Notes under the pieces: model-generated
Told to the model about the DNA's origin: nothing
Databases searched by the model: none
What the model saw: only the letters and a program-made list of their open reading frames with translations
NCBI GenBank assembly: GCA_963719225.1
Contig: CAVRAY010000001.1
Location: 1,536,001-1,600,000 of the forward strand
Origin: Thermoanaerobaculia bacterium
GTDB lineage: Bacteria > Acidobacteriota > Thermoanaerobaculia > UBA5066
Length of the DNA: 64,000 nt
Reading direction: 5' to 3'
Shown: positions 1-64,000 of the stretch, in pieces
Layout of the letters: every line of letters starts with the position of its first letter
Numbering within the stretch: position 1 is the stretch's first letter
Program-made: the position numbers and the translations under genes

Positions 1-1572
1 GACGTCCGTGTATACGGAATCGAAGGTTTCGCCCCAGACCGATCGGCCGTCCCCGACGTTGATCAAGCGGACCGAGACTCTGAGCCGGTCCTTGACGCGC
101 TGAAGGCTCCCTTCCACGACCGCGTCCACGCGTAGCGTACGCCCCAGGCGAACGGCGTCGTCGCGCTCTACGGAGTGCTGTAAGACGGCGCCCATGGGCC
201 GCAAGGCGATGCCCGGCACGCTGCTGAGCTTCGTGATGAGAGTGTCGGTCATCCCGAACTCGAGCACCTCGTCCCGGTCGGCCGCGACGAGCGGTTTGAA
301 CGGGAGAACCGCAAGGGTCGTCACGGACGGGAGGGAACGGACGGGCGCCGCGGCCGTTCCCGTCACAGCACGGTTCTCCCGGCGGGCCGAAAAGGAAAGC
401 CAAAGAGCGTAGCAACCAGCGGCAAGTGAGATCGAGGCGATGGCCGCCGCGACCACGCCTGCCCGATGCCGCCTCACGAACTTGCGCGCCCGGTAACCCG
501 CCGTGTCGGGGCGGGCGCGGACGAGTTTTCCCTCGAGGAACCGGCCGACGTCCTCGGAAAGTTCTTCGGCGGAACCGTATCGCAGCTCGGGCTCTTTCCG
601 CATCGCCTTCAGGACGATCGCCTCGAGATCGCGCGGGATCTTCGCCTCCGGAGCGGCGGCTGCCGGCCGCAGCGGCTCCTCGGTGAGGACGGCGTGGAGG
701 AGGGCGGCGTACTCGTCGCCGGTGGTCGTGCGGTAGGGCTTCTTGCCGGTCAGGAGCACGTAGAGGAGGACGCCGAGCGAATAGACGTCGGAAGCCGGCG
801 TGAGCGCGTCGCCCCGCACCTGCTCGGGGCTCGCAAAGGCGGGCGTGAGCGCGCGGTACCCGGTGGCGGTTCGGTCCGTCCCGGCCTCGGGCGTCAGCAG
901 GCGGGCGAGGCCGAAGTCGAGGAGTTTGGGAACACCCTCTTTCGTGACGAGGATGTTGGAGGGCTTCAGGTCCCGATGGATGACGAGATTGCGGTGCGCG
1001 TGCTCGACGGCCGAGCAGACGTCCCGAAAGAGCCGGAGTCTCGCCTCGAGCGGCGTCTTCTCCTCGCGGCAGTAGACGTCGATCGGGCGCCCCGAGACGA
1101 GCTCCATGATGAGGTACGGGCGGCCGTCCCCCATGGTCCCGCCGTCGAGGAGGGCTCCGATGTTCGGGTGGGCGAGCGAGGCGAGGATCCGGCGCTCCTC
1201 CCGAAAGCGCTCGAGGAAATAGGCCGCGTCGAGACCGAATCCGACGAGCTTGATCGCGACGTCTCTCTCGAACGCGCCGTCCGCGCGGCGCGCGAGATGG
1301 ACGGTCCCCATCCCGCCCCGCCCGATCTCTTCCACGAGCTCGTACGGCCCGATGCGCGTGCCTTCGGGGGGACTTTCGAGAGAGCGCATCGCCTCGTGAA
1401 CGTCCCTCTCGAGGGGGACCGACTCCGACTCGGAAAGGAGCGCCTCGACTTCCTCGCGCAGCGCGGCGTCGTCCCCGCAGGCCTCGCGAAGGAACGCTTC
1501 CCGATCTTCCCGCGGCATGTCGGCGGCTTCGCCGAAGATGGCCCGCGACCTCCGGAAGAGGTCCGGCGTCAC
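1..1572 (-). CDS. Ser/Thr protein kinase (Hanks type) with TM segment and TolB-like region; runs off window start
   Basis: Translated by hand from GTG at 1572, which overlaps the ECF stop (GTGA): MTPDLFRRSRAIFGEAADMPREDREAFLREACGDDAALREEVEALL, then GRGGMG, EERRILASLAHPNIGALLDGG, HRDLKPSNIL, KLLDFGLA. Absent from the ORF track because it is open at the window edge. Confidence 0.93.
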   Translation of the reverse strand, partial: MTPDLFRRSRAIFGEAADMPREDREAFLREACGDDAALREEVEALLSESESVPLERDVHEAMRSLESPPEGTRIGPYELVEEIGRGGMGTVHLARRADGAFERDVAIKLVGFGLDAAYFLERFREERRILASLAHPNIGALLDGGTMGDGRPYLIMELVSGRPIDVYCREEKTPLEARLRLFRDVCSAVEHAHRNLVIHRDLKPSNILVTKEGVPKLLDFGLARLLTPEAGTDRTATGYRALTPAFASPEQVRGDALTPASDVYSLGVLLYVLLTGKKPYRTTTGDEYAALLHAVLTEEPLRPAAAAPEAKIPRDLEAIVLKAMRKEPELRYGSAEELSEDVGRFLEGKLVRARPDTAGYRARKFVRRHRAGVVAAAIASISLAAGCYALWLSFSARRENRAVTGTAAAPVRSLPSVTTLAVLPFKPLVAADRDEVLEFGMTDTLITKLSSVPGIALRPMGAVLQHSVERDDAVRLGRTLRVDAVVEGSLQRVKDRLRVSVRLINVGDGRSVWGETFDSVYTDV

Positions 1573-2162
1573 GCCGTGGCGCCCCTCATCTGCCTCCTCA
1601 GCCACGCCTCGGCGTGCCGGTAGTCGCGGCTCGCGGTCGCGGAAGAGCAGCCGAGGACCTCGGCGGACTCCTGAACGTTGAGGCCCGCGAAGAGCCGAAG
1701 CTCCACGAGCCGGGCCTGCCTCTCGTCGAGGCCTGCGAGCTTCTTCAGGGCCTCGTCGAGCGCGAGGAGGTCGACCGTCCGGGGGTCCGCCGCGACTTCT
1801 GCGATCTCGATCGAGATACGACGGCCCTCGGGGGTTCGCTTGCCGGCGTCGCGTTTGCGCGCGTGGTCGACGAGGACCTCGCGCATCGCGCGGGCGGCCA
1901 CGCCGTAGAAGTGTCCCCGGTCCTTCCACGAAAGGCGCTGGTCCACGAGCTTGAGGTAGGCCTCGTGAACGAGGGCAGTCGGCTGGAGCGTGTGATTCGC
2001 GCGCTCCCGGCGCATCTGCGATGCCGCGAGATGGCGCAGCTGGCGATAGACGAGGGGTAGCAAGCGGTCGGGCGCCGTCGCGTCGCCCGACGACCAGGCG
2101 CGAAGGAGCGCCGTGACCTCATCGGGCTCGAGAGCGGCACCTCGGGGCAGGCGTACATCCAT
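1569..2162 (-). CDS. ECF sigma factor, TIGR02999-like (kinase-associated)
   Basis: EVTALLRAWSSGD...LLPLVY..LRHLA...HTLQPTALVHEAYLKL; region 4 LVELRLFAGLNVQESAEVLG; coupled to the downstream kinase. Confidence 0.92.
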   Translation of the reverse strand: MDVRLPRGAALEPDEVTALLRAWSSGDATAPDRLLPLVYRQLRHLAASQMRRERANHTLQPTALVHEAYLKLVDQRLSWKDRGHFYGVAARAMREVLVDHARKRDAGKRTPEGRRISIEIAEVAADPRTVDLLALDEALKKLAGLDERQARLVELRLFAGLNVQESAEVLGCSSATASRDYRHAEAWLRRQMRGATA

Positions 2163-2232
2163 GCGGAAACCAGCGGAATTCTCGCATGCGGGGTGAAAGG
2201 AGAAGCCGCGTTTCGAGCATTGCCTGGCCCAT

Positions 2233-4044
2233 CTATCTCGTCAAATCAGCTTTCAGCAGAACCCACCCCTTCGCCGCCGCGATCACGCGCGGGTCGCGAA
2301 AGGTCCTGTGGTCGAGCTCCTTGCACGGCAGGCACCAGTCCGCGTAGAAGTCGATCATGACGGGCCTGCCGGTCGATTTCGCCTCGGCGACGGCGGCGTC
2401 GGAATACGGCTGGAACACGAGCTCGGCCGAGGCCTTCCGCGGCATCGCGAAGGCCGCGCCCGCGGCGAGAAGCGCGACGGCGACCGCCGCCTTCACGGCC
2501 GCGAAGCCGCGCAGCCCGGCTCCGCTCCTCTCGAAGAAGAGGAACCACACGCCGCCCGCGAGGAGCGGAAGCGCGAGCCCGATCTCGTAGGTGCGCGTGG
2601 GCAGGAGCGGGCGAAGGAAGTACACGGCGAGCGCGACGAGCGCGAAGCCGAACACGCGCCGGACGGCCGTCATCCACTCCCCGGAGCGCGGGAGCGCCTT
2701 CAAGCTGCCGGAGGCGGTGCCGAGGACGAGATAGGGAAGTCCGAGACCCATCGCGAGCGTGAAGAAGAGGCCGAAGCCGAGAGGGGCCGAACCCCTCGCG
2801 GCGACGTAGGTGAGCAGTGACAGGACGAACGGCCCGATGCACGGCGCGGCCACGAAGCCCACGAAAAACCCCATCGTGAGCGCGCCGGCGACGCCTGCCT
2901 TCGAGCCCGTGCGGTCCGTGATGAAGTGAGGCGCCTGGATCTCGAAGAGGCCGAACATCGAAAGCGCGAGAGCGAGGACGATCGCCGCGATCCCGACGAG
3001 CACGGCGGGCTTCTGGAGCCATGCGCCGAAGAGGGAGCCCGAGAGCGCCGCGAAGACGCCGAGAGCTGAGTACGTGACGCTCATGCCGAGGACGTAGGCG
3101 AGCGCGAGGGAGAACGTGCCGCCTTTCTTCCCTTCCGACTGGCGGCTGAAAAAGCCGAGCGTGATCGGGATCAGCGGATACACGCAGGGGGTGAGGTTGA
3201 GCGCGAGGCCAGAGGCGAAGACGAGGACGAGAAGGATCGGCAGGGACTTGCCCGCGAGGCCGCCCCCTTCCGCCGCAGCCGGGCCGCCTCCGCTGAAGCG
3301 CGGCGCGAACGTCTCGGGCGGCTCGTAGCCCACGACGCGCGTGCCCGTCTCCTTCCCGTCCGGGCCGAGGAAGAGGAGCGTCGGGACGCCCTGGACGTTC
3401 CACTTCTCGCGCAGCGCGCCCGCGCCGAGCGGCGCGCCTCCCGCCGGGTCGTCGGCCGGGGAACCGCTTCCGCCTGAAGTCGCGCCGCCGGGTCCGCCGC
3501 CCGCGGCGGAAGCCGGAGCGCCGAACAGGTCCGCGTTCTTCGGCGCTGCCTCGGTGCCCGCCCTCGAAACGTCGATCGTGAGCGACGCCGTCAGCTCGGT
3601 CGGGGGCAGGCACTGGTTGTCGTTGCACGGCTGATACGAGATCACGGACGTGAGAGTTCGCGGGCCCGGCGCGGCCTTCGCGTCGACTGTGCCGGGCACG
3701 AGGAAGACGGTCCTTCCTTCATAAACGGCGAGCGGCTGATCGGAGAACGCGAATTTCGTCTCCTTGTGCTTCGGGTACCTCACGGCCGAGAACGCGAGGC
3801 CCGGCGCCGGTTTCAGCTTGACCTCCGTGGGGATGAGGAAGTCCTCCTTCGGCGTGTGGCTGTTCACGTGCCAGCCCGGCTTGATCTCGGCGACGACCGC
3901 GAGGCGGAACGGCTTTCCCGCGACGAGCCGATCCGCGTCGGCCGCGAGGCGCGGCGCCACGATCGTGTTCGAAGTCGGAACGGGCTGCGCGAGAGCCGGC
4001 GAGCCGGCGAGCACCAGAGCGGCAAAGGCGGGTCGGAAGGACAT
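2233..4044 (-). CDS. dsbD: DsbD-family thiol:disulfide interchange protein with rearranged thioredoxin domain
   Basis: Signal peptide MSFRPAFAALVLAGSPALAQ; N-domain PGWHVNS and QPCNDNQCLPP; TM domain LTPCVYP and AAPCIGP; C-terminal DFYADWCLPCKE. ATG at 4044 overlaps the upstream stop. Confidence 0.88.
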   Translation of the reverse strand: MSFRPAFAALVLAGSPALAQPVPTSNTIVAPRLAADADRLVAGKPFRLAVVAEIKPGWHVNSHTPKEDFLIPTEVKLKPAPGLAFSAVRYPKHKETKFAFSDQPLAVYEGRTVFLVPGTVDAKAAPGPRTLTSVISYQPCNDNQCLPPTELTASLTIDVSRAGTEAAPKNADLFGAPASAAGGGPGGATSGGSGSPADDPAGGAPLGAGALREKWNVQGVPTLLFLGPDGKETGTRVVGYEPPETFAPRFSGGGPAAAEGGGLAGKSLPILLVLVFASGLALNLTPCVYPLIPITLGFFSRQSEGKKGGTFSLALAYVLGMSVTYSALGVFAALSGSLFGAWLQKPAVLVGIAAIVLALALSMFGLFEIQAPHFITDRTGSKAGVAGALTMGFFVGFVAAPCIGPFVLSLLTYVAARGSAPLGFGLFFTLAMGLGLPYLVLGTASGSLKALPRSGEWMTAVRRVFGFALVALAVYFLRPLLPTRTYEIGLALPLLAGGVWFLFFERSGAGLRGFAAVKAAVAVALLAAGAAFAMPRKASAELVFQPYSDAAVAEAKSTGRPVMIDFYADWCLPCKELDHRTFRDPRVIAAAKGWVLLKADLTR

Positions 4045-4976
4045 CAACTCCCCGCCTTTCCCTGCAGCGCGTCGAGAAGCGCCTTCGCCTCTGCCGCGAA
4101 AGGTGAGTCCGGATGCGCCTTCAGAAATCCCTTGAGGCGCCAGGCCGCGAGGTCCTTGCGGCCGCGCGCGATCTCGACGTCGGCGCGGCGAAGCTCGGCG
4201 CGCTGTTTGAGAGTGGGATCCTGGGCGGTTGCGATGAGCGTGTCGAGGTGCGTGACGGCTTCGTCGAAACGGCCGGAGTCCATCTCGAGCGACGTCAGGT
4301 AGCCGAGCGACTGCTCGCGGATCGGGGCGGGAGACTTCGGGTCGCTCACGAGGCGCCGGAAGCGGGACTCGGCCTGCGCGCCGCCGCCGCGCTGATAGGT
4401 CTCGCGCGCCGCGTCGAAGACGAGCTGCAGATTCGAGGGCTCGGCCGATTCGGCGGCGAGGAGCTTCTTGTAGCCTGCCCAGCCGCGTTCGGCCTCGATG
4501 AACGCCTGCACCCAGCCGTGCTGCGTCGTCGGCCCTTCCTGCCGGCCGCATTCGAGAAGCTCCGGCGTGATGACGATCCAGGTCGGCCCGCCCCGGATCT
4601 TCAAACGACGTGCGAGGTCGGCGCCCTCCGCCGTCGAGACGTCCTCGTAGAGGGGCACCTTGTCCCGCGTGAACGCGTAGAAGGACGTGGACGGCGCGAC
4701 GAGCGCTTCCATCCGCTGGCATTGCCCGCAGTTCGGCTCCACGAAGAAAATCAGAATGCGCCCATCCTTGAGGCGCTTCGCGCCTTCAGTCGCCTCCGAA
4801 AGAGTCCGGGCCCAAAGAACGTCGAGGCCGGCCGCCCCGGGAAGAGCGCTCCCCTTGGCCGGGGGGGCCGCGGGGGAGATGGCGGACGGGACCGGCGTGG
4901 AGGCGCTGGAGGCGCCCTCCGCGGGCGGATTCGCCGGAGATATCTGCGCGAGCGCGATGAGAAGCAGTAAGAACAT
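4044..4976 (-). CDS. Exported thioredoxin-like (CGQC) plus TPR-repeat protein
   Basis: Hydrophobic N-terminus; ILIFFVEPNCGQCQRME; GGPTWIVITP; TPR-like C-terminus ending FLKAHPDSPFAAEAKALL; SD AAGGA upstream. Confidence 0.7.
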   Translation of the reverse strand: MFLLLLIALAQISPANPPAEGASSASTPVPSAISPAAPPAKGSALPGAAGLDVLWARTLSEATEGAKRLKDGRILIFFVEPNCGQCQRMEALVAPSTSFYAFTRDKVPLYEDVSTAEGADLARRLKIRGGPTWIVITPELLECGRQEGPTTQHGWVQAFIEAERGWAGYKKLLAAESAEPSNLQLVFDAARETYQRGGGAQAESRFRRLVSDPKSPAPIREQSLGYLTSLEMDSGRFDEAVTHLDTLIATAQDPTLKQRAELRRADVEIARGRKDLAAWRLKGFLKAHPDSPFAAEAKALLDALQGKAGS

Positions 4977-5086
4977 CCGTATTCCTTCAGTTTGACTATT
5001 CTAGGCGCGCCACTTATAACGCGCAGGCGCTTCGCGGCCTGCCTCTCCGCAAGGGACGTGCCCGGGGTGCGATGGTCGCGCGGCCG

Positions 5087-5162
5087 GCCCAGGTAGCTCA
5101 GTTGGTAGAGCACGCGCCTGAAAAGCGCGGTGTCGACGGTTCAATTCCGCCCCTGGGCACCA
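5087..5162 (+). tRNA. tRNA-Phe (GAA)
   Basis: Acceptor stem GCCCAGG/CCTGGGC; D-arm GCTC-AGTTGGTA-GAGC; anticodon arm CGCGC-CTGAAAA-GCGCG; T-loop TTCAATT (one A-C mismatch in the T stem); encoded CCA. Confidence 0.96.
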
Positions 5163-6070
5163 TCCTCCTTCTTCCAGTTGCCGATCACGCGCAGCGCGTG
5201 CGGATGCATCCGGAAGACGAGCGGGTCGGGATGTCCTGCCGAAAAGACGAGGTTGCCGTCGACGTGCGCCGTGAGCGGCCGGTCCGAGGCCAGAACGACC
5301 TCCCGGGCGCGTACGATCGTCACCCACGGCAGCCCCACGTGCGAGCCGTCCAGCGCTTTCGGGAGATGGCGCAGAGCCTCGAGCTTGCCGAGGTTGCCGA
5401 GACGGCACACGTCGAAGAGGCCGTCGTCGGGGCACGCCGCAGGAGCCAGGAGGAAGCCGCCCCCGCTGCGCGGACCGTTCGCGACCGCCGCGAGGAACGC
5501 CAGCCCCTCGAGAACGCGGCCGTCGATCGTCAGCGTCAGCTCGAAGTTCTCCCAGTCTTTCAGCACCGTGAAGACCGACCAGAGGTAAGCCGGAAAGCCC
5601 TTCAGGTAGCGCACCTTCGACGCGGCCTCCGCGACGGCGCCGTCGAACCCGAGGCCGACGCTGTTCGAGAAGAAGCGCCCGTTGACCTCTCCCACGTCGA
5701 GAATGCGTGTTTTTCCCTCGACGAGGACCCGCGCCGCATCCGCCAGATCCCCGGGCCTCAGGCCGAGCGCGAAGCCGTAGTCGTTGCCCGTGCCGTCGGG
5801 CATGAGGCCGAAGGCGGGGCGCTTCGCCTCCGGGATTCGCATGAGGCCGTTCACCGTCTCGTTTACCGTGCCATCGCCCCCGATCGCCACGACGACGTCC
5901 GCTCCGGGGTTCCCGGTCGCCTCGGCGAGATCGGCCGCGTGCCCGGGGCGCTCCGTTTCGAGGAACTCGCCTACGAGGCCGGCGGCGTCGAGAACGGAGC
6001 GGATGCGGTCCCGATCGCGCATCGCCCGGCCCTTCCCGGCCGCGGGATTGAAGAGAAAGACGTGCTTTAT
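5141..6070 (-). CDS. Diacylglycerol/lipid kinase family protein (YegS/BmrU-like)
   Basis: GGDGTVNETVNGL, PDGTGNDY, VGLGFD, NGPRSGGG, HVDG motifs. The conserved N-terminal FNPAAGKG motif lies upstream of the first ATG (6022), so the start is extended to ATA 6070 (uncertain). Confidence 0.88.
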   Translation of the reverse strand: MKHVFLFNPAAGKGRAMRDRDRIRSVLDAAGLVGEFLETERPGHAADLAEATGNPGADVVVAIGGDGTVNETVNGLMRIPEAKRPAFGLMPDGTGNDYGFALGLRPGDLADAARVLVEGKTRILDVGEVNGRFFSNSVGLGFDGAVAEAASKVRYLKGFPAYLWSVFTVLKDWENFELTLTIDGRVLEGLAFLAAVANGPRSGGGFLLAPAACPDDGLFDVCRLGNLGKLEALRHLPKALDGSHVGLPWVTIVRAREVVLASDRPLTAHVDGNLVFSAGHPDPLVFRMHPHALRVIGNWKKEDGAQGRN

Positions 6071-6129
6071 GACACGGATTCTAAGGCCCCTACAATGCGG
6101 GAGAGGAGCGCGGCCTCCCGGGAGATCAC

Positions 6130-6642
6130 GTGGCCATTCTGAAAGTCGCCAAGCTCGGCTCGCCGATCCTGAGGACGCGCGCCTCGGAGATCGAGGCGCA
6201 CGACCTCAAGAAAGGCCGGTTCCGGGCGTTTTTCGAGGACATGATGGAGACGATGGTCGAGTACCACGGCACGGGCCTTGCCGCGCCGCAGGTCTCGACG
6301 GGCCTGCGCGTGGTGCTCTACGAGGTGCACGGTGAGAAACGCGGCAAGGACGTTCTCGAAGTCGCCCCCACTCTCCTCGTGAACCCGACGTTCGAGGTGC
6401 TCGACCGGACGGAAGAGGAGGACTTCGAAGCCTGCCTCTCGGTGCCCTTTCTCGCGGCGAAGGTCCCGCGCCCGAAGAGCATCCGCGTGAGCGCGCTCGA
6501 CACGTCCGGAAAGACCGTCACCTTCGTCGCCGACGGATTCCACGCGCGGGTCGTCCTCCACGAAAGCGACCACCTCGACGGCGTCGTCTACCTCGACCGC
6601 GTGCGCGACCGCGCGTCGATCCGGTACACGGTGGATTTCTAA
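6130..6642 (+). CDS. def: Peptide deformylase
   Basis: GTGLAAPQV, EACLSVP and HESDHLDG motifs. Confidence 0.95.
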   Translation: MAILKVAKLGSPILRTRASEIEAHDLKKGRFRAFFEDMMETMVEYHGTGLAAPQVSTGLRVVLYEVHGEKRGKDVLEVAPTLLVNPTFEVLDRTEEEDFEACLSVPFLAAKVPRPKSIRVSALDTSGKTVTFVADGFHARVVLHESDHLDGVVYLDRVRDRASIRYTVDF

Positions 6643-6645
6643 CCC

Positions 6646-6885
6646 TTGTCCGCGGCCCGACCTCTCACCACCGAGGAAAAGCGCCAGCTCATGCTGCTGA
6701 AGTTCCGGCCGGTGTGCATCTGCAACACGATCCGGTATCCGCGGGTGAAAGAGGCGATCGACCGCGGTGCGCGGACGATCGAGGAGGTCGCGCGCGCGAC
6801 CGGCTGCACGACGGGCGAGTGCGCGGGCGAGCGGTGCCGGCCGGTGATCGAGGCGATGCTCGCGGAGCTTCAGGCGAAGACGTAG
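6646..6885 (+). CDS. BFD-like [2Fe-2S]-binding protein
   Basis: VCICN...IDRGARTIEEVARATGCTTGECAGERC pattern; 3 nt downstream of def. Confidence 0.8.
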   Translation: MSAARPLTTEEKRQLMLLKFRPVCICNTIRYPRVKEAIDRGARTIEEVARATGCTTGECAGERCRPVIEAMLAELQAKT

Positions 6886-7535
6886 GTGCCCGCGACGAGC
6901 TTCTTGATCACGTCCTCCGTCTCCTGCTTGCCGGGAACGCAGAGCGTGAGGTCCTTCTCCTTGCCGGTGGCGATGGCCTGGGCGTAGCCCTCGCAGTCGT
7001 ATCCGCACGCCGTGCAATCGGTCTGCGCCATGGCCGCGTAGAGCTTCAGCGCGAGGTCGCCCGTCTTCGTCATCTCCATGCGCTTGGGCAGCGGGATCGT
7101 CTCGTCGTGGAACGCCGGCGCGTCCTTCCGCACCGCCGGCTTCGCGACGACGTCGTCCTTCTTGTCGGTGTACTCCCAGCTTCCGAACGAATAGCACCTC
7201 GGACACTGGAACGTCCAGTCCCACTCGTTCGGAAAGCGCACGGCAGGCGTCCGCTTGACGATGAGCGGCTCGAAGTCCTGCGGACAGACGGGGTTCTCGC
7301 GCTCCTTGGCGTCGCGCACCATGGACTTGAGGTGCCCGTCCGAGAAGACGATCTGTCGCGGCTTCTGGTCGAAGCGAAGATGCTCGCCTTTTCCGCCGAT
7401 CATGACGACCTGCGGATTGAAGCTGCGGTCCACGAAGAAGGCGCGCATCGGGCGCCCGGTCTTGGGAGAAGGGACGGTCTCGCCGGACCAGAACTTGTGG
7501 AGGAGAGCCGCGCTTTGCTCGAACGTCAGCTTCAT
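6870..7535 (-). CDS. Protein with C-terminal putative Fe-S cluster domain (RnfB/PF04060-like) and an unrecognised N-terminal domain
   Basis: MAQTDCTACGYDCEGYAQAIATGKEKDLTLCVPG; additional CPRC upstream. Confidence 0.7.
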   Translation of the reverse strand: MKLTFEQSAALLHKFWSGETVPSPKTGRPMRAFFVDRSFNPQVVMIGGKGEHLRFDQKPRQIVFSDGHLKSMVRDAKERENPVCPQDFEPLIVKRTPAVRFPNEWDWTFQCPRCYSFGSWEYTDKKDDVVAKPAVRKDAPAFHDETIPLPKRMEMTKTGDLALKLYAAMAQTDCTACGYDCEGYAQAIATGKEKDLTLCVPGKQETEDVIKKLVAGTYVFA

Positions 7536-7544
7536 CGGCGGCGA

Positions 7545-8207
7545 TTATAGGGGGCGGTAATTCGGATCGCCCACGAACGGATTCCTCCTGCCTTCGTCGG
7601 CGATCGTCGTCTCGTCGCCGTGGCCCGGGACGACACGGAGATTCCCGGGCAGGGTTAGGAGCTGTTCGCGGATCGATTCCAGGATCTGTGGCGCCGAGCC
7701 GCCCCAGAGGTCCGTCCGCCCGATGGACCGCCGAAAGAGCGTATCGCCGGAGAAGAGAACGTCGCCCCCCTCGCCGGGCATCCGGAAGCAGAGGCTCCCC
7801 GGCGTGTGGCCCGGCGTGTGGATCACCTCGAGCTCCCCCTTGCCGCACGCGACGCGGTCTCCGCTCACGAGGGTCCGGTCGATGATGCCCGGCGCGTCCA
7901 GGCTCAGGCCGAACTTTTCTGCCTGAACCGTCAGATTCTGGTAGAGCGGCCGGTCGCCGGCGTGCATGAGGATCGGCGCGCCCGTGATGCGCTTCAGGAG
8001 AGCCGAGCAGCCCACGTGATCGAAATGCGCGTGCGTATGGACGAGCGCGACCGCCTTCAGGCCGGCTCCGGCGAGCGCCTCGAGGATGCGGTCCGGCTCG
8101 TCGCCGGGATCCACGACGACGGCCTCGCGGGTCGTCGGGTCCGCGACGATCGCGCAGTTGCACTGGAGCGGCCCGACCGGAAAGGTCTCGATGAGGTACA
8201 GGCTCAT
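7545..8207 (-). CDS. MBL-fold metallo-hydrolase (glyoxalase II-like)
   Basis: THAHFDH, HTPGHTPGS, FSGDTLF, GRTDL, PGHG. Confidence 0.93.
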   Translation of the reverse strand: MSLYLIETFPVGPLQCNCAIVADPTTREAVVVDPGDEPDRILEALAGAGLKAVALVHTHAHFDHVGCSALLKRITGAPILMHAGDRPLYQNLTVQAEKFGLSLDAPGIIDRTLVSGDRVACGKGELEVIHTPGHTPGSLCFRMPGEGGDVLFSGDTLFRRSIGRTDLWGGSAPQILESIREQLLTLPGNLRVVPGHGDETTIADEGRRNPFVGDPNYRPL

Positions 8208-8239
8208 GTGTCGCCGATTATCCCGCTAGACTCGCCCGA

Positions 8240-8680
8240 GTGTCGCTGGGGGACTTTTTTCTCGAGGCTTCGCGCGTCCTGATCGGACTTGGGCTCGCGG
8301 TGTTCATCGGGGTTCCGCTGGCGAAGGAGAAGATCTTCTTAGAAGGGGAAGAGGGGACGGGAGAGCAGCTCGGCCGGGCGAAGTTCGTGGCGGCGGGCGC
8401 GCTTCTTCTGGGCGTGCTGTTGGAGACGCAGGTGCTCGGCTCGAGCCTCCCGCCGCGCCACGTGTGGCGTGCGGTGGCGATTTTTCTGCTGCTGGCCGCC
8501 CTCGTGTCCTCAGTGATGGTCGTACTTCCTCGGGAGCGCTACTACCGCGAAAAATCATTGACCTTCGAAGAAAATCTTCGACCGCCGTGGGTGAGTCGGG
8601 CCGATTCCGCGCGGCGCCGTGCGGCCCGCCTGGATTTCTTCGGCTTCCTCCTCGCCCTCGCCGCGCTGGTTCTGGGATGA
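8240..8680 (+). CDS. Small multi-pass membrane protein, function unknown
   Basis: Four hydrophobic segments; preceded by TAGACT-N7-GTG. Confidence 0.6.
   Translation: MSLGDFFLEASRVLIGLGLAVFIGVPLAKEKIFLEGEEGTGEQLGRAKFVAAGALLLGVLLETQVLGSSLPPRHVWRAVAIFLLLAALVSSVMVVLPRERYYREKSLTFEENLRPPWVSRADSARRRAARLDFFGFLLALAALVLG
8323..8360 (+). repeat. Dispersed purine-rich motif copy (inside CDS)
   Basis: GAAGGAGAAGATCTTCTTAGAAGGGGAAGAGGGGACGG; close match to the reverse complement of 23941-23980. Confidence 0.8.
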
Positions 8681-8687
8681 TCCGGGC

Positions 8688-9734
8688 ATGACTGATCCCG
8701 TCTCGGACTTTCGCTCCGACACCGTCACGAAACCCACCGTGAAAATGCGGCGCGCGATGGCCGAGGCGGAAGTCGGCGACGACGTCTACGGGGAGGATCC
8801 GACGGTCCGGCGCCTGGAAGAGAGGACGGCCGAGATTCTCGGCAAGGAGGCGGCTCTCTTCGTCCCGACGGGCTCGATGGGCAACCAGCTCTCGCTGCGC
8901 GTCCACGGCAGGTCCGGCACGGAGGTCATCCTCGAAGGCAGGAGCCACATCTTCCATTACGAGATGGCCGGCATGGCCGCCCTCTCGGGCCTCCTGCCGC
9001 GTCCCATCGACGCGCCGCGCGGCCGGATGACGGCGGACCAGGTAGCGGCGTGGATCCGGCCCGATACGGTCTACTACCTGCCGCGAACGTCCGTTCTCGC
9101 CCTCGAGAACACGCACAATTTCGCCGGCGGCGCCGTGGTCCCGCGCTCGATCATCGATCCGCTCCTCGCCCTCGCGAAGGAGAAGGGGCTCGCGACGCAC
9201 CTCGACGGCGCGCGCCTGTGGAACGCGGCGGCGGCGCTGGGCGTCTCCGAGGCGTCGCTCGCGGCGGGCTTCGACTCCGTCATGACCTGCTTTTCGAAGG
9301 GCCTGCGTGCGCCGGTAGGCAGCGCCGTGGCGGGATCGAAGGCCTTCGTCGCCGAGGCGCGGCGCGTCCGCAAGCTCTTCGGGGGCGGCATGCGACAGGT
9401 GGGCGTCATCGCGGCGGCGGCGCTCGTGGCGCTCGAGGACGAGCGCGAACGGTTGCCGGAGGACCATGCTCGAGCGAAGAAGCTCGCGGAGGGACTCGCC
9501 GGCATTCGCGGGATCACGCTCGACGTGATGGCCGTCGAAACCAATATCGTGTTTTTCTTCTTAGAAGGGGAATGGGGGTCTGCCGCGGATGTCGTGGCCA
9601 AGCTGCGCGCGCTGGGTGTTCTGGCAGGCGCCGCGGGTACGAACTCCATCCGCATGGTCACGCATGCCGACGTGAACGACATCGACGTCGCGCGCGCGCT
9701 CCGCGCATTGGAGGAGATCGCGGCAGGCCGTTGA
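8688..9734 (+). CDS. ltaE: Low-specificity L-threonine aldolase
   Basis: DFRSDTVTKP, GDDVYGEDPTV, HLDGARLWNA, CFSKGL (PLP lysine), GGGMRQ. Confidence 0.95.
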   Translation: MTDPVSDFRSDTVTKPTVKMRRAMAEAEVGDDVYGEDPTVRRLEERTAEILGKEAALFVPTGSMGNQLSLRVHGRSGTEVILEGRSHIFHYEMAGMAALSGLLPRPIDAPRGRMTADQVAAWIRPDTVYYLPRTSVLALENTHNFAGGAVVPRSIIDPLLALAKEKGLATHLDGARLWNAAAALGVSEASLAAGFDSVMTCFSKGLRAPVGSAVAGSKAFVAEARRVRKLFGGGMRQVGVIAAAALVALEDERERLPEDHARAKKLAEGLAGIRGITLDVMAVETNIVFFFLEGEWGSAADVVAKLRALGVLAGAAGTNSIRMVTHADVNDIDVARALRALEEIAAGR

Positions 9735-9753
9735 CGGCTGCGGAGAGCGGGCG

Positions 9754-10751
<998 letters not shown>

Positions 10752-10755
<4 letters not shown>

Positions 10756-11774
10756 CGAGAGGCCTCCCGTTCCAGGGCGTAGAAGCGCTCGAGCAGCTCC
10801 ACCGCGCGGTGCGCGTAGCCCCAGCCCGCGTCGTACCACGAGAGAGTCTTGGAGACGTTCTCGCCGAGGGTCATCGTGGCCCGGGAGTCGAACGTGGAGG
10901 AGAACCTGCTCTGGGCGATGTCGCTCGAGACGATCGGCTCGGTCTCGTACGCCATGATTCCCTTCCACTTTGCCGCGATGGCCGTTCGGACCACCTCGTT
11001 GATCGCGGTGATGGTCACATTCTTCTCGTGCCAGCACACGAGGTCGACCGCCGAGCCGTTCGGAACGGGCACGTTCATGGCGGCGCCGACGACCTTCCCG
11101 GCAAGCTCGGGGATCAGCTCCTGCAGCATCCCGGGAGAGCGCGATTCCTGCGGAATGATGTTCTCGGCCGCGGCCCGGCCGCGGCGCATGTCTTCGGCCG
11201 GAACGTCCGCGAGCCGGTGCTGGTTCGTGTAGGAGTGCATCGTCGTGAAGAGCAGCTTCTTGATGCCGAACGCGTCGAGCAGGATCTTCGCGAGCGGCGC
11301 CACGCAGTGGACGGTGGAGGACGCGCTCGACACGATGCGGTGCTCTTTCCTGACGAGATGGTCGTTGATCCCGTTCACGACCGTCAGGTCGAGGGAATCC
11401 ACGGGCGGCTCGCAGAGAATGACGCGCTTCGCGCCTGCCTGAAGGTGCTTCTCCAGCTCGGCCCGGGTCAGCTTCCGCGCCGTCGCCTCGACGACCGTGT
11501 CGACGCCGAGCTCTTTCCAGGGTGGCGTCGCGCCCTTCTCCTGGTTCGTGAGGAGTGCGATCTGGCGCCCGACGACGTAGAGATGCCCTTCCCTGGCGCT
11601 GATCTCGTCCGGGAAGCGGCCGAAGAGGGTGTCGAACTTCAGCAGGTACTCGACCGACGCCGCATCGCCCAGGTCGCTGACCGCGCCGATCCGGATGTCG
11701 TCCCTCTTGTAGAGGATCCGGAAGACGTTTCGTCCGATTCTTCCGAAGCCCATGATGCCCACGGTCATGGTCAT
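10752..11774 (-). CDS. GAPDH-family paralog lacking the catalytic cysteine
   Basis: Colinear with GAPDH over its full length (GFGRIGR, YLLKFDT, RGRAAAENIIP, PIVSSDI), but the active-site motif reads SSASSTVHC. Confidence 0.9.
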
Positions 11775-11801
11775 GACGATGTCGCGCTCTTTCCGAGCCC
11801 C

Positions 11802-13889
11802 CTACGGGAGGATCGTCCTCGGGTCGCTCGTCGTGTTGTCGATGACGGCGGCGTACGTCCCCACCTGCGCGCCCGTCGTCGCCGTCGACACGACCAGGAC
11901 CGCGTTCGTCGTGCCGAAGGGCGCGCCGAGCGCGGTGACCACGTGGCCGATCTGCGTCATCCCGAGCGGAGACAGCGTCCGGTTGGTCGTGCCGAACGTC
12001 GAGCCGTCCGCGGCAAGCAGAGTAAGAGTCACGGTGACGGTGGAGGTGGTCGCGTTCGCGAGGATGAGGTTCGCCCGGAACGCGGCGTCCTCGCGCAGGC
12101 CGACGAGGGACTTCGGCGAGGCCGGGGTGACGAAGTCGTTGGTGGTCTGTGCCGGAACGGACTGACCGAAGGTGCCCACGCCGCTCGGCGTCGGCGTGGA
12201 GGTCTGGCTGACGATCTTGAGCGACGCGGAGTCGGCCGTGATGAGGATCGCGCCGTAGTTCTGCGCGTCCGTGGCATTTACGGCGAAGAGCGAGGCGAGG
12301 ACGTCGGCATAGGTCACGGCCTTGTTCGCGGCGAGGGCGCGGAGCTGCTTCGGTCCCCCGGTGCCGTCCTGGTCGTGCCCCAGGAACTGGATCGTGAGGT
12401 TCGCGTCCGTCGCGCCCCGGTTCGCGATCGTCAGGTCCGTCGTGTAGAAGGCGTTGATTCCGCTCAAGTGGGCGCTCGAGGGCAGGAGGTAGGTCGTCGT
12501 CGGGCCGCTCGAGCCGGCGAACCAGCCGATGTCGTTGAACAGGGGGAGCGTGGCGTCCACTCCAATCGGCAGGTCGGAGTTGATGTTCGGCTCCATGAGA
12601 AGGTTCGGAGACGCCGACGAGTCGAAGTGCGACACCGATGAGCCGGCTATGCGTGGGTTAGGGGCATAAAGGAGCAGCCGGCCCGCCGCGTCCGCGCCGG
12701 CGACGAGCGTCGCGTCGGTCCCCAGGTTCGCGGAAGCGGGAGTGTTCGCGCGGAGGGTGGCGCCGTTCGCCATCGTGATCAGGACCGAGGGAATCGTGAT
12801 CGTGGCGTCCGTGCCGGACATTCCAATGAGGCCCTGGACGGCGTTGTCCGCGATGACGGCCGCGATCGCGCCCGCGTTCTGGGCGTTCTTGACCTTGACC
12901 GTGAAGTTGCACGTTCCGCGGTCCATGAGGGCGATCTTCCCGGAGACGTTCGACGTGATCGCGGTGCAGCCGTCCGTGGCGGACCCCGACGTCGCCGCGA
13001 CGATCTGCCCCGTGACGCCTGGATTCGAGAGGGGGGGGCCGAAGGAGGCTGTGCCCACGGAGTACATCCCCGCCGCGGCGGCGGGTGCCGTCACGAGCAG
13101 CCGCTGCCGCTTGCCGAGGTACGAGGCCGCGAACGCGTTCGCCGCGGCACCGGACCACGCGAGATTGCCCGAGTTGACCTGAGACGTCGCGCGCTGCGTG
13201 CTCGAGAGCTTGTCCCAGGTCTGGCCGAGCGTGTCGTCGTAGATGAAGCGGTCGAAGATCGCGGGTATGCTGCCCTGGAAGGAACCGTTGGAAGTCGCGA
13301 CGGAGACGAACCCGAGCCCGTGAGCGAACTCGTGCAGGGCGACCGTGAGGAAGTTGATGTTGTTGCCGTGGAGGTTGTCGAGGCCGAGATAGAAGGAGGC
13401 CCCCGTCAGGCAGCCCGTCATATCCGACCCGGCCGGAGCCGGCTTCCCGAGATCGCTGTTGAACTGCGCCGTCATGTCGAACGTCGCGGAGTCGAGGTCC
13501 GAGCCCACGTACTTGTTTGCCTGCGCCTTCACGTACCAGGTCCCCGCCAGGGGAGCGCCCGTGAAATCGGCGTAGACCAGGTTCGCGAACGTCGAGCCCA
13601 GCGTGCCCGTCGTTGCGTTGCACTCGAGGGGAGCAAAGCTCGCGCTCACGCGGATCGTGACATTGCTCGTGAGGAGCCCGCCCCAGATCGCGCCGGCCTG
13701 CTCGAACACTTTGAGCCTCTGCTGGCCGAGCGTCGTGCCCGCGTTTCCGCCGACGGGGGAGACGGGAGTCGGGTCGTTGAGGCCGGTTCCCGCCGGATCG
13801 GTGTTGACGATGACGATGTTCGCCGCGAGGAGAGGCCGCGCCGCGAGCGAGGCAAAAAGAACCAGCGGAATGAGCGAACGGCGCGTCAT
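11802..13889 (-). CDS. Secreted zinc metalloprotease with PA domain and C-terminal beta-rich domain
   Basis: Signal peptide; HEFAHGLG zincin motif; PA domain GKIALMDRGTCNFTVKVKNAQNAGA; GSSVSHFD and LLMEP Met-turn. Confidence 0.85.
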   Translation of the reverse strand: MTRRSLIPLVLFASLAARPLLAANIVIVNTDPAGTGLNDPTPVSPVGGNAGTTLGQQRLKVFEQAGAIWGGLLTSNVTIRVSASFAPLECNATTGTLGSTFANLVYADFTGAPLAGTWYVKAQANKYVGSDLDSATFDMTAQFNSDLGKPAPAGSDMTGCLTGASFYLGLDNLHGNNINFLTVALHEFAHGLGFVSVATSNGSFQGSIPAIFDRFIYDDTLGQTWDKLSSTQRATSQVNSGNLAWSGAAANAFAASYLGKRQRLLVTAPAAAAGMYSVGTASFGPPLSNPGVTGQIVAATSGSATDGCTAITSNVSGKIALMDRGTCNFTVKVKNAQNAGAIAAVIADNAVQGLIGMSGTDATITIPSVLITMANGATLRANTPASANLGTDATLVAGADAAGRLLLYAPNPRIAGSSVSHFDSSASPNLLMEPNINSDLPIGVDATLPLFNDIGWFAGSSGPTTTYLLPSSAHLSGINAFYTTDLTIANRGATDANLTIQFLGHDQDGTGGPKQLRALAANKAVTYADVLASLFAVNATDAQNYGAILITADSASLKIVSQTSTPTPSGVGTFGQSVPAQTTNDFVTPASPKSLVGLREDAAFRANLILANATTSTVTVTLTLLAADGSTFGTTNRTLSPLGMTQIGHVVTALGAPFGTTNAVLVVSTATTGAQVGTYAAVIDNTTSDPRTILP

Positions 13890-13896
13890 GTTCGGC

Positions 13897-14337
13897 CTAC
13901 TTCTCGCGGGCCGCGGGGGCCGGAGCGGCCGCCGGGGCCGCTTCGAGGAAGGCGCGCGCCTCTTCTGCGCCGTGCACGCATGCGCTCGTGAACGTCCCGT
14001 CCGGATTTCGCCTCATCACGGACAAGCTCGCCTGATCCGGACCGAGCCGCATCATCTTCGTTCCGTCCGGCAGCGTGACGACCTGGGGCTCGGCCGTGAC
14101 CAGAGCTCGCCGCCCCAGGAGCTGGCGGGCCTCCTCGGGAGTCAGGGGGCGCAGGGCGCCCGTGACCGGATCGCGCGCGACGGTCAGGCCGGAGCCGGCC
14201 GACGCGGGCTTTGCCGTCCGGGCCGCAGGGGCCTTCTTCGCCTTTTCTTTCTGTGGGGCGCTCGCCGCTGTCTCGTCGGCGCGAACGGGGAGAAAAAGCA
14301 GGATTGCGAGGATCGAGAGGCAGCGGACGAGGTGCAT
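13897..14337 (-). CDS. Secreted small protein with DPxTGxLR motif (post-PEP-CTERM-1-like)
   Basis: Signal peptide; ARDPVTGALRPLTPEEARQL; LPDGT and NPDGT repeats; SD AAGGAG; 7 nt upstream of the protease. Confidence 0.65.
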   Translation of the reverse strand: MHLVRCLSILAILLFLPVRADETAASAPQKEKAKKAPAARTAKPASAGSGLTVARDPVTGALRPLTPEEARQLLGRRALVTAEPQVVTLPDGTKMMRLGPDQASLSVMRRNPDGTFTSACVHGAEEARAFLEAAPAAAPAPAAREK

Positions 14338-14378
14338 GAAAGGGCTCCTTCCCGCCCGACCGTGCCGGGGCGAGGCCC

Positions 14379-14765
14379 CTATCCTACGCGGACCACGAGG
14401 TCGATCTCCACCCGGGCTCCCGCTGGCAGTGCCGCGACAGCCACGGTCGACCGCGCCGGGCGGTGGGCGCCGAAGCGCGCCGAAAAGACCTCGTTCATCT
14501 TCGCGAAGTCGCCCATGTCGACGAGGTACACGCCCGCGCGGACGACGTCCGAGAGCGTGGCGCCCGCCCCCGCGAGGACGGCCTCGAGGTTGTCGAAGAC
14601 GCGCTGGGTCTGGGCCGCGACGTCGCCCTCGACGAGCTTGCCGGTGGCCGGGTCGAGGCCGACCTGGCCGGCGGTGAAGAGGAAGCCTCCGGCCACGATT
14701 CCCTGTGCGTAAGGGCCGATCGCTTTCGGAGCGTTACCGACGGAGATGGTACGGAGATCGCTCAT
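14379..14765 (-). CDS. RidA/YjgF family enamine deaminase
   Basis: APKAIGPYAQG, FAKMNEVF, RPARSTVAVAALP..ARVEID. Confidence 0.93.
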   Translation of the reverse strand: MSDLRTISVGNAPKAIGPYAQGIVAGGFLFTAGQVGLDPATGKLVEGDVAAQTQRVFDNLEAVLAGAGATLSDVVRAGVYLVDMGDFAKMNEVFSARFGAHRPARSTVAVAALPAGARVEIDLVVRVG

Positions 14766-14836
14766 ACGCCGAATCGGACTATACCGGGTGAAATGAACAT
14801 AACGGATCAGGGCGGCGGATCCGTCCCCTGGAGATT

Positions 14837-15896
14837 TCACTCCACGCGGTTGAACCCGTGCGCGAGCCGTGAGATTTCGATCCGCTGAGGCAGATGGCTG
14901 CCTTCCAGCCAGATGATGCGCTGGGCGTCGACGGTCTGGGCGACGACCTCGAAGGCCTGGACGAGCTTCGGAAAGGAGGAGCCGTCGAGCAGAGTGCCGC
15001 CGAATGCGGCGGCAGTCACTCTCGACCGTTTGTCCACGTCGATCACGAAGAGAGGCACCGAAATCGACTTCAGGTAATGCGCGAGCCCTTCCGATGTGAG
15101 GTCGCTCCGGTCGGCCGGAGTCGGCCCCGCCAGGAGGATCACGGCCCGACGCCGGTTGTTTCGAGCAGCCGACATGCCCGCCACGGCGAGCGCGTCGCGC
15201 AGCTTCTGATCTTCGCGCACGGCCGGACGCCTGGGGGAGAAGAGAAACTTCCTTAGCCGCAATAGTGCAGGCTCCTCGGGGTAGATTTCGTAGCTCCGAA
15301 AGCCTTGGAGTCGTCTCTCCGGAACCGCCGACATATACCGGAGCCGCTGACCTTTCAAGACGCGTAACCCGGGGCGGCTCAATTCGGCGATATGCCAGAG
15401 CGCCGTCCAGGCGCTCGCGTCCACGACGGCGACGATCTCCGCGGGCCCCTCTTCGGTGCTCACGGCGCGAAGGGGCTGGCCCGCGTCGACAAACCAACCG
15501 TCCATCGTGTCGGGCGCCGGGAGCTTCGCGTCCTCGGAAACGCTCACGAGAGCCGCCGTGAGCTCGGTCTGCATCCCGTCCTTCTGCCATCCGCCGAAAG
15601 AGATCTCAGTGGATGCCGTGATCTTCTGCGGGAAGTCGAGGTCGGCCCGAAGGATGTGCATCTCTCCCGGAGTGAAATCGGGCAGGAGGACCCGAGATCG
15701 CACCTGGCTCCGGAGCGGACGGCCGTCGAAGCTCAGTCGAATGTGGGTAGGATCGACGGCGATGGTCGATTCCCACGACACGGTGGCGACGCGGCCTCTT
15801 CCGCCGGTACCAGGCAGTAGCACGAGTGACGCGTCGGCCATGCCCGTTTGCCGGTCCTATAACGAGCCCGAGAAAGAACGTGGCGAAGGCGATCAT
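14837..15896 (-). pseudogene. VWA-like paralog copy 1 with a 200-bp frameshifting deletion near the 5' end (the 334-aa ORF 14837-15841 remains open)
   Basis: Starts MIAFATFFLGLVIGPAN like copy 2, then jumps to MADASLVL in another frame. ATG-to-ATG distance is 55 nt versus 255 nt in copy 2. Confidence 0.75.
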
Positions 15897-15897
15897 T

Positions 15898-17535
15898 TCA
15901 GTTTCCCAGATCGAGAAACGCGTAGCCAAGCCGGTTCGTGCCGAGGTCGCGGACGCCGACCCAGAAGCGACCCTTCGCAAGACGCTCTTGAACGTAACGG
16001 CTCGAATACCTGTAGACGGTCTGAGGATTGACGTCTGCGTGGCCGTCCGGAATGTGAAGGGAGACGGGCTGCATCTGGAGCGGAGAGACCCGGCCCTCGG
16101 CGTCGATCGCCATCATGAGGACCTCGACGTTCGCCGTGCGCCCATCCCGGCCCGGGGTGAACTGGATTTCCGAGAGAGGGATCAGCACGTCGACCTCGAG
16201 GCCCTTCTCGTTCCCCTTCGCGGATTTTTCGCCGGGGGCCTCGAGGCTGATCTCGAAGTCGGGCTCAGGGGGATCCTCGGACAGCAGCAGGGCGGCGAAT
16301 CGCCCTCGCGACGTCTCTTCACTCGTGAGCGTGCGCTGCCCAGGAGCCGTGCGGACGGAGAGACCCGGGCGCGCGACCTCGACTCGGATCTCGCGCCGGT
16401 TCGAGGTCCCGTCCGGGGGCGTGAAGCCGAGCCGGTACCTGCGGCCAAGCCGCCGCGCCTCGTCTCTGAGCAGCTTATCTGGCGCGTTCGAGCCGCTGAG
16501 CCGTGCCCCTCCCGTAGCGGTGGCGATATCGGCGAAGGTGTCGAGACGGGAGGCAAGCGACAGGGGCGGCTCGCTCGCCGGCAGATCCGACGCATGCGTA
16601 TTCGAGGTGACGACGGAACCCTGGGGGCGAATCTTCGCCTCGCTGGCGTCTATTTCCGGAGAGATGGCGACCCCTGCCGGATCCAGGCAGATCACGGTCG
16701 CCTTCGCCAGGAGAGCCAATTCCACGGCTTCGTCTCGTTCGGAGTGAAAGTCGAAGGGATTCTTGGGTCTCTCGAGCTCCCGCGGCTTTTCTTTCCAGCT
16801 CGGGCCAAATCTACCCGCGTTGGCATCACGCGCCACGCTCGCCAGGTCTTCCGGGTCAAACACGCCGGACCGCGGCAGGTAGCCCGCGAGGATGACGACC
16901 GTTTTCGCTTCGGGGCGGCTGGAAAGGGTGCGAAAGAGATAAGAGAATCCGCGCAGCGCCTGGCTCGACATCGACACCCAATCAGGCGCATAGGGCTGAC
17001 TGTAGGAGCTGGGCGGCTTTCGCCCGACCAGCTCCAGCGTGTCTTTCGCCAGGCGCCGGTCGGGCGTGAAGCGCTGCAACATCTTCATCCCGAGGTCGAA
17101 GACATAGACGGCGACCTCTTCCTCGGGCGGAAGCGTTTCCAAGTGCCGCTCCATGGCGAACAGTCCCTGGCGCCGGGATCCGAGATCGAGATGAAAGTTG
17201 TCGATCAGGTAGACGGTGCTGTGTGGGGGACGGGCAGGCGATGCTGCCGCTGGCGCCTCCTGTGCTCGACGGGACTCGGCGGAGGGGCGGGAGGCGCTCG
17301 GCCCGCTTTCCTCGGCCGGGGGCGGCTCGATCCAGTCGATCGGCGAGGGCCGGCCATTCACGTAGAGCCTGAACTCGTCCTTTCGGAGATCCAGGACGGG
17401 CCGGCCCTTCCGGTCCTGGACGAGCACCTGCGCCTCAGCGGATTTGACTTGTACAGCCGCGGTAGCTGGCGGTGCGGCCGGCTCCTGACCGAGCAACGGC
17501 GACGAAAGCAGAAGGCACCCGAGAAGTGCCCTCAT
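15898..17535 (-). CDS. Secreted VWA-domain protein (Acidobacterial VWFA-related)
   Basis: Signal peptide; VLVQDRKGRPVLDLRKDEFRLYVNGRP; FADIATATGG; YRLGFTP; RREIRVEVARPGLSVR; ATGA overlap with copy 2. Confidence 0.85.
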   Translation of the reverse strand: MRALLGCLLLSSPLLGQEPAAPPATAAVQVKSAEAQVLVQDRKGRPVLDLRKDEFRLYVNGRPSPIDWIEPPPAEESGPSASRPSAESRRAQEAPAAASPARPPHSTVYLIDNFHLDLGSRRQGLFAMERHLETLPPEEEVAVYVFDLGMKMLQRFTPDRRLAKDTLELVGRKPPSSYSQPYAPDWVSMSSQALRGFSYLFRTLSSRPEAKTVVILAGYLPRSGVFDPEDLASVARDANAGRFGPSWKEKPRELERPKNPFDFHSERDEAVELALLAKATVICLDPAGVAISPEIDASEAKIRPQGSVVTSNTHASDLPASEPPLSLASRLDTFADIATATGGARLSGSNAPDKLLRDEARRLGRRYRLGFTPPDGTSNRREIRVEVARPGLSVRTAPGQRTLTSEETSRGRFAALLLSEDPPEPDFEISLEAPGEKSAKGNEKGLEVDVLIPLSEIQFTPGRDGRTANVEVLMMAIDAEGRVSPLQMQPVSLHIPDGHADVNPQTVYRYSSRYVQERLAKGRFWVGVRDLGTNRLGYAFLDLGN

Positions 17536-18794
17536 AGGTCCACCCGGGTCAGTCCGTGTGCGAGCCCGGAAATTCCGATCCGCTGAGGCAGGTGCCTGCC
17601 CTCCAGCCACACGATGGTCTGGGCGTCGACGGCCCGCGTGACGAGATCGAAAGCCTGAACGAGCTTCGGAAAGCTCGAGCCGTCGAGGTGGGTGCCGCCG
17701 AATGCGGCGGCGGTTTCTCTCGATGTTTTGTCCAGGCCGATCACGAAGAGAGGCACTGAAATCGACCTCAGATAATGTGCGAGCCGTTCGGAGGTCAGGT
17801 CGCTCCGGTCAACCGGAGTCGGCCCCGCCAGGAGGACCACGGCCCGACGCCGGTCGTTCCTGGCGGCCGACATGCCCGCCATGGCGAGCGCGTCGCGGAG
17901 CTGCTGGTCCTCGCGCACGACCGGATGGCTGAAGAAGAGCAGCGTCCTGAGCGGCAAGAGAGCCAGCGCCTCGGGAAAGGCCGCGTAGCTCCGGGAGCCC
18001 TGGAGTCGCCGCTCCGGGACCGGCGACATGTACCGGAGCTCCTGGCCTTTCAGGACGCGCAGCCCGGGACGGTCCCATAAGGCGATGCGTGAGAGCGCCC
18101 TCCAGCCGCTCGTGTCCACGACGGCGACGATCTCCGCGGGCCCTTCCTCTTCTGTGCTGACGGCGCGCAGCGGCTGGCCCTCGTCGACGAACCAACCATC
18201 CATCGCGTCAGGCGCCGGGATCCTCTCACCCTTCGGAACGCTCACGATCGCCGCCGTGAGCTCCGTCTGCGTCTCGTCGCTCTGCCGTCCTCCGAAAGCG
18301 ATTTCCGCCGACGCCGTGACCCTTCCCGGGAAGTCGAGCTCGGCCCGAAGGAAGTGCACCTTGTCGGGAGCGAAATCGGGCAAGAGGATTCGGGACGGAA
18401 TCTGCTTCAAGAGCGGACGGCCGTCGAAGCTCAGTCGAATGTGAACAGGATCGGCGGTGACGGTCGATTCCCACGACAGGGTGGCGACGCGTCCTTTTCC
18501 ACCCGCACCCGGCACGAGGACGAGAGACGCGTCGGCCATCCTCGGGTACCGGTTGATCCATCTGCGGACCCTCGCCGTCTCGCGGCCCTGGGCATCCCGG
18601 GCTACCGCGACGAGAACGTGCGGCTCGGGAAGCCTGCCAAAGTCCACGACCAGCTTCCAGGGTGCGCTCGTCAGGACGCCGACGGATGTGTCGTCCAGGA
18701 ACAGCTCCACTCGGGCTACACCTTCGCCAGGTACAATCTCGACGTTCGCCGGCCCCATCACGAGCCCGAGGAAGAACGTGGCGAAGGCGATCAT
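17532..18794 (-). CDS. Ig-like plus degenerate VWA-fold protein, paralog copy 2 (intact)
   Basis: MIAFATFFLGLV; VARVELFLD...APW...LVAVARDAQG (Ig-like); LRDALA..RRRAVVLL..D.S...VPLFVI (VWA-like). Confidence 0.75.
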   Translation of the reverse strand: MIAFATFFLGLVMGPANVEIVPGEGVARVELFLDDTSVGVLTSAPWKLVVDFGRLPEPHVLVAVARDAQGRETARVRRWINRYPRMADASLVLVPGAGGKGRVATLSWESTVTADPVHIRLSFDGRPLLKQIPSRILLPDFAPDKVHFLRAELDFPGRVTASAEIAFGGRQSDETQTELTAAIVSVPKGERIPAPDAMDGWFVDEGQPLRAVSTEEEGPAEIVAVVDTSGWRALSRIALWDRPGLRVLKGQELRYMSPVPERRLQGSRSYAAFPEALALLPLRTLLFFSHPVVREDQQLRDALAMAGMSAARNDRRRAVVLLAGPTPVDRSDLTSERLAHYLRSISVPLFVIGLDKTSRETAAAFGGTHLDGSSFPKLVQAFDLVTRAVDAQTIVWLEGRHLPQRIGISGLAHGLTRVDL

Positions 18795-18908
18795 TCCCAC
18801 TTCTAACCCCTCCCGAAGGCGGTCAGTCAAGCCTCTTATGTGGCTCGAAACGGCCGAGGTCAATGATTCAGATGACCCCGGCGACCGAAAGGTCGTGCGT
18901 AAGAGCGC

Positions 18909-19640
18909 TCAGTCCACGCGGGTCAGCCCGCGCGCAACCTCTGAGATCCCGATCCTCTGGGGCAGGTGCCTTCCGTCCAGCCAAAGGATGCGCTGGGAGT
19001 CGACGGCCCGGGCGACCACCTCGAAGGCCTGAACGAGCTTCGGGAAGGACGAGCCATCGAGCTGAGTGCCGCCGAATGCGGCGGCAGTCTCTCTCGACCG
19101 ATTGTCCACGTCGATCACGAAGAGAGGCACCGAGATCGACCTCAGGTAGTGCGTGAGCCCCTCCGAGGTCAGGTCGCTCCGGTCGGCCGGCGTTGGCCCC
19201 GCCAGGAGGATCACGGCCCTTCGCCGGTTGTTCCGGGCGGCCGACATGCCCGCCACGGCGAGCGCGTCGCGTAGCCGCTGCTCCTCGGGAGCGACCGGGT
19301 ACCGGGAGTGGAACAGAAACCTCTCGAGCGTTATTGGGGTCGCCGACTCCGGATAGATCGAGTAGCTCCGGGAGCCCTGGAATCGCCGCTCTGGAACCGG
19401 CGACATGAACCGCAGCTCCTGACCTTTCAGGACGCGTAACCCAGGGTGGGACCATTTGGGCATGAGTCCGAGTGCCGTCCATGCGCTCGCGTCCCTGATG
19501 ACGACGATTTCCGCAGGCCCCTCCTCCGTACTCACGACACGCAGCGGGCGGCCCTCGTCGGCGAACCAACCGTTCATCATGTCGGGCGCCGGAAGCTTCG
19601 CGCCCTTTGGAACGCTTGCAAGAGCCGCCGTGAGCTCCGC
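18909..19640 (-). pseudogene. VWA-like paralog copy 3, 5'-truncated
   Basis: Homology to copies 1 and 2 begins abruptly at AELTAAL, right after an in-frame TAG (19641-19643); the N-terminal half is missing. Confidence 0.75.
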
Positions 19641-19736
19641 CTAGCCGTTGAGCTTGATATCGTTAAGTGGCGTACCCGTAAGTGTCCATTGCCCGCGGCT
19701 CGCTTCTTGCGGTATTTCGCTCGGAGGCCAAGGCCG

Positions 19737-20108
19737 ATGAAATCCTCGATGCTTCTGGCCATTCGAGCTAGGGGCCCTGCACTGCTTGCCTTGCTCGCAC
19801 TCGGCTCGCTGCTCACCTGCGACAGAGAGCATTCTTCGCCGTTCGAGCCGGTCGAGGACACCAGGCCAGGTCACCTCAGTCTAATGGTCGGCATTCCCTG
19901 TGGAACCGTCTCGGTGGCCACCGTATTCCTCGACGGCCGGGCAGATGGAGAGATGAAGATCCCTGGCGGTTTCTACGTCGATGTACCCGTCGGTCTCCAT
20001 ACCTTTCAGATTGGCGCCTACTCGTACGTCATATCCTTTCAGGTCGACCACGGTGAGACAGCCACCTTCACCAACGGCTCCTTCGTGTGCCCTCAGACTA
20101 CCCCCTAG
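19737..20108 (+). CDS. Putative lipoprotein with PEGA-like beta domain
   Basis: SD GGAGG; LLALLALGSLLTC lipobox-like; ATVFLDG...VPVGLHT...V..GET; atypical codon usage. Confidence 0.55.
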   Translation: MKSSMLLAIRARGPALLALLALGSLLTCDREHSSPFEPVEDTRPGHLSLMVGIPCGTVSVATVFLDGRADGEMKIPGGFYVDVPVGLHTFQIGAYSYVISFQVDHGETATFTNGSFVCPQTTP

Positions 20109-20182
20109 TTGGCGCAAGCTGGGTACGCCTTTCCGGCGGCTCGCTCCTCTCTCTGAGGGGTTAATGATTCAGGTGCGAGGGC

Positions 20183-20701
20183 TCAGCGCGTCGGATCCCA
20201 GACCGCGACGTGCGGCAGATTCCGGAACTTCTCGTCGAGGTCGAGGCCGTAACCCACGACGAATTCGGGGCCGATCTCGAATCCGAGGAAGTCCGTGCGG
20301 ATATCACGATTTTCGGGCAGGTTCTTCTTGAGGAGGGCCGCGACGCCGAGAGTGCGGGGCCTCCTCGAAGCGAGGAGGTCGAGAATCTTCCGAAGCGTGA
20401 GACCGGTGTCGATCACGTCCTCGAAGAGCAGGACGTCCCGGTCGAGCACGTCCATCGAGAGGTCGTGGACGATGTTGATGTTTCCCGAAGAGCTCGTTCC
20501 GGCGTAAGAGCGCACCTGGAGGAAGTCGACCGAAACGGGCACGGTGAGGCGCTTCAGGAGATCGGTCAGGAAGAACACCGAGCCCTTCAGAATGCCGACG
20601 GCGAGCAGGTCCCGGCCCGCGTACGCGGCGTCGATATCCCTCGCGAGGACGTCGAGGCGCTTCGCGATCGTCTCTTCGGAAAGCAGGATGTGGTCGATCA
20701 C
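20183..20701 (-). CDS. hpt: Hypoxanthine phosphoribosyltransferase
   Basis: GILKGSVFF, SYAGTSSSG, VLLFEDVIDTGLTL, FVVGYGLD. Confidence 0.95.
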   Translation of the reverse strand: MIDHILLSEETIAKRLDVLARDIDAAYAGRDLLAVGILKGSVFFLTDLLKRLTVPVSVDFLQVRSYAGTSSSGNINIVHDLSMDVLDRDVLLFEDVIDTGLTLRKILDLLASRRPRTLGVAALLKKNLPENRDIRTDFLGFEIGPEFVVGYGLDLDEKFRNLPHVAVWDPTR

Positions 20702-20727
20702 GCCCGTCAGACTATCATCCGCGAAAC

Positions 20728-22313
20728 GTGACCAGCAGCGTTCCCGACCCCGAAGCGATCTCTCTGGCGTATGCCCGCCTCTCCACGAAGTTCAAGACTC
20801 TGTGGACGTTTCACCAATTCCTGCAGGGAGTTCATCGCACGAGCCTTCGCGGGCCCACGGGGCCTGCGGTCTCCTTCGCCCCGCTGTACGAGCAGATCAA
20901 GCGCATCAAGGAGACGAAAGGCGTCGAGCCCGCGGCCGACACGCGAGCCGCGATGGCACGCCTCGACGGCCAGCTCGACTCGCTGCACGCGACGCTGGCC
21001 GAGGACGATCGCGAGATCTCCCCGAGCGCGATGCGGCAGTTCTTCGAGCGCGTGAAGGCCGGCGACGAAGAGCTGCTTCTTTCGATCCTGAAGTTCTATT
21101 ACTACGCCCCCACCCTGTCGTCCGACGAGATGGACAAGGTGGACTTCCTCCTCACGCGCATCGGCACGACGGTGGGACAAGAAGGCGCGGCGGAGCTCAA
21201 GTCCGGCCCCGAGCTCCAGAAGCTGAGCGACGCGCTCCTCTCTCTGATGGTCCGGCCGCGGGCCGAGGCCGCCGAGGTGAAGTCCGTCGTTTCCCTCCTG
21301 GACCTTCTGCGCCGCGACCTCGAGGCATGCCAACGGTTCGAGGACCTCTCGAAGCGCAAGACTCTCGAGAACATCCGCACGCTGAAGCACCGGATGGGCA
21401 GGGCCTTCTACGACTCCGAGGTCATGCAGGCGATCCTGTCGTCGAACGTCGCGGTGAAGAAGAAGTTCCAGCTCCTCTACAAAGAGGAGGAAAAGCGAAT
21501 CCTCGCGGCGTCGCACGAGGTTCTCGAGAAGGAAAAGGACCTCGAGCACGACGCGCGCTTCATGAGTCCCGAATTCCGCGAGGACCTCGAGCGCTTCCGC
21601 AAGGACAAGGAGGAGTTCGAGAAGGCGAGCCGCCGGCGCGGCGTGCGCCCGCGCGACGTGAAAAGCCTGAAGGAATCGCTCCACAAGCTTCTCGCGCATC
21701 TCGATCCCGCGGCTGCGGAGGAGTTCGAAGTCGGCTCGGATTCGACTGCGGGCGCCGGCGGCCGCAGGAAAAAGGACGCCACCGCAAAGGGCGCGACGCC
21801 CCTGCCCCTCAGACGTGACACCGGCGCGGAAATCGCCTGGCGGGCCGAGACGGATCGCCTCACGTCCGAGGCGGCCCGTCGCCTCCTCGCGAGCATCGAT
21901 CTCGTCCGGTCGGATCCGCCCAGCGGCGTGCCCGCGCACGGAGCCCGGCTCGAATCATGGGAGGTGCGGGCGGCCCTTCGGATCCTGCGCAAAGGCAAGG
22001 GCGGAGAACCCGCGAGCGAGCGGGATCGCCTCTACTTCAACGCCGCGGTCCTCCGGCAGAAGATGGACGAGGAGGCGCAGACGTTGCGTGATCTCGTCAG
22101 CGAAGTCGGGGAGTCGTCGGCATCCGAGGGCACGCTCCAGGCCACGGAAAAATGTCTCGCGCGCGCGCGAGAAATCGACGGCCTCTTCCGACAGGCTCTC
22201 GGCGTGGCCGAGTCCGAGGGCATCCAGCCCTGGAATCACCTGACGCGCTCACGCTTTCGGCACCTTCGCGCGTTCGCGGGTCTCTGGCTCCTCTACGACG
22301 CTCTGGGTGGCAC

Positions 22314-22317
<4 letters not shown>
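20728..22317 (+). CDS. Hypothetical alpha-helical/coiled-coil protein
   Basis: 529-aa ORF with genome-typical codons; GTGA-coupled to lysS; no family recognised. Confidence 0.75.
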
Positions 22318-23897
<1,580 letters not shown>

Positions 23898-23924
<27 letters not shown>

Positions 23925-23987
23925 AAAGGTCAGCAGGCGGCCGTCGCCCTCTTCCCCTTCTAAGAAAATCTTCCTCTTCTCTTTTCC
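23898..23987. repeat. Convergent pair of dispersed purine-rich motif copies at the lysS 3' end
   Basis: Plus strand AAAGAGAAAGATAAAGATGCTTAGAAAGG; minus strand GAGAAGAGGAAGATTTTCTTAGAAGGGGAAGAGGGCGACGG. Confidence 0.8.
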
Positions 23988-24005
23988 CAACAAAAAAATC
24001 TTCTC

Positions 24006-25151
24006 TTGATCTCTCTCTTTCTAGCCCGCCGTTACCTTCTCGCGTCGCGGCGCGACGCGCAGGTAGGGGTCGTCGCGCTCGCGGCCTTCTGCGGGCTCGC
24101 GCTCGGCGTCGGGGCGCTCGTCGTGTCGCTCGCGCTCCTCGCGGGCTTTCAAACGCACGTGCGGAGCCGGCTTCTCGCCGAGACGCCGCATCTGCTCGTG
24201 ACGCCCGCGGGCCGCGGCACGTTCCACGACGCGGATCGGATCGGGAGCAAGCTCGCCGCCGTCCCCGGCGTGGTTTCCGTCTCTCCCGTCGCGCGGGGCC
24301 GCGTGTGGGTCTCGATCGGACGGGACGCCGCCCCGGCGGAGGTCGTCGGCCGCGAACGGACGAAGGGGCTCGTGCTCGACGTGACCCAGGCACGGCCGCT
24401 CGGGGTCGTGCCGGGCGAGACGGTGACGCTCGTCTCCTCGCGCGCGCGCCTCTCGCCGCTCGGCCCGGTCCCGATCGTGTCGACCCTGAAGGTCAGCGCG
24501 CTCGCGGCCTCGTCCACGGGACGACGCTCGGCCGAGGCGAGTCTGCCGCTCGACGAGGCGCGGCGCCTCTTCGCGCTCGGCCCGGACGGCGCCACCGGCT
24601 ACGAGGTCTTCCTGAAGGACCCGTCGAACGCGAAGGCCGCGGCCGCCGCGGTCTCGGTCGCGCTGGGGCCTTCGGTCACGCTCACGACGTGGGAAGAGCA
24701 GAACCGCGCCCTCGTCCTCGCGCTCAAGCTCGAGCGCTTCGTCCTGTTCGCCGCCGTCTTCCTGATCGTGATCGTGGCGGGCCTGAACCTCGCGGCGACG
24801 TCCGCGGTGCTCGCCGCGACGCGCGCGGGGGACGCGGCCATTCTCTCGGTTCTCGGGGCGTCTCCGAAGATCGTGGAGCGGGTCTTTCGGACCGCGGGCG
24901 GCTGCGTGGGGATGGCCGGCACGACCGCGGGCGTCCTCCTCGGCGTCGCCACCGCCCTCCTGCTCGAGAAATTCGGTCTCGTGCCGCTCCCGGCTCAGCT
25001 CTACGGAATGAGCCACGCGCCGTTCCGCGTGGATCCTTTCGACGTGAGCGCCGTCGCGGTCCTGTCGATCCTGTGGGCGTTCGTCGTGGCCACCGTGCCT
25101 GCCCGCACCGCGGCGCACCAGTCCGCCGTGGAGGTCCTGCGTGGCGCCTGA
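24006..25151 (+). CDS. LolC/LolE-like lipoprotein-releasing ABC permease
   Basis: FLARRYL N-terminus; GVGALVVSLALLAGF; WEEQNRALVLALKLER; FtsX-type C-terminal TM segments. Confidence 0.85.
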   Translation: MISLFLARRYLLASRRDAQVGVVALAAFCGLALGVGALVVSLALLAGFQTHVRSRLLAETPHLLVTPAGRGTFHDADRIGSKLAAVPGVVSVSPVARGRVWVSIGRDAAPAEVVGRERTKGLVLDVTQARPLGVVPGETVTLVSSRARLSPLGPVPIVSTLKVSALAASSTGRRSAEASLPLDEARRLFALGPDGATGYEVFLKDPSNAKAAAAAVSVALGPSVTLTTWEEQNRALVLALKLERFVLFAAVFLIVIVAGLNLAATSAVLAATRAGDAAILSVLGASPKIVERVFRTAGGCVGMAGTTAGVLLGVATALLLEKFGLVPLPAQLYGMSHAPFRVDPFDVSAVAVLSILWAFVVATVPARTAAHQSAVEVLRGA

Positions 25152-25860
25152 GGGGGCGTTGCTCGTGGCGGAAGGCCTCGCGAAGGGCTTCGGCACCGGA
25201 GAGGCGCGCGTCGAGGTCTTTCGCGGCGTCTCCCTGGCGGTCGTCCCGGGGGATCTACTCGCGATCACGGGCCCCTCGGGCTGCGGAAAATCGACCCTGC
25301 TTCACATCCTCGCCGGGCTCGACGTTCCTGACGCGGGACGCGTGATGCTCGACGGCGCGGACTGGGCGTCGCTCGCACCGGCCCCGCGTGCGGCGGTGCG
25401 CGGAGCGAGCGTGGGATTCGTGTTCCAGTTCCACCACCTTCTTCCCGAGCTCACGGCCGAAGAGAACGTGGCGCTGCCGCTGTTCCTCTCCGGGGCGGCG
25501 GAAAAGGACGGCCGTCGCGTCGCGCGCGAGGTTCTCGACCGCGTCGGCCTTCTCGCCCGAGCGGCCGCGTTTCCGCGGACCCTTTCCGGCGGTGAACGGC
25601 AGCGCGTCGCCATCGCTCGCGCGGTCGTGAGGCGGCCCCGGCTCCTCCTCTGCGACGAGCCCACCGGGAGCCTCGACGCCGCCCACGCGGCCCAGGTCTT
25701 CGAGCTCCTGGCCGAGGTCGCCAGGGAGCGTGCCGGGGCCGCGATCGTCGTCACCCACGACCCGGAATGGGCGCGTCGCTGTGCTACGATGAAATTGCTG
25801 GGAGAAGAGGGGTTGAGCGACGTCGTCGGGGCCGCCCTCCCGCTCTCTCCGAGGGGTTGA
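25141..25860 (+). CDS. lolD: LolD-like ABC ATP-binding protein
   Basis: GPSGCGKST, GFVFQFHHLLPELTAEENV, LSGGERQRVAIARA, DEPTGSLD. Confidence 0.88.
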   Translation: MAPEGALLVAEGLAKGFGTGEARVEVFRGVSLAVVPGDLLAITGPSGCGKSTLLHILAGLDVPDAGRVMLDGADWASLAPAPRAAVRGASVGFVFQFHHLLPELTAEENVALPLFLSGAAEKDGRRVAREVLDRVGLLARAAAFPRTLSGGERQRVAIARAVVRRPRLLLCDEPTGSLDAAHAAQVFELLAEVARERAGAAIVVTHDPEWARRCATMKLLGEEGLSDVVGAALPLSPRG

Positions 25861-25875
25861 AACGGTCATCTGACG

Positions 25876-28302
25876 ATGTTCGAAAAATACAACGAGAAGG
25901 CGCGCCGGGCCCTGTTCTTCGCCCGGTACGAGTCCTCGAAGCTGGGCTCGAAGGTCATCGAGTCGGAGCACATCCTGCTCGGCGTCCTCCGCGAGGGCGA
26001 GGAGATCATCAAGGAGATCTTCGCCCGCTTCAACGTGAAGCCCGACGAGATCCGCCGCGAGATCGAAGGCGATCGCGTCTTCGTCGAGCGCGTCTCGTCC
26101 ACCCAGGAGCTGCCGCTCTCGGAGGAATCCAAGAAGATCCTCGCCTACGCCTCCCACGAGGCGGAGTCGATGATGCATCCCTACGTCGGCACGGAGCATC
26201 TCCTCATCGGGATCCTCCGCGTGGACCCCTGCGTGGCCGGCCGCATCCTCATGTCGCACGGTTTCAATCTCTACGGCGTGCGCGAGGAGACGATCGCGCT
26301 CATCAAGGAGCGCGAGGCGTCGAAGCAGAAGAAAGAGCTGCCGTTCCTGGCCGAGTACGCGCGCGACCTGACCGCGCTCGCGCAGCAGGGCGCGTTCGAT
26401 CCGCTCGTCGGGCGCGACGTGGAGGTCGAGCGGATCATCCAGATCCTCTCGCGCCGAACGAAGAACAACCCGATCCTTCTCGGCGAGCCCGGCGTCGGAA
26501 AGACGGCGATCGTCGAGGGTCTCGCGCAGCGCATCGTGGAAGGGGGCGTCCCGCTCTTCCTCGCGCAGCGGAAGATCCTGGCCCTGGACCTCTCGCTCAT
26601 CGTCGCGGGAACGAAGTACCGCGGCCAGTTCGAGGAGCGCCTCAAGGGAATCCTCAAGGAGCTGAAGGAAAACCTCGACCTCATCGTCTTCATCGACGAG
26701 ATCCACTCGCTCATCGGCGCGGGATCGGCCGAAGGCTCTCTCGACGCCGCGAACATCCTCAAGCCCGCGCTTTCGCGGGGGGAGATCTCCTGTATCGGCG
26801 CGACGACGCTGAAGGAGTACCGCAAGTACATCGAGAAGGACCGGTCTCTCCTGCGCCGCTTCCAGGCCATCATGGTCGCCCCGCCCGACGAAGAGGAGAC
26901 GCTCCGGATCCTCGACGGCGTGCGCGAGCGCTACGAGACGTTCCATCGCGTTCGCTACACGGCCGATGCCATCAAGACGGCCGTCTATCAGGCGAATCGC
27001 TACATCCCGGACCGTTTCTTTCCCGACAAGGCAATCGACATCCTCGACGAGGCGGGCGCGAAGGTGAAGCTGCGCAAGACGGCCGACACCCAGAACCTGA
27101 GGCGCCTCGAAAGCGAGATCAAGGGAATCGTCAAGGAGATGAAGAAGGCCATCTCGGAGAAGGACTTCGAGCGCGCCGTCTTCCTGCGCGAGCGCGAGAT
27201 CGAGATCAAGGAGGAGATCGAGCACACGAAGACCTCCGCTCTCGACGACGGGTTGCCCGCCGACGTGACGCGCTCGGACGTCGAGGAGATCATCTCGAGC
27301 TGGACCGGGATCCCCGTGACGTCGCTCCAGATGGAGGAAGCCGAGAAGCTGCTCCACATGGAGGACTCGCTGAAGAAGCGGGTGATCGGCCAGGACCGCG
27401 CGCTCGAGGCGATCAGCCGCGCGATCCGCCGCTCGCGCCTCGGGGTCAAGAGCCCGAACCGGCCGATGGGCTCCTTCATCTTCCTCGGGCCCTCCGGCGT
27501 CGGCAAGACGGAGGCCGCGCGCCAGCTCGCCGTGTTCCTCTTCCACAACCAGAAGGCTCTCGTCCGCTTCGACATGTCCGAGTACATGGAAAAGCACGCC
27601 GTCTCGAAGCTCATCGGCTCGCCGCCGGGCTACGTCGGGCACGAAGAGGGCGGCCAGCTCACGGAGCGCATCCGCCGCCAGCCCTATTCCGTGATCCTCC
27701 TCGACGAGATCGAGAAGGCACATCCGGACATCGCGAACCTCCTCCTGCAGATTCTCGAGGACGGCCAGCTCACGGACGCGTACGGGAACGTCGTCGACTT
27801 CAAGAACACGCTCATCATCATGACCTCGAACGTGGGCACGAAGTTCCTCGTCACGGGCAGCCGCATGGGCTTCGGTGACGGAAAGAACGCCCCCGAGAAG
27901 CGCGAGATCGAGGAGATGGTGCTCAAGGAGCTTCGGCGCGAGTTCTCGCCGGAGTTCATCAACCGCATCGACGAGATCATCGTCTTCAACCCGCTGGGGC
28001 TCCCGGAGCTCCGGGCCATCGGCCGGCTGCTCCTCGACGACGTCGGCGAGACCTTGAAGCACCGCGGCCTGAAGCTCGTCGTCGACGAAGCCGCCGTGGA
28101 CTGGCTCCTCAAGGCGTCGGGCCACGACATCCATTCGGGCGCGCGCCCGCTGCGCAGAACCATCCAGCGACACGTCGAGGACGCGGTATCGGAATTGCTC
28201 ATCGGCTCGCGAGAGCCTGTCGAGTGTGTCGAAGTGACCGTATCAGGAGACGAGCTCAAGGTTCAGGTTCGAGCTCCCGAGCCAGTCGGTACGGACCGGT
28301 AA
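25876..28302 (+). CDS. clpC: ATP-dependent Clp protease ATP-binding subunit (ClpC-type)
   Basis: Clp N-domains; GEPGVGKT and GPSGVGKT Walker A motifs; UVR-like middle domain; GYVG; MGF ClpP-docking loop. Confidence 0.93.
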   Translation: MFEKYNEKARRALFFARYESSKLGSKVIESEHILLGVLREGEEIIKEIFARFNVKPDEIRREIEGDRVFVERVSSTQELPLSEESKKILAYASHEAESMMHPYVGTEHLLIGILRVDPCVAGRILMSHGFNLYGVREETIALIKEREASKQKKELPFLAEYARDLTALAQQGAFDPLVGRDVEVERIIQILSRRTKNNPILLGEPGVGKTAIVEGLAQRIVEGGVPLFLAQRKILALDLSLIVAGTKYRGQFEERLKGILKELKENLDLIVFIDEIHSLIGAGSAEGSLDAANILKPALSRGEISCIGATTLKEYRKYIEKDRSLLRRFQAIMVAPPDEEETLRILDGVRERYETFHRVRYTADAIKTAVYQANRYIPDRFFPDKAIDILDEAGAKVKLRKTADTQNLRRLESEIKGIVKEMKKAISEKDFERAVFLREREIEIKEEIEHTKTSALDDGLPADVTRSDVEEIISSWTGIPVTSLQMEEAEKLLHMEDSLKKRVIGQDRALEAISRAIRRSRLGVKSPNRPMGSFIFLGPSGVGKTEAARQLAVFLFHNQKALVRFDMSEYMEKHAVSKLIGSPPGYVGHEEGGQLTERIRRQPYSVILLDEIEKAHPDIANLLLQILEDGQLTDAYGNVVDFKNTLIIMTSNVGTKFLVTGSRMGFGDGKNAPEKREIEEMVLKELRREFSPEFINRIDEIIVFNPLGLPELRAIGRLLLDDVGETLKHRGLKLVVDEAAVDWLLKASGHDIHSGARPLRRTIQRHVEDAVSELLIGSREPVECVEVTVSGDELKVQVRAPEPVGTDR

Positions 28303-28307
28303 GAAGA

Positions 28308-30923
28308 GTGTCCCTGAATTGCTCGTCCGGCAGCCGTGCCGGGTCCGTCCTGGGTCGATCCGCGCGCGCCGTTCCGGCTGGAGCTCTTGCGGGAATCCTG
28401 GCGGCCTTTCTCGGTCACGGTCCGGCTCGCGCGCAGGCACCGGCTCCCACCCCCACGCCCAGCCCCACGGCCGGCGAGGGGGTCTTCGGCGCCCGACCCG
28501 AGTCGCCGCTCACGGGAACGTTGCCGAAGCCGTCGATGTCGCTCGTCCCCGGGCCCACGCCCGCCGCCGCCGACAGGCCGAAGATCGCGCAGATCGTCGT
28601 GCGCGGCGGGAAGACCACCGCGCCCGAAACCGTGGGCTTCTACCTGGGAGTCAAGGCCGGCGACCCCTACGACGAAGAGACGATCAAGCGGAACTTCAAC
28701 AAGCTCTGGGACTCCGGCTTGTTCGAGGACGTGGCTCTCGAGAAGGAAACCTCGCCCGCGGGGATCGTGCTGGTCGCGACCGTCGTCGAACGGCCCACGG
28801 TCTCGGACCTCGAGTTCCGTGGTAACAAGAAACTCACGACGTCGCAGCTCAAGGACAAGCTCAAGGAAGGGAAGGCCGAGATCCGCGTCGGCGCCCCCGT
28901 CTCGCTTCGCGACGTCGCGAAAGCCAAGACGGTCCTCCTCGAGGCCTACAAGGCGGAGGGTTTCCGTTCCGCGGCGATCGAGGCGACGACCGAGAACGTC
29001 TCCGACCTTCAGCGCCGCATCGTCTTCCTCGTCGACGAGGGCGACAAGATCAAGATCGAATCGATCCGGTTCACGGGAAACACCGTCTTCGGCCAGACGA
29101 AGCTCCGCTACGCCCTCAAGAAGACGAAGCAGGCGCACTGGTGGCGTTTCTTCGACAGCAAGTCTACGTACAACCAGGCGGGATACGAGGAAGACGTCGA
29201 GGCCCTCCGCAAGGTCTACCAGGACGTCGGGTACAAGGACGTCGTCATCAAGGACCCCATCCTCGACGTCTTCGTGACGAACCCGGCCGAGAAGCGTCCG
29301 GAGAAGATCAACCGGCGCGTGAGGATGACGATTCCGATCGTGGAAGGGGAGAGGTTCTACTTCGGAAAGGTCACCGTCGAAGGCTCCGTGGTGTTCAAGC
29401 CGGAGCTGCTCGAGCGGTTCTTCGCCTACAAGCCGGGAAAGCCGATGAGCCGGGCCGTGATCGCGGATGGGATGAAGGCGATCGACGCGACGTACCGCAG
29501 CCGCGGGTACATCTACGTTTTCATGAATCCCGAGAACACCGAGAAGCCGAATCACGTCGTGGACGTCGCGGTGAAGATCACGGAAGGCGATCAGTACCGG
29601 CTCGGCAGGATCGAGTTCACGGGCAACAAGACGACGCGCGACAAGGTCCTGAGGCGCGAGCTCCAGGTCTTCGAAGGCGACATCATGGACATGGAGGTGT
29701 TCAAGAAGAGCCTGTTCAAGGTGACGCAGCTCGGCTACTTCAAGATCGAAGAAGACCCCGATTTCCGCGTCAACCCGGAGAGGAAGACCGTCGACGTCTC
29801 GATCAAGGGAACGGACACGAATCGCAACGAGGTCCAGTTCGGAGCGGGCTATTCGCAGCTCGACGGCCTCTTCGGTCAGTTCCAGTTCAACACGCGCAAC
29901 TTCCTCGGCCGCGGCGATACGCTGGGCGTCCAGTTCCAGCGCGGCAATCGCTCGAACTTCTTCGACGTCTCGTTTGCGGAGCCTTGGTTCCTCGACCAGC
30001 GGATGTCCATCGGCGGGTCCGTGTTCAACCGGACCCTGGACTACAGCGACGTCGCGGGAGGCCTCGACCAGAAGAGCAAGGGCGCGAACTTCTCGGTCGG
30101 CTACGGGCTTGGGATCTTCGACCTCGTGTCGATCTTCTACGGGTTCACGGACCAGACGAGCACGTACCAGGTGTATCCGCCGCCGCCTCCGCCCGGAGGC
30201 GGAAGGGTGCCCATCGCGTTCGCGACGTACGCGGGCAAGACGTCGGCGGTCACACCCGGGTATCGCTATGACAGCCGCAACGATCCCTTCGATCCGTCGC
30301 GCGGCACGAAGATCGGGACGTCGTTTTCGGTCGCGGGAGGTCCATTCGGAGGAGACTTTTCGTATTACAAGATCAGCGCGAACGCCACGCGCTACCTCCC
30401 GTTCGGGAGGAAGGGAAACTTCGCCTTCAATCTAGACCTCGGCCTCCTCCGGGCCTACAAGGGAACGCAGGACCCGGCGGAGAACGGTTTCGACAGCCGG
30501 ATTCCGCTCTTCGAGCGCTACCGCATCGGCGGAGACCGGTCCGTGCGCGGCTTCAAGTACGGCTCCATCTACCCGTTGGACAGCCAGGACCGCGCGTTCT
30601 TCACGAGCAGCGGGGCGCTCCTCGGAGGCGACCGGTTCCTCGTTTTCAACGCCGAGTACGTCTATACCGTGGCCGGCCCCCTCAAGCTCGCCCTCTTTTT
30701 CGACGCCGGCAACACGTGGCTCGAGGGCCAGTCTCCGAACGTGGGATCGATGCGAACGTCGGCGGGAGCCGAAATGCGCGTCCTCCTCCCGATTTTCCAG
30801 GCACCGCTGAGGTTCATCTACGGCGTCAACCTTGCGCCGAAGGAGATCAAGGACCAGGCGGGCACCGTGATCCAGACCGAGTCCCGGACGGATTTCCAGT
30901 TCTCCATCGGGACGACGTTCTAG
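28308..30923 (+). CDS. bamA: Outer membrane protein assembly factor BamA (start uncertain)
   Basis: POTRA repeats (GNKTTRDKVLRRE); VRGF motif; C-terminal FQFSIGTTF. Confidence 0.95.
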   Translation: MSLNCSSGSRAGSVLGRSARAVPAGALAGILAAFLGHGPARAQAPAPTPTPSPTAGEGVFGARPESPLTGTLPKPSMSLVPGPTPAAADRPKIAQIVVRGGKTTAPETVGFYLGVKAGDPYDEETIKRNFNKLWDSGLFEDVALEKETSPAGIVLVATVVERPTVSDLEFRGNKKLTTSQLKDKLKEGKAEIRVGAPVSLRDVAKAKTVLLEAYKAEGFRSAAIEATTENVSDLQRRIVFLVDEGDKIKIESIRFTGNTVFGQTKLRYALKKTKQAHWWRFFDSKSTYNQAGYEEDVEALRKVYQDVGYKDVVIKDPILDVFVTNPAEKRPEKINRRVRMTIPIVEGERFYFGKVTVEGSVVFKPELLERFFAYKPGKPMSRAVIADGMKAIDATYRSRGYIYVFMNPENTEKPNHVVDVAVKITEGDQYRLGRIEFTGNKTTRDKVLRRELQVFEGDIMDMEVFKKSLFKVTQLGYFKIEEDPDFRVNPERKTVDVSIKGTDTNRNEVQFGAGYSQLDGLFGQFQFNTRNFLGRGDTLGVQFQRGNRSNFFDVSFAEPWFLDQRMSIGGSVFNRTLDYSDVAGGLDQKSKGANFSVGYGLGIFDLVSIFYGFTDQTSTYQVYPPPPPPGGGRVPIAFATYAGKTSAVTPGYRYDSRNDPFDPSRGTKIGTSFSVAGGPFGGDFSYYKISANATRYLPFGRKGNFAFNLDLGLLRAYKGTQDPAENGFDSRIPLFERYRIGGDRSVRGFKYGSIYPLDSQDRAFFTSSGALLGGDRFLVFNAEYVYTVAGPLKLALFFDAGNTWLEGQSPNVGSMRTSAGAEMRVLLPIFQAPLRFIYGVNLAPKEIKDQAGTVIQTESRTDFQFSIGTTF

Positions 30924-31000
30924 CCGTTTCCAGTATGATCCCCGTTTCCGTGGACTCGGCGTCCCCGCCCGGGCCCAAAACAAACGAAGGAGTTCCATCC

Positions 31001-31642
31001 ATGAATCGCATCGTCACTCTCGCGGCGGGCGCTCTCGCCCTGGGCGTTCTCGCCGGCAGCGCCTTCGCCCAGACCGTTCCCGCGACCGCGCCCGGCGGAA
31101 AGATCGGCGTCATCGAGGTCCAGAAGATCGTCCAGGAATCCGCGATCGGCAAGGAGAGCCTGGCCCGCGTCCAGAAGGTCCAGCAGGCCAAGACGGAGGA
31201 CCTCCAGAAGCGCCAGAAAGAGCTGCGCGACATGGAGCAGAAGATCCAGGACCAGGGGAAGTCCCTGTCCGAGGACGCGATGGAGAAGCTCCAGAAGGAT
31301 TATCAGTCGAAGGCGCTCGACCTGAAGCGCTTTCAGGACGATGCGCAACGCGAGCTCGAAGAGTCCCAGCGCAAGGAGCTGGGGGAGCTCGAAAAGCGGA
31401 TCATGCCCGTCATCACCGAGGTCGCGCGGGAGCAGGGCTACGCCCTCGTCTTCAACAAGTTCAACTCGGGGCTGCTCTTCGCCGACGACAAGTCCGTCGA
31501 TCTGACGGAGGCCGTCATCACGAGGTTCAACTCGCAGATCGCGGCTCCGGCCAAGCCCGCAGCGGTTCCCGCCGCGAAGAGCGCTGCGCCTGCTGCGGCC
31601 AAGCCGGCCACGACGGGCACTCCGGCCCCGCCGAAGAAGTAA
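31001..31642 (+). CDS. skp: Skp/OmpH periplasmic chaperone
   Basis: Signal peptide; KIGVIEVQKIVQES..GK; coiled coil; VDLTEAVI; SD AAGGAG. Confidence 0.92.
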   Translation: MNRIVTLAAGALALGVLAGSAFAQTVPATAPGGKIGVIEVQKIVQESAIGKESLARVQKVQQAKTEDLQKRQKELRDMEQKIQDQGKSLSEDAMEKLQKDYQSKALDLKRFQDDAQRELEESQRKELGELEKRIMPVITEVAREQGYALVFNKFNSGLLFADDKSVDLTEAVITRFNSQIAAPAKPAAVPAAKSAAPAAAKPATTGTPAPPKK

Positions 31643-31649
31643 GCCGGGC

Positions 31650-32681
31650 GTGGCCTCCTTCTCCGTCGCGGAAATCGCCGCCGCCTGCGGCGGGCGTGTC
31701 GTCGGAGACGGAGAGTCGAGAGTTTCCGGCGTTCGCTCGCTCGAGGGGGCAGGCGAAGACGCGCTCTCTTTCGTGAGCGACGAGCAGGCCCTGAAGCGCG
31801 CGGCCGCTTCCAGGGCCGGGGCCCTCCTCGCGCGGTCGGCCTCCGCTTTCGAGGGCCGCACCGTCGTGGAGGTTCCGGACCCCTCGGCAGCCCTCATTCT
31901 CGTGCTGCGCCTGTTCCATCCGGCGCGGCTTCCGCGGCCGGGCATTCACGCGACCGCCGTCGTCGACGCCGGCACGTTCGTCGACCCGTCCGCGGAAATC
32001 GGGCCGTACGCGGTCGTCGGAGACCTTTCCCGCGTCGAGGCGAACGCGATCGTGGGCGCCCACACCGTCATCGGGGAACGATGCCGCGTGGGAGCGGGTT
32101 CGTGGCTGCACCCCCACGTCGTCCTCTACGACGACGTCGTTCTCGGCGAGCGCGTCGAGGTCCACAGCGGCGCCGTCCTCGGCGCGGACGGTTTCGGATA
32201 CGCGACGACGGAGAAGGGCCTCGTGAAGATCCCTCAGGTCGGAGGCGTCACGATCAGCGACGACGTCGAGATCGGCGCGAACACGTGCGTCGACCGCGCG
32301 GCTCTCGAGACGACGTCCATCGGCGCGGGCACGAAGATCGACGACCTCGTCATGGTGGGGCACAACGTGCGCGTCGGCTCGCACGACGTCCTCTGCGCGC
32401 AAGTGGGGGTCGCGGGCTCGGCCGTCATCGGCGACGGCGTCATCCTCGGCGGGCAGGTCGGCGTCGCGGGCCACCTCAAGGTCGGCAACGGCGTCAAGGT
32501 ACAGGCCCAGAGCGGTATCGGGGCGGACGTGCCGGACGGCGAAGCGCTCCACGGGAGCCCTGCGTTCTCGTATCGCGATTACCAGAAGTCGCACATCGAG
32601 TTCCGCCGCCTGCCGGAGACGGCGCGTCTCGTGCGCGGCCTGGCCAGGAAATCTGGTCTCCTCAAGGGGGCAGGGGAATGA
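31650..32681 (+). CDS. lpxD: UDP-3-O-acylglucosamine N-acyltransferase
   Basis: GADGFGY, KIPQVGGV, IGANTCVDR, KIDDLVMVGHN; hexapeptide repeats. Confidence 0.95.
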   Translation: MASFSVAEIAAACGGRVVGDGESRVSGVRSLEGAGEDALSFVSDEQALKRAAASRAGALLARSASAFEGRTVVEVPDPSAALILVLRLFHPARLPRPGIHATAVVDAGTFVDPSAEIGPYAVVGDLSRVEANAIVGAHTVIGERCRVGAGSWLHPHVVLYDDVVLGERVEVHSGAVLGADGFGYATTEKGLVKIPQVGGVTISDDVEIGANTCVDRAALETTSIGAGTKIDDLVMVGHNVRVGSHDVLCAQVGVAGSAVIGDGVILGGQVGVAGHLKVGNGVKVQAQSGIGADVPDGEALHGSPAFSYRDYQKSHIEFRRLPETARLVRGLARKSGLLKGAGE

Positions 32682-33154
32682 GCGAGCAGAGCTCGGGGAG
32701 GAACATCCTGGAGATCATGCGGCTCCTGCCGCACCGATACCCCTTTCTGCTCGTGGACCGCATCGTCTCGATGTCCGAAGGCCCCGTGGTGGTGGGCTCG
32801 AAAGTCACCGGCCTCAAGAACGTCTCGGTCAACGAACCGTTCTTTCAGGGTCACTTTCCCGGGAATCCGGTCATGCCCGGAGTTCTCATCCTCGAGTGCA
32901 TGGCTCAGGTCGGCGGCTGCCTCTTCTTCACGGGAGTGGACGAGCCTGAAAAGACGCTCATGTACCTCTCGGGCGTCGACAAGGCGCGCTTCAGGCGGCC
33001 GGTGTTCCCGGGCGACCAGCTGGTCGTCGACGCGGAGATCGTGCAGATCCGCTCCAACATCGTGCGTATGAAGGGGGAGGCCCGCGTGGACGGCGCTCTG
33101 TGCGCGGAGGGCGAGTTCATGAGCAGCCTCGTGACGCTCCCTTCGGGACGCTGA
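32678..33154 (+). CDS. fabZ: 3-hydroxyacyl-ACP dehydratase
   Basis: LPHRYPFLLVDR, FFQGHFPGNPVMPGVLILE. Confidence 0.96.
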   Translation: MSEQSSGRNILEIMRLLPHRYPFLLVDRIVSMSEGPVVVGSKVTGLKNVSVNEPFFQGHFPGNPVMPGVLILECMAQVGGCLFFTGVDEPEKTLMYLSGVDKARFRRPVFPGDQLVVDAEIVQIRSNIVRMKGEARVDGALCAEGEFMSSLVTLPSGR

Positions 33155-33933
33155 TGGCCATCCACGTCACCGCCGTCGTCGACCCGGAGGCTTCCGTGCA
33201 CGAGGCCGCCGAGATCGGCCCCTACGCGATCGTCGGAGCGCGAGTCACGATCGGCGCCCGCACGGTCGTGGGCGCCCACGCCGTGATCGAAGGGCCGACG
33301 ACGCTCGGGGAGGGGAACCGCGTCTCTGCCCTGGCCGCTCTCGGAGGTCCCCCGCAGGACCTCAAGTACAAAGGGGAGCCCACGACCCTCGTGATCGGCA
33401 ACCGCAACACGTTTCGCGAGTTCTGCACGGTCCATCGGGGGACGATGACCGGGCACGGCACCACGATCATCGGGGACGACAACCTGTTCATGGCGTATTC
33501 ACACGTGGCTCACGACTGCGTCGTCGGAAACCGGACCGTCTTCGCGAACGGCGCCTCGCTCGCGGGCCACTGCGCCGTCGGGGACGACGCCGTCCTCGGG
33601 GCTTTCGCGGGCGTCCGGCAGTTCCTGAGGATCGGCCCGCACGCCTTCATCGGGGCGTTCGCCGGCTTGAACCACGACGTCCTGCCGTTTCTCTGGACGT
33701 CCTCGGATCGCGACGTGAGAGCCTGGAAGGTGAACAGCGTCGGACTGGAACGGAAGGGGTTCTCGAAAGAGCGCGTGGCCGCCCTCCAGAAGGCCTACCG
33801 CGTCCTGCACAAGCATCGCCACGACCGCAGCGCCATGATGGCGGCGCTCGAGCCGCTGGCCCGCTCCTCGGACGACGTGAAGGCGCTCCGCGAGTTCATC
33901 GGCAGCTCGGAGCAGGGAATTCACGGGGCGTAA
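33154..33933 (+). CDS. lpxA: UDP-N-acetylglucosamine O-acyltransferase
   Basis: PQDLKYKGE, REFCTVHRGT, MAYSHVAHDC, NSVGLERKGF. Confidence 0.95.
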   Translation: MAIHVTAVVDPEASVHEAAEIGPYAIVGARVTIGARTVVGAHAVIEGPTTLGEGNRVSALAALGGPPQDLKYKGEPTTLVIGNRNTFREFCTVHRGTMTGHGTTIIGDDNLFMAYSHVAHDCVVGNRTVFANGASLAGHCAVGDDAVLGAFAGVRQFLRIGPHAFIGAFAGLNHDVLPFLWTSSDRDVRAWKVNSVGLERKGFSKERVAALQKAYRVLHKHRHDRSAMMAALEPLARSSDDVKALREFIGSSEQGIHGA

Positions 33934-34077
33934 GAGAAGAGTTTCTTGGAAAGAGGAAGAGGGCACGGGGGATTATTCTTGGAAGGGTGAGTGAAGCCGC
34001 GGCGGCACGACAGGCTCCGGCGCACTGAGGCGGCGACCCGTTCATGACCCTTTCGAAGAAATCTTTATCTTTCTCTT
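33932..34077. repeat. Cluster of three dispersed motif copies between lpxA and the aminotransferase
   Basis: Plus GAGAAGAGTTTCTTGGAAAGAGGAAGAGGG; plus GATTATTCTTGGAAGGGTGAG; minus AAGAGAAAGATAAAGATTTCTTCGAAAGGG. Confidence 0.75.
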
Positions 34078-35367
34078 GATGACCTGCGAAAGCCTACGGA
34101 TCCCTTCGTCAATGACGTCCGGCGGCGCGTAGGAGAAGTTGAGCCGCATGGTCTCCTCGCCGCCGCCGCACGGGTAGAAGGCCGCGCCCGGGACGAAGGC
34201 GACGTTTTCCCGGATCGCCTCGTCGAGGAGCGCCGCGGTGTCGAATCCCTTCGGCAGCGTGGCCCACAGGAACAGGCCTCCCTGCGGCCGCGTCCAGCGG
34301 ACGCCGCGCGGAGCGTGACGCGCGAGGGAGGAGAGCATCGCGTCCCGGCGCTCGCCGTAGACCTTCCGGATGCGGCGGACGTGCCGGTCCAGGAATCCCC
34401 CTCTCGCGACCTCGTACGCCACGTACTGGCAGAAGGTCGAGGAATGGAGGTCCGCGCCCTGCTTGATCTGGACGAGCTTCGAGATCACGGCCTCGGGCGC
34501 CACGACCCAAGCCATCCTCAGGCCGGGTGCGAGAGTCTTGGAGAGCGTCGACATGTAGAGCACGTTGCCGGTGAAGGCTTTCTCACCGTTTCCGCAGCCG
34601 TGGAGCTCGGCGTCGAGCTTCACGAGCGACGGAAGGTGCTCGCCCTCGTACCGTAGCTGCCCGTACGGATCGTCCTCGACGATCGGGATGCCGTAGTGCG
34701 CCGCCCTCTCGACGACGTGGCGGCGCCGGGCGAGGCTCAACGTGACGCCGGCGGGATTCTGGAAGTTGGGTAGCACGTACAGGAACTTCGGACCGGCGCG
34801 CAGCTGGGTTTCGAGGACGCCGAGGTCGAGGCCTTCGTCGTCGATCGGCACCGGCAGGTACTCGGCCTGGTACGCGTTGAAGGCCTGGAGGGCCCCGAGG
34901 TACGTCGGCGCCTCGGTGAGCACCTGATCGCCGGGATTGATGAGGAGCTTGCCCACGAGATCGAGAGCCTGCTGCGAGCCGGACGTGATGAGGAGGTTCT
35001 CCGGCCTGACGACGACCCCGTAGCGCGCCATGTGGCGGACGAGGAGCTCGCGGAGGGGCCGGTAGCCTTCGGTCGTCGTGTACTGGAGGGCCGTCGTGCC
35101 GTGCTCGGTCAGGACGCGGTCCGTCGCCGCACGGATCTCCTCGACCGGGAAAACCTCGGGCGCCGGCAGCCCTCCGGCGAAGGAGATGATGTCGGGCTTT
35201 TCGGTGAGCTTCAGGAGCTCGCGGATCATGGAGGCCTTGATGCGCTGCGTGCGCTGCGCGAAACGTTGATTCCACGAGGTTTCCGGGGCGGGAGCGGCCG
35301 GGCGCGCGATGGTCCCGTCCGCGATCAGACTGCCGAGGAGAGGTTCCTCCTCCGAGACGATCGACAT
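34042..35367 (-). CDS. PLP-dependent aminotransferase (LysN/ARO8-like, class I/II)
   Basis: SMIRELLK, ISFAGGLP, PNFQNPAG, EDDPY, TLSKTLAPGLR, RLNFS. Confidence 0.92.
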   Translation of the reverse strand: MSIVSEEEPLLGSLIADGTIARPAAPAPETSWNQRFAQRTQRIKASMIRELLKLTEKPDIISFAGGLPAPEVFPVEEIRAATDRVLTEHGTTALQYTTTEGYRPLRELLVRHMARYGVVVRPENLLITSGSQQALDLVGKLLINPGDQVLTEAPTYLGALQAFNAYQAEYLPVPIDDEGLDLGVLETQLRAGPKFLYVLPNFQNPAGVTLSLARRRHVVERAAHYGIPIVEDDPYGQLRYEGEHLPSLVKLDAELHGCGNGEKAFTGNVLYMSTLSKTLAPGLRMAWVVAPEAVISKLVQIKQGADLHSSTFCQYVAYEVARGGFLDRHVRRIRKVYGERRDAMLSSLARHAPRGVRWTRPQGGLFLWATLPKGFDTAALLDEAIRENVAFVPGAAFYPCGGGEETMRLNFSYAPPDVIDEGIRRLSQVIKRKIKISSKGS

Positions 35368-35477
35368 GGACACACCCCCAAGGCAAGCGTCGGGCCGGAG
35401 GCGTCCGGCCGCCATGATGCGGGCTGATCAGGGCAAAAAACGCTCCGTGGACTCATGGCCGAAGGAAGTCACAAGAA

Positions 35478-35492
35478 GAGTCTGATAGACTC
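35478..35492. promoter_or_regulatory. Palindromic operator overlapping the vapBC -10 element
   Basis: GAGTCT-GAT-AGACTC perfect inverted repeat overlapping TAGACT, immediately before the antitoxin start. Confidence 0.6.
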
Positions 35493-35498
35493 ATGGCG

Positions 35499-35750
35499 AT
35501 GAGTAAGCGCCTTCAGGTCCTTCTCGACGAGCCCGAAATCCGCGAGATCCAGCGCGCCGCGCGCGCGAAGCGCATGACCGTGGCGGAGTGGGTGCGTGGT
35601 GCCCTTCGAGACGCGCGCCGGAAGGAGCCGCTCGGCGATGTTGCGGACAAGCTCGCAGCGATCCGACGGGCGGCCCGCCATCAGGGCCCGACCGCGGACA
35701 TCGGCCAGATGCTCGCTGAGATCGAGAAGGGATACGAATCGGGCGAGTGA
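35499..35750 (+). CDS. Antitoxin, ribbon-helix-helix (CopG/VapB-like); alternative start 35493
   Basis: [11 protein letters not shown]...[18 protein letters not shown]; GTGA overlap with the PIN toxin. Confidence 0.85.
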
Positions 35751-36142
35751 TCTTCGTCGATTCGAACGTCCCGATGTACCTCGTCGGGTCTGCACATCCC
35801 CACAAGGTCGACGCACAGAGGCTGCTCGAGCAGCTCATCTCTGAAAGGCGTCGCCTCGTGACGAACGTGGAGGTCCTGCAGGAGATCCTCCACCGCTACG
35901 TGTCCATCGACAGGCGGGACATGATTCAACTGGCCTTCGATGCCCTCCTGGCTGTCGTCGACGAGGTGTTTTCCGTTCAGGCCTCGACCGTTGGCCTCGC
36001 GAAGGCGATCGTCCTCGCCCGCCGGAAACTGTCGGCGCGTGACGCGCTGCACCTCGCCGTCATGGAAGAGCAGGGCGTGAGCGAGATCCTGACTTTCGAC
36101 GCGGGGTTCGACGGATACCCCGGCGTCACGCGACTTCGCTGA
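35747..36142 (+). CDS. vapC: PIN-domain toxin (VapC family)
   Basis: [29 protein letters not shown]. Confidence 0.92.
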
Positions 36143-36374
36143 GCGTCGATACACGCCAAGAAGAACGGGAATTTCTTCGAGGGTGAGCGCGTCCGCCGCC
36201 GTGCTCAAAAGTAGCAACGGGGCGGAGCGGCACGTCGCCCGAGCAACCCCCGAACGTCCGTGCAGGGTACGGCGAGCGCCACGGGCTCGTAGTCACGAAC
36301 CGTCCCCTGCCGCTGTCGTCCGGAGACGGCACAAAAGGCTGCGCGAACAGGAGGACCGCGACTAGGAAGATCGT

Positions 36375-38465
36375 CTACTCCTCGACGACCTCCACCTTGC
36401 GGTGCTTCGCGTGCTCGGCGATGAGCTTTTCCTGGAGGGGGCGCGGGACCTCCTCGTAGTGGTCCATCTCCATGTGGAACGAGCCGCGCCCCTGGGTGAT
36501 CGCGCGCAGGATGGACCCGTACGAGATCATCTCGGCGAGAGGCGCCTCGGCGCGGATGATCGAGTCGTCGCCCTCCTGGTCCATGCCCGCCGGCCGGCCG
36601 CGGCGCGACGTGAGGTCACCCATGAGATCGCCCATGTATTCCTGCGGCGCGCGGATCGCGATCCTCATGATCGGCTCGAGGATGGTCGGCTTCGCCCTCT
36701 CCATGGCGTCCTTGTAAGCCAGCGATCCCGCGATCTTGAACGCCATCTCCGACGAGTCGACGTCGTGGTACTGCCCGTCGTACAGCTCGACCCGGAAGTC
36801 CACCATCGGGAAGCCGGCGAGGAAGCCGCGCTTGCGCACGTCCTGGATGCCTTTTTCGACTGCCGGCACGTAGTTACGCGGGATCGAGCCGCCGTAGAGG
36901 TCGTCCACGAACTCGAAATCCGTGCCGCGGGCGAGCGGCTTGATGCGGATCTTGCAGTCCGCGAACTGGCCGTGCCCGCCCGTCTGCTTCTTGTGCCGGC
37001 CGTGCCCCTCGGCCGGCCGCGTGATCGTCTCGCGGTACGGGACCTTCGGCGGGTGGAGGATGACCTCGACGCCGCTCTTTCTCCTCATGCGCGCGACCGC
37101 GATCTCGACGTGCAGCTGTCCGGCGCCCGCGAGCAGGAACTCGTGCGTGTCGGCGTCCCGCGAGAAGCGGAGGGACGGGTCCTCCTCGATGAGCTTGTGG
37201 AGAGCGACCGAGATCTTGTCCTCGTCCCCCTTCGACTTCGGCTCGATCGCGAAGGCGATCGCGGGCTCCGGAATCGACGCCGGCGGGAAGAGGAACGGCT
37301 TTTCCTTCGTGGAGAGGGAATCGCCCGTGAGGGTCTCCTTGAGCTTGGCGACGCCGCCGACGTCGCCCGCCGGGATCTCTGGGACCGTCTGCATCGCCTT
37401 CCCGAGGGGGGCGAAGACGGGGCCGAAGCGCTCCGCCGTCTCGCGCGTGGCATTCCAGTAGGTGCCGTCGCTCTTGAACGTGCCCGAGACGACCCGGAAG
37501 AGCGTCAGGCGCCCGGCGTACGGATCGGAGATCGTCTTGAAGACGAAGGCCGCCGCGGGGCCGGACGCGTCGGCGGCGAGGGCTTCGCTCTGCCCGGCCT
37601 TGTTCCTGGCGACGGTCTGGAAGGAATCGGCCGTCGGCAGCAGATCCACGATCTCGTCGAGGAGCTTTTCGACCCCGGTCTCGTGTTCGCCGCTGGCGGC
37701 GAAGAGAACCGGAGTGATCTTGCGGTCGCGAATGGCCTTCACGAGGGCGGGCTTCATCTGCTCCTCGGAGAGGTTGCCCTGGGCGAAGAACGTCTCCATG
37801 AGCTTGTCGTCACCCTCGGCGACCATCTCGACGAGCGACTCGTGCAGCGTCGCGGCATCCTTCGCGAACTCTTCGGGGATGGGGCCCGGCGCCGTCTTGC
37901 CCCCGGCGTCGGTCAGGTAGCCCTCCATGGCCACGAGGTCGATGACGCCGCGAAAGGACTTCTCGCGCCCGATCGGGGCTTCGAGGCAGACGCAGGTGCG
38001 GCCGAACTTGCGGGAAAGCTGCTCCATGACGCGGCCGCCGTCCGCGTTCTCGCGGTCCATCCGGTTGACGACCACGAGGCGGGGGAGGCCGAGCTCGTCG
38101 CAAAGCTTCCAGGCTTTCTCCGTCTGGACCTCGACGCCCGCGACGGCGTCCACGACGAGAAGCGCGGCATCCGCGGCTTTGAGGCCGCAGATCATCTCGG
38201 AGACGAAGATCCCGTATCCCGGCGTGTCGATGAGGTTGACCTTCTTCTTCTTCCACTCGAGCGACCCGACCGCGAGCGAGATCGAGATCTTCCGCTCGAC
38301 CTCCTCCGCGTCGAAATCGGTCGGCGCATTGCCGTCCTCGACGCGCCCGAACCTCTGCGTCGCGCCCGCTTCGTGCAGGAGCGCGGAGACGAGCGTCGTC
38401 TTGCCGACGCCATTGTGGCCGACGACGGCGACGTTGTGGACGGCGGAAGCGGGATAAACCTTCAT
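36375..38465 (-). CDS. fusA: Elongation factor G paralog (EF-G2-like; not in an rpsL/rpsG context)
   Basis: GHNGVGKTT, DTPGY, NRMD, HKKQTGGHGQF, YHDVDSSEMAFK, ILEPIM. Confidence 0.9.
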   Translation of the reverse strand: MKVYPASAVHNVAVVGHNGVGKTTLVSALLHEAGATQRFGRVEDGNAPTDFDAEEVERKISISLAVGSLEWKKKKVNLIDTPGYGIFVSEMICGLKAADAALLVVDAVAGVEVQTEKAWKLCDELGLPRLVVVNRMDRENADGGRVMEQLSRKFGRTCVCLEAPIGREKSFRGVIDLVAMEGYLTDAGGKTAPGPIPEEFAKDAATLHESLVEMVAEGDDKLMETFFAQGNLSEEQMKPALVKAIRDRKITPVLFAASGEHETGVEKLLDEIVDLLPTADSFQTVARNKAGQSEALAADASGPAAAFVFKTISDPYAGRLTLFRVVSGTFKSDGTYWNATRETAERFGPVFAPLGKAMQTVPEIPAGDVGGVAKLKETLTGDSLSTKEKPFLFPPASIPEPAIAFAIEPKSKGDEDKISVALHKLIEEDPSLRFSRDADTHEFLLAGAGQLHVEIAVARMRRKSGVEVILHPPKVPYRETITRPAEGHGRHKKQTGGHGQFADCKIRIKPLARGTDFEFVDDLYGGSIPRNYVPAVEKGIQDVRKRGFLAGFPMVDFRVELYDGQYHDVDSSEMAFKIAGSLAYKDAMERAKPTILEPIMRIAIRAPQEYMGDLMGDLTSRRGRPAGMDQEGDDSIIRAEAPLAEMISYGSILRAITQGRGSFHMEMDHYEEVPRPLQEKLIAEHAKHRKVEVVEE

Positions 38466-38635
38466 TCGGAGGTCCTCCGGAGTTTCGTTTCGGGGCGGGG
38501 ATTATAGGCGCGGCTGTTCAGGCGCAGCAGCTTCTTTTCGCCGGCCGGAGACTGCACAGGAAGAGGACACGGCGATTGCGCGGCTCTCCAGGGCCGCTTG
38601 CCGCGCGGCTGTTAGAATTTCGGGGATTCCGGGTC

Positions 38636-41425
38636 ATGCCCCGGATGGCCTGCGTGATCGTACGCAGGTACGGAGGTCGTCTGCCGCCCGAACCGGGACC
38701 GTCCAGTCTGCCCAGGAAATTCGCGCGCTACGAAGTGGAGCGCGAGCTGGGAAAGGGTGCGATGGGCGTCGTCTTTCTCGGGCGCGATCCCGTCATCGGC
38801 CGGCGCGTCGCGCTGAAGACGATCCGGGCGAACGGCGAGGACGATTCGGAAACGCGGGAGTTCACGGAGCGTTTCCTCCGCGAGGCGCAGGCGGCGGGGA
38901 CGCTCTCCCACCCGAATATCGTCACGATCCACGACGTCGGCGAGGAAGTCGAGACCGGGACGTCCTTCATCGCGATGGAGTACGTCGAGGGGAAGAACCT
39001 CAAACAGCTCCTGAAGGACAAGGTCTCTTTTTCGTACGACCGGATCGCCGAGATCGTCATCTCGGTCGCGGACGCGCTCGACTACGCCCACCGTCGCGGG
39101 ATCGTGCACCGTGACGTGAAGCCGGCGAACATCATCCTCACGACCGACGGGACCGTGAAGATCACGGACTTCGGAATCGCGAAGATGGAGAGCTCGAGCC
39201 TCACGGCCACCGGACAGTTTCTTGGAACGCCGAACTACATGTCGCCCGAGCAGGTCACCGGCGAGATCGTGGACGGGCGCAGCGACCTGTTCTCTCTCGG
39301 CGTGGTCCTGTACGAGCTCCTCACGAAGAAGAAGCCGTTCGCCGGGGACAACCTCACGTCGATCTCCTACAAGATCGTGCACGAGGAGTATCCGCCGCCG
39401 CAGACGTACGACGCCACGATCCCGGCCGAGTTCAACCCGATCCTCGCACGCGCGCTCGCGAAGGACCCGGCCGCCCGATTCCAGAGCGGAAGGGACTTCG
39501 TGCGGGCCCTCTCCGAGTTCCGGGCCCGGCACGCCGAGATGGAGATGCTGAAGGACCTGGGCGAGATGGTGGCCCAGGCCGAGCGGCTGGGCTCCGTGTC
39601 GGCCGTCGAGTCCAAGGAAAGCCTCCCGTCGACCCAGGAGACGATCAAGCCCGCGACGGGAGCCATGCCCTCGCGTCCCGGCGGCATTGGGCCTTTCGGC
39701 GGCGGAAACACGACGCTGGAGGATCTCGCCCGCCGCGGCCGAAGCGATCTCGACCCCTCGCTGGCCGCGATTCCGCCGCGTTCGCTCAGCAAGGAAACGT
39801 CGATTCCCGACTGGAGCCTGGACACCGACTCTCTGAAGCGGAATTCGGTGAACGAGCGGGACGAAGCCGCCGGTCCTCACGAGCCTCCGCCGTCCTCCCC
39901 CGGGACGCTCGTCTCCGACGTGAAGCGCGGCGTCAAGCCCGCGACCGAGAAAGACAGCGAAGCGGTCAAGGTCCCGGAGACTCCCCCCGAGGTGCCGCCC
40001 CGTCCGCCGGAACCCGTGCTTCCCGCGAACGATCCTCTCTCACAGGTGACGGAGAGGATTCAGACGATTCGCCCTCCGGCGGTCCCCCCGCCGCCCGCGG
40101 CTCCTCCGAGAGATTCCGCTCGGGAGAGCGCTTCGCTGATGCCGCCTCCCGCGGTCACCGCGGTGCCCCCTCCGCCCGCCAGGAACCCTGCGCCGCTCCG
40201 GACGTTCGCGCCACCCATTGCGCCCGTGACTCCGCCGAGCGGCGTTCCCCGGATCCCCAAAGCGGCGCGGGACATCACGGGGCCGATCCAGCCCATTCGA
40301 CCCGTGGGAAGCACGTCGGCGTCTCCATCCCGGTCGCCCGCCGGCCGTCCCGCCGGCGCTCCCGGACGTCCGCCGGGCCGGGACATCACGGGTCCGATCA
40401 CGGGCCCTGTCCCGACGTTATCGCCGCGCCCCGGAACGCCGGTGGCCGGCGCCCTGAGCCTCGGCGGCCAGCCTCTGTCGGAGCGCGTGCCGGAAGCCCT
40501 CAAGCGCGAGGTGAGTCGGCGATTCGTGTACCTCATCGTCGGTGGCGCCGTGCTGCTGGCGCTCGTCGTCGTCGGGGCGCTCCTCCAGCGGAGCTGCGCG
40601 ATCGCGGGCAAGACTCCCGACCTGACTTCGGAACGCGACACGCTCGCGCGGAAGAGGCTTCTCGAGGACGGCAACCGGGCGCTGGCGCAGGGCCGACCGG
40701 CGGAGGCGCGGACCGCTTTCCTCGAGCTCCTGCGGCAGGCTCCCGATTCCGTTGCTGCGCGCGCGGCGCTCGAGAAAGCGGACGCGGCGCTCGCGAAGAA
40801 GGAGGATCAGGACCGTCGCATCGCGGAAGCCGGCGCGCGCCTCGCGGTCGCCCGGGAGGCCCTCGCCGCGAAGGATTTCGCCCGCGTCGTCGTGGAAGCG
40901 GACACGGTCCTGGCTCTCATCCCCGGCAATGCCGAAGCGCAGGAGCTCAAGGCCGCCGCTCAGGCGGAGGTCGCGAAGCAGGGGCGCTCGGCGCAGAAGA
41001 AATCAGCGGAGCAGCTTCGCGCTCTGAGGTCCGCGTCGAAGCCCACGGTCGCGCCGACGGCTGCTCCCGAGCCGGTCGCGGCAGCGCCGCAGGTCGAGGC
41101 GACGCCGATTCCGAAGCCGACGCCGGCTCGCGCCCGACTGCGCATCGCCGTCACCGTACCGGCCCCGCAGGGCTACGTGATGCTGCGCCGCAACGACGTG
41201 GAGGTCTTCCGACGCTCCTTCGACTTCGGCCGAAAGTCCGGCGGCGGGAGCTTCGACGGCGAGATCGATCTGCCGACCGGACAGGCCGAGTTCAAGGCCT
41301 GGGTCATCGCAACGGATCGCAGCGTCAACCAGTACAAAGTCTTCACGTTCACGCTCTCGGGCGACGGCCGCACCCTCGCGCTCGACGTGGATGCCTCGAA
41401 GAGCCTCATCATCAAGCTGCGATAG
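38636..41425 (+). CDS. Membrane Ser/Thr protein kinase with long Pro-rich linker, TM segment and TPR-like C-terminus (start uncertain)
   Basis: GKGAMG, VALK, HRDVKPAN, DFG, GTPNYMSPEQ; TM segment FVYLIVGGAVLLALVVVGALL. Confidence 0.92.
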   Translation: MPRMACVIVRRYGGRLPPEPGPSSLPRKFARYEVERELGKGAMGVVFLGRDPVIGRRVALKTIRANGEDDSETREFTERFLREAQAAGTLSHPNIVTIHDVGEEVETGTSFIAMEYVEGKNLKQLLKDKVSFSYDRIAEIVISVADALDYAHRRGIVHRDVKPANIILTTDGTVKITDFGIAKMESSSLTATGQFLGTPNYMSPEQVTGEIVDGRSDLFSLGVVLYELLTKKKPFAGDNLTSISYKIVHEEYPPPQTYDATIPAEFNPILARALAKDPAARFQSGRDFVRALSEFRARHAEMEMLKDLGEMVAQAERLGSVSAVESKESLPSTQETIKPATGAMPSRPGGIGPFGGGNTTLEDLARRGRSDLDPSLAAIPPRSLSKETSIPDWSLDTDSLKRNSVNERDEAAGPHEPPPSSPGTLVSDVKRGVKPATEKDSEAVKVPETPPEVPPRPPEPVLPANDPLSQVTERIQTIRPPAVPPPPAAPPRDSARESASLMPPPAVTAVPPPPARNPAPLRTFAPPIAPVTPPSGVPRIPKAARDITGPIQPIRPVGSTSASPSRSPAGRPAGAPGRPPGRDITGPITGPVPTLSPRPGTPVAGALSLGGQPLSERVPEALKREVSRRFVYLIVGGAVLLALVVVGALLQRSCAIAGKTPDLTSERDTLARKRLLEDGNRALAQGRPAEARTAFLELLRQAPDSVAARAALEKADAALAKKEDQDRRIAEAGARLAVAREALAAKDFARVVVEADTVLALIPGNAEAQELKAAAQAEVAKQGRSAQKKSAEQLRALRSASKPTVAPTAAPEPVAAAPQVEATPIPKPTPARARLRIAVTVPAPQGYVMLRRNDVEVFRRSFDFGRKSGGGSFDGEIDLPTGQAEFKAWVIATDRSVNQYKVFTFTLSGDGRTLALDVDASKSLIIKLR

Positions 41426-41427
41426 GC

Positions 41428-43158
41428 ATGCGGCGCATGCGCTCGCGCTTCGCCGCCGGAGCCGTCTCGGCACTTTTCCTCGGACTCGCCGCCCTCCCGG
41501 CGCGGGCCTCCGCACCGTTCGGCGAGGCGACGGCCGCGCGCTCCAAAAAGGGCATGATCTCGGCGGCGACGCGGGAGTCCGTCGATGCGGGCGTCCGTGT
41601 CCTCGCCGCGGGAGGCGACGCCGTGGACGCGGCGATTGCCGCCGCCTTCGTCCTCGCGGTCACGTATCCGCAGGCCGGGAACCTCGCGGGCGGAGGATTC
41701 GCTGTCGTGCGGACGGCCGAGGGCGGCTTCTACGCGCTGGACTTCCGCGAAACCGCTCCGGCGGCGACCTGGCGAAACACGTATCTCGACTCGGGAGGGG
41801 CCTTCCGGCAGATGGCGTCCCGCTACGGCGGTCTCGCGGTGGCGACACCGGGGACGGTCCGTGGCCTCGAGACCCTGCACAGAAAATTCGGCCGCTTGCC
41901 GTGGAGACGGCTTCTCGCACCCGCGATCTCGCTCGCACGGGACGGGTATCGCGTCCCGCCCGGACTCGCCCGCCAGCTCGCCGAAGCGCCCGTCCGGCGC
42001 GTCCTCTCGCGCGATCCCGAAGCCGCGCGCCTCTTCTATCCGGGGGGGGAGCCCGTCGCCCCGGGAACGCTTCTCGTGCAACCGGACCTCGCGAGGACGC
42101 TCGAGGCGATCGCGTCGCGGGGGGCGGACGGATTCCACCGGGGAGAGGTCGCCCGCAGGGTTGCGGAGTTCGTCCGCGCGACCGGCGGAGTCCTGACGGA
42201 GGAGGACCTCGCCGCCTACGCGCCGACGTGGCGAGTGCCGTTCGCGTTCGACGACGGCCGCTTCCGACTCGTGACGATGCCCCCTCCCTCGGCGGGAGGC
42301 TTCCTCCTCGCGTCGATCCTCGGCCAGCTCCGCTTCGTGCGCGGGGACATCTCGTCGCGCGACTCCGTGGAGTCCATCCACCTGATCGCGGAAGCCGAGC
42401 GACGCGGGTTCGCCGACCGGAGCCGGTTTCTCGGGGACCCCGACTGCGTGGACGTGCCGCTCGCACGGCTCCTCGCGCCCGCCCGCCTCGCCGCGCTCGG
42501 CTTCTCGATCGACCCCGCGCGGGCCACGCCGTCCCGGGATGTGGCGGGCGGCGCGTGGCCCGGCGAGCGCGATCAGACGACGCACCTGTCGACCGCAACG
42601 GCGGACGGCGACGCCGTGGCGCTCACGTACACGTTGAACGACGCCTTCGGAAACGGCGCGATCGTGCCGGGTGTCGGAATCCTCCTCAACAACGAGATGG
42701 ACGACTTCGCGGCCGTGCCGGGGACCGCGAACATGTACGGCCTCGTCCAGGGCGAGGCGAACGCCGTGCGCGCGGGCGGGCGGCCCCTGTCCTCCATGAC
42801 GCCGACGATCGTCCTCGAGGACGGCCGGCCGCGCTTCGTCCTGGGCTCGCCGGGAGGCTCCACGATTCCGACGACGGTCCTGCAGGTCTTCCTGAACGCC
42901 GGCCCGCGAGGACAGCCTCTCGAGGAGGCGGTGGCTGCAGGGCGCTTCCATCACCAGCACCTGCCGGACCGTATCGAGGTGGAACGCGGAGAGTTTCCCG
43001 AACGCGTGAAAGCGGCGCTGCGCTCGAAAGGGCACGTGGTTTTCGAGCGCTCGCCGAAGAACCCGCTGGGAAGCGTCCACGCCATCGCCTTCGAAAAGGA
43101 CGGAACCCTCACCGGGGTGGCCGACCCGCGCGGCTACGGGGCCGCAGCCGGACCGTAG
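41428..43158 (+). CDS. ggt: Gamma-glutamyltransferase
   Basis: [23 protein letters not shown] (nucleophile Thr), [24 protein letters not shown]. Confidence 0.95.
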
Positions 43159-43224
43159 GGGCTTCGGTGTCGAGCACACTCCGTTGGCGGCGTGGGGCGC
43201 CGGGATGGTATCGTCCGCGCTCCT

Positions 43225-43301
<77 letters not shown>

Positions 43302-43315
43302 TCTCCTCACGCCTC

Positions 43316-43344
43316 GGCCCCGCTTCCCGCGCGGGGCCTTTTTC
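43316..43344 (+). terminator. Intrinsic terminator after tRNA-Pro
   Basis: GGCCCCGC-loop-GCGGGGCC followed by TTTTT. Confidence 0.85.
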
Positions 43345-43380
43345 ATTCGGCATCTGTCAGGGCCTAAGATCCCGGGCGCC

Positions 43381-44031
43381 ATGACGCGCAAGGAAATCGC
43401 CGGCACGCGGGGCGGCGCCGCCCGACGCCGGACCCCGTCCGCGCACGTGGCGACGAAGCGCAAGGCCAAACGCGCGCGGATCCTCGAGAGCGCCGTGCGC
43501 AGCTTCGCGGCGAAGGGGTTCTACGGGACTTCGATGGACGACATCGCCGAGGAGCTTCTCCTGACGCGCGGCAGTCTCTATTACTACTTCCGCGACAAGG
43601 AGGAGATCCTCGCGCTGTGCCACGAAACGGCGAACCAGGCGATGCTCGACGTCACTGGGCGCGTGCGTGCTTCCGCCCTGCCGCCCGACCAGGCGCTTCG
43701 CCGGATCGTGGTCGAGCACGCGCGCGTCATGGTGGACAAGTTCCACGGCACCGCGCTCGCGCTCCAGTTCGACGCGCTCGACGCACGGCGGCGCGCCGCC
43801 GTCGTGAGCGTCCGGGACGCGTACGAAGCGAGCCTGCGCGACGTGATCGCCGAAGGTGTGGCGAAGAAGATCTTCCGTCCGGTCGACCCGAAGATCACCG
43901 CGTTCGCGATCCTCGGCGCCCTGAACTGGATGGCGCGCTGGTACCGCGCGGGAGGCGGAGCGTCGGCGGACGAGATCGGAGACGCGTTCGCGTCCCTCTT
44001 CCTCGAAGGGCTGGGCCCTACCGGTCGATGA
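43381..44031 (+). CDS. TetR/AcrR family regulator (KstR2-like C-terminus)
   Basis: [25 protein letters not shown]...[14 protein letters not shown]; [12 protein letters not shown]. Confidence 0.92.
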
Positions 44032-44848
44032 TCTCGAGGATGCCGACCAGCGTCTCCGGGCGGTCCGGCGCGCCGGGGGTCCTGACGAGGACGGAGTAGG
44101 AGCCTGCGGGCGGCACGCCCGGCGGCAGGCGCACCGAGACGTCGCCCTCGTCGATCCCCTTCGAAGGGAACACCGCGGATTCCCAGGCGACGTCCTTCCC
44201 GGCCGAGAGGACGACCGAGAACGACGTGCTCTCCCGGCCCACGAGCGCGCGTGGAAAGCTCAGGAGGATCGCGCCGCCGGCCGCCCGCTTGAGGCTCGCG
44301 ATCGCCGGACCGACTCCGTGCTCGGTGCCGAGCACGACCGATTGTGCGATGGGAGCCGCGCCCGCCTGCGCGGCCGGACCGGCCGCCGGACCCGGGCTCG
44401 CGGCGAGCTCCAGCCGCGCACGCGAAAGGTCGCTCTTGAGGCGTAGCGCCGAGAGAACCGCCGCGACGAGCAGGAGGGCGAGGAGAGAGAACGCCACGGC
44501 GACACCCGTGCGGCCCGGGAAGAGCCGCGCGTCGGCGGCGGAGGACGTTCCGGGACGCGAAGGAAAAAGGGAGGGCGAGCCCACTTTCAGGCGGAGCCGG
44601 CTCGTGGTCTCGACCCGCTCGCGGTAGTACGGCGTTCCGAGAAGCGACTGTTCGAAGAGGCGCCTCTCGCCGTCGCTCAGGTGTCCGAGGACGTAGTCGG
44701 ACACGAGCGCATCCTCCTCGGCCTCGATTCGGTCCAGCAGCGTGTCGTCGCGAAAATAGGCCTCTTCGAAGCGTCCGCGTGCCGTGTCCGTCATGCGGCG
44801 AAGGAGGTAGTCACGGATCTCCGAGGACCCGGGCGACGAAGCGCTCAC
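44018..44848 (-). CDS. Putative membrane anti-sigma factor
   Basis: Repeated DYLL..M/DYVLG.LS..ERRLFE N-terminal motif; single TM segment; coupled to the ECF sigma gene. Confidence 0.65.
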   Translation of the reverse strand: MSASSPGSSEIRDYLLRRMTDTARGRFEEAYFRDDTLLDRIEAEEDALVSDYVLGHLSDGERRLFEQSLLGTPYYRERVETTSRLRLKVGSPSLFPSRPGTSSAADARLFPGRTGVAVAFSLLALLLVAAVLSALRLKSDLSRARLELAASPGPAAGPAAQAGAAPIAQSVVLGTEHGVGPAIASLKRAAGGAILLSFPRALVGRESTSFSVVLSAGKDVAWESAVFPSKGIDEGDVSVRLPPGVPPAGSYSVLVRTPGAPDRPETLVGILEIIDR

Positions 44849-45408
44849 GAAGGGAGATCCGGATCCGGCGGGAGAGCTCCGCTCCCCCGCGCCGCCCTTT
44901 CGCTGTCCATGCGCTTCTTCAGCTCGCGCTTCGCCCGATAGACCCGCATGTCGATGGCGTCGGTGGAGATCCCCTCCTCGCGCGCGATCGTGCGCGACGG
45001 CACCTCTTCCACGAACCGCTTGACGAGGAGGCTCTTCATGCGCTCGGGCAGGAGTTCCAGCGCCTTGCGAAAGATGATCGCCTGGCTCGACGCGAGCGCA
45101 TCCGTCAGGGGATCCTCGACGCCGGCCAGGTCCACGGCGCCGGAGAGGCCGTCGTGGGCGTGAGCTTTCGCGACGCGGCGGCAGTACTCGAAGAAGACGT
45201 TCTTCGCGACGCCCAGCGAGAACGCTTCCGGCGAGTCCAGGAGCTCGCCGCGCGAGAGCCGTTGCAGGACGCGCAGCAGCGTCTCCTGCGCGAGGTCCCG
45301 TGCGTCGTCCTCCGTGCGCACGCCGCGCGAAAGGAAGAAGCGCCGCAGCTTCTCCGGCAGACGGCCGATCTCGGCCTCGAACGGATCGAAGACGCGCGAA
45401 GGGCTCAC
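44845..45408 (-). CDS. ECF sigma-70 factor
   Basis: DARDLAQETLLRV; ALELLPER; IAREEGISTDAIDMRVYRAK. Confidence 0.9.
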   Translation of the reverse strand: MSPSRVFDPFEAEIGRLPEKLRRFFLSRGVRTEDDARDLAQETLLRVLQRLSRGELLDSPEAFSLGVAKNVFFEYCRRVAKAHAHDGLSGAVDLAGVEDPLTDALASSQAIIFRKALELLPERMKSLLVKRFVEEVPSRTIAREEGISTDAIDMRVYRAKRELKKRMDSERAARGSGALPPDPDLPS

Positions 45409-45500
45409 GTGGACACCCGTCCGCGAAGTTCGCAGCTCATCGGAGGAATTCTAGCCCTCGAAACGCCGGCGACTCGCGCTTTCGCCTCGAAAGAAAAAGC

Positions 45501-45553
45501 TTGACGCGCGGCGATAATGAATGAATATTCGCACCTGTGAATAGTCATGCGAC
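45501..45553 (+). promoter_or_regulatory. arg operon promoter with two tandem ARG boxes
   Basis: TTGACG at 45501; AATGAATGAATATTCGCA (45516-33) and TGTGAATAGTCATGCGAC (45536-53) resemble the TGAAT-N4-ATTCA ArgR consensus and are 2 bp apart. Confidence 0.75.
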
Positions 45554-46037
45554 AACCCTGAAGAGGCGCGACGAGATCCTGAAGGTCATTCGGGACGGCG
45601 CCGTGCACTCGCAGGAGGAGCTCCAGCACCGCCTCCAGCGGCGCGGGATCGACGTGGCGCAGCCAACCCTCTCGAGGGACCTCAAGGACCTCGGGCTCGC
45701 GAAGTCGGCCGCCGGCTACGTCGTGCCCGGGGCGGAGGCGTCGGCCTCCGACGGCGAGGTGAGGGCCCGCCGCGAAGAGCGCCTCGAGCGCGCGCTCCGC
45801 GAGTGGGTCCTCGATGTCGCCGCGGCGGGGAACCTCGTCGTCCTCAAGACACCTCCGGCCGCCGCCCATCCGGTCGCGCGCGCTCTCGACGAGGCTTCCC
45901 TCGAAGGCGCGGTGGGCTCGATCGCCGGCGACGACACGATCTTCCTCGCGGCGGCCTCGGACGCCGTCGCGCAGCGGCTCGCCCGGCGACTCGCCTCCGG
46001 CCTCCTGCCGGGCCGCCCCCGGCGGGCACGCGGGTGA
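45537..46037 (+). CDS. argR: Arginine repressor
   Basis: SQEEL, QPTLSRDLKDLG, VVLKTPP, GSIAGDDTIF. Confidence 0.95.
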   Translation: MNSHATTLKRRDEILKVIRDGAVHSQEELQHRLQRRGIDVAQPTLSRDLKDLGLAKSAAGYVVPGAEASASDGEVRARREERLERALREWVLDVAAAGNLVVLKTPPAAAHPVARALDEASLEGAVGSIAGDDTIFLAAASDAVAQRLARRLASGLLPGRPRRARG

Positions 46038-47059
46038 CGCGCGCCGCGGTCGTGGGGGCCACGGGCTACTCGGGGGCGGAGCTGTGCGCGATCCTCGCCC
46101 GCCATCCCCACGCCGAGATCGTCTCCGTGTTCTCCTCGGGCAGGAAGGACTCCCGCCCGATCCCTTTCGGGCGCCTTCATCCGCTGCTCGGGGGAAAGGC
46201 GGGGCCGGATGCCGAGCCGTTCTCCGAGAAGAGCCTCGAAGCGTCGCGGCCGGACGTGGTTTTCCTCGCGACGCCGAACGAGACGTCCGCCGAGCTCGCC
46301 CCGGGGATTCTCGAGCGCGGCGCGAAGGTCGTCGACATTTCGGGAGCGTTCCGCCTGCGCGACGCTTCCGCCTATCCGAAATGGTACGGGTTCGAGCATC
46401 CCGCCCCCGGGCTTCTCGAGGAGGCGGTCTACGGCCTCACGGAGTGGTGCGGCGAGGAGCTCTCCGGCGCGCGCCTCGTCGCGAATCCCGGCTGCTATCC
46501 CACGTCCGTCCTCCTCGCCCTCAAGCCCGTGCTGGAGCTCCTCGCGAAAGGACAGCCCCTCGTCTGCGACAGCGTGAGCGGCGTCTCGGGTGCGGGGAAG
46601 AAGAGCGAAGTCGCCTACTCGTTCTCGGAGCTCGACGGCAACTTCAAGGCGTACGGGGTCGGCGTGCACCGGCACGAACCGGAGATGAGACAGAGCCTGG
46701 GGTTTCCGCCGGACGCGCCCTTCGTCTTCGTGCCTCACCTCCTGCCGGTCGTGCGCGGCCTCCTCTCGACGCTTCACGTCTCCTTCGCGGAGCCTCAGAC
46801 CCCCGCGACCCTCGCCGCCGCCTATGCGAAGGCATACGCGACGACTCCGTTCGTGCGCGTCCGGACGGCGGGCGAGCTGCCCGAGCTGCGCGACGTCGTG
46901 GGGACGCCGCGCGCGGAGATCGGCTTCGCCGTGCTGCCGGGAGGCCGTCGCGGCGTTCTCGTCTCTGCTCTCGATAATCTCCTCAAAGGTGCTGCTTCCT
47001 CGGCGGTCCAGAACATGAACCGGATCTGCGGGCATCCCGAGACGGAGGGCCTCCAGTGA
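46034..47059 (+). CDS. argC: N-acetyl-gamma-glutamyl-phosphate reductase
   Basis: GATGYSG, VANPGCYPT, SGVSGAG, HRHEPE, LDNLLKGA. Confidence 0.96.
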   Translation: MTRAAVVGATGYSGAELCAILARHPHAEIVSVFSSGRKDSRPIPFGRLHPLLGGKAGPDAEPFSEKSLEASRPDVVFLATPNETSAELAPGILERGAKVVDISGAFRLRDASAYPKWYGFEHPAPGLLEEAVYGLTEWCGEELSGARLVANPGCYPTSVLLALKPVLELLAKGQPLVCDSVSGVSGAGKKSEVAYSFSELDGNFKAYGVGVHRHEPEMRQSLGFPPDAPFVFVPHLLPVVRGLLSTLHVSFAEPQTPATLAAAYAKAYATTPFVRVRTAGELPELRDVVGTPRAEIGFAVLPGGRRGVLVSALDNLLKGAASSAVQNMNRICGHPETEGLQ

Positions 47060-47859
47060 GCGCCACGCACGTCGGGCGTCCGACCGTCGTCAAGCTCGGA
47101 GGGAGCCTTCTGGAGGATCCCGCGCTGCGCGCGCGCGCGCTCGCCGCCATCGCGGCCCGCTGGACCTCGGGCTCGCGCATCGTGGTCGTGCACGGCGGCG
47201 GCAAGCGGATCGACGCGTCGCTTCAGGCGCTCAAGATCCCGAAGAAGACCTATCGCGGCCTGCGCATCACGGATCCCGAGACGCTCGACGTCGTCGTCTC
47301 GATCCTCTCGGGCCTCGTGAACAAGTCGCTCGTGGCCGAGTTCCGGTCGCTCGGGATCACGGCGGCGGGGCTCTCGGGCGCCGACGGCGACACGCTGTGG
47401 GCCGAGTTCCATCCCCGCCTCGACGGCGTGGACTTCGGCTTCGTCGGCCGCGTCACGTTCTCGAACCCGAAGCTGATCACCGCGATTCTCGGCGCCGACC
47501 TGCTGCCCATCGTGGCCTCCGTCGCCCTGGGGCGCGAGGGCACGCTCCTCAACGTGAACGCCGACTCGGCCGCGTCCGCGCTCGCGGCCGGCCTGGGGGC
47601 CGAGAAGCTCGTCTTCCTCACGGACGTCGAAGGCCTGCTCGACGCCGAGGGCAAGCTCGTGCCGCAGCTCGACCCCGACTCGGCCTGGGCGCTCCTCTCC
47701 TCCGGCGCCGTGGCCGGAGGAATGCGCCCGAAGCTCGTCGCCTGCCTCGAAGCCGTGAAGGCGGGCGTCTCGCAGGTCGTCATCGCAGGACCGAACGGCC
47801 ACGCCTCGGCGCTGACCGACGGCATCGGAGGAACCCGCCTTGCAGCAGTCGCAGCCTGA
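47056..47859 (+). CDS. argB: Acetylglutamate kinase
   Basis: VVKLGG, VVHGGG, GLRITD, NVNADSAA, TDVEG, GGMRPK. Confidence 0.95.
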   Translation: MSATHVGRPTVVKLGGSLLEDPALRARALAAIAARWTSGSRIVVVHGGGKRIDASLQALKIPKKTYRGLRITDPETLDVVVSILSGLVNKSLVAEFRSLGITAAGLSGADGDTLWAEFHPRLDGVDFGFVGRVTFSNPKLITAILGADLLPIVASVALGREGTLLNVNADSAASALAAGLGAEKLVFLTDVEGLLDAEGKLVPQLDPDSAWALLSSGAVAGGMRPKLVACLEAVKAGVSQVVIAGPNGHASALTDGIGGTRLAAVAA

Positions 47860-49054
47860 ATCCCCGTCGCTCGTCGAGAAGCGGGACGCCGAGAACATCC
47901 TCGGCACCTACAAACGCACGTCCTTCCACCCGCGCGCGGGAAAGGGCGCGAAGCTCGTGGATGCGGACGGAAAGGTCTACTGGGACCTCCTCGCCGGCAT
48001 CGCCGTGAACGCGCTCGGCCACCGGCATCCGCGCCTCGTGAAGGCGCTTCGCGAGGAGGCGAACCGCCTTCTCCACGTCTCGAATCTCTTCTACCACCCG
48101 GCGCAGGGCCTCCTCGCCGAGCGCCTCACGCAGCTTTCGGGGATGCCACGCGTCTTCTTCTGCAACAGCGGTACCGAAGCGGTCGAGGCCGCGGTGAAGT
48201 TCACGCGCCTCGCCGCGCCCGGGCGAAGCCGGATGCTCGCCGTCGAGGGCGGCTTCCACGGGCGCACGATGGGAGCGCTCGCGCTCACGGGCAACGAGGC
48301 GTACCGGAAGCCCTTCGAGCCGCTCGTCGGCGAGACGGTCTTCCTTCCCGCGAACGACGTCGCCGCGCTCCAGAACGCGGCCACGCCGGACACGGCCGCC
48401 ATCTTCCTGGAGCCGATCCTGGGCGAAGGGGGCATCGTCCCGCTGACGACGGAGTACGCTCAGGCGGCACGCGCCGCGGCGGACCGCGTGGGCGCGGCGC
48501 TCGTCTTCGACGAGATCCAGTCGGGCCTCGGGCGCACGGGCCACCTCTTCGTCTTCCAGGAGATGGGCGTCAAGCCCGATCTCGTGACGCTCGCGAAGCC
48601 GCTCGGAGGCGGCCTTCCGCTCGGAGCCGTTCTCGTGGGCGAGCGGATCGCCCCTCTCGTCAAGCCTTCCCACCACGGGACCACGTTCGGGGGAAACCCG
48701 ATCGCGTGCCGCCTCGGCCTCGAGACACTCTCCGAGATCGTGGACGGCGGCCTCCTCGAGGGGATCAGGGTGACGGGGGAGTGGTTCGGGAAGAAGCTCC
48801 GGAACGCGAAGAAGCGCAGCAAGGGCGCCATCGTGGACGTCCGCGGCCGCGGCCTCATGTGGGGCGTGGAGCTGGACCGCGACGCGGCCGAAGTTCAGAA
48901 GGCCCTTCTCCAGAGGGGCTTCGTCGTCGGGACGTCGCGGACGAAAGTGCTGCGCCTCCTGCCTCCGTACGTCGTTCCCCGCCCGGCCCTGTCCGGATTC
49001 ATCAAGGCGCTCGAGGAGATCCTCCGCGAGCCGCCGAAGGAGAAGGTCCCGTGA
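47840..49054 (+). CDS. argD: Acetylornithine aminotransferase
   Basis: GIAVNALGH, HVSNLF, NSGTEAVE, FHGRT, DEIQSGLGRTG, LAKPLGGG. Confidence 0.93.
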   Translation: MQQSQPESPSLVEKRDAENILGTYKRTSFHPRAGKGAKLVDADGKVYWDLLAGIAVNALGHRHPRLVKALREEANRLLHVSNLFYHPAQGLLAERLTQLSGMPRVFFCNSGTEAVEAAVKFTRLAAPGRSRMLAVEGGFHGRTMGALALTGNEAYRKPFEPLVGETVFLPANDVAALQNAATPDTAAIFLEPILGEGGIVPLTTEYAQAARAAADRVGAALVFDEIQSGLGRTGHLFVFQEMGVKPDLVTLAKPLGGGLPLGAVLVGERIAPLVKPSHHGTTFGGNPIACRLGLETLSEIVDGGLLEGIRVTGEWFGKKLRNAKKRSKGAIVDVRGRGLMWGVELDRDAAEVQKALLQRGFVVGTSRTKVLRLLPPYVVPRPALSGFIKALEEILREPPKEKVP

Positions 49055-50286
49055 AGCCCAAGGTCAAGAAAGTCGCGCTCGCCTATTCCGGCGGGCTCGA
49101 CACGTCCGTCATCATTCCCTGGCTCAAGGAGAACTACGGCTGCGAGGTCGTGGCCGTCGCCGTCGACGTGGGCCAGGCCGAGGAGACCTCCGGCCTCGCG
49201 GAGAAGGCGAAGAAGACCGGCGCCGCCGAGTTCTTCCTCGTCGATGCGAAGGACGAGTTCGCGAAGGACTACCTGTTCCCGGTTCTCAAGGCGGGCGCCG
49301 CGTACGAGCACGACTATCTGCTCGGCACGGCGACGGCGCGCCCGCTCATCGCGAAGAAGCAGGTCGAGATCGCGCTCGCGACGGGCTGCGACGCCCTCTC
49401 GCACGGCTGCACCGGGAAAGGCAACGATCAGGTCCGGTTCGAGCTCGCGTACATGGCGCTCGCGCCCGAGCTCGCGATCATCGCGCCGTGGCGCGAGTGG
49501 GAGATCACGTCGCGCGAGGATGCGATCGACTATGCCGCGGCCCGGGGCATTCCGGTCTCGGCCACGAAGAAAGACTCCTATTCGCGGGACCGCAACCTCT
49601 GGCATCTCTCGCACGAGGGGGGCCCTCTCGAGGAGCCCGGCTTCGAGCCCGAGCCCTCGATGTTCAAGCTCACGGTCGATCCCGAGATCGCGCCGAACGT
49701 ACCCGAGCGCGTCACGATCTCCTTCGAGGCCGGCCTGCCCGTGGCGGTGAACGGCCAGAGGCTCGCGCCCGTCCCGCTCATCCAGAAGCTCAACGAGATG
49801 GGCGGCCGGCACGGCGTCGGGCGCGTGGACATCGTCGAGAACCGGCTGATCGGCATCAAGTCGCGCGGCGTCTACGAGACGCCGGGCGGCACGCTGCTGG
49901 TCCAGGCCCTCCGGGCGCTCGAAACCCTCACGCTCGACCGCGACAGCGTGCACGAGAAGGAGAAGCTCGCGGCCCGCTACGCCGAGCTCGTGTACTTCGG
50001 GCAATGGTTCTCGCCCCTGAGGGAAGCGCTCGACGCATTCATGAACGCCCTCATGCCGACCGTGACGGGCGACGTCACGCTCAAGCTCTACAAGGGCTCC
50101 TCGTCGGTCGTGGGCCGCACGTCGCCGCACGCGCTCTATTCGGCGCACCTCGCCTCGTTCGACATGCGCGGCTTCACGCCGGCCGACGCCGCCGGCTTCA
50201 TCCGCCTGTTCGGCTTGCCCACGAAGGGGCGACTCCGCCTGAAGGCCGGAACGACGTATCAGGCCGTCGTCTCCGGGGAAGGGTGA
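49051..50286 (+). CDS. argG: Argininosuccinate synthase
   Basis: LAYSGGLDTS, HGCTGKGNDQVRFE, ENRLIGIKSRGVYETPG. Confidence 0.97.
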   Translation: MKPKVKKVALAYSGGLDTSVIIPWLKENYGCEVVAVAVDVGQAEETSGLAEKAKKTGAAEFFLVDAKDEFAKDYLFPVLKAGAAYEHDYLLGTATARPLIAKKQVEIALATGCDALSHGCTGKGNDQVRFELAYMALAPELAIIAPWREWEITSREDAIDYAAARGIPVSATKKDSYSRDRNLWHLSHEGGPLEEPGFEPEPSMFKLTVDPEIAPNVPERVTISFEAGLPVAVNGQRLAPVPLIQKLNEMGGRHGVGRVDIVENRLIGIKSRGVYETPGGTLLVQALRALETLTLDRDSVHEKEKLAARYAELVYFGQWFSPLREALDAFMNALMPTVTGDVTLKLYKGSSSVVGRTSPHALYSAHLASFDMRGFTPADAAGFIRLFGLPTKGRLRLKAGTTYQAVVSGEG

Positions 50287-50290
50287 GGCG

Positions 50291-51664
50291 TTGACGCGGC
50301 GCCAGCTCTGGGGGGGTCGGTTCTCCGAGCCTCCCGCCATGGTCCTCCGGGCCTTCAACGATTCGTTCGGCTTCGATCAGGCGCTCCTCGCGGAGGACGT
50401 CCGCGGCTCGATCGCCTGGGCGGAGGCGCTTGGAAGGGCGGGCGTCCTCTCGCCGGTCGACGTCAAGAAGCTCGTCGCCGGACTCGAGGAGATCGGCGCC
50501 GAGGTGTCTCGGACGGGCGTGCCTTCGGACGCGGACGACGAGGACGTGCATTCCTTCGTGGAGGCGCGCCTCGCGGCGAAGGTCGGCCCGCTCGCGGGAA
50601 AGCTCCACACGGGCCGCTCGCGGAACGACCAGGTCGCGACCGACTTCCGCCTCTACCTGAAGGAGGCCCTCGTCGAGGGAGCGGCGTCCGCGCGCGCCTT
50701 CGCGCTCGCGCTCGCGCGCCGCGCGGAAGCGGAGGCCTCCTCTCCGATGCCGGGCTACACGCACCTGAAGCGCGCCGAGCCCGTCACGTTCGGGCACTGG
50801 TGCCTCGCCTACGTCGAGATGCTGCGGCGCGACGCGAGCCGGTTCGACGCCGCCGCCTCCCGCGCCGACGAATGCCCGCTCGGCTCGGGCGCCCTGTCGG
50901 GCACGCCGCTGCCGATCGACCGCGAGGCTCTCGCGCGGAATCTCGGGTTCCTCAGGCCCACCGCGAACTCGCTCGACGCCGTCTCCGACCGCGATGCCGC
51001 CGCCGAATACCTCTTCGCTTCGGCGCTCCTCCTGGTCCATCTCTCGCGCCTCGGGGAGGACCTCATCGCGTTCACTTCCGACGAGTTCGGCTTCGCGTCG
51101 CTGCCCGACGCCCTCGCCACGGGCTCGTCGCGGATGCCGCAGAAGAAGAACCCCGACGTCCTCGAGCTTGCGCGGGGGCACGCCGGGCGCGCGATCGGCG
51201 ACCTGACCGGCCTGCTCGCGGTGCTCAAGGGGCTGCCGCTCGCGTACGACAAGGACCTCCAGCTCGACAAGGAGCCGGTCTTCCGCGTGCGCGGCGTCCT
51301 CGCGGCCGCCCTGCCGGCGTTGACGGGCGTCGTCGAGGGGCTTCGGCTCGACCGCGAGAGGATGGCCGAGGCGGCTTCGGACGACCGGCTCCTCGCCACG
51401 GAGCTCGCCGACGCGCTCGCGAAGCGGGGGATGCCGTTCCGCGAGGCGCACGAGCTCGTCGGCCGCCGCATCGCGGAGGCCGAGTCGCTCGGCACGACGC
51501 TCGCGGCCCTCGGCCCCTCGAAGGAGATCACGGCCCAGGACCTTCAGGCGCTCGACGTGCGGCGGGCGCTCGCGAAGCGGGACGTCACGGGGGGCACCGC
51601 GCCGAAGCAGGTGGCGCGCGCGGCGAAGGCCGCGGTCCGGCGTCTCGCGGGAGGCGCGGGATGA
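50291..51664 (+). CDS. argH: Argininosuccinate lyase
   Basis: LWGGRF, LHTGRSRNDQV, MPGYTHL, GSSRMPQKKNPD, LPLAYDKDLQ. Confidence 0.96.
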   Translation: MTRRQLWGGRFSEPPAMVLRAFNDSFGFDQALLAEDVRGSIAWAEALGRAGVLSPVDVKKLVAGLEEIGAEVSRTGVPSDADDEDVHSFVEARLAAKVGPLAGKLHTGRSRNDQVATDFRLYLKEALVEGAASARAFALALARRAEAEASSPMPGYTHLKRAEPVTFGHWCLAYVEMLRRDASRFDAAASRADECPLGSGALSGTPLPIDREALARNLGFLRPTANSLDAVSDRDAAAEYLFASALLLVHLSRLGEDLIAFTSDEFGFASLPDALATGSSRMPQKKNPDVLELARGHAGRAIGDLTGLLAVLKGLPLAYDKDLQLDKEPVFRVRGVLAAALPALTGVVEGLRLDRERMAEAASDDRLLATELADALAKRGMPFREAHELVGRRIAEAESLGTTLAALGPSKEITAQDLQALDVRRALAKRDVTGGTAPKQVARAAKAAVRRLAGGAG

Positions 51665-52842
51665 GGCTTCCGAAGGGCTTCCTGGCCTCGGGCGTGCGCG
51701 CGGGCATCCGGAAAAAGCGCCCCGACGTCGCGCTCATCGTGGCCGAGAAGGGCGCGAACGCCGCGGCCCTGTTCACGAAGAACCGCTTCCAGGCCGCGCC
51801 CGTGATCCTCGGGAAGAGCGACCTTCGGCGCAGCGGCGGCCGCGTGCGCGCCGTCGTCGTGAACGCGGGCTGCGCGAACGCCGTGACCGGAAAGCCCGGT
51901 CTCGACGCCGCGCGACGCGTGCGCAACGGCGCCGCCGCCCTCCTCGGGTTCCCGAAGGAGGAGGTCCTCGTCTCGTCCACGGGCGTGATCGGGGTCGTCC
52001 TCCCGGACGCGAAGATCCGCGCCGCGCTTCCCGACGCGAAGGACCGCTTGTCACCCTCGGGGCTCGACGCCGCTTCCCACGCGATCCTCACGACGGACGT
52101 GGGGCCCAAGGTCGCCCAGGCCTCGTTCCGCTGGATGGGCCGCCGCGGCCGGGTGGTGGGGTTCGCCAAGGGCGCCGGCATGATCCATCCGAACATGGCG
52201 ACGATGCTCGCGTTCGTCATGACCGACATTCCCGCGACGCCCGCGTTTCTCAAGACGGCACTTCGCCGGGCAGCCGACGAAAGCTTCCACCTCATCTCCG
52301 TGGACGGCGACACCTCCACGAACGACACCGTTCTCCTCATGGCCTCGGGCGCGCTCCCGGGGCCGGAGCTCTCCGCGAGCGGGGACGGCCCGGAGTTCCA
52401 GGAGGCGCTGACCGAGGTCTGCCGCACGCTCGCCTGGATGATGGTCCGCGACGGGGAAGGTGCGACGCGCGTTCTCGATCTCACCGTGACCGGGGCGCGC
52501 ACGGAAGCCGAGGCGAAGGCGGCGGCGCACGCCGTCGCCACGTCTCCTCTCGTGAAAACCGCGCTCCACGGCGGCGACCCGAACTGGGGACGCATCCTCG
52601 CGGCCGTGGGCCGGAGCGGGGCCGGCTTCTCGGAAAAGCGCGTCTCGCTCAAGCTCGGAACCCTCGTTCTCGTGAAGGACGGCGTTCCGGCGCTTTACCG
52701 GGAGAAGGACGCGGTGCGCATCTTCCGCAGGGAGCGCGTGAGGGTCGTCGTGGACCTCGGAGTCGGAAAGGCGACGGCGTCGAAGCTCGCCGCCGATCTG
52801 GGGCACGACTACGTGTCGCTGAACGCGGACTACAGGAGTTAG
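51661..52842 (+). CDS. argJ: Ornithine acetyltransferase / N-acetylglutamate synthase
   Basis: PKGF, SSTGVIG, KGAGMIHPNMATML, DGDTSTND, DGEGA, DPNWGR, NADYRS. Confidence 0.96.
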   Translation: MRLPKGFLASGVRAGIRKKRPDVALIVAEKGANAAALFTKNRFQAAPVILGKSDLRRSGGRVRAVVVNAGCANAVTGKPGLDAARRVRNGAAALLGFPKEEVLVSSTGVIGVVLPDAKIRAALPDAKDRLSPSGLDAASHAILTTDVGPKVAQASFRWMGRRGRVVGFAKGAGMIHPNMATMLAFVMTDIPATPAFLKTALRRAADESFHLISVDGDTSTNDTVLLMASGALPGPELSASGDGPEFQEALTEVCRTLAWMMVRDGEGATRVLDLTVTGARTEAEAKAAAHAVATSPLVKTALHGGDPNWGRILAAVGRSGAGFSEKRVSLKLGTLVLVKDGVPALYREKDAVRIFRRERVRVVVDLGVGKATASKLAADLGHDYVSLNADYRS

Positions 52843-52844
52843 GG

Positions 52845-52874
52845 AGAAAGAAAAGCCCGCGGTTTCCCGCGGGC
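52845..52874 (-). terminator. Intrinsic terminator between convergent argJ and the lipoprotein gene
   Basis: GCCCGCGG-loop-CCGCGGGC with TTTTCTTT following on the minus strand. Confidence 0.75.
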
Positions 52875-52897
52875 CTCGAGACTCCGGGATTCGAGGG

Positions 52898-53536
52898 CTA
52901 CTTCTTGGCCGGCTTCGCCTTGGGAGGAGCGGGCGACGCGGCGGGCGGAGCCTCGGGCGCAGCGCCCGGCGTGAGGCCGAGCGTGGCCATCGCATCCGTG
53001 ACCTTCGTCTTGGCGGTGTTGCCCTTGGCGTTCGCGTCGATCAAATTGCCCGACTTGAAGGCGTCGGAGGCCTCTCCCCACGACTTCTGGATGTCCGCCA
53101 GGCTCGCTTTCGCGGCATCGAGCTTAGCGGCGTCCATGTCCTTCGGGAGCTTCTTCATCGCAGTCAGGGAATCGACCTTCGCCGTGATCTGCGCGACCAT
53201 CGGCGGAACGGACGTGTTCAGCTCGCTCCAGGATTTCGTCAGGGCGTCCTTCTTGGCGGCGACCGCGGCGACGACGTCCTTCGCCTTGGCGGGAATGCCT
53301 TGCGCGATCTCCATCGCGACTTTGTACTCGCCCTTGTTGAAAGCGTCCTGGGCCGATGCGTAGGACGTCAGGACGCCCTTCGTCGGCTCCGGCGCGTACT
53401 TGGCACCCTCGGCCTTGATCTCGTTCACGGATGCTTCGGCGGCCTTGAGAGCGGCTTCTGCGGGGCCCTTCTGGCTGCAGGCGACCAGCGCCACGCAGCA
53501 GAGCGCCACCGCGGTGATTCTGAGAGCGTTCTTCAT
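52898..53536 (-). CDS. Alpha-helical lipoprotein, function unknown
   Basis: MKNALRITAVALCCVALVAC lipobox; SD GGAGG; Ala/Lys-rich helices. Confidence 0.8.
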   Translation of the reverse strand: MKNALRITAVALCCVALVACSQKGPAEAALKAAEASVNEIKAEGAKYAPEPTKGVLTSYASAQDAFNKGEYKVAMEIAQGIPAKAKDVVAAVAAKKDALTKSWSELNTSVPPMVAQITAKVDSLTAMKKLPKDMDAAKLDAAKASLADIQKSWGEASDAFKSGNLIDANAKGNTAKTKVTDAMATLGLTPGAAPEAPPAASPAPPKAKPAKK

Positions 53537-53618
53537 TCCCGTCCTCCCTGTCGATCGTTTGTCGTGGTGCGGCCGGATTCTCTCCGCAAACCTCCCGAAC
53601 ATCAAATTCGCTTTGCGC

Positions 53619-54062
53619 TCAGGGAACGTTCTTCCGGCGGGATTCCTGCGCCATTCCGATGAGATGGCGCAGCCGCTCGGCGTCCTTTTTCCAAAGCCCG
53701 TGGATCACGATCGGCGGCGAGCCCCCCGTCGTGTCGATGACGACGTCCGCCAACATCACGCCGGCCTGGATCTTCACGGCTGCGATCTGGTCGGTCGAGA
53801 TGGAATCCTCGGTGTGCCCGAAGAACCGGGGCTTGTAGCGCGCGATCCGGTCCGGAAAAACGGCGACCTGGACGGGGAAGATCTGGTTGGACGTCGTCAG
53901 CCGCGAGGCGCGGATCGCCTCGGGGTTAGTGCTGAACGGCCGGTTGAAGAGATAAAGGACGCCGGCAAAGAGGACGAACGCGACGACGGCGAAGAGAAGA
54001 GCCGCGCGCAGCATGCGCCAGCCGAGGCCTGTGGGTCTTTTCGTGGCGTTCTGTTCGGGCAA
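53619..54062 (-). CDS. Membrane-anchored bacterial PH-domain-like protein
   Basis: One TM segment, then IRASRLT...IFP...IAAVKIQAGVMLADVVIDTTGG. Confidence 0.65.
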   Translation of the reverse strand: MPEQNATKRPTGLGWRMLRAALLFAVVAFVLFAGVLYLFNRPFSTNPEAIRASRLTTSNQIFPVQVAVFPDRIARYKPRFFGHTEDSISTDQIAAVKIQAGVMLADVVIDTTGGSPPIVIHGLWKKDAERLRHLIGMAQESRRKNVP

Positions 54063-54096
54063 GGGAGGGAGTCTATGGCGGCAGATCAGAAAATTC

Positions 54097-54125
54097 TTGA
54101 CGCATGCGCAATTTACGCCTATCTT
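54097..54125 (+). promoter_or_regulatory. Sigma70-type promoter for lexA
   Basis: TTGACG-N17-TATCTT. Confidence 0.6.
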
Positions 54126-54192
54126 GCGCTTGGTTGAATTGCTACCGCCCTCGAGGCAGTTTGATGGGGTGAAACTCCTTTCGTTCGAAGAG

Positions 54193-54312
54193 AATTAGGT
54201 GATCTCGATATAGTACCTTATTTTATATGGAAAACCACGCGATATCCCATATCTTACGGGAGCATTCCGAATAAAATTAGGCGATCTATATAGAAGGCCT
54301 TATTTTTTATGG
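54193..54312. repeat. Two imperfect 38-bp direct repeats, each containing an AATTAGGY-N14-RCCTTATT palindrome
   Basis: 54193-54230 AATTAGGTGATCTCGATATAGTACCTTATTTTATATGG; 54275-54312 AATTAGGCGATCTATATAGAAGGCCTTATTTTTTATGG; 82-bp period. Confidence 0.85.
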
Positions 54313-54917
54313 CATTGACGCTTACTCCCAAGCAAAAAGAAATACTGGACTTCATCCGGAGCTATCGGCAGAAGAGGGGTTTTTCGCCCACGCAGCGTGA
54401 GATCTGCGAGGAGTTCGGGTACTCCTCCTTCGGGACGCTTCAAAAGCACATCAAGCTGCTCCTCGAAAAAGGCGTCCTCGTGCGCGACTGGAACAAGAGG
54501 CGCTCCCTCGTCCTGGCCGAGGAGGAGAAACCCGCCGGAGCCGTGGAGATTCCGCTCGCCGGGCGCATCGCCGCGGGCCAGCCCATCGAGCCCGAGCCCG
54601 AAGGGGAGACGGTCGCGGTCCCGGACGTGCTCACGCGAAAAGGTCAGAACTACGTCCTGCGTGTGAACGGCAGCTCGATGATCGACGACGGCATCCACGA
54701 CGGCGACTTCGTCGTCGTGAACAAGCGCGAGAAGGCTTCGAACGGTGAGATGGTGGCCGCCCTCCTGAACGGCGAGGCCACGCTCAAGCGCTTCTATCGC
54801 GAGGCGGACGGCCGCATTCGCCTGCAGCCCGCGAACGAGCGCATGTCGCCGATCTGGGTCTCGGAAGGGGACCTCAAGGTCCAGGGCGTCGTGGTCGGGT
54901 TGATGCGCAAGTACTGA
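54309..54917 (+). CDS. lexA: LexA repressor
   Basis: LTPKQKEILDFI...SPTQREI; GRIAAG cleavage site; GSSM (catalytic Ser); ATLKRF (catalytic Lys); RLQPAN. Confidence 0.95.
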   Translation: MALTLTPKQKEILDFIRSYRQKRGFSPTQREICEEFGYSSFGTLQKHIKLLLEKGVLVRDWNKRRSLVLAEEEKPAGAVEIPLAGRIAAGQPIEPEPEGETVAVPDVLTRKGQNYVLRVNGSSMIDDGIHDGDFVVVNKREKASNGEMVAALLNGEATLKRFYREADGRIRLQPANERMSPIWVSEGDLKVQGVVVGLMRKY

Positions 54918-55005
54918 GAGGAGACCGGGTTTTCTTTCTCGGATTTTTTCTTCCAAGAAATCTCCGAAATCCCTTTCCTATCGATTCTTCACGCACAATG
55001 AATTC

Positions 55006-55830
55006 GTGAAGCTCCGCCGGCTCGCGCTTCCGAACGGGCTCCACGTGGGATGTCTCGAGGCGGGCGCGTCACGCCCTTCCGGCTCGCCGCCGCTCGTTCT
55101 CCTCCACGGCATCGGGGCGGACCATGGGGAGTGGGCGCTCACGCTGCCGCTTTTCGCGCGGAGGCGGCGCGCCGTCGCGCTGGACCTCCTCGGTCACGGC
55201 AGAAGCGACAAGCCGGCCGGCCCGGGCGTCGACTACCGGATTCGCCTGCTAGCGGACGTCGTCGTCGACGCGATCGAGACGCTGCCGAACCGGCCGGAGC
55301 GCGTGGATCTCCTCGGCCACTCGCTCGGAGGAGCCGTGGCTCTCGATCTCGTGCGGCGCTATCCGCGCCTCGTCCGAAAGCTCGTCCTCGTCGACACCGC
55401 GGGGCAGCCGGTCGAAGAGACCATCGACGTCCTCGCGGCCTCGCTGCCTTTCGTTCCGGGCTGCTACGCGGACTCCCGGCGCCTCCTGTCGACGAGCGTG
55501 AACTCCCGCTTTCTCGGGCATCCGCTCGTCGCGCTCGCCGCGACGCTCTACAAGGGACGCCGGAAGAACCGGCCGCAGCTCATGAAGCTCGTCGCGTCGA
55601 TGGCGTCGGGGGAGGATGTGCTGAAGCCCCGGGACCTCGCGAGAATTCCGCACGAGACGCTCGTCGTCTGGGGAGACCGGGACCGTATTTTTCCGCTCGC
55701 CGCCGGCCATCGGCTCATGCGCAGCCTGCCGAACGCGCGTCTCGAGGTCATGCCGCGTTGTGGCCACGTGCCGCCCACCGAGTGCCCGGTGACGTTCGCG
55801 CGGCGCGTGATCGCGTTTCTCGACGCTTAG
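55006..55830 (+). CDS. Alpha/beta hydrolase
   Basis: LVLLHG, DLLGHGRS, GHSLGG, WGDRD, CGH. Confidence 0.9.
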   Translation: MKLRRLALPNGLHVGCLEAGASRPSGSPPLVLLHGIGADHGEWALTLPLFARRRRAVALDLLGHGRSDKPAGPGVDYRIRLLADVVVDAIETLPNRPERVDLLGHSLGGAVALDLVRRYPRLVRKLVLVDTAGQPVEETIDVLAASLPFVPGCYADSRRLLSTSVNSRFLGHPLVALAATLYKGRRKNRPQLMKLVASMASGEDVLKPRDLARIPHETLVVWGDRDRIFPLAAGHRLMRSLPNARLEVMPRCGHVPPTECPVTFARRVIAFLDA

Positions 55831-55850
55831 TTCGTTATTCTCCCGACCAA

Positions 55851-57635
55851 ATGCGCACGACACGCTTCACGGTCGCGATGCCGCGGCCCGAGACGCACCT
55901 TTACGACATCACCATGGAAGTCGACCCGAAGGGCGCGACGACTCTCGACCTCGTGCTCCCGGTGTGGACACCGGGGTCATACCTCGTCCGGGAGTTCTCG
56001 CGACACGTAAGGGATTTTTCTGCGAAAGAAAAGGGCGCCCGCGGGACCATTCCCGCCGAGAAGATCGCCAAGAACGTCTGGCGTCTCTCTTTACTTTCTA
56101 AGAAATCTTCTTCTTCATCCTCTCTTCTCCTCGTCTCCTATCGCGTCTACGCGCACGAACTTTCGGTCCGCACGTCACATCTCGACTCGTCGCACGGGTT
56201 CGGCAACGGCGCGAACCTCTTCTTCTATGTGGAAGGCCGGAAGGAGGAGCCGCAGGAGGTGCGATTCTCGCTGCCGCGCCTCTGGAAGGTCTCTATGGCC
56301 CTCCCCTCGCGCAGCGGCGTCTTTCGCGCGGCCGACTACGACGAGCTCGTGGATTCGCCTTTCGAATGCGGGACGCACCGCACGTTCGCGTTCACCGTGC
56401 GCGGCGTGCCGCATACGCTCGCTCTCTGGGGCGGCGGCAACGAGGACCCCGCGCGCCTCGCGAGGGACCTCAAGCGGCTCGTGCTCGAAGCCGCGGCGCT
56501 CTTCGGCGGCCTGCCGTACGAGCGTTACCTCTTCCTCGTCCACCTCTCCGCAGGCGCGCGCGGAGGGCTCGAGCATCGCTCCTCCCAGTCGGTCGCGCTC
56601 GATCCCCATGCGTTCCGGCCCGAAAAGTCCTACCGCGACGCGCTCCTCCTCTTTTCGCACGAGCTCTTCCACGCCTGGAACGTCAAGCGCATCCGGCCCG
56701 AGGCCTTCGGCCCGTTCGACTACGCCGGCGAGGTCTACACCGCGGACCTCTGGGCTCTCGAGGGGCTCACCTCCTACTACGAAGCGCTGCTCCTCGTTCG
56801 CGCCGGCCTTCTGACCGAGGCGCAGGCCTTCGAGGAGTGGATGCGGCACTGGAAGGCGCATCTCGTGACGCCGGGCCGTCTCGTTCAGAGCGCCGAGTCG
56901 GCCTCTTTCGACACCTGGATCCGCTTCTACCGGCCCGACGAGAACTCGGTGAACGTGGCGGAGAGCTATTACCGGCGCGGCGCGATCCTGGGCCTCGCGC
57001 TCGATCTGGCGCTCCGCCGCGCGACGGCCGGCCGCCGCGGCCTCGACGAGGTCTTTCGACGGCTCTTCAGGACGTACGCCTCGAAGGGCCGGGCATACCC
57101 GCCGGGAGCTTTCGAGGACGTGGCCGCGCGCGTCGCCCTCTCACGCCCCGCGGTGCGGCGCTTTTTCGACCGCTACGTGCGCGGCACCGGGACGCCGGAT
57201 CTCGCGCGCCTCCTCGGCGTCGCGGGCCTGAGGCTGCGCGAGGCGCCGGAAACCGAAGAAGGCGTTACCGACGCGATGGCCCCGCGGACGAGAGCGGACT
57301 TCGGCTGGAAGACGAAGCTCGAGGAGGGGAGGCTCGTCGTGTCGGAGGTGCTGGCGGGGAGGCCGGCGCAAGCCGCGGGGGTGAATGCGGGAGACGTGCT
57401 CGTCGCTCTCGACGGTCTCCGCGCGAGCGAGGAGCTCCTCGCGCGGCTCGAGAAGGAGCGCAAGCCGCAGAGCCCGGTGGACGTCGCGGTGTTCCGACGG
57501 GAGGTCCTGGAGACGCACCGCGTGCGGCTTGGAGGGAAACGTGCGTCCGTCTGGCGGATCGAGCCCGCTCCCGGGGCCGCGGCCGGCGCCCGTCGCCTGA
57601 AGAGGCGCTGGCTGAAGACGCGCGTCAGCGCTTGA
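55851..57635 (+). CDS. M61 family glycyl aminopeptidase with C-terminal PDZ domain
   Basis: PVWTPGSY, YDELVDSP, GGLEH, HELFHAWNVKRIRP, EGLTSYY; PDZ PAQAAGVNAGD. Confidence 0.92.
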   Translation: MRTTRFTVAMPRPETHLYDITMEVDPKGATTLDLVLPVWTPGSYLVREFSRHVRDFSAKEKGARGTIPAEKIAKNVWRLSLLSKKSSSSSSLLLVSYRVYAHELSVRTSHLDSSHGFGNGANLFFYVEGRKEEPQEVRFSLPRLWKVSMALPSRSGVFRAADYDELVDSPFECGTHRTFAFTVRGVPHTLALWGGGNEDPARLARDLKRLVLEAAALFGGLPYERYLFLVHLSAGARGGLEHRSSQSVALDPHAFRPEKSYRDALLLFSHELFHAWNVKRIRPEAFGPFDYAGEVYTADLWALEGLTSYYEALLLVRAGLLTEAQAFEEWMRHWKAHLVTPGRLVQSAESASFDTWIRFYRPDENSVNVAESYYRRGAILGLALDLALRRATAGRRGLDEVFRRLFRTYASKGRAYPPGAFEDVAARVALSRPAVRRFFDRYVRGTGTPDLARLLGVAGLRLREAPETEEGVTDAMAPRTRADFGWKTKLEEGRLVVSEVLAGRPAQAAGVNAGDVLVALDGLRASEELLARLEKERKPQSPVDVAVFRREVLETHRVRLGGKRASVWRIEPAPGAAAGARRLKRRWLKTRVSA

Positions 57636-59082
57636 AGAAGCCCTGGGGCGCTCCGGTCTGCATTGCCGCCGCCGCGCCGCTCGTTCCGAGGAGCTTCTGG
57701 TTCAGGTCGCGGATCCGCTCGTTGAGCTGGGCGACCTTCGCCGCCATCTCCTGGCGCTGCCGCTCTCCGTCCGACCGGACCTTCTGGATCTCGTTCTCGG
57801 CCTCGGCTCCCTGCTGAGCCTTGACCTGGATCATGCGATCGCGCTCCGACAGGTCGGCTTCGAGCGACGAGATGAGCTCGTCCTTCTCGATCAGCCGCTG
57901 GCGCCATTTCTCTTCCTGCTCTTCGTAGAGCTTCTTCACGTCCATGAGCTCGGTGATGGCGGAAAAGTCGTTCGCGGATGGGGCCATGATTCCTCCTCGG
58001 CCACGCTCCTCGATCTTCGGGAAGAGCTTCCGGAGCTTGAGTGAGAGGTCTTCGGGGTCGGACGAGAGCTTCATCGCGGCGTTCACGTCGATCGCGCCGT
58101 TCACGAGGAGCGCGATGAGCGACTGGTTCATGGACTGCATCTTGAAGTACGCGACCGAGGTCTCGATCTCCTCCTGGATCTCCTTCGTCTCGCCGGTCTC
58201 GATCTGCTTGGCGATCTTCGGCGAGTTGATGAGGATCTCGACGACCGGCACGAGGCCCTTGCCGTCCACGCGGTCGATGAGCTGCATGGAGATGATCGAA
58301 CGGAGCACGAGCGCAAGCTGGCGGCGCACCTGGTTCTGCTGCGCCGGCGGGCAGGAGTCCATGATGCGGTCGATCGTCTGCGACGCGTTGTTCGTATGTA
58401 GCGTCGAATAGACGAGATGGCCCGTCTCGGCCGCCGTGATCGCGGTCGACATCGTCTCCCAGTCGCGCATCTCGCCGACCATGATGACGTCGGGGTCCTG
58501 GCGCATCACGTTGCGAAGGGCCTCGGGGAACGAGACCGTGTCGGTCCCCATCTCGCGCTGCGAGACGGAGGCCATGTTGTCCTGGAAGAGGTACTCGATC
58601 GGGTCCTCGATCGTGACGATGTGGACGGGGTGCCGCTCCGTGATGAGCTTGACCATCGCCGCGAGCGTCGTCGACTTGCCGGATCCGGTCGGGCCCGTCA
58701 CGAGGACGAGTCCGGCGGGAAGGTCGGCGAACGTCTCGATCACCTCGGGCAGGTTCAGGGCGGCGACCTGCGGAATCTGGTAGGGAATGCGGCGGAACAC
58801 CGCGGTCCAGGTGCCGCGCTGCAGGTAGATGTTCCCGCGGAACCGCGCGACCCCGGTGATCCCGTAGCCGATGTCGACCGCGTAGTTCTGCTGGAGCTTG
58901 TCCCGCTGGTACGGCGTGAGGATCGGGAGGACCATGTCCTCGATTTCCTTCGGCGCGAGCGGATCCGTCTTGAGGGGGACGAGCCGCCCGTTGACGCGGA
59001 GGAGCGGAGGACGGCCCGGCTTCAGATGGAGATCCGAGGCCTCCTTCTTCGTGACGAACTTCAGAAGCTCGGTCAGGTCCAT
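57625..59082 (-). CDS. pilT: PilT/PilU family ATPase with C-terminal coiled-coil extension
   Basis: ASDLHL, GPTGSGKSTT, TIEDPIE, RQDPDVIMVGEMRD, ETGHLVYSTLH, MQSM; extra tail of about 120 aa. Confidence 0.88.
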   Translation of the reverse strand: MDLTELLKFVTKKEASDLHLKPGRPPLLRVNGRLVPLKTDPLAPKEIEDMVLPILTPYQRDKLQQNYAVDIGYGITGVARFRGNIYLQRGTWTAVFRRIPYQIPQVAALNLPEVIETFADLPAGLVLVTGPTGSGKSTTLAAMVKLITERHPVHIVTIEDPIEYLFQDNMASVSQREMGTDTVSFPEALRNVMRQDPDVIMVGEMRDWETMSTAITAAETGHLVYSTLHTNNASQTIDRIMDSCPPAQQNQVRRQLALVLRSIISMQLIDRVDGKGLVPVVEILINSPKIAKQIETGETKEIQEEIETSVAYFKMQSMNQSLIALLVNGAIDVNAAMKLSSDPEDLSLKLRKLFPKIEERGRGGIMAPSANDFSAITELMDVKKLYEEQEEKWRQRLIEKDELISSLEADLSERDRMIQVKAQQGAEAENEIQKVRSDGERQRQEMAAKVAQLNERIRDLNQKLLGTSGAAAAMQTGAPQGFFKR

Positions 59083-59101
59083 CTGGGTGTGGGCTCTCGG
59101 G

Positions 59102-60361
59102 TCATTTTACTTCAACAGAGGCCGCAGCGGGCCCAAAAGACGGCCGGAGGCGACGAAGCCAGGCGCGGGCCGCGCGCGGACCGCGGATCTCCGAAGACGC
59201 GAGGGCGAGGTCGAAGGCGGCGAGGGCGTCTCCCAGTGTCTTCCCCTCCCCGAGGCCGAGAAGAGAAGAGATTTCTGCGAATGGAAGAGGACGGGTGGGC
59301 TTCAGGATCCGGCGGAGCGCGGTAGGCCTCCTTAGGATCCTTTCGGCGACATCGGCGAGGTCCCGCGCGCGCCTGTCGCCGGCAGCGCGAAGGAAGGCGG
59401 TGGATTCTGCTTCGAAAGGGGAAGAACGGCGCAGGAGCGCGGCGACGTCGCGGCGCGAGGGCGGGCGGGCGGCGCGTGGCCCCGAGAGCGGGAGAGCGTA
59501 GAGCCTGCTCGCGAGCCGCAGCTCTTCCCGGCTGACTTTCCACCTTCTAAGAAGATCTTCGGCTCTCTTCGGACCCATCGGATGAAGGAGGAGCACCCGC
59601 GCAACACGGGCGTCGCGGGAGTCGAGGCCAGAGACGAGAGAGAGACCGCGGCGGCGCTCGCGCGCCGCCGTGCTTAGAAGGAGGATGGAAAGGACGCCCG
59701 TTCGCTCGAGGAACCGCAGGGCGCGCATTCTTCCCTCCGCGGGCGCGCGGAGGAGCTTGTCGAGCTCGACGAGGCGCCGCTCCGCAGCAACCATTCGAAG
59801 CATCTTCGCGGCCTGACGAAGCTCCGGGATGGCGGCTCGCGCGACGTGGAATCCCGGCAGCTCCGCGAGAAACCGCGCGGCCCTCAGGACTCTCAAGGGA
59901 TCTTCCAGAAAGACGCCTGGCCTGGGCGGTTTGAGCCTCCTCGCCTTCAGGTCCGCGAGCGCGCCGGGAGCGCTCGAGAACGTGCCCCGAGGAAGCGAGA
60001 AAGAGAGCGCGTTGACCGTGAAGTCGCGCCGCAGGAGGTCGGCGGCGGGATCGCCCGCTTCTTCCCACACGTCGATCTCGTGCGCGCGAAACGGCACCTT
60101 GAGGATGCGCTTGGGCGCCGAGCCGATCGGCACGACGCGCGATCCGGCTCTCGTCGCGAGCCCGGTCGCGATCCTCTCTGCGCTCTTCGGCGGTGCGACG
60201 AGGTCGAGATCGCCGCCTTCTCTTCCGAGAAACGCGTCCCGCACCGCCCCCCCGACGACGCGGACGCCGTCCTCGGGTCGCGCGAGCGAAGCCGCGGCGG
60301 ACGCGTCGGCGCGCCTCAGGAGGGCGCGGAAGCCGCGCCGGACCGCGAAATCTTCGTTCAG
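59102..60361 (-). CDS. Class II tRNA nucleotidyltransferase / poly(A) polymerase family (probable CC-adding type; start uncertain)
   Basis: VVGGAVRDAFLG...DLDLV, DLLRRDFTVNAL, EDPLRVLRAARF. Confidence 0.87.
   Translation of the reverse strand: MNEDFAVRRGFRALLRRADASAAASLARPEDGVRVVGGAVRDAFLGREGGDLDLVAPPKSAERIATGLATRAGSRVVPIGSAPKRILKVPFRAHEIDVWEEAGDPAADLLRRDFTVNALSFSLPRGTFSSAPGALADLKARRLKPPRPGVFLEDPLRVLRAARFLAELPGFHVARAAIPELRQAAKMLRMVAAERRLVELDKLLRAPAEGRMRALRFLERTGVLSILLLSTAARERRRGLSLVSGLDSRDARVARVLLLHPMGPKRAEDLLRRWKVSREELRLASRLYALPLSGPRAARPPSRRDVAALLRRSSPFEAESTAFLRAAGDRRARDLADVAERILRRPTALRRILKPTRPLPFAEISSLLGLGEGKTLGDALAAFDLALASSEIRGPRAARAWLRRLRPSFGPAAASVEVK
59258..59695. repeat. Cluster of four dispersed motif copies inside the nucleotidyltransferase gene
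   Basis: Plus GAGAAGAGATTTCTGCGAATGGAAGAGG; plus GATTCTGCTTCGAAAGGGGAAG; minus GAAGATCTTCTTAGAAGGTGGAAAG; plus TGCTTAGAAGGAGG. Confidence 0.7.
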
Positions 60362-62358
60362 CGGGACGCCTCGTCGCGAGCCGGCCGGGCCGGCCACGTG
60401 ACGCATTTCACGTTCGAGCCGTCCGGATCGGGATAGGCGGCGAGCTCGACTCTCATGGCGTCGGCGAGTCTCCGCGCCACGGAGAGGCCGAATTCGCCGC
60501 CGCTGCGTGCGGACCCGACGTCGTCGAAGAGATGAGCGGTCCTCTCGACGGAGAGCGTGGGGCCGCGATCCACGATCCGGATCACGGTGCGGTCGCCGTC
60601 CCGCGACGCCGAGAGGAGAACCGGCTCGTCCGACCGCGGTGTGGTCCGCAGGGAGTGGTCCACGAGGTTCGTGACGAGCCGCTCGATCTTTTCGCGGTCG
60701 GCGTTCACGCGCGGGAGCCCTTTAGGCACGTCGACGCGGAGTCTCAGGCCGCGCTTGAACGCCGAAGCCGAAAGCGCTCCCGAGAGCCCGCGCAGGACCT
60801 CGCCGAGATCGACCTCCGAGAAATTGACGGTGGCGCGCGCCCGGCCCGTGACGGCGGCGTCCAGGACGTCCGCGATGAGCCTCTCGAGGCGCGCGATGCC
60901 GTCCGCAGCCGTCTTCAGGAGCTGAGTCGGGCGCTCGGGGACCTCGGCGGCGAGGTCGGTCAGGACGACTTCGAGGTAGCTCTGCACGATCGCGAGCGGC
61001 GTCCGCAGCTCGTGCGCGGCCGCCGTCCAGAAGCGCGCGCGCATGGCCTCGGCCTCTCGCACGTTCGCCTGAAGAGCCTCGAGCTGCCGCGACGTCTCGG
61101 CCAGGTCCTTGGCGAGCACCTTCTCCCGTGCCTCGCGCGAGTTCGCTTTCCGCCGGTCGCGCAGAGTCAGAGTCGACCAGCCCGCCTGCCCGGCGGTTTC
61201 GTCCGGCGTCGGCATCGAGATGACCTCGACGGGGATCGTCTCGCCCGATGCCGTGAGAAGGCGCACCCTTTCCCGCGCCAGGTGCGAACCGTCGGGGCGA
61301 ATCGCCTCGTCGAACGTCTCCTCCGGGCCGGGAGGCCGGAGCAGCACGTGGTAGTCGAGCCCGACGAGCTCGGTCTCGACGCGGCCCGTCAGCGCGCAGA
61401 ACGGCGGGTTGACGATCAGGATCTCGCCGGTCGGCCCCACCATGGCCGTGGGATCGGGGATTCCCGTGAGGATGCGCTGGACGGTCCGGAGGCGCTTGCG
61501 GTCGGGATTCTTCTCGAGGGCGTCGCGCGGGCGGCCCGTGTCGCTCGCGGCGCGCAACAGTCGCGCGGCGGCCCCGAGCAGCGCCACGTCCACGAGCCCG
61601 AACGGCACGCGCTCGCGCACCGCGTGGAGGTAGAGGTCGCTTCCCTCCCCGGGGAGCTGACGGCAGAGCAGGGAGCGGATCGGCGCTCCTTCGAGGTAGC
61701 CCTTGGCGTCTCCCATGAGGGGATCGCGGTCGATCTCCTCGACGAGGACGGGCCCGGACCGCGACGCCGCGGCGCGCAGCTCGGGATACCGCGCGATCTC
61801 CACCTCGCGGCCCACGACGCCCGCTCCGAGGCTCGAGCCCTGGAGCGTCGCCACGGCCGAGCCCGCCTTCCACCGGAAGAGGCTCACCCGCGAGGCATCG
61901 AGAGAAAGAGAAAGCGCGCGAAGGGCGTGCTCGATGAAGTCGCGGCCCTCGGCCGCGAACTGCTCCCACAGCTCGAGAAGGGCCGTGAGCTGGACGCGGG
62001 AAAGAAGGATCGCGGGGGCCGGGTCGTCCGAGTCCTCTCCGAGAGCCGTCGTCGCGCGGTTCCAGGGACTGCGCGCGACCGTCTCGAGCGCCAGCGGACG
62101 GCGGGGGGCGCCGTCGTCGGCGAGGACGAATACCGAAGGAGGCGCGACCGCGTGAGGCAGGAGCGAAAGCAGCGTGGCCGCATCGGCCGCGGTGCCGGGC
62201 GGGACGACGAGGAGGACGTCCGGCATCGAGGAGTAGAGGAGCGTTCCGGCTTCCTCGAGCGTGCGCGCGACGAGAACTTCGGTGCCGGCTCTTTCGAGCG
62301 GGCTCCGAATGGCCTCCGGCACGTCGCCGCCCGGACGAAAGAGGAGGAATGGCCTCAT
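60358..62358 (-). CDS. Sensor histidine-kinase-like protein (degenerate REC, GAF, PAS, HisKA, degenerate HATPase)
   Basis: PAS ILIVNPPFCALTG..ETELVG; H-box AAHELRTPLA; N, G1 and G2 boxes are degenerate. Confidence 0.8.
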   Translation of the reverse strand: MRPFLLFRPGGDVPEAIRSPLERAGTEVLVARTLEEAGTLLYSSMPDVLLVVPPGTAADAATLLSLLPHAVAPPSVFVLADDGAPRRPLALETVARSPWNRATTALGEDSDDPAPAILLSRVQLTALLELWEQFAAEGRDFIEHALRALSLSLDASRVSLFRWKAGSAVATLQGSSLGAGVVGREVEIARYPELRAAASRSGPVLVEEIDRDPLMGDAKGYLEGAPIRSLLCRQLPGEGSDLYLHAVRERVPFGLVDVALLGAAARLLRAASDTGRPRDALEKNPDRKRLRTVQRILTGIPDPTAMVGPTGEILIVNPPFCALTGRVETELVGLDYHVLLRPPGPEETFDEAIRPDGSHLARERVRLLTASGETIPVEVISMPTPDETAGQAGWSTLTLRDRRKANSREAREKVLAKDLAETSRQLEALQANVREAEAMRARFWTAAAHELRTPLAIVQSYLEVVLTDLAAEVPERPTQLLKTAADGIARLERLIADVLDAAVTGRARATVNFSEVDLGEVLRGLSGALSASAFKRGLRLRVDVPKGLPRVNADREKIERLVTNLVDHSLRTTPRSDEPVLLSASRDGDRTVIRIVDRGPTLSVERTAHLFDDVGSARSGGEFGLSVARRLADAMRVELAAYPDPDGSNVKCVTWPARPARDEASR

Positions 62359-62429
62359 GCTCGCGGGGTCCCGTCAAAGACGGTACGGGCACGTCCGTCG
62401 GGCGTCAAGCGGGCCGCTATACTTTCGCG

Positions 62430-62717
62430 GTGAGGATCGATCCCGCGCTCGTCTCGAGGGTGGCCGCGCTCGCGGCCCTCGAGCTCTCCGACGCCGAGCG
62501 GGAGGCGATGGCGGGACAGCTCACCCGGATCGTCGCGCACTTCGAGGCGCTGAGAGAGCTGCCCGAGTCGATGCTTCCGGAGGATGCCTCGGAACGCCCG
62601 ACGCCGTTCAGGGAGGACGTCGCCCGCGACGGCTCTCCGGGTCCCCTGGTCGAGGCCAACGCGCCCGCTTTCGAGCATGGGCACTTCGTGGTGCCGCGTG
62701 TCGTGACGAGGGACTGA
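62430..62717 (+). CDS. gatC: Asp/Glu-tRNA amidotransferase subunit C
   Basis: VSRVAALAALELS...L..IVAHFEAL...FRED...ANAP...FVVPRVV. Confidence 0.92.
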   Translation: MRIDPALVSRVAALAALELSDAEREAMAGQLTRIVAHFEALRELPESMLPEDASERPTPFREDVARDGSPGPLVEANAPAFEHGHFVVPRVVTRD

Positions 62718-62721
62718 GCGT

Positions 62722-64000
62722 TTGACCGAGCCTTCGCCGGCCGAGCTTCTCGAAGGATCTTTCGTCACGATCGCCGATGCCGTCGGCACCGGGCGCGTCA
62801 CCGCGCGCGCTCTCGTCGAGGAATCCCTCGCGCGCGCGGGAAAGGCACGCGACGCGTTCGGCGCCTTCCTGTCGATCAGCGCCGAGATGTCCCTGGCCGA
62901 AGCGGGAGAGGTCGATCGGCGCGTCGCCGCGGGCGAGCGGCTGCCCCTCGCGGGCGTTCCGCTCGCCGTCAAGGACAACATCAACGTCGCGGGCCGCCCC
63001 TCCACGGCCGGCTCGAGGATCCTTTCCGGTTTCGTGGCGCCCGATCACGCGACGTGCGTCGCGCGGCTCGTCGAGGCCGGAGCCGTCGTCGTCGGCAAGA
63101 CGAATTGCGACGAGTTCGGAATGGGCTCGTCGAACGAGAACTCCGCGTACGGGCCGGTGCGGAATCCCTGGGATCCGTCGCGCGTGCCCGGCGGCTCCTC
63201 CGGAGGATCGGCGGCGTCCGTCGCCGCGCGCGCGGTGCCGCTCGCGATCGGAACGGACACGGGCGGATCGGTGCGGCAGCCGGCCGCTCTCTGCGGGCTC
63301 GTGGGCTGGAAACCGACGTACGGCCGCGTCTCGCGCTACGGCCTCATCGCCTTCGCGTCGTCCTTCGATCAGGCGGGCGCTCTGACGCGGTCGGTGGACG
63401 AGTCGGCGCGTGCGTTCGCCGTGATGGCGGGCGCCGACCCGCGAGACTCGACGGCGCTCGCGACCCCGGTGCCGGACGTCCTGGCGGCGCGCGGACAGGG
63501 CGCCCAGGGAGTGCGGATCGGCCTCCTGGCGGAAGCGTCGTCGGCGGACGGCGGCCTCCATCCGGACGTGAAGGCCTCCTTCGAAGCGGCCGCGGCGGCG
63601 CTCGGCGCCGCGGGCGGCGTCGTGTCGACGGTGTCCGTGCCGCGCGTGACACTCGCCGTTCCGGTCTACTACCTCACGGCCACGGCCGAGGCCTCCTCGA
63701 ATCTCGCGCGTTTCGACGGCGTGCGCTACGGCGCCCGAGCGGGAGAGGTCTCGCTCGCGAGCCTCTACCAGAAGACCCGGTCGGCGGGCTTCGGGCCGGA
63801 AGTGAAGCGGCGCATCCTGCTCGGCACGTTCGCACTTTCCGCCGGCTACCACGACGCCTATTACGGCCGCGCGCAGAGGGTCCGTGTGCTTCTCGCCTCG
63901 GACTTCGCCGAGGCCTTTCGCGGCGTGGACGCGATCCTGTGTCCGACCTCTCCCGAGCCCGCATTCGAGCTCGGCGCGAAGACGGACGATCCGCTCGCGA
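62722..64000 (+). CDS. gatA: Asp/Glu-tRNA amidotransferase subunit A; runs off window end
   Basis: Translated from TTG 62722: PLAGVPLAVKDNI, GKTNCDEFGMGSSNENS, PGGSSGGS, GTDTGGSVRQPA, SSNLARFDG, EVKRRILLG. Confidence 0.95.
   Translation, partial: MTEPSPAELLEGSFVTIADAVGTGRVTARALVEESLARAGKARDAFGAFLSISAEMSLAEAGEVDRRVAAGERLPLAGVPLAVKDNINVAGRPSTAGSRILSGFVAPDHATCVARLVEAGAVVVGKTNCDEFGMGSSNENSAYGPVRNPWDPSRVPGGSSGGSAASVAARAVPLAIGTDTGGSVRQPAALCGLVGWKPTYGRVSRYGLIAFASSFDQAGALTRSVDESARAFAVMAGADPRDSTALATPVPDVLAARGQGAQGVRIGLLAEASSADGGLHPDVKASFEAAAAALGAAGGVVSTVSVPRVTLAVPVYYLTATAEASSNLARFDGVRYGARAGEVSLASLYQKTRSAGFGPEVKRRILLGTFALSAGYHDAYYGRAQRVRVLLASDFAEAFRGVDAILCPTSPEPAFELGAKTDDPLA

Follow-up and report, generated by a model that had tools for sequence, protein, structure and literature searches.

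Domain order and neighbourhood of the dsbD gene

The window analysed here, a stretch of 64,000 nucleotides from a Thermoanaerobaculia genome, carries on its minus strand a dsbD gene (2233–4044; ATG at 4044, TAG stop at 2233–2235) whose 603-residue product has its domains in the order alpha, C-terminal half of gamma, beta, N-terminal half of gamma, stop. The protein opens with a likely signal peptide (residues 1–19, 3988–4044), as read from its basic start, hydrophobic core and A-x-A end, which is followed by the Ig-like alpha domain with C140 and C145 (residues 34–154, 3583–3945; Pfam DsbD_N, E-value 6.9e-9). A long Gly/Ala/Pro linker (residues 175–207, 3424–3522) joins alpha to the moved gamma segment, the C-terminal half of the thioredoxin (residues 210–250, 3295–3417), and a new tether recognized by its conserved spacing (residues 251–267, 3244–3294) connects the last gamma helix to TM1. 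The beta membrane domain (residues 268–535, 2440–3243; Pfam DsbD_TM, E-value 5.8e-50) shows eight long helices in the structural model and carries C287 and C402, and the chain closes with the N-terminal half of gamma (residues 541–603, 2236–2424). All of these features are encoded on the minus strand.

As expected for the DsbD class, the protein has an exported alpha domain of Ig-like type at its N-terminus, bearing a Cys pair (DsbD_N above its cut-off and a fold match to DsbD-alpha), an eight-helix membrane domain with two conserved Cys in TM1 and TM4 (C287 and C402), and the full set of gamma sequence features, namely CxxC, cis-Pro and D455/E468/Q488-type residues. What is absent is gamma as one continuous C-terminal domain; with gamma split around beta, this is a variant and not a typical member of the class. 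Its NCBIfam DsbD score (NF001419) is 269 against a cut-off of 330, below which two normal-order relatives also fall (310 and 321). The protein does not belong to the TsoB selenoproteins (NF045694), which have a rhodanese domain with selenocysteine and for which it scored 399 bits against 805, derived from the shared core, and the gene has no in-frame stop.

The same three modules, six Cys, eight-helix core and gamma active-site residues are found in the DsbD of E. coli and Neisseria (4ip1, 2fwe, 1vrs, 1jpe, 6dps), whereas here the second half of gamma comes ahead of the membrane domain, the chain stops once the third strand is complete, and alpha is joined to gamma rather than to TM1. ScsB proteins likewise combine alpha, an eight-TM beta and gamma, and our alpha model matched ScsB-alpha (6c29; Z 11.1, rmsd 3.0, 130 residues aligned of the 247 in 6c29) and DsbD-alpha (6dps; Z 10.2, rmsd 3.4, 116 aligned) with Z-scores tied within 1. 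However, in ScsB as described (Cho et al. 2012, PMC3322552) the order is normal and alpha is longer, with an additional subdomain, while alpha here extends approximately over residues 24–165 (~130 residues). CcdA (5vkv) shares a homologous membrane core (residues 271–476 of our protein) but consists of the membrane domain only, in contrast to the present protein with its alpha domain and both gamma halves.

Directly upstream of dsbD lies a gene for an exported-looking protein combining a CxxC thioredoxin with TPR (4044–4976, minus strand), whose stop overlaps the dsbD start by one base. In 29 of the 30 loci from the order, this Trx-TPR gene is a neighbour of dsbD, and it is syntenic with both the permuted and the normal form. 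The encoded protein is a candidate partner or substrate of DsbD; two more Trx-TPR proteins are encoded on contig C2. A tRNA-Phe gene (5087–5162, plus strand), present in most related loci, adjoins the Trx-TPR gene and is overlapped by the 3′ end of a DAGK-like frame (5141–6022, minus strand). Positions 1–2162 (minus strand) hold an ECF sigma factor (Pfam Sigma70_ECF) and then a Ser/Thr kinase, a pair which adjoins dsbD in only two of the ten loci from the window's genus (L001–L010), so that the DNA downstream of dsbD is variable. Elsewhere in the window, two tandem GAPDH-like frames (9754–11774, minus strand) differ in one motif, which is SNASCT in the downstream frame and SSASST in the upstream one; the upstream frame therefore seems to lack the catalytic cysteine.

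Identity, conservation and predicted fold of the gamma halves

A preliminary description of this DNA proposed that the protein stops halfway through a thioredoxin fold and that the missing half lies between the N-terminal domain and the first TM segment. Both observations hold: the C-terminus reads WCLPC...LKADLTR-stop, and the segment ALREKW...APRF corresponds to residues 210–250, exactly where it had been placed. The C-terminal fragment contains the WCLPC motif (C571/C574), D565, D578 and K598 and ends after the third strand, and the moved half contains a helix, the cis-Pro loop GVPT (P221), two strands and the last helix. The three Cys pairs listed in that description are likewise all present (C140/C145, C287/C402 and C571/C574), and the linkers around the displaced half, which it called Gly-rich, are Gly/Ala/Pro-rich and poorly conserved.

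Besides DsbD_N (residues 34–154) and DsbD_TM (270–480), the Pfam matches comprise the first part of a thioredoxin at residues 547–602 (Thioredoxin_7, model positions 5–61) and the last part at residues 211–248, the latter being the better of two stretches matched by Thioredoxin_2 (model positions 67–102 of 104). When aligned to E. coli cDsbD (4ip1), residues 551–602 correspond to positions 21–70 of the chain and residues 210–256 to positions 78–125, without overlap. Alone, the moved half is a weak match (i-E 0.45); its identity is settled by canonical close relatives, whose C-terminus has a near-identical segment. By the alignment to E. coli cDsbD, the two halves are complementary parts of one thioredoxin.

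Across ten loci of the genus, dN/dS was 0.126 in the moved half, 0.109 in the N-terminal half of gamma, 0.104 in the TM domain and 0.148 in alpha, as compared to 0.28 and 0.46 in the linkers; the higher value belongs to the long linker between alpha and the moved half, in which identity among 76 permuted homologs is 0.36 and pLDDT is <50. Purifying selection acts on the moved half as it does on the core of the protein. The six Cys, P221, D565, D578 and K598 show conservation of at least 90% among the 76 permuted homologs, with C571/C574, D565 and K598 invariant. D565, D578 and K598 are spaced like D455, E468 and Q488 of E. coli, residues described as tuning the gamma active site, with a Q488K variant that is fully active in vivo (PMC3961690). 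The geometry of the chain is similarly constrained, since the GVPT loop and a TM1 motif are separated by 58–65 residues in 92 permuted proteins, and the chain ends 33–34 residues past the first CxxC cysteine in 91 of these 92.

A full-length AlphaFold2 model built with 76 sequences yielded pLDDT values of 80–88 for the moved half and 74–91 for the other gamma half along with the eight long membrane helices, at a pTM of 0.49 and with moderate confidence for TM1–6, so that the arrangement of domains is not fixed by this model. A single-sequence model of residues 204–603 had a pLDDT of 50, and fold searches with the full model returned alpha-domain matches and helical bundles only, which carry no information on gamma. 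When residues 538–603 and 204–254 were supplied as separate chains, the prediction scored 0.63, compared to 0.08 for the best control; 116 of 157 solved complexes attained that mark, as did 2 of 215 mismatched pairs. The two-chain runs agreed in at least 96% of contacts, with partner pLDDT of at least 77, and the best contacts joined residues 561–566 to 221–228 and packed residues 581, 587 and 590 on 243–247, a pattern which we take to be the thioredoxin arrangement. The separate halves are thus predicted to form a thioredoxin fold, although this prediction may come from the memory of solved thioredoxins. It agrees with the reassembly of the two fragments into one Trx fold that was anticipated in the preliminary description.

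Proposed electron relay and alternative readings

Gamma is encoded in two pieces on either side of beta, and in the reading that we consider very probable these pieces would refold outside the cell as one permuted thioredoxin, with the protein likely serving a normal DsbD relay. All parts of the relay are present, and the ordinary DsbD relay is therefore the best reading. As described for DsbD, the cascade runs from cytoplasmic thioredoxin through beta, gamma and alpha to periplasmic substrates, with both periplasmic domains flanking beta and with eight membrane segments in DsbD and ScsB (PMC3322552). In the present protein, electrons would pass from cytoplasmic thioredoxin to C287/C402 in beta, to C571/C574 in gamma, to C140/C145 in alpha and on to the substrates. 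Because beta has eight helices, both gamma halves would be located on the outer side, where the strand bearing the CxxC motif would pair with the strand that follows the cis-Pro loop. Gamma would then be tied to beta at both TM1 (through ~17 residues) and TM8 (through ~10 residues), and alpha would hang from gamma, and not from TM1, on a flexible linker of 35–40 residues. Natural circular permutations are known in the thioredoxin-like fold (Qi and Grishin 2005, as cited in PMC3091736), in which, as here, part of the fold has moved from one terminus to the other; unlike in those cases, a 270-residue membrane domain here stands between the two parts.

The halves might instead pair between two copies of the protein, in which case the working unit would be a dimer or a chain. 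The two-chain prediction, in which the fragments bind without being linked, would suit such a domain swap and does not distinguish pairing in cis from pairing in trans. However, both tethers are short and narrowly conserved (the spacing of 58–65 residues), which suits closure within a single chain, and E. coli DsbD is generally regarded as a monomer, making a swap improbable. We attach even less credence to the idea that gamma is dead or repurposed and that a CcdA-like core feeds another thioredoxin, for example the Trx-TPR protein encoded by the upstream gene. While an exported-looking CxxC protein is encoded directly upstream with a one-base overlap, and stand-alone CcdA proteins are described as working in such a way (PMC3322552), the same upstream gene also adjoins dsbD genes of normal order, and the invariance of C571/C574, D565 and K598 and the strong purifying selection on both halves speak for a gamma domain in use.

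The gene in the window encodes the only alpha-beta-gamma DsbD of the genome, which also contains three Cytochrom_C_asm matches and 17 redoxin matches. In addition, a CcdA-like membrane protein that stands alone and has two Cys motifs (G000:C1:107996–108541, minus strand) could provide a second route of electron export and cover some of the DsbD function.

Distribution and origin of the permuted order

Homologs sharing the domain order were found among both proteins and genomes. The 120 closest proteins comprised 93 permuted ones (down to ~63% identity), 24 of normal order, two with the half before the TM domain and a broken tail, and one partly lacking the half, and the next 80 proteins, mostly more distant, were all of normal order. 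None of these 200 classified proteins, to which a third search added four more, had the half at both places as an intermediate would. One close relative, P0050, lacks the beginning of the moved half with its cis-Pro loop and strand; in this single sequence, the loss could reflect a deletion or an assembly error. Frameshifts occur in the 3′ part of the gene in a few members of the genus (G003, G017, P0047, P0049 and P0077) and may be either sequencing errors or decay.

At the genome level, we searched with a query spanning the junction. Within the family, defined by homolog labels as Thermoanaerobaculia and covered by 63 genomes, this query matched in one piece in 27 of the 29 genomes from the window's genus and in one genome from each of two other genera (29 of 63 genomes in all). 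The remaining seven genera gave two matches ~1.07 kb apart in 26 of 32 genomes, one partial match in three and none in three. Eighty named loci included four permuted ones, all labelled Thermoanaerobaculia, along with 67 of normal order and nine that were incomplete or ambiguous. Continuous junction matches were obtained in 13 of 201 genomes from the class and 4 of 301 from the phylum, all within the family, whereas two further phyla (those of a Desulfobacteraceae and a Melioribacteraceae genome), each sampled with 301 genomes, yielded none; these searches sampled genomes with a family-biased profile, which distant independent cases could escape. Three unpublished genomes (G019, G223 and G226) enter this study solely as class or phylum genomes in which no continuous match was obtained. 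Six borderline junction matches proved to be of normal order, and a search of the Atlas retrieved generic DsbD clusters only, with no match to the junction. Within the genomes searched, the permuted form is confined to part of one family.

That the junction was created during assembly, or is a broken allele that arose recently in this one genome, has next to no probability: although no sequencing run from the genome's own DNA was found (best word share 0.09), the same junction recurs in the 29 family genomes and 93 proteins, which come from several sources, the moved segment has no repeat elsewhere in the genome, third-position GC in the moved-half blocks (0.88–0.97) is like that of the remaining gene, and contigs of an unrelated run, which are short pieces of relatives none of which spans the whole gene, connect the moved half with both the linker and alpha (X1 records 5 and 6). 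Misassembly was rejected on the grounds that independent assemblies share the junction. The split-gamma DsbD is confirmed as a real, conserved and selected arrangement. Read-through of the stop codon was also rejected, the DNA past the stop being unrelated among nine permuted loci and holding no relic of the moved half. Our literature search, outside of which most subscription papers lay, returned no description of a permuted or split-gamma DsbD.

Permuted and normal dsbD genes are orthologs, since throughout the family and the order both follow the same Trx-TPR gene in the neighbourhood of tRNA-Phe, and normal order is ancestral, since the other families of the order have it. In normal-order relatives, the site of the cut is occupied by an S-P-E-V-type loop (P in 55 and V in 56 of 63), which also occurs in other families and is lost in permuted proteins. 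Because they keep this ancestral motif, the normal-order relatives are not revertants, and reversion is disfavoured as their source. In the ancestral gene of normal order, the cut would have fallen in the loop that follows the third strand, and it would probably have come about through an in-frame duplication of the beta-gamma part with a later deletion.

In a species tree of 17 genomes, based on two genes (rpoB and rpoC) and assembled bins, the permuted form is patchy: its three genera do not group together (AU p 2.5e-5), and a genus of normal order is placed as sister to that of the window (95/92). The permuted order has therefore spread sideways or arisen more than once, i.e., the permuted allele reached three genera either by in-place replacement or by repeated origin. 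The DsbD tree, for which rows were thinned at 88% identity from 142 to 38, leaving out frameshifted or truncated rows (P0047, P0049, P0050, P0077, L016, L026 and L029) and the duplicate L001, is poorly resolved and does not reject a single origin (AU p 0.085, 0.24, 0.12 and 0.43). A single origin was nevertheless never recovered in this tree, which has five changes and for which 0 of 200 bootstrap trees had one clade, while its starred branches force only one change. A new motif before the moved helix, common to the window's genus and genus g10, hints at a common origin in these two. The permuted protein P0082 groups with the normal-order P0085, P0113, P0093 and L023 (89/90), and its gamma halves group with permuted sequences; recombination between two alleles and an independent origin are both possible explanations. 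Permuted and normal alleles at the same locus in sister genera are 70–78% identical in the shared core.

A doubtful but possible scenario is that gamma was split around the membrane domain several times independently, the three non-sister genera being separate cases, with the clamping of TM1 and TM8 by the catalytic thioredoxin and the attachment of alpha to it being advantageous. If so, natural restraint of the termini would stabilize the transporter or keep gamma at the membrane, and the clamp would bound the travel of gamma in the relay from beta to gamma to alpha. When the termini of membrane proteins were restrained with split superfolder GFP, the melting temperature of DsbB is described as rising by more than 40 °C and that of two others by 8–9 °C (PMC11205269). 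As in that design, the two halves of a soluble fold would associate here and hold a helical membrane protein at both ends; unlike the engineered, inert GFP clamp, the one proposed here would be of natural origin and would double as the catalytic electron acceptor. The comparison is a working analogy only.

The protein is a rearranged version of a well-known enzyme, and no new chemistry is implied. PDB searches retrieved single DsbD domains, alpha-gamma complexes and CcdA, with no full-length DsbD among them, and the movement of gamma between the membrane cysteines and alpha is therefore not visible in those structures. Tying gamma to TM1 and TM8 by short linkers would limit this movement, in a manner testable through linker lengths, and by analogy with split-GFP restraint, the permuted DsbD may be a more rigid target for structure determination. 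With permuted and normal forms at the same locus, these bacteria would offer an unusually clean case of how a circular permutation arises and spreads.
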